NCBI RefSeq assembly: GCF_035594765.1
Contig: NC_085845.1
Location: forward strand, 171,942,897 to 172,006,896
Direction of reading: 5' to 3'
Source: Anolis carolinensis
Lineage: Eukaryota
Length of the DNA: 64,000 nt
Under the pieces are notes generated by a model. That model was not told the DNA's origin, searched no databases, and worked only from the letters and a program-made list of their open reading frames with translations. Position numbers and translations under genes: made by a program. Shown in pieces: positions 1 through 64,000 of the stretch; position 1 is the first letter of the stretch, and each line of letters opens with the position of its first letter.

Positions 1-682
1 AAACACTTCTTTATTAACCTCTAAGTTCTCTATTGCAACTCTATGAAATCACGCTGGAGGATCCACAGATGCCTAAAGAAGTATTCTCTCTAGGAATTTG
101 TAGGTTCTCCAGCACTTCTGGCAGGTTGAGCATAAAGTTCCATTGGAAGATCTAGAGTTTCCTGGAGAGAATGTATTAATCAAATCTATAAATAATTACA
201 TCTGCAAAAGTCAAACCTACAAATATGGAGGGCCAACTGTACATATCAACTGTATGCAATGTACAATGTGATTTTACATTCCATTCCATTATTATGTATG
301 TTATTTATATGCTGCAATTTAATCCTTGGTCTAGCTTCAGGAAGAAGGCCTTCAAATATCCTTAGTATCAGGCTTCAATATCTTGAGATGCATATCCTTT
401 ATTCTATCATTTTAGCAGATGCCTTCAGGGTTTTGACTTTCTGTCATCTACTATCAAAGTCCCCCACCCCTCCGGTAATCCAGACAGTGTAATCCAATGT
501 GATGGCTTTCTAGTGGAAGAACCCGCAACAGGTGACCTGGATTGCCTGCAGTGTTGGAATTTATTATAAACTATAAATGCTTTGTATTTATGTTTACAGT
601 ATGTAGTTCTGAATATCCTGGTAAGCAGAGCAGTGATAAATACTTAAATAAAATAAAAATAAACAGTGATTGCCTTACTTAC

Positions 683-828
683 CCAGGTAAAGATGGAAAA
701 AAAAGAGAATGCAATGGCTGCTCGAGCTGCATCTGCTCCTTCGTTCATTGGGTTGTCTTCTCTCTTTGAAACACGCCACTGATCAGCCAGGAAACAAAAA
801 CTGACAAACCAGAGAAATGCCCAGAAGC
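683..828 (-). CDS. SYNGR1: Synaptogyrin-1 coding exon 3 (146 nt; gene continues beyond the left edge of the window)
   Basis: Translates (G)FWAFLWFVSFCFLADQWRVSKREDNPMNEGADAARAAIAFSFFSIFTW, a synaptogyrin MARVEL segment. AG acceptor at 830-829, GT donor at 682-681, phase compatible with exon 2. Confidence 0.96.
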
Positions 829-1699
829 CTGAGAGAGATAAGCATGAAAACAAAAGAAGGTAGGTGAGGAGAAGGGAGAATTAAGCACATATACATTTTA
901 TTTGTAATATTTCTTCAATGACTTATGGTCTAATGGATCTTCTACCTTACTGGATTTTGCAGGCAGGAACAAACTCAATTTGTGGAGCCTCACTGCAAGG
1001 GCAAATGTGGTGGAACTGCAGATGAAAGTCAAGCATAATATTCCTAACCATATTTCTCTATAATGTTAAAACTGGAGAGAATTGGTGAACAGGAAGGGAC
1101 TTCTGCCATCTATCAGATCTCATTGGCAAGTATTGTTCCCCAGTTAGGTTCAAGATCAGAAGCTATCCCAGTCGTAGGAAATGACAATCCAGAGCAGGAT
1201 TCTAATTCCTTGTCATCCCCCTTCACCTCTTTATTAACACACTGATTCATTCATATTTATATCCTGCCCTTCTTTCTTTATGACATTCAAAGCAATAAAG
1301 TGTTCTCAAGCCAAGCAGTACTCAAACCCAGCCTTGTTCCAATTCAGCAATATTATTCAATTATATATCCTCACATCATACCCTGCGGCTTTTGCAGGGG
1401 AGACTCAATGGATGTGGGATGTTTTATTTGTCTCCACTTCCACCAACTCTGCTCCAAATGCAGGTTTGGAAATATGAGGTTCTCCCCTAAATAAAAGACA
1501 AAAGCTTACTGTGGAACAGCAAGGGAAGACAGTTTCCACAGTCTTGGGCTCACTGCATAATTCAGAACTGGTATATCAATTACACAACTGACATCTTATT
1601 GAGCCTCACCACAGTACTGTCACTTTTTCATTTATTCTTGAAACATAGGCTCTCTGCAGAACTAAACTGTACATTGAAACAGTGTTAGATAGAGAGACA

Positions 1700-2310
1700 G
1701 CTGAAGAACAAGAAGAGACCTCATGATCCTTCCAGTCCAACCCCCTGCCAAGAAGCAGGAAAATCACATTCAAAGCACTCCCAACAGATATACAGACTTT
1801 CTGTATATATTTCAGATTTTAATATTAATGTCAAAAACATGTAGTAAGCATAGGGTTTGTGTTACAATAGAACAGTAAAGACAAAGCCTCCAAAGAAGGA
1901 GTCTCCACCAGTGCTGAACAGCTCTCACAGTGAGGAAGTTCTTCCTGATGTTCAGGTGGAATCTCCTTTCCTGTAGTTTGAAACTTTTGTTCCGCATCCT
2001 AGTCTTCAGGGTAGCAGAACACAAGCTCGCTTCCTCCTCCCTATGACTTCCCCTCACATATTTATACATGGCTATCATGTCTCCTCTCAGCTTTCTCTTC
2101 TGCAGGCTAAACATGTCCAGCTTTTTAAGTCGCTCCTTATAGGGCTTGTTCTCCAGACCCTTGATTCTTTTAGTTGCCTTCCTCTGGACACCTTCCAGCT
2201 TGTCAAAATCTTTCTTAAATTGGGTGCCCAGAATTGGACACAGCATTCCAGGTGTGGTCTGACCAAGGCAGAATAGAGGGGGAGCATGACTTCCTTGGAT
2301 CTAGACACTA
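1700..2310 (-). mobile_element. CR1 LINE 3' fragment
   Basis: Overlapping minus-strand ORFs give CR1 ORF2 C-terminal motifs (LYSALVRPHLECCVQFWAP; KLEGVQRKATK; LRGDMIAMYKY; RKNFLTVRAV). Boundaries approximate. Confidence 0.9.
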
Positions 2311-2765
2311 TGGAAATGTTGTGAATGACACAATTCCATCCCCATTGTTGATATGTGATTCACCTACACCAGTCCAATTAATCTATGAACATGAAATAAG
2401 GAAAGGAAATACCTTAGGCATCAAAATATCTTTGACCACCTGGGGAGTTTTACATGGACTGCAAATGAAAAGGACAATAACACTCTATATCCTATATCCT
2501 TTTCCAGAATCTTTCATCGAAATATATAAGGATGTTTTGAATATATCTTGGAAAGTTGGCAATGTGAAAGGATATTTTAACATATGTGGTGGATGTGCAA
2601 AAAAGTGAAAAAAATATCAAGTTAAAATACAAGCCCTGATTCCAAGATTTTCTAAAGTTATTATTCTAATGACATTCACTTCAGTACATGACAAGTGCTG
2701 CAAGATTGTTATATGCACTGAAGTCAAAGAATGTAGAAATACCAACAAAGGTTGTTGAAACTTAC

Positions 2766-2862
2766 AGCCTCTGAGGATGCCTGACATAGATGTGGGCAAA
2801 ACATCAGGAGAGAATACTTCTGGAACATGGCCATACAGCCCGGAAAACTCACAGCAATTCAG
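2766..2862 (+). mobile_element. Penelope-like element terminal fragment (decayed hammerhead motif)
   Basis: Matches the repeat that at 51916-52377 follows a GIY-YIG C-terminal coding stretch. CTGAGGA is kept but GAAA has become AAAA. Confidence 0.75.
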
Positions 2863-4225
2863 TTGTTAAAACCGATGGACTTGTCTGAGATGGATAAATT
2901 AACTTGTTTGATTTAGGGAGACACAACTGATTCTTTTTTAAAGGACTATGAGCCTTTTAAAGACTTTTGGCATAAAAAGAGCATGCGCTGATAATAATTT
3001 GGTTTGACAATAAGTAGAATTTGAATTTTGGGAGAAATGTAAGAAGTAGAAGTATCAAGGGAAAGGCTGAATAGCATATAAGTTTATAGCTGCCAAGAAA
3101 AATGCTGGATGTCATTTTATGTTGTTGTTGTTTGTAGTGAGTTTTTAATGTATTTTCTTTCCTGTGTGGTATGTTTCTTATTTAGTTACTATTGAATAAA
3201 ATTAATAACAAAAACAAAAGACCTGTGTGGGAAGGAATAATACGTTTTGAGTGACAGCAGTTCAAAAGAGCGATGGCTGGTTGGTTATCTTATGTTCACT
3301 CTTCCCACTCTACTCCAACTCAGTAAACAGGATTTGCAGGTTACCTTTTGTTTTGAAATCCTGCAAAACTAGTTACACCACCAGGACAAAAGAAATGTGT
3401 GGGTACACTGCAAGAAACAAAAACTCTCTCCAGCTAATTTCAATTTTTTTAAAACTTGGTTTTCTGATTCCAACCTAATAAGCGGCCAATGAGCAAATGA
3501 GCAATGCCATTATCACACATACATAAGAAAGCACTTCAGATAATAATTTTAGAACAATAGGCATGTAAGCCTAACAGCACTTACAAAAATAACCTTTAGC
3601 AATCTAAACATTGAATGTGTTAATACAGGCTGCAGTTCCTGAAAGCTTTTGCCAAAGAAATACTTATTGTTTAAGATGCCATAAGATGCAATGCCATTTT
3701 GATGCAATACACTAGTATAGCTAATTCTCTGTCCAGAAACTACATTGTGCCGTGCACTTCATAGACCAAGGTCTATTAGATTGGCTGCATGACATATATG
3801 TCAGAAATAGTATAAACATAGGATATTGAGAAAGATTGAAATCAGGTTTTTCACCTATTTGCATTGCATTTAGACTACAGTAACAATTACTAATATTCAG
3901 TATTCATATAGTTCTTGAAGATGCTTTCTTTCCTCCACCTGAACAATCCTTACAAGAGATGTTGTGAACCCCATCTAAGCCGGCGAATATGGTTGGATAA
4001 CTTTCACTTGTTCAAGCACAAATGAAAGAAACTTCATGACCAATTATGGCTGTAATTTTATTTTTTTGCAAAGAAAGAGACAATCAGATATAACAAGACT
4101 GTTGTTGTGCCGCCTAATAGCCGTTGAATTCAGAGACAGTGGTTTAAACATAAAATAAATCTAGATGATGATAAAAGTAGCTGCTAGAAGACCAGGTTGG
4201 CTTTTTGATGGGGGAAAGGAGAACA

Positions 4226-4560
4226 TTTTATTTATTTATTTCGTGTCAAAAGCATTGTACAATAAATACATTTCAAAATGATGGGGGGGGGGGGGGAGGA
4301 AATCACAAGCAACTAAGTAGTTTTGGACCAAAAGCGGGCAACAGCAACCGCATTGTCCGTAGCTTTAAACAACTCCTCCTCTGTACATGAGGCAGGGCAT
4401 TGTGGGCAAGCATACATGTGCAGAGTTGTTTGTTCAGCTCCACAGTCACACAAGGTGGAGGATTCCTCCAGGTAGTGCCACCTTGCCAAGTTGTCTTTAG
4501 ATCTGCCCACTCCGCTTCTGAGTCTGTTCAGGGACTTCCAAGTTGCCCAGTTAGGGCATG
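4226..4560 (-). mobile_element. Vingi/Ingi-type LINE 3' end
   Basis: ORF WKSLNRLRSGVGR...CDCGAEQTTLHMYACP (C-terminal zinc-knuckle-like motif of Ingi/Vingi), followed on the minus strand by TTTTGACACG and an (AAAT)n tail. Confidence 0.75.
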
Positions 4561-5660
4561 AGAACATGAAAAAGAGATATACAGAGAATTGGTGGAAGAA
4601 AATACTAGTTAATTGTTCACTTGGTTTTTTGAGATGAACTTCCCAATTTCTGCTCCAGGAGGATTTAAATGGAGATAGTCTCTTCTATAGCTAGAATATG
4701 ATATCCTCTGCATTCATTGCTGCCTAACTCCTAAGATTTTCTGCTACTCTATGTAGGATCCTTAAAGTAAATTACTAACAAATAAAACACACATAAAAGC
4801 AAATGCATAGGTGTGTTGTAATTATGCACTATGCACACATAATATTTATAATTGCATATTATTGTGCAGCTTTGCTACTGCTGAAAAAAGATCATACATA
4901 TATCCATGCAGCGACTTAGTGAGCTGATGACATTGTCGATGGCTGAGGAGTACAAAAATAGCTCTGGGGACAACATATAGCCTCAGAGCCGTGCTTTCCC
5001 CACATCTAATCTAAAATCTGCTTCCACTTTTGCTGTCTGCACACCTTCACACTTCTTCATATACTATTTTTTCCTGTAGTTTGGCTATTTACACCACAGA
5101 GTTTGATAAAATTCAGGAAAACTATCCCCGTGTAGCTTTTAAACTTAATTACAAAACCAAGAAGAGAAAAATGAACAAACACTGAGCCGACATCCCTCTC
5201 ATGCTGTTCTGGCTCATGCTGACGTCAACAGCTGCAGCAGAGTCAAGGTTAGAATTTACATTTTCCATGCTATTCGAATCAGGTTCACAGAAAGGAAAAG
5301 TTTTAAGAATGGATGGATGATTTACTTTAAGCCTTAAGAAAACACCCTGCAGTTTAATGAAAGTACAAATAGGCAATCTGACATACTTGTGAAATCAACT
5401 GACAAGCATTTTTAATTCATGTTTATGTAGGGCCCTACTTAGGAAAAATTAAAAATGCTTTTCAGTTAATTTCACAGCTAGATTGACAACTCAAATGTCT
5501 CCTTGAAATAAGTCTTACATCTAAAAATGTAATATAATACATATCATTAAGAGAAAGATTTAAGAACTGCCATAAAGCCTTTGGATTCTTATAAAAATAT
5601 GTTCCTGTACCCACTGGGTTCTTACTCAATGATGTATATTGGGCCTTCCTTTTCACAATC

Positions 5661-5904
5661 TTTTTTTGTGTGTCAGGAGCAACTTGAGAAACTGCAAATC
5701 GATTCTAGTGAGAGAATTGGACATCTGCAAGGACACTGCCCAGGGGACGCCCAGATGTTTGATGTTTTACCATCCTTGTGGGAGGCTTCTCTAATGTCCT
5801 CACATGGGGAGCTGGAGCTGACAGAGGGAGCTCACCCACTCTCCCCGGATTCAAGCCGCTGAACTGTTGGTCAGCAGTCCTGCTGGCACAAGGGTTTAAC
5901 CCAT
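5661..5904 (-). mobile_element. tRNA-derived SINE (Anolis SINE2-like)
   Basis: Homologous to copies at 21756, 24605 and 31345; ends CTCCTGACAC plus an A-rich tail. Confidence 0.85.
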
Positions 5905-7219
5905 TTAACCATGAGAATGCTGTATGTGTAACTGGTCCCCTTTTAGCCTTCCCTTCATTAAGCATAAGAGTATTTCTTATTATGTTTTTAAATTCTGAAG
6001 CTATGAAGCTCCAACTCAACATTTGCTTCAAAAGCTGTAGATAACAATGCACACATGTGAGAATCAAAAGAAAAGAGTTTTTAAAGTGCAGTATATGCCT
6101 TGATTTTGAATTTATATTTCATTCCTACAAACACAGAGATATACATGTGGTTGTTGATGCCTTCAAGTCCTTTGTGTCATATGGCAACCCTAAGGCAAAT
6201 CTCTCATGGGTCTTTTTGGACAAGAATTCTTCAGAGTAAGATTGCCATTGCCTTCCTCTAAGGCTGAGACAGTATGACTTACCCAAGGTCACGCAAATGT
6301 TTCCATGGCCAAGGGGAGATTCAAACACTGATTTCCCAGAGTCTTGGTCCACTATACCTGGCTGCCTGTGCGTATATCAGTGTATCCTATAACACCCATA
6401 CACATATCATTTGTGTATGTGGATGTTATGATAAGTGATTTACTCACCCAACATCTGTCCCATTACAATAGACAAGAAAAAAGGAGGAATCAAACGCAGG
6501 AGCAGCATGAGGACCAAAAAATAAGCCTGATTGGTTGGAAAACCATGCTTAAAGGAATGAGGAATGTCTCTGTTCCAATCCCTATCTGGTCACGAAGATC
6601 ATTGATGCCTTATTTCCTGAACAGGACAATTGAAGTGAAGCTTGGAGAAAAGTATGTAAACAAGAAGCTTTGAACATATGGATAAGAGTGGGGGAGAAAG
6701 AGAGAACGAGAAAGAGAAGGAAGAAAGAAGGAAGTGATGCATGTAATAAACAATGTTGGTATGAGCACACTGATTTTCCTCATGACTCCACAACCCTGCA
6801 GCTGAAAATATCCAGTGCACAGAGGCTGTTCTTAAGACTAGCAGCATTTTTCAGTTCCACTCCAAAGCTCTTGGCTGCAGCCCTTATAGGATCTTCCCTA
6901 CACAACGAGCAAACTGCCTTAATGGCCTTAGGCTGACTGCAGCCTTTGTGTTCCTCTCACTCCACTTTCATTTTAATTTGGTTCTTCCCATTTAGAAGGA
7001 GCAGGAAATAACTGCGGTCTTGCTATGAGTTTCAGAAAGTGAGTTACGTCCCCAAACCTCTCAAAAAGGCTTGGATGTGATATATGTATGGTATATCTGG
7101 ATGTGGAAAGTGGCCTTTTATTTACTTATTTACATCATTTTTACCCTGCCCTTCTCACCCGGAGGGACTCAGGGCAGCTTACTTACAGGGCAGCTTTAAA
7201 AGTAATAGGCATTTAATTT

Positions 7220-8310
7220 TTATTTATTTATTTTGTGTCAAAAGCATTGCATACCGTGTTTCCCTGAAAATAAGACAGTGTCATATTAATTTTTGCTCCC
7301 AAAGATGCTCTAGGTCTTATTTTCAGGGGATGTCTTATTTTTCCATAAAGAAGAATTCACATTTATTGTTGAACAAAAAAATGAACATTTATTATATACT
7401 GTACAGTAGTTGTCATCACAAACCAGCATAACCAGACAAACTGTGAATCCTATCAAGAATTTCTTGTTACTACCATTATTTCCATGTACAATACTCTATG
7501 GTAGGTATATTTACCGATCCTGCATGCTCTGGTGTTCTGTTTGTTGGGCATGCTTCGAAACAAAAACTTTGCTAGGTCTTACTTTCGGGGGAGGCTTTAT
7601 ATTTAGCAATTCAGCAAAACCTCTACTAGGTCCTCTGGGGATGTCTTATTTTAGGGGGAACAGGGTAGATAGATAAGTTTAAGACTGATAAAATAAACAG
7701 CTCACAAACTTCTAAATAGTTTTAGACCCAAAACGGGAAACAGCGACTGCATTTTCTTTCTGTAGCTTTAAACGGTTCTTCCTCTGTGAATGAGGCAGGA
7801 CATTGTGGGCAAGCATAGAGATGTTAAGTTGTTTGTTCTGTTCCACAGTCGCAAAAAGTGAAGAATTCTTCTACCGTAGGTGGTGCCATTTTACCAGGCT
7901 GTCTTTTGATCTGCCAACTCCTCTTCTGAGTCTGTTCATGGACTTCCAAGTTGCCCATTCTTGGTTTGCCCCTAAAGGAAGATCCTCGTGGGGGGCCATC
8001 CAGTTGGAATGCCTGATTTCGCTGCCCACAGGGATATTCTTGCTGTTGCTGGAGGAAGATTTAGAGGAGTGCTGGTTCTCATAAAACTTTTCCTTGATTT
8101 AAGTCTTCAGGTAGGAGGCTGATAGCCAAACAGTGGGTGGCATTCACAGTGTTCAATCTTATTTCTCTCACATTTGGCAGCAACTTCCTATCGCACATCG
8201 GGGGGGGGGGGGGGGGGATGCCAGCTAACTAACAGAGTATATCAACAGGTGTAGGTTTAAGACATCCTGTAATTATTCTACATGTCTCATTCAGTGCATG
8301 GACACGGGAC
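7220..8310 (-). mobile_element. Vingi-type LINE 3' fragment interrupted by a DNA transposon
   Basis: 7220-7251 and 7668 onward are collinear with the 4226-4560 copy. Right boundary approximate. Confidence 0.7.
7254..7665. mobile_element. Non-autonomous Tc1/mariner (pogo/Tigger-like) element
   Basis: Imperfect TIRs CCGTGTTTCCCTGAAAATAAGAC / GTCTTATTTTAGGGGGAACAGGG with TA on both sides (7252-7253, 7666-7667). Confidence 0.8.
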
Positions 8311-10847
8311 ACGGAAGACCCTCCTCGAAGACTGAGTCAATACAGTTGGGTGTCCCCTGAGCAACGTTTCTTGTAAATGGCCAATCTTTCCAACCCAAAA
8401 GCATTGCTTTATAGGAATTCCATGTCTTTGACACTGGCTTAAGGTCAATGCCCGTTTTGATAGAAAAAGTTAATAATTCATTATTACCGAAAGTCTAGTC
8501 CTTCAATCCACTTCACTGCATCTTTATACATCAAGGATTTGTAAAACTTCTGTTCTCATTTTCATGCTTCAAAATCTTTCTGGTTATTTTTATTCATTAA
8601 GGAAATGAAACAAATATTTAATTGTTCTGCAAACTGCTTACAGTTTGTGTTCTTTTCAGCAAATGGATCTCAATATGTAGATACAATAAACTGTACCAGT
8701 TTGGCATTGAATTTACCAGCTCTGACCCAAAAGAATGCTTCCTCTTGTGCATTTCGCCCTCTGGTTAATTTTTGAAGACTGACATTGCGAAGTCTAATAA
8801 TTAAATTATGCCCTGAAAGATGAATCTACGTAAAGGATAATAAGCAGAAAGGAAATGTCCTAAAACTCCGGAATCAGTAATTTATTTCCACAATAATGCA
8901 AATGACATGCAATCAGATTAGAAAGGACAGAAACCATACTATCCTCTGCAGCACTAGAACAATGTGCTGTTTCAGAAGAAAAGAAAAAACATGGTTATGT
9001 GCTCAGGCTTTTAATGAATAATGGCAAAGATGACACAGACTGTCTTATGGCTAAAGCACGAGGTTTTTGTGGACGAATGGATCTGACTATTTGTTTTAAA
9101 ATTATTTTAAATTTTTTATATTGTATCTAATAGTTTTAATTGATTTTATGTACTGAGTAATTTTGATCCTGTGTAGGCATCGAATTACTGCCATTGTTGT
9201 AAGCCGCCCTGAGTCCCTTCGGGTGAGAAGGGCGGGATATAAATGCTGGAAATAAAAAAATACATAAAATAAGAGAATTCATTTTTTTCCTTTAAGAATT
9301 ACCGTACTTATTAATTCTTTCCCATATAAAGATGATCAAGCTGGAATCATGCTGCAAGTTAATTCTGTCTCTCAGCAAAGTAATACACTGTAACTGTAGA
9401 AATACAATTATTTCTTTTCTTCTCCTCCTAAATTTTCCCAAAAACATATTTAATTATAGAGAAACTGGGGAACAGGCAGAGGATGGCACCTAGATAACTA
9501 TAAGGCCCTCATCAATTTGCATGTAACAAATAGTTGAGCAGTCTTGCTTGGAAGATAGCAAACTACCAAGCCTAACATTTTGTAATTATGATCAATATGG
9601 ATGTTTTAGATCCTTGGCCTTGAATATAGGAAAAGCTAATGGAGAAGGTAAGTGGGTTTTGTCAAGATAGTTCAGTTCAGGAATGAACCCATGGCCTTTG
9701 TAGACTAGTCAGAGAAATGTTAACTGTTCAAGAAATGACAACACTAGAAGTTGTCTTATACTGAGTTCAAATACTAGTCCCTCCAAACCAGTACTGAGTC
9801 TCTGATAGAAGTTTGACAGCAGAAATCATAATATAAGAAGTCAGAATGGATCAGAACAAATGCCACTCTAGAAGTATCCACTCTGCAGAATTACAGCACT
9901 GATACCAACTTAATTGCCATGGCTGCATCCTACCCAGAATTCTTTGCCAAAGAGCTTGAATGTAGATGTTTATGAGCTCTCTAGCAGAGAATCCTAAGCA
10001 CCCAACTGAACTACAGATGCCAGGATTCCCTGCATTGAGGCCATAGCAGTTAAAGTGGTATGGCACTTCCAGACCTGTGCACTATGCACAAACCCCTGTT
10101 CAGGATGCTATTCAGACAGTGGCCAATTTTGTGGCACACAAAATGAGTGCAACAATACCATGTCTTATCTCCTGACAATTCAATACATAGGACCCAAATG
10201 TCTCTCATACAGGATGTGGCACATAACTATATTTACTACAAACCATTAACAGCCTAACCTAATTTTGCCTAATCCTCTTTTTGAAGGTATGCAAGTTGGC
10301 CATCATCACTATATCTTGTGGCAGTGAATTTATTCATTTAACTATGTTCATTGGTGGGCTGAAATAGTTCAATCCTTCTGTCCTGAATCTCTAAGACAGT
10401 CAGAATCTCTATCCTGAATCCTTTCAGCTTGAATTGGAAGGGACTAGAGCAAGGAATTTCTATGCACAAAACAGGTTTTCTACTTCTGACTTAATGCTCT
10501 GTCTCTTTCCCAAAAATATAAGAATGGGAAAAGCAGGAAGAAATATCAATAATAAAAGTGGCAAGATAAATTAAAATGCCGGAATAAAAGAAATCCATAT
10601 AAAAAATGAGGAAGGTAGCGAAGAGAAGAGGAAATAAAGAGGTGAATTTCTTACTACAATGGCTTTTCACTGCTTTGTGAAATAAGACCTTTGTGCATCT
10701 TTATATCACAATCCCTTGCATCGTTACGACAAATCCCATTCTGTACAAAGGGCTTTATTCCTAGAAGTGTGTGTATGAAACTGCAGCCTTGTAACATATA
10801 ACATCTCTACAGAAAACCACGTAGTGCTGATATAGTGAAAAGCTCAC

Positions 10848-11085
10848 CAGATACACCAATATCAGAGAGTACGGCTTTCTTACGATCCTTGACACTGCTG
10901 ATCTGTGGAAAGTAGACATCTAATGCCAGGTAAAGAAGGCAGCTGAGGAAGGCAAGGACTCCCACGGTGATGCCATAGTTGCAGGCATTCTGGTTGCGGT
11001 TGTAGATGCAGTATTCTTCCATTTCGTTTGGCTTGTTGATGTAGCCTTCATTCACAATGGAGCCAAATACAACAATGGAGAAAAG
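10848..11085 (-). CDS. SYNGR1: Synaptogyrin-1 coding exon 2 (238 nt)
   Basis: LFSIVVFGSIVNEGYINKPNEMEEYCIYNRNQNACNYGITVGVLAFLSCLLYLALDVYFPQISSVKDRKKAVLSDIGVS. CAG acceptor with AG at 11087-11086; GTGAG donor at 10847. Confidence 0.97.
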
Positions 11086-11614
11086 CTGGAGAGAGGGAGG
11101 TGAGATAAGTGTTAAGAGGATTCCTTCTGCAAACATGTAATCTATACCTAGGGTGCAATTCTGCTGGTGATAAGCACTTTTAAATCCCATTCATTTCAAT
11201 GGAAGGGAACTAAGCACATGCATAACTAACACTTAAATGTGCATGAGTGCAGACAAATTGTACCCCAGGTGTTTTAATACGACATTCTGCACGTGGCTGC
11301 CATTTGCTTTCCATCTCAGCTGACAATTACTCTGGTTGAAATATGTTTGAATACAAGAGCAGTGCCATTTCCAGTCACCTAGCTCTAGTCATGTATATCA
11401 CTATAATTCAACCACCCACTCTATCTGCCACCTAACAACCCTCCACAATTTATTTTCCCATCTGTCAACTCAGTATTCTGCCATTGTCTATCCAAATATT
11501 ACAACTACAGACCTTCAACACTGATTCATTCATTTCCTGTTTTTTATGTTTCATTATCCATTCATCAAGCATTCTTTTCTTCTAATGCCTTTCATTCCTT
11601 TGTGGTTTTGCCAA

Positions 11615-11615
11615 T

Positions 11616-11652
<37 letters not shown>
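11615..11652. repeat. (AAC)n microsatellite at the tail of an L2-like 3' end
   Basis: Tandem AAC run seen directly. Confidence 0.9.
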
Positions 11653-11653
<1 letters not shown>

Positions 11654-14189
11654 ATTTGTTTATACCCCGCCACCATCTCCCAGAGGGACCCAGGACGGCT
11701 TACAAAGTACTCAAAGGTGCAAAATACAAAATAAAAAAATGCAGAAACAATAACATAAAACAATAACAGCCAACATAAATATCCCACTTCATAAAATCCC
11801 TTGGTTAAAGTCAATAAAATAGAGCAATCTCTGCAGATATAAAACAACAATAGTCAATCTAGTGATTTAGAGTGCTTGGTGACATCTATGGGTCTTCACA
11901 TATTTATTAAAGGCATCTAAATATGGTCGAAGGCTTGTCGAAACAACCATGTCTTCAGTTGTGTGCAGAGTGGGGCCATCCTGATCTCCCATCATCCATC
12001 TAGCTGTATGACAACTCTACTATTAAGACACAACCAAGTAAAACGATTTTGAATCTGAATTCTCAAATGTGCTCCTTTTGAAAAGGTGCTGTGGATACCT
12101 GTAGCCACTCCAAGATGCTTCCTCTGTCCTCTTCTCTGACATAGTATAGGTTAAGCATCCTTTATACAAAATTCCAAAATCTGAAATACTCCGAAATCCG
12201 AAATTGTTCACATGGGTGACTCAAATTGTAATACTTTTGTTGCTGATTTTTTCAATATACGCAAACTTTTGTGTTATAGACAACATATTTAAAATATTGC
12301 AAAAATATCTTCCTGTTATGTGTACAATATATATATAAAACATAAATGATTTCTGTATTTAAAATGGGACCTCATGTCCAAGATCTCTCATTATGTATGC
12401 ATATGGAAAGAATGGTATTCCAAAATCTAAAACACTTCTGGCTTCAAACATTTTAGATAGGAACACTCAACTCAATTAAATTAATTGACAATATGAGTGT
12501 GTTTGTATATTAAAATGCCTACTAAAAAGAACATAGTTTCCCACCATTCACACAACAGCTGAATTAACACACAGTCCTATGAAATACCATCAGTAATGAT
12601 TATTTATTACTCCAGCAAAAGCTGTTATCAATGGTTCACTTCTGGAATCTGCTCCAGCATTGATCTAAATTACAACACATAATCATGGATCACCTTATCA
12701 TCCTGTCTCGAAATTTCAGAGGCAAATTAGCAGGAAGCCCCTAAAACAACCACAACTACATTCAATTTCCAATCTTAATTTTAGATTAAGACTCACCAAA
12801 ATAACGCAACAGAAATTCCAAGTGAAATGAACCCAGAGTGGCAAAATATGTTAACAAAATCATCAAGCATTTACTATCCATTACCAGAACTTCACAATCT
12901 ACCATCCAAAGTAGACTGCTTCAATCTATTTGACAGCAGGACAGCAAGACCAAACAGAATACTGTAGTACAAGTTTAGATCTGAAACACCTGCAGGAAAG
13001 CAACATGGGGGTCACTAGAAATTATCTAGATTTAGTGGTTCCCAATCTTTGATCCTTCAAACGTTTTGGATTTCAGTTCCAGAACCTCTGAATACTGGTC
13101 AAGCTGGCACAGGTTTTTGTGAGTTGCAAGTTGAAAACTAACAGAGTACCAACAGTTGAGAACTAGTGAACTAGACCACTGCTTCTTAAACCAACCCCCA
13201 ATGGGGTCCCCTTAGCTCACAAAAATTGGCAACAGTAAAAGGTTTCTGAATCCCACCTATTTACACAAATATGTTAGCAACAATGTGCAGTGTTTACAGT
13301 GGGCTCTGAAGAAAATGCTTCACAAATAGGAAAATCAGCCTGTTTAGCAAGTGTTGTACATGCCGATTTACAGTATTATCAATAAATGTTTGATATTTTG
13401 GTACCGAACCTACAAACCTATGGTTGTGTAAAAATTTCTCAGGAAGAAAGGGGTGGAAAAAAACTGATCTAGAGCACATGTAGATGCTTATTTCTATGGT
13501 GGTACGGCACCCCTGGGACCTTGCTCATGTACATTTTCCATCTCCAGTTGTCTCTTCTCTCCATACACACAGGTCAAGCCAGGCTCTGACCAGAAGCCAG
13601 AATTAGAAGAGTTAAAGGGGACATTCAGAAAGTAGTAGTTAATGGAATGATCTGCCTAGTGTTTCCTACTTGGGTAATTACTTAGAAGATTTTGACAAAG
13701 TTTAGTTATCACCTTTTTCCTGTCTCTCCCCCCTTTCAGCCTAGCAGAGTCTACCTGAAGGAGAAGGAAGGAGAAGGCCTTCCACTTTCCCTTCGAATGA
13801 ATATATTATAAGAAGTGAAAGGGCTGAAGAAGAGATGTCTAACAGTGTAACATGGGGCGGCAGCAGAAGAGAAAAACAGGTGGGTTCAAAGTTCTGTTCT
13901 GCAGACAGAGGAATCAAGAGAATGAGAGTCCTGGTGTCCTTTCACACTACAGAATTATAATGCTATGATTCCACTTTACCTACCATGGGTGCATCACAAA
14001 GAATCCTGGATTAGCAGTTCAGGAAAGGACTGCAGTGCCTTGTCAAACTGCACATCCCAAGATGAAGCCATGACAGTTAAGATGGAACCAGAGCGCTATA
14101 ACTGTGTAGTGTGAAAGGGACCCTGCTTTGGGAAAGGGATTACAGTAATGTAAGTTTGCCTTAGAATATTATTTCCTCTTTAGCTTCTA

Positions 14190-14510
14190 CAGTAGAGTCT
14201 CACTTATCCAACACTCGCTTATCCAACATTCTGGATTATCCAACGCATTTTTGTAGTCAATGTTTTCAATAAATCATGATATTTTGGTGCTAAATTCGTA
14301 AATACAGTAATTACTACCTAACATTACTGCGTATTGAACTACTTTTTCTGTCAAATTTATTGTATAACATGATGTTTTGGTGCTGAATTTGTAAAATCAT
14401 AATCTAATTTGATGTTTAATAGGCTTTTCCTTAATGCCTCCTTATTATCCAACATATTCGCTTATCCAACGTTCTGCCGGCCCGTTTATGTTGGATAAGT
14501 GAGACTACTG
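14190..14510. mobile_element. Tc1/mariner-type MITE (CAGTAGAGTCTCAC TIR family)
   Basis: TIRs CAGTAGAGTCTCACTTATCCAAC / GTTGGATAAGTGAGACTACTG with TA TSD. Near-identical copies at 34800, 50312 and 62528, in opposite orientation to this one. Confidence 0.9.
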
Positions 14511-39714: not shown

Positions 39715-41689
39715 TATATGTATAAGTCTCCCATGTGTGTCTGCCATATAATCCAGATTCTGAATCCAGGTTATCTGATTTGAACTGGATTATATGGCAG
39801 TGTAGATTCATATAATCCAGTTCACAGCAGATAATCTGGATTGTATGTCGGTGTAGATCCAGCCTGTTACCTCAGGATTGGTAAATGCCAGATTCATGTA
39901 GTTTCTGGTTGCTTGAGAGTTACTCTTAATTGATACTATGCCCCATACTAAATCTGTCTTGATATTAATATTTAAATAGACAAATTAGGGGCAAATTAAG
40001 ACAAACTTAATGTAACACAGGCTTGATGTTTTACTGTTTTATATATACAGCTTTTTATTATTCGAAATATTACCAGTACGTCTTATTTTCTTTTCCCAGC
40101 TGATAAATTCCAGTAAACTGAGAGTCTGCTGTACTGATAAAATGACACCTTTGCTTTCCAGTGGCTCAATGTACACTAATTCTGTTTCATGCACAAAAGT
40201 ATTTAAGAAATTGCACAACATTATATTCAGACTATGCTTCTTAGGTGTACACAGAACATAAATGAACAGTGTGTTTAAACTTGGGACCCATCCCCACTTT
40301 AACGGCCATTGCTCAATGCCATGAAATCATTGGAGTTGTAGTTTTACTAGGTCTTTAGCCTTCTCTTCCAGAGAGCGCTGGTGCCTTCCAAAACTACAGA
40401 TGCCAGAAGTCAATAGCATGGAGCCATGGCAATTAAAGTGGTGTCAAACTGCAGTCACAGTGTAGATGCATCCCAAGATAAGTCATTATTTGTATATATT
40501 CAGATGCAGGTATTCCAATATCTGGTGGGAAATCCTTAAACTTAAACACTTGAATGATCAACGGGACAGATTTTGGAGGAAGCCTGCGGCCATTGAAGGG
40601 TGAGCCTATTATTGGGGAAAGTGAGGCAGCTGCCTCAGGCAGCCAATATGAGGTGTTTTGTAAGGCAGGCAAATTATCATAAGGTATATGCCAAGTTAGT
40701 GTTACTGGTAGGAAAGGGAGAAGTGCTTGTGGGAATTGTTATCTCATATGCCAAAATAATTTGGCAGGCCTGTGGCACCCTAGACTTTGCTACAAGTGGG
40801 GGCATGTGTTGCTCCTCTTTGGGCAGAAAAACGTCTGCTCTGTAGCTATGATTGATATCTTCTGGGAATATAGTCCATCCCTGTCATGTGCTGCCAGTGT
40901 GTTCACCGAACATAACCCCACATTGCAACAATTAACACAGTTCATGAAAATAGAATGTGCTGTTTTAGTAGGGCATTTCCAACTATGCAATTATAATACT
41001 ATGATTCCACTTTAATTGCCATGGCAACATCCTCTAGAATCTTTGCATTAGTAGTTTAGAGAGGGGCACTTAGAATTATCAGCCTGAGAGCTGTAGTTCC
41101 TCATTAAACTGCAATCCCAAGATTCTAAAGGACAATTTAAGTGTCCAGAGAAGGGAGACTGAAATGATCGATAGTTTGAAAGCCAAGCCCTATGAGAAAT
41201 TACGTAGGGACCACAGGTGTTTAGCTAGGAGAAGAGATGGTTGGAGGGGACATGATAGCCATGCTTAAATATTTGGAAGGATGTCACATTGAGGAGGGGG
41301 CAAGTTTGTTTTCTGCTGCTCTGAAGATTAGGACCAAAGTAATAGATTCTAATTGCAATCTTTATATATTGGCAGCCTATATTCTCCTCTCCAGTCCCTA
41401 GATGGCAGACTTTACCAACAAGAGCATAGGCTTTCTATGTGTTAAATGCTGGCATAGGGTACAGAGTTACAGGCCAGGCACTCTCATAGGCAAGGGGTGG
41501 ACAGAGACTTCACTTGCAAGCTGTAGTGGTTTCATTTCCTTTGGTTTCAATCAGATGGGGAATACAATATATATTCAACTCTTGACAGCTATGAAACAGC
41601 TTGAAATTTTTAGCTACTTAAATTAAGGGATACTTCAACCTAGCAAAGCTGGGCATTTCCAGTAAGCACTCAGAAAAGAACTGTCGCGA

Positions 41690-42310
41690 TCTGGCTTCAG
41701 GCTGGGTCATGGAACTGAAACAGTCTTGGTCTCCTTAATGGATGATTTACATAGGGAGCTTGACAGGGGGAGTGTCTCCCTGTTGGTTCTCCTGGACCTC
41801 CCAGCGGCCTTCAATACTGTAGACCATGGTATCCTTCTGGGATCCCTCGTGGGAATGGGGCTTGGGGGCACTGTCCTACTGTGGCTCTGGTCCTTCCTGG
41901 AGGATTGTTGGAAGACACCTCTCGGCCCCGCAGCCATTGTCCTGTGGGGATCCACAGGATTCAGTATTGTCACCCATGTTGTTTAACATCTACACAAAGC
42001 CCCTGGGAGAAAGCAGCCGGAGTTTTGGAGTACAATGCCATTTGTATGCACTTGCAGATGACATTCAACTCTATTACTCCTTTCCACCTGCTGCTAAGGA
42101 GGCATTCAGGTCTTCAACCGGTGCTTGGTAGCTGTGACAGCCTGGATGAGGGTGAACAAATTGAAATTGAATCCAGACAAGGCAGAGGTACTTCTGGTCA
42201 GTTGTAAGGCCGAACATGGTATAGGGTTACAGCCTGTGTTGGATGGGGTCACACTCCCCCTGAAGACAAAGGTTCACAGCTTGGGAGTTCTCCCGGACTC
42301 ATCGCTGAGT
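41690..42310 (+). mobile_element. L2-clade LINE reverse transcriptase fragment (frameshifted)
   Basis: SGFR..HGTETVLV..DDL..LLVLLDLPAAFNTVDHGILL; PQDSVLSPMLFNIY; ADDIQLY; WM..NKLKLNPDK.EVL. Confidence 0.88.
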
Positions 42311-43179
42311 CATTCCGTGGCAGATGGATGACAACCTCTGGATCAGTGCAATGTTAAAATGTTTTATGTTTATGTTTGATGGTTTATAGTTTTTAATGGT
42401 TTAATTTATAGTTATATGTTATTGTTTTAGATGTGTGATATATTGTTTTTATTGTGTGTGAAGCATTAAATTTTTGCCATTTATTTGATGTGAACAACTT
42501 TGAGTCCACCCAGGGGTGAGAACAGAGGTATATAAACGCAATAAATAAACAAACTGATATTTAAGAAGAAAAAGACATAAAGGAAGAAGTGTATTTAAGA
42601 TATTTAAGTACTTGCACCTAACAGACTACAATGCAGGAGTAGCTACATAAGCAAACACATGTGGATTACTGGAAAGTGGAAACTGAAGTGAAAATGCAAA
42701 AAATAAGCATAAAGATTACAAGACAAACAGTGACCTGTGATTGTCTTGGGAATTCAAGTACTGTAATTTATCCAACAGGAATCTGAGCCAGGTAAACGTT
42801 CTAATGTTCCTACTATTTTTTGTGTGTGAACTTGATTTCTATTGTATGTGCTGTAAGTTGTATACTGTATGTGTGCTGTAGTGCTTTACATCTGAAACTA
42901 GGGTTCCATAAGACTAAGGTTTAAAGCCTCACTCAGTCATAGAAACCTAGTAGATAACCTTGGGCAAATCACACTCTGACTAAAAGGAAGGCAATGGCAA
43001 ATCTCCCATGAATAAATCTTGCCAAGAAAACCCTACATCTGAGAGTGTATCCTACACTATAGAATTAATGGAGCCTGACCCCAGTTTAACTTCCATGGCT
43101 CAATGCCATGGAATCCTAGGAATTGTAGTTTAGTAAGGAACCAGCATTATTTGGCAGAGAAAGCTAAAGAATATGTTGC

Positions 43180-43475
43180 CAAAGGTTTTTGTGACCGGAT
43201 CACTGGGTGGCTGTGAGTTTTCCAGGCAGCCAAGCTTTGAAGCTGCAAGACCATTCAATGCTAATCAAGATGGCAAATTGTATCATTCACACTTTCCTCC
43301 AACAGACAAAAGTTCTTTCTCCCACCCTAGACATTCCACAGATATATAAACCTCACTTGCCTAGTTTCCAACAGATCTCGCAACCTCTGAGGATGCCTGC
43401 CATACATGTGGGTCAAATCTCAGGAAAGAATGCTTCTGGAACATGGCCACATAGCTCAGAAAACTCACATCAGCC
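43180..43475 (+). mobile_element. Penelope-like fragment (decayed hammerhead)
   Basis: Same family as the other copies; GAAA has become CAAA. Confidence 0.7.
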
Positions 43476-44730
43476 CAAAGCTAAATAACTTGTACTACTC
43501 CTATGATTCTATAGTATTCAGTCATAGCAGATAAAGTAGTGCCATACTGCATTAATTCCTCAGTGTGGGTGCACTCTGAGTTGACCTGGAGGCACACAAC
43601 CACAAGAACTATGCAGTGGCATGTGAAAAGATGGGTAAGAAGGGGGTCTGCATGCTTGAAGTAACCCTGTGTATTTTGAGGTGTGGTTCCCTCTCACTGA
43701 TGGTATGTTTTTTTCCACTAACAGTTCAGCTATTGAGACAAAATAGTTTCTCCCCTAAGACACACATGCCACTCCTTTATATTGCAATATTACCCTCAAT
43801 AACCCATCTCATTGTTGTTATTCAATATAATAAGAAATAATTTAGAAAGACAGCTTGGGCATGTTGTTCACTGTGCAATACTACTGTGGTTAGATTTGAT
43901 TAAGGCTAGATTTGGCATCTGCTTATAAAATGTCTTGTACATACAGTTCCTCAGATACAAGAGCAGACTGAACCTGCCCCCTGCACAGCAATGCCAATTT
44001 TCATTGACGCCAGGTCTGCTCCTTCAATTACAGCAGTGTGAGACAGAGCCCTTAAGCAAATTGCATTTTCCCACCACTTATTTGTATATCAGGAAAAGCT
44101 GCTTCTGTGGGATGCTCATGTGGTTGGTTGCTGTTAATGCACAACAGTAGAGCTGGTATAAGCCAGCAACCCCTACCCCATGAATTCCTTGGCAGAGTTT
44201 GGAACATCTTGAAAAAAGGCAGGATAAAAAAGTGATTAAAATAAGTAAATAATAAATAACATTAGTTTTTTTAAGTCACATACCAAAATTAGAAAAGCAT
44301 GGGTGGTAGACTCTGGAAACTAGCCCCCAAATGTAGGTTTCTTAGGCATACTGGAATACACTCAAAAACCAGAAGCCCAAAATCCAACAAACAGTTCAAG
44401 TTCTAATTATACACTAATTCTTAGATTTTCAGAGATGATTAAATTGTATCATAGAATGTAGTTCTGCTACAAATAGCCTTCCTTCGGTGGCCGTTTTTGA
44501 AATGGAATTAGAAAAAAAAAAAGACTTCCAATTAATAAGAAAATTAATTGGAAGTTAGCTTTTCAGTAAAATACCTGATTTCCAAATTAGGATAAACAAA
44601 CTTTAAAAGCAGGTGTTTGTAATTCAAACAGGAAGTGTTACCTGGTGTAAGGGTTAGAAAATATCACAAAAAGTGAGGAATATGTGGCCTTGTAGATCTC
44701 TCAATTGGCTATCTATTTCAGGCTTCAATG

Positions 44731-44875
44731 TTAACTCTTCTTTTGGCAAATGGAAAGTAGTACTAAATTTTAATTAAGGCATGGTGTATTTTCTTAATCT
44801 AGACAGGCTTAAGGAAGTACACCGTGCCTTACTTTGCCTTCAGCGCTATTTTCCATTTGCCAAAAGAAGAGTTAA
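44731..44875. repeat. 145-bp foldback palindrome bounded by TTAA
   Basis: Outer 26 bp are perfect reverse complements; inner 23-bp arms differ only by transitions. Confidence 0.85.
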
Positions 44876-45897
44876 TAATTCATTGCTGATCCTCTATCAC
44901 TCTCAATTAATGCAGTTGTGATCTACTTACACAGAATAATCCATCGTGCCTTATCAGAAAATTCTAAATCAGTGGATGATACAACTCTGTCACATCTGCT
45001 AATGTGGCTACATATTTTGCATCCTACAAAATATAATTGGGATATTATATTGTTGTATGGGTTTTATTTCCCAGTGCAAACCTGGTAACATTATTGTTGT
45101 GATTGCTGAGGCTTTTGTCCCACTCTAAGCTTTATTTCTCTTCTTTAGCCCATTTCCCAAATGAACATTCATTTAATAGCAACATGCCCAGGATAGACTT
45201 TGGCTTAATATTGTTGGTGCAAATTACTTCACAGAAATGCTTGTTCAAAGCTGAGGACTAGGTGACCCTTCAGACGTTGTTGAACTCCAGTTCCCATTAG
45301 CCAGACCAGCGTGATGACCCTGGGGTGGTAGTTAATTGACATTAACAGCCTCTCACATATGTGCTAAATAACAGTCAAGTTAATAAAAAAGGCCATTAGA
45401 AACATCTTCTAAACAAACCTTGCCAGGAAAACCCCACCATTGTGATAGGTCTGAGCATCCATAGCTTTTGGTATCCACCAGAGTAGTTAAAAGTCTAAAA
45501 TAGTACAGGGAGAGAGACATGCTATCCATTTAAAGGTAGATTGTATCTAATAATCAGAATAATTAGTACGGTGGGCCCTTAGTATCTGCTGAAATTTGAT
45601 AATAGGATCTCCAGTGAATACCAAAAGCCAAGGATGCTCATCAATGTAACGATTATACTAATTATTATTTTATGAGATACAATCCACTTTTAAATAAAAT
45701 GGGCAGGTCATTTTTAAAAACTTGTTTCAAAATCAGAGGAGGACTTCTGGCCATTTCATTTTTGCCAGTCTATGAAACCACCATAGGGTCTCAAGGAAAA
45801 GGAAATCAAACAGAACGCAGTTGCCAAGTTTGGGTTAAAACTAGGTCAGGTTTCATGAAAGAACTGTCAACATAAGAAGGTTGCACCATTTGTCTGT

Positions 45898-46923
45898 TTA
45901 TCTCATGTTCTTAATAATGCTGGAGATCACTGAAAGGTAGAGTGCAAGGAAGACAGCACAGGTGGCCTTGATCCATTTTACTGCTGAGCTGTTCTGTTGC
46001 ATAGACAAACATTCATTCTTCATTCTGATGTTGTCCTGAAATCTTACATGCAGAGGGATATTGGTGAAGTCCAAGCCATACCTGCCAAGTCCACTGACAA
46101 TGTATTCTGTGGCCACGACAAACTGAAGTGCAGCAAAATTTGAAGGTATGTCTTTGTGAACAGGAATGGCAGGACCCTTAAAACGTCTGCTCAAGGGGAT
46201 GCAGGTATGTGGGAGGATGCAGGTGATGTCCTCTGAAATGCTCTCTTTGCAGGTTGGGCGCCTGTCTGGTGTGCACCGGTAGTCAAAATGTTGGGTCAGT
46301 ACATACTTCACTACTCGCACTGGCAAGCAGAAAGCTTCTCGAGCTCCATCGAGAATTCCTAGAAAGAGTGTAGTAGCTATTTGTTTCATGATTGGTCGTA
46401 ACAAAGTCTGGTAGGCTTCACTGTTCTCTTGAAGAAAAGGATGTGTGGAGTGGTGGAGCCCATGCCATGCAGAGGAAACAGTTGGCAAAGTTCCTCGTTT
46501 CAGGAATGAAAACAGTAACTTGAGAATCCATTTGGCAGCACAATATTGCAAGGCACTCACCAAATTAAAACCAACCTTCCTTACAGCTGCCCAAGAATGC
46601 TGTAGGATATGAACCACTGGATCTAGCATTTCTCTTCTGAGCTTCCTAACAAGAATTAACTGCAAAATACTTGCTATCTTTAGACTGAAGTAGCACAGGA
46701 TGACAATCCTAGTCACATTAACAGTGACCAAACAGGAAACCACCCTGCCTATGGTGAAGAAAAGGTGCAGCATTGGCTTATAGACTTTGACAAAAACAAA
46801 AGATATCAAGAAATAGAATACCATGAGCTGGGTTAGGGGCAGCCTCAGTGCCTGTTCAGCCATGTGCATGATAATTTGCTTTCCAAATGGTTGGTAAACT
46901 GCAAGGCCTTTATTGCCCAGCAT
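45898..46923 (-). CDS. Uncharacterised 341-aa ORF, probable membrane-associated orphan protein
   Basis: 1026-nt open frame in repeat-free sequence; ATG with A at -3; in-frame stop 7 codons upstream; hydrophobic segments near both termini. No family recognised. Confidence 0.6.
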   Translation of the reverse strand: MLGNKGLAVYQPFGKQIIMHMAEQALRLPLTQLMVFYFLISFVFVKVYKPMLHLFFTIGRVVSCLVTVNVTRIVILCYFSLKIASILQLILVRKLRREMLDPVVHILQHSWAAVRKVGFNLVSALQYCAAKWILKLLFSFLKRGTLPTVSSAWHGLHHSTHPFLQENSEAYQTLLRPIMKQIATTLFLGILDGAREAFCLPVRVVKYVLTQHFDYRCTPDRRPTCKESISEDITCILPHTCIPLSRRFKGPAIPVHKDIPSNFAALQFVVATEYIVSGLGRYGLDFTNIPLHVRFQDNIRMKNECLSMQQNSSAVKWIKATCAVFLALYLSVISSIIKNMR

Positions 46924-48885
46924 TTTGTTGATGTAGGACCCTTAGATGTAAAGCCACTAATGTCTTTCCTTCTCTTCCTTTCATGCCCAAGCACCTGGTT
47001 TGGCACCATCCTTATATGACTAGGAAGTGTCACAACAATTGATTGCATCAGAAAGAGGGATAAATATGGTCATCTCCAGGTAGGAAGTCCAGGTTTTGTA
47101 GGACATCAGAAACATCTACACATCAAAAGCCATGATTCAGATCCAGTTATTCCCTTCATTTCCACATAGAGGAATAGAGGTTGTATGAAAGCATGGATAG
47201 TGATAAAGGGAAAGATGTTGTGTAAGAATGAAAGCTACAAGATACCATAACTTCATTTTTTAGTTATTCTGTCTCACTTTAGCATAAAGATGACACTGCT
47301 CATTTGCCCAATTATTGTAAACCAACAGAAGTATGCAGTTTCACAAAGGCTAGAGACGTATCCCTTCTCTGTTTTTCTCTTTTTAAATATTTATTGCGTT
47401 TCTCAACCCCAGACAAAAGGGATGATTCTGTTTTAGATTGTGGGAAAAATCACAGCCATATAATCTTGCTCTTAAGAACTGACACTCCTGACTGTTGAGA
47501 TACTATCTATATCTGCATATCAGATCCTGGTGACTAACAGCAAGAAAAGGCTGCTTTTTTTGTCCTCTTCATGTAAGCATTCCAGGAGCATGTAACTGAC
47601 TTTTAATGGGGACAAGGGAGGAGAGAAGTATCTTCCTGGGAACACTGTTATAACCTGAACACACCAAGTTTGTTTGATTCAAAAAGGTAAGGAAGGGTGC
47701 ATCTGGTTAATATTTGGAAGGAAGATCAAGTAACACTAGGAATCTCCTGGTAGGGCTAGGAAAGAGCCTTACCTAAATGCTACTGAAAGTTAGAACTAAC
47801 AAAATTGGGTTAGATAGACAAATAATCTGACTAAGTACAAAGCAGGTCCCTCAAAATTCTGATCTCAGATACTCACTCTGGGAGAGATGTCAATAAAGGG
47901 GCAGGGCAATATTTTTCTTTCTACTCGCCTCTTTATACTGTGAATAGATTCAGAAAGATAATGTGTTATGACAATTTCCCCTTAAACAACAAAAGCATTA
48001 AAAAACAATAACATTTATTCAGAGTACTTTATTCAACAGCAAAGCCGGAAGGTACAGTGTGTTTGAAAAAGTTTCTAGAGTTTAGAAAATATAAGATGCA
48101 GAGTTTATTTTAAACGTTTCAAAATGTTTATTAAAACATAAGAGTTGCATTTATTGTAGAAAATATGGGGTCTGAACTATATAACTACGTCTAAAAAGAG
48201 TTATTTATAATCTCAAATTCTTCTATGATTAAACAAAGGAAAACTCACAAGCTATATTCTTGCGTTCAAGCTCTCACACAAGACTAGAGAGAGACACGCA
48301 GGATGCATTTTGGGGGGCTTAAAACAAAAAGGGGCATACAACCTGAGAATTATATTCTACATAATCAATGAGATTGAGGACGAAAGAGATAGTGAGAGAA
48401 GACACAGACAACAGGCATTAAGTAATGGGGGGAAGGGATTCCATTAGCCTAACTGGTTTTCTGTCTATTTGTTCCCTCACTGAGGACTGTAGACTTGAAC
48501 ATATGTGGTTTAACTCCCAATACAATGCACATATAGCATGGTATATGAACATTGGACTAAGGGTGCATATACACTGTAGAATTAATGCAGTTTGATACCA
48601 CTTTAACTGCCACGACTCAAAGCTATGAAATTGTAGGTTTACAAGATCTTCAGCCTTCTCAACCAAAGAGTATAGCGCCTTACCAAATAACATGACAACT
48701 CTTTGGCAGAGATAACTAAAGACCTTGTAAAACTACAGTTCCCATGATTCCAGGGCACTGAACTATGGCAGTTAAAATGGTGTCAAACTACATTAATACT
48801 ACAGGGTAGATGCAGATTATGACTCTGGAAAAGTCTGAATACCCTCTCGGTCATTAAAACACAATGGGGTTGGATATACAATGCC

Positions 48886-48940
<55 letters not shown>
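48886..48940. repeat. (AAT)n microsatellite at an L2-like tail
   Basis: Tandem AAT run seen directly. Confidence 0.9.
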
Positions 48941-48942
<2 letters not shown>

Positions 48943-50175
48943 TTTATTTTATACCCTGCCACCATCTTCCCGAAGGGACTCAAAGCATCTTACATGTGGT
49001 ATCAAGCCCAGATCATACAACACAATTTACAGCTAAACACAATTAAAAACATAATAACATATAACAGTCTAATTAAAACAGTTAAAACAGCAGGGTATAA
49101 AAACACCATAAAAGTATATCAAACCAACCTCAACAACCATACAATCCAGTATCTGATCCCACATTATTTGCTTTGAACCGGATTATATGAGAACACTGCC
49201 ATATAATCCAGTTCAAAGCAGATAATCTGGGATCTGTTGTCGAAGGCTTTCATGGCCGGGATCACAGGGTTGTTGTATGTTTTATATGGCAGTGTAGATG
49301 GTGAAGTAATTTCAACCATCTGTCTTACTGAGTTGCCTGCAATAACTCTATTAGACAAATGTTTTCAAATATGTTCATGTATTTCTTAGTGTAAATTGTT
49401 TTTATATGTTATTGTCTTACATATGTATATTGTTTTGTATTGTCTTTTATATAATGTTTTGAGCTACTTTGGGTCCCGTATAGGGAGAAAAGTGGGATAT
49501 AAATGAAGATTTATTATATTATTATATAATGGGGTCTGGGTAACCTTGGGAAAGTCACACAATCCTAAAAAAACATGATAGGTTCCCATTGGGATTACCA
49601 TAAATTGGAAACAATTTGAAGGCACCTACTAACAACAACAAAGCTCATACTTTCCCCCTTCCTAATCATAGGTTTTTGCGAAGAGTATGCCTTAGGCTGA
49701 CTTATGCAATAATTGAACTAGAGGAAAGGCAAGAGACAAAACTGTTTGAAACCAAACCACACCTTGCTTTCATAGGTCTGTCTCTCTCCTCCTCCAGGAA
49801 CTTTGGGAAACAAAGCGAGGGAACTGCTGTTCTGAAAAAGCTGGCAAGTGGGAAGGACATTGAGGCTACAAGAGCAGGTTAAAGAGAGCAGTGGAAGCTC
49901 AACTGTAAAAGGGAACTTTAATGTCCATCTACAAAAGGCAGCAGCAGATACAAATCCAATGCTGCAAGGAGGAGGAAACCTTGGAATATACAGTCCCATG
50001 TATACAACTTGCAAGTAAGCCCCACTAGCCATGTGGGAGGGGATGGAATAACAAAAGAAAGAGAACTCTAGAGATATGTTTACATATCTTATGCATTTTA
50101 AACACTTAAGCAGTGAATCATACAGGTTTAGTATCCTTTATCTAGTACCCCAAATTCCAAAATACTCAAAACTCT

Positions 50176-50860
50176 GGGTTGCTGGGAGTTTTCCTAGCTG
50201 TATGGCCATGTTCCAGAAGCATTCTTTCCTGACCTTTCGACTGCATCTATGGCAGGCATCCTCAGAAGTTGTGAGGTCTGTTGGAAACTAGGCAAGTGGG
50301 GTTTATATATACAGTAGAGTCTCACTTATCCAACATAAACGGGCCGGCAGAACGTTGGATAAGCGAATATGTTGGATAATAAGGAGGGATCAAGGAAAAG
50401 TCTATTAAACATAAAATTAGGTTATGATTTTACAAATTAAGCACCAAAACATGTTATACAAATTTGACAGAAAAAGTAGTTCAATGCGCGGTAATGCTAT
50501 GTAGTAATTACTGTATTTACGAATTTAGCACCAAAATATCATGATGTATTGAAAACATTGACTACAAAAATGTGTTGGATAATCCAGAACGTTGGATAAG
50601 CGAATGTTGGATAAGTGAGATTCTACTGTATGTGGAATGTCCAGGGTAGGAGAAAGAACTCTTGACTGCTTGAGGAAAGTATGAATGTTGCAATTGATCA
50701 CCTTAATTAGCATTGAATAGCCTTACAGCTTCAAGATCTGCCTGCTTACTGCCTGGGGGAATCCTTTGTTGGGAGGTGTCAACGTCAGGAGAGAATGTTT
50801 CTGGAACATGGCCATACAGGAAAACTCACAGCACGCCAGTAATTCCGGCCATGAAAGCCA
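50176..50860. mobile_element. Penelope-like element interrupted by a mariner MITE
   Basis: Minus-strand family sequence resumes collinearly after 50630; short plus-strand piece at 50780-50860. Confidence 0.75.
50312..50628. mobile_element. Tc1/mariner-type MITE (CAGTAGAGTC TIR family)
   Basis: TIRs and TA TSD. Confidence 0.9.
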
Positions 50861-51055
50861 GTTACTCCAAACTCGTTCATTTTTACCCTGATCACACTTC
50901 CGCACTCGACACTGCGCTTTTTAAATGAAAATGGACCTCCAGTCCATCCGTAGCTTGTAAAAAAACCACAACCAAAACAACGTTGCCTTCATGTTATCGC
51001 GAGGTTTCGTCCGCTATTACACCATGCTCGTTTCCAAGGTCGAAGGGCTTGAAAG

Positions 51056-51158
51056 CCGCATGCGCAAAAGCCTTCCCTGTCTACGACATCCGGCAGCGAG
51101 ACGATAAATAGCGCATGCGCGGAGCTTTACTTCCCTTCTGTGTCGGCTCGGTGACAAG
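51056..51158 (+). promoter_or_regulatory. RPL3: RPL3 promoter and 5'TOP leader
   Basis: Two NRF1-type motifs (CCGCATGCGC 51056-51065; GCGCATGCGC 51111-51120), TATA-like ATAAATA 51104-51110, pyrimidine tract CTTCCCTTCT from 51130, and YY1-like CAAGATGG over the ATG. Confidence 0.85.
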
Positions 51159-51161
51159 ATG
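51159..51161 (+). CDS. RPL3: Ribosomal protein L3 (uL3) exon 1 (ATG only)
   Basis: ATG immediately followed by GTAGGT donor; exon 2 starts with Ser2 in phase 0. Confidence 0.9.
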
Positions 51162-51514
51162 GTAGGTCTGAGGGGGAAATGTTTTTGGAATCCGTTGCCA
51201 TCAGTTTTGTGGCTGGGCTTTTCCCCGCCGAACCTCGGGTTTTCCAGAAGTAGGGTTTTCACTTTGTTCGCCCCGATCATTATTTGGAGTTTTTCTCTGC
51301 AACAGTCGATGGGAGAGGCGTAGGGCCTACTCGGTTCCCGGTCTATTGAATGGGAGGCTTGGCCTAGTGAAAGGGATTCAATTGCTCGCTTCCTAAGACA
51401 CACAAAGGGGAGTTTTGGATTGCCCGAGTAGAGGACGGCAGGGTGGAACATTCTATCACGCCTGTTTTAAAATAATATGTAAGATAATTTGGGAAAATAA
51501 TGCAGTATTTGTGG

Positions 51515-52377
51515 AAGACTTCCATGGCCGGAAACACTGGGTTGCTGGTTTTCCGGGTTGTATGGCCATGTTCCAGAAGCATTCCCTCCTGACGTTTTGC
51601 TCACATCTTTGGCAAGCATCAGAGAGTGTGAGGTATATTGGAAACTAGGTTTAGTGTGGTGTATATATCTGTGGAAGGTCCAGGGCGGGAGGAAGAACTC
51701 TTGTGTGTTGGAGATAAATATAAATGTTGCAATTTATATGCTAATCACCATGATTAGCATTGAAAAGCCTTACAGCTTCAAAGCCTGGCTGATTCCTCCC
51801 TTTGTTGGGAGGTGTTCGCTAGTGTGCTTTGTTTACTGTCCAGATTTTAGAGATTTTTTAAATAGTGGTAGCCTGATTTTGTTCATTTTCATGTTCTTTC
51901 TGTTGAAATAGTCGCCACAGAGAAGCCAATGAAATCTACAAAGATGTGGGCAATTTCAACAGAAAAGAGACCACCATGAAAATGAACAAAATCTGGCTAC
52001 CAGTATTTTAAAAAACCCTCTAAAATCAGGACAGTAAATAAAGAACAACGCTCTGAAAACAGGTTAATTCTAGACATAAAACAATCAAGGCCAGCTAACA
52101 TCTCCCAACAAAGGATTCCCCCGGGCTGGAATCAGGCTTTGAAGCTGCAAGGCTTTTCAATGTTTATTAAGGTGTTTAATTGCAACATTCACATTTGACT
52201 CCCAACAAACAAGAATAATTTCTCCCATCCTGGACTTTCCACAGATAAATAAACCTCACTGACCTAGTTTCCAACAGCTCTCGCCGCCACTGAGGATGCC
52301 TGCAGTAGATGTGGGCGAAATGTCAGGAGAGAATGCTTCTGCAACATGGCCATACAGCCAGGAAAACCCAACAGCAA
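51515..52377. mobile_element. Inverted pair of Penelope-like 3' fragments in RPL3 intron 1
   Basis: Plus copy 51916-52377 encodes HREANEIYKDVGNFNRKETTMKMNKIWLPV (end of a Penelope GIY-YIG domain) then the hammerhead-bearing terminus; 51515-51910 is its reverse complement. Confidence 0.85.
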
Positions 52378-52968
52378 TTCATTGTGCTATTTTATTTTTG
52401 GCTACATGGGTTCCACCAGCGGGCATTGCTGATAATGAATTGAGAATAGTAATTTCAGAACTTGAAGACTTGGAATAGTATTCTGTGATCAGAAACCTTT
52501 AATAATAATAAAATAATAAATTCTCACTAGATCATGCACTTGAATATTCTTCGACTCCTGCATTTATATGTTCCTTTTTCTAGAAGCAAGCTCTCATTTT
52601 TCTATAAATGCTATTGTTTGCTTATAGATGGCTGTAAGAATTTGATTTTATCTTGTTTTTACCTTGACTGCTGCTTGTAGAAGGCGGATACTTTATAACT
52701 AGACTTACAATCATAGTGTTGAAAGAGATCCAAAGGGCCATCCAGCCAACCCACATTCTACCATGCAGGAACAATCAAATCACAGATGGCCATCCAGCCT
52801 CTGCTTAAAACATCCAGAGATTGGGGCCCCTTGTACACTGCCATATAATCCAGTTCAAAGCATAGATTCTGGATTTTATATGGCAGTGTTGAAGGGGCCC
52901 GAGACTTCAGCACATTCCAGTGTTGAGTAGCTCTTAGCATCAGGAAGTTCTTTCTAATGTTTAGGTAG

Positions 52969-53277
<309 letters not shown>

Positions 53278-53860
53278 TAGGGAAAATTTGGCTGAAGTGT
53301 TTATAAAAGTTGTAAGCTAAAGTAATTACCAAGTTCTGGAATGGATGTATGTGTCATAGACATATTTAACTAATTAGAATGTTTTATATTTTCATGCTTG
53401 TGGCTGTGTAATATTGTCAGTGATCCTTCCATATTCCCACTACTACTTCCCATTGAGTGTGAGGGAGGCAGCCAGGAAGACACAGCTACATTGTGTCTTA
53501 TGTATTACATCTTATTTATTTTATGTAGATTGTAAACCTGAAGGCAAATTAACATATTGTAAGCTGTTTTGAGTGCCTTTGTGGCTGAAGAGCAGGATAA
53601 AAATTCTATAAATGAATATTTTGTATCAAGGTCCACTTGATTCATAGTTGGGTGATACTGACCTCATTAAAACCATACTGTGCCATTTCCTATGAACTGG
53701 AGCAAATGAGTGAACTTCTTTGACCACTTCATTTCAGAATAAGGCATGGAAATCATAATATCCCCTACTTAATAACTCCCTTGGATTTTTCATCAGTATT
53801 TATGTGGCCTTTATAGAGAGGGGTTTATCTAATTTAACCTGTATCATATTTATTCCACAG

Positions 53861-54029
53861 AGGTGAACAAGAAAGAAGTTGTAGAAGCTGTCACTGTGGT
53901 GGAGACTCCTCCCATGGTCATAGTGGGGATTGTGGGTTATGTGGAAACTCCCCGTGGCCTTCGCACCTTCAGGACCGTGTTTGCTGAGCACATCAGTGAT
54001 GAGTGCAAGCGTCGTTTCTACAAGAATTG
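53861..54029 (+). CDS. RPL3: RPL3 exon 3 (169 nt)
   Basis: [18 protein letters not shown]...KRRFYKNW; AG/GT boundaries. Confidence 0.98.
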
Positions 54030-54228
54030 GTATGATCACCGAAGTGCTAAATATTTTCTATTTAGGAGAATTCTCAAAATAGTTTTGGGGTGGGGTCAGA
54101 AAGGGATTGGTGGTTATCTTATCACTTGAGTTCATTGAGAATAAGTATTTTACTGGAGATTGAAAGTTATGTTGAAGAGCTTGTGCATATTTAAGTGTGC
54201 ATGAAGTTACACACATGGTTACATTAAC

Positions 54229-54313
54229 ACTACAAATGATGATTTACTCGACGGGCGGACATAAAGAAATCGCCTTTGGCGCTTGTTGCTGATTGTCGAG
54301 TACTGAATGTAGT
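54229..54313 (+). ncRNA. SNORD43: Box C/D snoRNA U43 (guide for the 18S rRNA Cm1703-equivalent)
   Basis: Terminal stem ACTACA/TGTAGT; C box ATGATGA 54236-54242; D box CTGA 54303-54306; guide CGACGGGCGG (54249-54258) complementary to 18S CCGCCCGUCG. Confidence 0.9.
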
Positions 54314-54794
54314 TTGCTATTGTAAAGCAGTGCAGTGTTACTTTCTCTTCAGCTCCCAATGGGTTTTCTGGGGTAGCCCTAACCCAGGCCTAGGAAACAA
54401 TTTCTCATATACAGTAGAAAATGACCTAGTTGTCTGTTTAAAAAGTTTTTTCCAGTAATCCCTCTGAATTCTCAACTTGCTGCTAATGGTGTAAAAGTTG
54501 TCCTCACTTTAATATATAGTAAGAAGGTAGCATTAACATTGTTAGGTTGTGAGATAATATTATGTAGCCTTAAATGAAAGATAGGGCATGGGGTTCTAAT
54601 GCAGTCTCTTAACAACAGTACTGACCTGCGCATATTAATGCCTGTTGGATAAATTTATGGCAGCTCCGCTCAACTCTGGCAGTTTTGCCATTGTTTGATG
54701 AGCTCCAGGCTCCGCTTGTTGGTGGAAAGGCTGCTTTGAAGCCGGCAATGAGCCAAATCTAGCAATGTGGCAGTTTCTTCCACTCAACCACCTT

Positions 54795-54997
<203 letters not shown>

Positions 54998-55432
54998 TAG
55001 GATTAATACAATTTCACAAACAATGGCAGAGCTGATAATAAACTACTGTGTAATAATTTTTTCTTAAGCCTCTCTTAAGTCCATAGTTATCAGCAACTGT
55101 TGGCTAATGGCACATAAATTTCTGTTCTAGCTCTATTCCTTTACTCAGATACGTAAATGTGTCACTCAGGTGTTCTGTTTTTAAAGACATTTCAAACACT
55201 TCTGCTTATTTCCCAATTTTAAAACAGCTAACTGGCTCGTTTCTTCAAACTTTGTAATTTACTTATACCCCAGTTGTAACTGGATGTTAATATAGCACCA
55301 ACTAAATATCATTATTTCATAAAAAGGTCAGGTGACCAATTCCATGAGCCCTTTTCATCAAGGTATCCTTTAAAAGTTTCCTAGTTTCCAAATTGTCCAT
55401 GTATTCTCAAATATTGGAAAATTCTGGTAATA

Positions 55433-55762
55433 CAGTGTTCCCTCACTTATCGCAGGGGTTACAATCCAGAACCACTCGCAGTAAGTGAAAAGTAGGGACG
55501 CTATATTTATTTTAATATTTATACATTATTTTAGGAGTTATACACCATTTTAAGTCTCTATCAACCAATCATGTGTTGATAAATTGCTTCCTTCTCCCGT
55601 TGCCACTTGGACTCCTTTTCTCTCCCTTCAGCTCCTCCTCCCTCCCTTCCTTAGGCTGTAAATTGTAATTTTTTATGATTTGTAATAGTCTTAGAGTTTA
55701 TTGAAAAACCGTGAAACAGCAAATCCCCGAAAAGCGAACCACGAAGTAGTGAGGGAACACTG
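55433..55762. mobile_element. Tigger-like non-autonomous DNA transposon in RPL3 intron 4
   Basis: TIRs CAGTGTTCCCTCACT / AGTGAGGGAACACTG with TA TSD. Confidence 0.85.
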
Positions 55763-56454
55763 TACAGTATTAAAGAGACTTGTAGCAGACATTCTACTAA
55801 ATGGAATAGTATCTGATTTTGCAATTTCTATCAATTTTTTGCTTCCCAACTGCTAACCCATTACTGCTCATGGCTTGTAAAACAGTTGTTCAATGTTGTA
55901 TAGAAGCTAAACATAGTGGCATTTAACTTCAGTATCCATTAGGATTTCTCTGAAGGATTTGCACTTTTTTGAATAATTACAAGATGCCTGTGCCTCCACA
56001 TGCAGTGAGCCTGTCATATTTATAGTGGTCTGGTCTCTGGATCACACCCAATATTAAGTGGAGGCAGCATGTATGTGCACTTTAGGTTGTACATATTTAT
56101 AACTGCCATTTAATTACACGGGGCATCACAATCCATGTGCAATGAAAATAATAAATTTGAAAGGCTCACTAATTTGCCTGCGAGGTGTCCTAAAAATAAG
56201 ACATTTAAGGAGTTCATGGAGCTGTTAAAAAAGAAATGTGGCAGGTGTGATTGATGCAATCATTAGAAGTATACTGCACTTGAGGGTCCCAAGACTGTCA
56301 ACATAACCTCCAAACCCACACATTAAAATAAAAATGTATAAAATGTTGAGATGTCCCTCACTTTGGGTTGAATGCACTGGAAATGTTCAAGTGATGCAGG
56401 AAAAAATCTCTTAAGCAATTTAGTTAAAACTTCCTTGTTTCTGTGGCCTCCCAG

Positions 56455-56641
56455 ATGCGCATGCTACCCCTCCGTCAAAAAAAATCTCACCTGATGGAGA
56501 TTCAGGTGAATGGTGGCACAGTGGCTGAGAAGGTGGATTGGGCCCGTGCAAAGTTGGAGCAGCAAGTGCCTGTGTCAACTGTCTTTGGCCAGGATGAAAT
56601 GATTGATGTCATTGGAGTGACCAAGGGCAAGGGTTACAAAG
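56455..56641 (+). CDS. RPL3: RPL3 exon 5 (187 nt)
   Basis: [21 protein letters not shown]...GVTKGKGYK; AG/GT boundaries. Confidence 0.98.
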
Positions 56642-56721
56642 GTAATTTTATTCCACAATTAAGAAAATCAACACATTTTTGTTTAGGCTTTTTGGTAGTA
56701 CCTTTTGTCCAGTGAGCAAAA

Positions 56722-56815
56722 GCTGTTCAGTGATGAGATCATGGAATATGCACTGGGCACAGTGCCTGATAATAAATGAGGAGTCGTTCCATGCTGCCTT
56801 CCTTCTGAGACCAGC
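56722..56815 (+). ncRNA. SNORD83: Box C/D snoRNA U83 (guide for the 18S rRNA Am468-equivalent)
   Basis: Stem GCTG/CAGC (extends to GCAAAAGCTG/CAGCTTTGC); C box GTGATGA 56730; D' CTGA 56766; C' ATGAGGA 56776; D CTGA 56805; guide TGCTGCCTTCCTT complementary to 18S AAGGAAGGCAGCA. Confidence 0.92.
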
Positions 56816-57084
56816 TTTGCAACAAAGGAGTGTGTGACTATTCCTATCTCTTAGCACAGCAACATTGACTTGTAGAATGCAAAGTAGTGGCCATGGTCTA
56901 TTTGCTGTGTGATTTGGTAACCTCTCTATGCAAACGTCTTCATGTACAGAAAAGTAAGAAAGCAACTTTATTGCCAAAGCTTTTTATTGCAGGGGCACAA
57001 AATCTTTCAGCAGTTTTTCCACAGTCAATGAATTGGGAGTGCTGAGTAATTTAGGATATGTTGCACGTCTTTCCTTATTCCTAG

Positions 57085-57245
57085 GTGTTACCAGCCGATG
57101 GCACACTAAGAAACTGCCCCGAAAGACTCACAGGGGTCTGCGCAAAGTGGCCTGCATTGGGGCCTGGCACCCTGCCCGTGTGGCCTTCTCTGTAGCTCGA
57201 GCTGGTCAGAAGGGGTACCATCACAGGACCGAAATCAATAAGAAG
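57085..57245 (+). CDS. RPL3: RPL3 exon 6 (161 nt)
   Basis: [33 protein letters not shown]...EINKK. Confidence 0.98.
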
Positions 57246-57372
57246 GTGAGGAAAGGATGCCAAGCAGTATATGTTCTTTGTTGGAATTAATTAATGCATT
57301 TTCTAGGTTTTAGTAAAGGTTACTGCCCAATACCTTGTGGATGTGAGGGCTTTTAAGAAATACTGCTTAGAG

Positions 57373-57742
57373 CAGGGGTCCCCAAACTTTTTAAACGGGG
57401 GGCCAGTTCACGATCCTTCAGACAGTTAGAGGGCCGGACTATAGTCGGCCACCGAGCAATAATAATAATAATTATTATTATTATTAATAATAATAACAGC
57501 AATAATAATAAAAAGAGTTGGAAGAGACCCTTTGGGCCATTGAGCCCAATACCCTTCTGCCTTTGTGCACTGAAAACACAAGCAGAGCACCCCTGACAGA
57601 TGGCCACGCAGCCTCAATGTTAATAATAATAATAAAGAGGGTTGGAAGAGACACTTTGGGCCATTGAGTCCAACCCCCTTCTTCCTTTGTGCACCAAAAG
57701 CACAAGCAAAGCACCCCTGACAGATGGCCACCCAGCCTTAAT

Positions 57743-57780
<38 letters not shown>

Positions 57781-57910
57781 GGGTTGTAAGAGAAGAAGAG
57801 ACCCCTTGGGTCATTTAGCCCAATCCCCTTCAGCCCTTGTGCTGTGGGGGCCGGATAAATGGCTTTGATGGGCCGCATCTGGCCCCCGGGCCTTAGTTTG
57901 GGGACCCCTG
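57373..57910. mobile_element. Non-autonomous hAT element in RPL3 intron 6
   Basis: CAGGGGTCCCCAAACT TIRs; perfect 8-bp TSD GCTTAGAG. Confidence 0.92.
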
Positions 57911-58441
57911 GCTTAGAGTAAACTGTATTTCAGAGGAAGCCAGCCAACTGAGCATTCCTTGCAGAATAGTCTGGTATAAGACAACAGTTGACTTCATTTG
58001 ACACCTGCACTACTAAAAAAAAAAAGACCGCATTTCAGTGTAGACCATCTGATTTGATTTTAAAAAATCTAGCTGGTAAAATGGAACATGCAAAATTTTG
58101 CTATCTTATTTTGCTATATGTGGGTTAGTGGCCAGCAGACATGAAACAAATCTTGGTGACACTTACTAGAGAAAATAAACTTGGCTATAAAAAGCATTCC
58201 TAAATTTGGGTGTTAATCAGTTGTCCTGAAATGCTAGCATGGCTTTCTGGAACTTATAATTTGTGCCCACCGCCTATTTCTCGGGCTCCACTTTCTGACA
58301 TATTCAGAGGGGTTGAGATTAAGGCAATTTGGGGAATGCTTTCCTTTGGAGTTTGAAGGAAGGTTGGAGTAAATCAGACCAGCTTTTTAATTATTTATAT
58401 GACACATCATTTTTTCTTTTTCTTTCCATTTAATTGCTTAG

Positions 58442-58555
<114 letters not shown>

Positions 58556-59026
58556 TAAAATTTCTTTCCTGGAAAAAATCTTGGTAAGATGAAACATTAT
58601 TTCTTGCTAGCAAAAGATGAATGTCTGCTACTCTATAGAGATGCAGGGTAATCTTCAGTACCTGTAACAGTTGCAAACAGTTTAGTCCATTTAAGCTTAA
58701 ATAGATTTCTCAGCTCTATGCCTTCACCTGGTGATTGCCATGAATTTCTTCTGTTTGTGACTGATGTGATAACATTTGGCCTTGAGCGTTTTCCAGGTTT
58801 CTGTTAGTAATTAACAGAAATAGCAGAATTAAGTAGTGAATGCAACATATTAAATGCTGTCTTGTCTATAGAATTATTTTAACAGCGTGTACAATTTATT
58901 TTAGAATTGTATTTTAATTGTTTTCAAAATTGATTTAGTTTAATTTTCTTGTACTTTTTACCTCTTGCACTTTTAACTATCTTTAAAAAGTTAGATCATG
59001 TGTGTGTTGACCTGGGGGAAAAGTGA

Positions 59027-59173
<147 letters not shown>

Positions 59174-59640
59174 TAGGTATTGACAAGGGTAGACATCTCA
59201 TTTGTCTTCCTAGACAGTCAAATTATACAAATAACATTAGATACAGTTAGAAGATTTTCTTATATTGAGCACTTTGTATTCAGAAGAAACACAATATTTT
59301 TGATATGACCAATTTCTCCATAAACTGTGAGGGTGAGCTACCTTTGCCAATCCTTATATAGTCAATCTTCATGAGATAAGTAGCAGCCAGGCTTGCCAAC
59401 AATCAACTATAAGATGCAGAGAAATGTAGCAGGTGCTAATCTCCCTTATGTGCTACTTGCTGTACGACCCAGTATGATGCCTCATGTAATTTGAGGGGGA
59501 GGATATAAGATTTGCAGTATTAGAGTGGAAACTTTTCTAGGTGATTGGTTTTTCTGTTCCCATCTCCATATAGCCTTTTCAGTTTAAGGATTTGCACTTG
59601 CCGGTCCACTTCATTCTAATCCTATCTTCTTTCTCCATAG

Positions 59641-59769
<129 letters not shown>

Positions 59770-60673
59770 TGACCTTTCTCTAGTGTGTGTTTTCAACCCC
59801 CTTAAGCTGAATTGCTTAACAAAGTAGATTTCATCACATACAAAAAAAAACAGAAAGAAGCAGGATCAGTTCTATGACAGTTGCCACTTGGAAGACTGAG
59901 GAAGCAGGCCTGTGCCTTTGTACATTCCTCTGCAGATTTAAATTTTCAAAAGGACTGTAGGTTTTTCCCCCCAGGATTATTGTTTTAGTAGAGAAAAGCG
60001 GTACTGTTTTCTAACCTCACATTTTCTTCCCTTGAATATTACCCATATTTCTTAAGAGATTGTGTAGTACAGAGAGCTAGAAATACACATAATGTGAGAG
60101 CAGCTAAATTAAAATCTCACATGAGCATGTAGATCAAATAATATCGAGCTCTCATAAGTTTTATATAGTTTTATTTTCAAGCTTAATTAAACTCTAGGAC
60201 ATTGAGATTGATTGGATGGGACTTAAGTGTGAGTTTTCCTAAAACAAGTTTCTTTTCTGTGACATTCCTGTAGCCTATTGTGCTTTAGTTTTTTTCTGAC
60301 ACCCTTCAGAGAGAGATGGCAAGTTTTAAATCTGTTATTATTATTATTTATTATAAACCTGTCTGTTCATTACGATAGTATTCGGCAAATAGAGGGAATT
60401 GTGCTTGATGAGACCTAAATCTTAACCTGTCCTCTACATGGTCCAGAAACCAGTAAACAACTAGCTGTAATCCACAAATGCAGCCAGTAGTCTACCAATG
60501 AACTAAACATTGTGAACAGTAGATGGCAGTGGATTTCTGCAATTTGCTTATGATATCTTGTGCTGAAATCAGTTGAAAATAAGCAAAACACTTGCTGGCT
60601 AATATTAAATGGTTTAGAATTTTTTGTGAGTAGTATCTGTTGTATGAACTCGTGTGTTTTATTTTCTTTGCAG

Positions 60674-60718
60674 GGACCACTCAAGAAAGACCGTATTGCC
60701 AAAGAGGAAACGGCTTAG
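60674..60718 (+). CDS. RPL3: RPL3 exon 10 coding part (45 nt including TAG)
   Basis: GPLKKDRIAKEETA*; the ten exon lengths sum to 1212 nt = 403 aa + stop. Confidence 0.96.
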   Translation, partial: GPLKKDRIAKEETA

Positions 60719-60753
60719 TGTCTGGAATGCTGTCCTTCTTTCCTGTAGTTTAT

Positions 60754-60759
60754 AATAAA
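60754..60759 (+). terminator. RPL3 polyadenylation signal
   Basis: AATAAA 36 nt after the stop codon, followed by a T/GT-rich downstream element. Confidence 0.85.
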
Positions 60760-62527
60760 GCTACAAATATCAATGCCATTTCTGTCTTTTGCTTTTTGAA
60801 TGATGGGACTGTTTCTTGTGTATCCATTTAAGCTACGATAAAGACTTCAGCTATATAGAAAGCATGGCAGTTCTGTGATCAGTTCTACTGATTTGGGCTT
60901 GTAACAAAACACAGCCTCTTGTCACTGGACATGTTTATCTATGAGTTACAACCTTGAAGACATGTGGTCAGCTTTTGAGGGTAGTGGGAAGAGGTTAAAA
61001 GATTCAGGTTTTTAAAAGTTGTAGCGTTCTGATACTAAACTAGATGAAAATTCTGTGTAGTTTTCAGGAGAGAGCTGCTGTTAACAATAAACCAGAGCAA
61101 AGAAATCAGTTCATGAATAGTCTTCATTTGGAGTTACCAACCTGTACTTCACAGCTAACGGTTGTGTTTTACAGAGGAACAACAAATTACACTTTTTAAT
61201 GATGGGAGGGAAAATGATACCACACAGCTTCTTTTATTGTGATGCTCTGCTTTACCTCAGCAACAAATGTTCTTACTTGCCCTAGACCCATATTGTCTTG
61301 CACATTAGCAACTCCAAATTTAGAACATAGCAGAGCGTCTTGTACCATCCATTCCAAGGTGTTAGTATTTTGGCTGTTAACTAGTTCATCTTATGCCAAG
61401 TTTTAAAATCAGCTGTGTACTTCATTTTTTCTTGGTTAGAGCTATCCCACAAATTGTGCAGCAAATTCTCAGATGCTTTTGAATCTGATTGTATACCAGT
61501 GAATGAAGACTGAGCATTACTCCTGTTCAGGAATATTCTGTTAGTACTGTATTCTCATTTTTCCTGATGAGCTTACAGCATGTTATATTGAAAGATATAA
61601 AAATCTTCTTAAAGCAAGACCACATGCTACCTCTAGTTTCTTCAGACCATGGGGTTGTTTGGAAATTGAAATGGCAGATTACCGCAAGGAAGTGTTGAAT
61701 GATTTAGGCAGGCAGGCAGGAGGCTTAAAATAACATCATTTCCCTGATTATGGTGCTTTTAACTTGAGCTCACTGTAGTGAGACATGTAGACCTTCGTCA
61801 AAGATGACAAATGCCTATATTGCCTTGTTTCCAGTAGCAGTGTATTTTAAAGGGCTGGTTCAATCTTGAAGCCACTCAGGTTCAGTATTTTCTCTTGAGC
61901 GGTTTCTACACTGATCAAAAGGGGTCTCAAAGATTGGACAATGAAGAAAAGTGTCAAGAATGAGATGGTATCTCAACCTTGTCCTAAGTTGTATATTAGT
62001 ACCAAAACCTTAAAACATACTCCAGTAATGTTGACAGCTGGTGCAAATCTTGCGAGAGGTGTGAAATTTTAGTAAGAGATAATGCTACAGAAATTTTGCA
62101 TTTTACATCCCTAGCTTCCAAGGCAATTTTGCAAAGGGCTCTCTACATCGATCACCTTGCAGTAGTGCAATTCTTGCAATTTCTCAAGTTGCTCCTGATA
62201 CGAAGGGGGGGAAAAGTGTAAACATATTCACTCTGCCACTCTGGAAATGCAGAGAGTTTATAGAGGTTAATGGATATCTATGTGGTTAATTCTGAATATA
62301 GCTTATATAAGAGGAAATTGGTAACAGTCAACCCAAAAGGAAGCAGTTACCTGAAGGTGAGTTGTCAATTATGAGAGCATTGACATCTTTCCAAGTCTTA
62401 AAAAGTTTCAAAGATCCAATCTTGGTGATTCATCCAAGATTGGATCTTTTAAATGTTAAGGTTTGGGCCTATAGCAGAGTTCATTTTTCAGGCCAAGGAA
62501 AATGATGAATGTTGTGTGTAGGAAGTA

Positions 62528-62850
62528 CAGTAGAGTCTCACTAATACAAGCTAAATGGGCCGGCAGAAGCTTGGATAAGCGAATACCTTGGATAATAAGG
62601 AGGGATTAAGGAAAAGCCTATTAAACATCAAATTAGGTTATGATTTTACAAATTAAGCACCAAAACTTCATGTTATACAACAAATTTGACAGAAAAAGTA
62701 GTTCAATACGCAGTAATGTTATGTTGTAATTACTGTATTTACGAATTTAGCACCAAAATATCACGATATATTGAAAACATTGACTACAAAAATGGCTTGG
62801 ATTATCCAGAGGCTTGGATAAGCGAGGCTTGGATTAGTGAGACTCTACTG
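62528..62850. mobile_element. Tc1/mariner-type MITE (CAGTAGAGTC TIR family, variant)
   Basis: TIRs CAGTAGAGTCTCACTAAT / ATTAGTGAGACTCTACTG with TA TSD. Confidence 0.9.
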
Positions 62851-64000
62851 TACTACCTTTAGCAAAAACCTGTCCTGTTAGCAGTGTAAAGTTCCTTAAG
62901 GCTCATACACCAAGTGCATACATTCTTGGAACGGGTTGCAAACTGCCTTTAAATTATTGATTAAAAGCAATACTTTCCACATAATGTGGTTTAAGCCTTT
63001 GAAAGTGGAATACTGTATATCATAAAACAGTTAAACAATTTACAATTTAAATGTTGGGCTGCATAAGTATGCCTTATCATTGGCTATACTAGCTAAAGCT
63101 CTTGGGACTTGCAGTCCCAACAAGATCCATAGGGCGGCATGATTCCTGCTATGATCTGGAATGAGTTGATAAATCTGTTGCCTGGATGTCTTTCCACTTT
63201 TCTGATGGCCCCTTAGTTTCTAATTGACATTAAAAAGCCACTAACCAAAATCTGTGACTACTATTTTTAGCTTTGAAAGAAACGCTCTTGAACTCAGTGT
63301 CTGGAATATTTCACTGAATAACCCTTTGTAAGGACTGGCCTGTTAATGGTTACTTCAAGAATTTCCTCTGAATAATAACAGTTCAACGCATGTAAAGTAT
63401 TCAAAAGTTCAGTTGTCTGTTTTACCAATCCGTGAAAGATGCAGCCTTGCTATCAAAAGCAGAGCTTTTTGGTGTCTACTGAAGCTTGCACAGTTCTAGG
63501 ATTATGATTCCACTAACCTGTAATTTCATCCCGTGTAATCCTGGGGTTTGCCATTTGTGAATGTATGTGCCTTCAAGGTCCCTGATGATGCTTGGCAACT
63601 CATACATTACATAGGACTTTTTAAGACAAGAAATACAAAGAGGTGGCTTTGCTCATTCTTTGCCTGGAAATATAGTCTTGCTGCTGTTGTTCTTGTATGC
63701 TTTCAAGATATTTCTGATTGATGGTGACCTTATCACAGGATATACTGGGGTTGAGATTGTGTGAGCTGCCCGAAGTCAGCCAATGGATACCTTGGGCTCT
63801 AAAGTCACAGACCCATGGTGCTCAAGCCACTGCACCTAGTTCTCCTTGGCGATGTCCCATTCAAGGGCTAACTAGGGGTGACATTGCTTAGTTTCCCAAA
63901 TTAGTGATGCCTTATGCAACCTTAGTAGTTAAAATAGAAACATAGTGCCATAATTAAGTGAAAGGGCTCTTGAGAGATTTGTGGGAAGAGAAGTAAACCA

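Follow-up and report, generated by a model that had tools for sequence, protein, structure and literature searches.

A fast-evolving, single-exon gene between SYNGR1 and RPL3, apparently common to reptiles and mammals, that likely encodes a male germ-cell membrane protein

The minus strand of the window, as we call the whole 64,000-nucleotide stretch of DNA analysed here, carries between SYNGR1 and RPL3 a single coding exon of 341 amino acids (P0001; 45898..46923, ATG to TAA) that is almost certainly a real protein-coding gene. On the evidence of sequence comparison, the gene is single copy, has one coding exon and is common to reptiles and mammals, and it founds a new, apparently amniote-wide family; the kind of gene would be a familiar one, fast evolving, intronless, and associated with testis and membranes. 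We lean towards reading its product as a fast-evolving membrane scaffold of spermatids, anchored at the C terminus. Our confidence is firmest for the status as a gene, which the data establish, and falls in turn through tissue, topology, acylation and organelle to role, all of which we infer. A preliminary description of the window had proposed a gene not described before, with one coding exon and probably a membrane protein as its product, and that proposal is supported.

Counted from stop to stop, the open reading frame (ORF) spans 347 codons and is, as had been noticed at the outset, intact and the longest in the window, where 19 frames reach at least 120 amino acids and the runner-up has 235 codons. 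It shares its strand with SYNGR1, the first exon of which lies near 35650, and RPL3 follows on the plus strand with its usual start codon at 51159. The encoded protein has a pI of 9.8, is hydrophobic and is predicted to be mostly helical. The original claim that neither repeats nor low complexity explain the missing stops also stands: no tandem repeat overlaps the ORF, the ORF is not of low complexity, and its DNA is single copy in the host genome, G000, by a DNA search that skips very common words. Under an independent-codon model, such an ORF has a probability of 6.5e-9 per start, in keeping with the rough estimate near 1e-9 made before, and of 4.4e-5 per window; none of 40 order-2 and none of 40 order-4 Markov windows reached 347 codons, the maxima being 254 and 226. 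Scaled to 1.85 Gb, however, the per-window chance corresponds to about one such frame per genome, and the length of the ORF alone is therefore a lead and not a proof; the proof is supplied by conservation.

A word search recovered one relative, 48% identical over the whole length of the ORF, and an exhaustive search of 1.84 billion representatives gave six matches, five of them at E below 1e-30. The reptile clusters matched contain hypothetical proteins of Crotalus, Ophiophagus, Naja, Phrynocephalus, Gekko, Sphaerodactylus and Caretta, and a profile made of the reptile relatives reached mammals, namely Diceros, Equus, Pteropus, Rousettus and Phyllostomus together with many unnamed entries. For full-length, frame-intact relatives, identity to the window protein is about 50% in snakes and other lizards, 39% in the sea turtle and 23–28% in mammals (rhino, equids and bats). 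The link between reptiles and mammals, which split over 300 million years ago, is independent of any mixed profile, because separate profiles find each other: a reptile-only profile scores all eight mammal proteins (E 5e-47 to 6e-27) and a mammal-only profile all seven reptile proteins (E 2e-36 to 5e-11). In a tree of 20 selected proteins, the squamates, the squamates with the turtle, and the mammals are each fully supported, with 6 of the 17 inner branches unresolved, and the turtle and rhino proteins each match only the window ORF in G000. The suggestion that the gene is lineage restricted has thus to be dropped, with relatives present in squamates, a turtle and laurasiatherian mammals.

The database entries of the family (Equus asinus LOC106836910, Pteropus LOC120602800, Diceros HPG69_017650, Rousettus HJG63_010361, Phyllostomus HJG60_010047, Caretta CAM2097972.1, Crotalus NXF25_012929, Ophiophagus L345_09652, Naja E2320_004045, Phrynocephalus JRQ81_016246 and Gekko K2H54_074625) are homologous over their full length or most of it and are likely orthologues; all are labelled "hypothetical" or "uncharacterized" and belong to no Pfam family. 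The term "undescribed" is correct for the literature, where a full-text search returned no paper for five member identifiers and no description of the gene (supplements, possibly listing LOC identifiers, were outside its scope), and incorrect for the databases, where relatives are already listed. Primates, rodents, birds, crocodilians, amphibians and fish have no protein among the named matches, which in a lossy search is no evidence of absence; the profile search that yielded the mammals missed two known cluster representatives (P0003 and P0016), and most members are unnamed. Similarly, the lossy sequence searches gave no relative outside amniotes, and the relatives had no loci in viral contigs, in a scan that needs near-exact peptides, or in metagenome contigs.

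The frame has stayed open where a neutral sequence would have closed. In a neutral simulation, none of 400 copies was still open at 56% identity or less, with 7–12 stops expected, although indels are left out of the simulation, and the stop-codon test is flattered by databases that contain open frames only. The replacements themselves are less telling: the fraction with a positive score is 0.30–0.34 among snake relatives vs. about 0.26 ± 0.04 under neutrality, and 0.18–0.24 among mammal relatives vs. about 0.20–0.22. The amino-acid replacements are only slightly more conservative than neutral ones, which argues against strong constraint. Hydrophobicity by column correlates at 0.60 between reptiles and mammals over 327 columns, and the majority residue is common to the two groups in 62 columns; judged from these alignments, the protein is one that evolves fast yet keeps its length, its C-terminal end and its hydrophobic pattern. 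A chance open frame, lying in a conserved non-coding element or arising as a by-product of a neighbouring promoter, could draw on the expectation of about one such frame per genome by length, on the weak signal of conservative substitution and on the enhancers described for mouse stem cells in the Rpl3–Syngr1 interval (10.1101/2022.07.18.500456), but we regard it as extremely improbable given that separate reptile and mammal lineages keep the frame open over its whole length at 23–54% identity and that the hydrophobic pattern is conserved.

Some mammalian copies are broken. In P0026, 60 residues match a close relative, after which 124 of 129 residues fit another reading frame (the next best offset fits 42 of 129), and six members of one mammalian cluster stop at an identical early position; P0022–P0026, P0066 and P0071 are truncated or frameshifted mammalian members. 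The common early end in the cluster suggests a true loss in one mammalian lineage, and single contigs may be errors. The broken mammalian copies mean that some lineage can do without the gene, and many testis genes are described as having no knockout phenotype (PMC12917576). The broken copies and the near-neutral substitution spectrum, together with the derivation of the tissue from one marker in three runs, would also suit a genuine gene for a membrane protein that is expressed more widely than in germ cells, or a gene that is now nearly dispensable and whose frame is maintained by weak selection. We hold this to be improbable: the length and the C-terminal end are the same from lizards to bats, the majority columns common to both groups number 62, and all three ORF-containing runs tested carry acrosomal mRNA.

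The alternative first suggestions, a diverged retrogene or an endogenous viral ORF, gained no support from searches for a parent, a further copy, a Pfam domain or a viral fold. The protein, like its DNA, is single copy in G000, where the second match (E 0.04) has stops and no family-profile score; the one genomic copy and the lack of a reverse transcriptase or transposase domain in Pfam do not characterize a transposable element, and no long direct repeats flank the gene. The best Pfam match of P0001 has an E of 0.12, in agreement with the early observation that reverse transcriptase, transposase, gag and env motifs are missing; scans of 8 and of 51 members gave nothing better than E 0.03. A viral, transposon or retrocopy gene domesticated in an early amniote and still source-like, for example as a fusogen, would explain the single exon, the long hydrophobic helices and the failure to find relatives outside amniotes. 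Nevertheless, we consider such an origin very doubtful: the gene is single copy, three query proteins found no parent in G000 (though a remote parent could be missed), no Pfam family came below E 0.03 in 51 members, no viral model matched at E 0.001 or better in Foldseek with what is a weak query model, and long flanking direct repeats are missing, with the proviso that a source diverged for more than 300 million years would escape such searches.

The position of the gene appears to be conserved on the side of SYNGR1. The 565-residue protein P0035, which clusters with Equus proteins, consists of residues 1–309 of the equid relative (97% identical) followed by synaptogyrin-1 sequence, the latter with a MARVEL domain (E 1e-25) and 85% identity to the SYNGR1 exon of the window; it lacks the last helix of the relative. 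From this fusion it follows that the gene lies upstream of SYNGR1 on the same strand there, as in the window, and this one fused equid-type model implies a conserved position beside SYNGR1, on that side at least. P0035 is either an annotation artefact or read-through splicing. It is also what invites the view that the ORF serves mainly as a 5' coding exon in a long isoform fused to SYNGR1, a reading to which we attach little credence: P0035 is one computed model and drops the conserved C-terminal helix, stand-alone equid entries of 334 amino acids exist, and four lizard contigs lie wholly on the ORF region without any spliced part. The human RPL3–SYNGR1 interval is not known to contain a protein-coding gene, and the single paper found to name the pair reports nothing but enhancers between the mouse genes (10.1101/2022.07.18.500456).

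Those contigs come from four of the eight ORF-containing runs guessed to be RNA; they represent three studies, were selected for containing the ORF, and reveal the shape of the transcript, not its prevalence, strand or level, with the minus strand taken from the conserved frame. In all four (X1, X16, X17 and X18), one unspliced contig covers the ORF and little else, without differing letters or gaps; the individual extents, one per run, are 45845–46983, 45884–46964, 45883–46978 and 45877–47027, and the widest extent is 45845..47027. Three of the four contigs end at 45877–45884, and the ends 45883–45884 recur in two studies, 13–14 bases past a GATAAA (45897..45902, minus strand) that shares bases with the stop codon; with U/GU-rich sequence following the contig ends, this motif is a candidate variant poly(A) signal, and the recurrent ends are a weak hint of a 3' end. 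The minus-strand AATAAA at 45131–45136, pointed out in the preliminary description, is present in the sequence, but the RNA contigs end about 710–750 bases before it; we set it aside as probably not the poly(A) signal used. No contig of the four runs covers the region 43761–45065. A splice acceptor near 46940, just above the ATG, was considered and rejected because all four contigs cross it unspliced. A 24-codon upstream ORF in another frame (46910..46984, minus strand) overlaps the start codon and may or may not fall inside the mRNA.

Testis had been named as the sensible first tissue to look at, and the RNA runs agree with that choice. Spliced Sp38/ZPBP mRNA (joint 1455 to 4108) is present in all three of the ORF-containing runs tested, one per study, and the spliced joints identify X1, X17 and X18 as RNA. 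ZPBP and ZPBP2 are described as acrosomal matrix genes found in bird testis (PMC7647744). Because these runs carry spliced ZPBP-family mRNA, we consider expression in male germ cells likely, a judgement drawn from one marker gene in three runs of unrecorded tissue. Run X23, with 0.00 of the ORF's words, had no contig on two ZPBP-family exons. As a separate observation, an intron of a ZPBP-family gene contains an 82-base minisatellite of 13.6 copies (L008 4820–5937; G000:C6).

The sequence around the 5' ends has the look of a promoter different from that of RPL3. A TATA-like CATATAA (47012..47018, minus strand) lies some 30 bases above the contig 5' ends at 46983 and 46978 and may serve as a TATA element; the CpG observed/expected ratio around it is 0.0, i.e., CpG free, vs. 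0.95 at the usual RPL3 promoter. Head-to-head with the new gene on the plus strand stands an alternative, single-copy RPL3 first exon (47152..47686), which starts at 47152 in the contigs of both X17 and X18, about 125–190 bases from the 5' ends of the new gene. A contig of X17 joins 47684 to 49796 with GT..AG and continues onward into RPL3 exon 2; the second alternative exon, also single copy (49798..50014, plus strand), is spliced on to exon 2 at 53050, and X1 and X18 likewise continue from 49798–50014 into it, with a loose end in X1, X17 and X18. X1 also has a weaker joint from a donor near 47221. The alternative transcript bypasses the exon with the usual start codon and, lacking an in-frame ATG upstream of exon 2, would be non-coding, shortened or begun at another codon. 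An N-terminally extended RPL3 made through the alternative exons was rejected, there being no in-frame ATG and stops upstream.

The alternative RPL3 exons occur in runs that also carry acrosomal mRNA, and we infer a germ-cell promoter common to the new gene and the alternative RPL3 transcript. Everything combined, the locus would house an old amniote gene for a sperm membrane protein of a new family, a gene that reptiles, horses, rhinos and bats have retained and that primates and rodents have lost, hence its want of a name. It would be driven by a bidirectional germ-cell promoter of which the other product is an RPL3 transcript without the normal start codon; as a whole, this combination is speculative and rather unlikely to hold in every part. 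If true, a single switch would yield a protein for the building of sperm and at the same time alter the output of RPL3 in spermatids. Separately, the alternative RPL3 transcript in its head-to-head position offers a lead on how ribosomal-protein genes are controlled in germ cells.

The features of the protein make it very probable that it is membrane anchored. All 15 family members measured are basic, with pI 9.2–10.6, and hydrophobic. In the window protein, hydrophobic windows at residues 30–48, 52–70, 73–91 and 319–337 match the segments first placed at about 33–92 and the C-terminal hydrophobic helix, the quoted motif of which begins at residue 320; the middle, then called rich in His, Cys and Pro, is at residues 145–260 composed of 6% His, 4% Cys and 9.5% Pro, such that an enrichment exists but is mild. 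Residues 30–91 (46651..46836, minus strand) form three hydrophobic helical segments split by Lys/Arg and are predicted to be embedded in a membrane or to lie along it. Residues 320–338 (45910..45966, minus strand) are by hydropathy and alignment a predicted C-terminal transmembrane helix, which is present in 17 of 19 aligned proteins, the remaining two being truncated models; the 20 residues before it have a net charge of +3 to +6, and 0–3 residues follow it. At its start, Cys322 (45958–45960) is invariant in all 17 and is the only well-conserved cysteine; the aligned family has no conserved glycosylation site or cysteine pair.

The helix at the extreme C terminus, with a tail of 0–3 residues, resembles that of tail-anchored proteins; these are, however, single-pass, and with its further hydrophobic segments at 30–91 the family may not belong to them. 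With a hydropathy of 1.8–2.7 and a charge of 0 to +2, the tail falls between mitochondrial and ER values, the mean charge of tail anchors being given as +1.12 for mitochondria and +0.21 for the ER (PMC5450235).

Long helices at about 15–144, 163–216 and 312–340 are common to two structure predictions, both of them poor models (pLDDT 53 and 55, pTM 0.21 and 0.28), and amphipathic periodicity reaches p<0.05 in 1 of 13 segments. Comparisons place the protein in no known family: NCBIfam gave no family in 19 members, neither Pfam nor NCBIfam indicated a recognisable catalytic family, and the ESM Atlas, queried with two members, returned no usable match, which shows neither absence nor novelty. With the weak models, the best Foldseek match in the PDB has an E of 2.0, and the best VIA-align result (Z 7.8, rmsd 6.0, 131 aligned; models of pTM 0.21–0.28) reflects generic long helices. 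In the PDB, the family profile matches no sequences but those of the TOG domain of yeast Stu2 (4u3j and 2qk1; E 0.0016–0.0028 for the whole chain); kinship was rejected, as separate stretches score E 1.7 and 20 and the profile finds no further TOG protein, which leaves a match of helical composition.

How such a protein may act can be outlined from these features. A CpG-poor promoter near 47000–47150, apart from the CpG island of RPL3, would fire in germ cells and give a 1.1-kb mRNA with very short UTRs. By the positive-inside rule, a basic flank faces the cytosol; the basic stretch before the last helix would thus be cytosolic and so would the bulk of the chain. Juxtamembrane cysteines are commonly palmitoylated, and Cys322, at the membrane edge, may be so modified. 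The long hydrophobic basic helices (15–145 and 163–216) would lie in or along the membrane or pack against a partner membrane protein, and the resulting scaffold would hold or shape an organelle membrane during the building of the sperm. S-palmitoylation is described as important in the shaping of spermatids (PMC11912386). We find a non-enzymatic structural or adaptor role in spermiogenesis somewhat more plausible than its negation, by analogy to TEX38 (PMC11912386), FAM209 (PMC8627553) and SSMEM1 (PMC7401026), non-enzymatic membrane proteins of the testis that in spermatids bring a partner or an organelle into place. Like them, the family has a transmembrane helix, in our case by hydropathy alone; the Pfam scans indicate no sequence relation, and the likeness is one of analogy, not of pairwise comparison. 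The three were described from mouse knockouts, whereas the family has no named mouse or human member among the matches.

A different use in the sperm, as a surface or acrosomal-membrane protein for egg recognition or fusion that changes fast under sexual selection, would accord with the rapid divergence (about 50% identity within squamates, 23–28% to mammals), the broken copies in some mammals, the co-occurring ZPBP-family mRNA and the mammalian N-termini, where a short Leu run after basic residues could be a signal. We think this unlikely: without a conserved N-glycosylation site and with one well-conserved cysteine, there is no sign of a disulphide-bonded outer domain, the pI is 9.2–10.6, and the basic side of the last helix, by the positive-inside rule, puts the bulk of the chain in the cytosol.

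Whatever its exact role, a gene that predates the split of reptiles and mammals and for which we found no name, family model or paper marks a gap in the catalogue of amniote genes; a plausible cause is that the gene is missing or unannotated in the usual model species. It is also a test case for the retention and loss of sperm membrane proteins, being intact in squamates, a turtle, equids, a rhino and bats and broken in at least one mammalian lineage; if the gene builds part of the sperm, its presence and loss may track differences in sperm form.

The surrounding sequence has some further features. Just past the 3' end of the gene are inverted repeats at 44731–44875, 45452–45640 and 45528–45695, comprising one pair of 67-base arms, 11 bases apart and 82% identical, and two interleaved pairs with arms of 32 and 26 bases; they are possibly old miniature transposons. 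The sole Rfam match in the window is the snoRNA U83B at 56722–56815 (plus strand), within RPL3. Tandem units at 37514–37836 and 57501–57759, in two copies each of 151 and 124 bases, are similar in sequence, are bounded by AAT/AAC microsatellites and look like one short repeat family.
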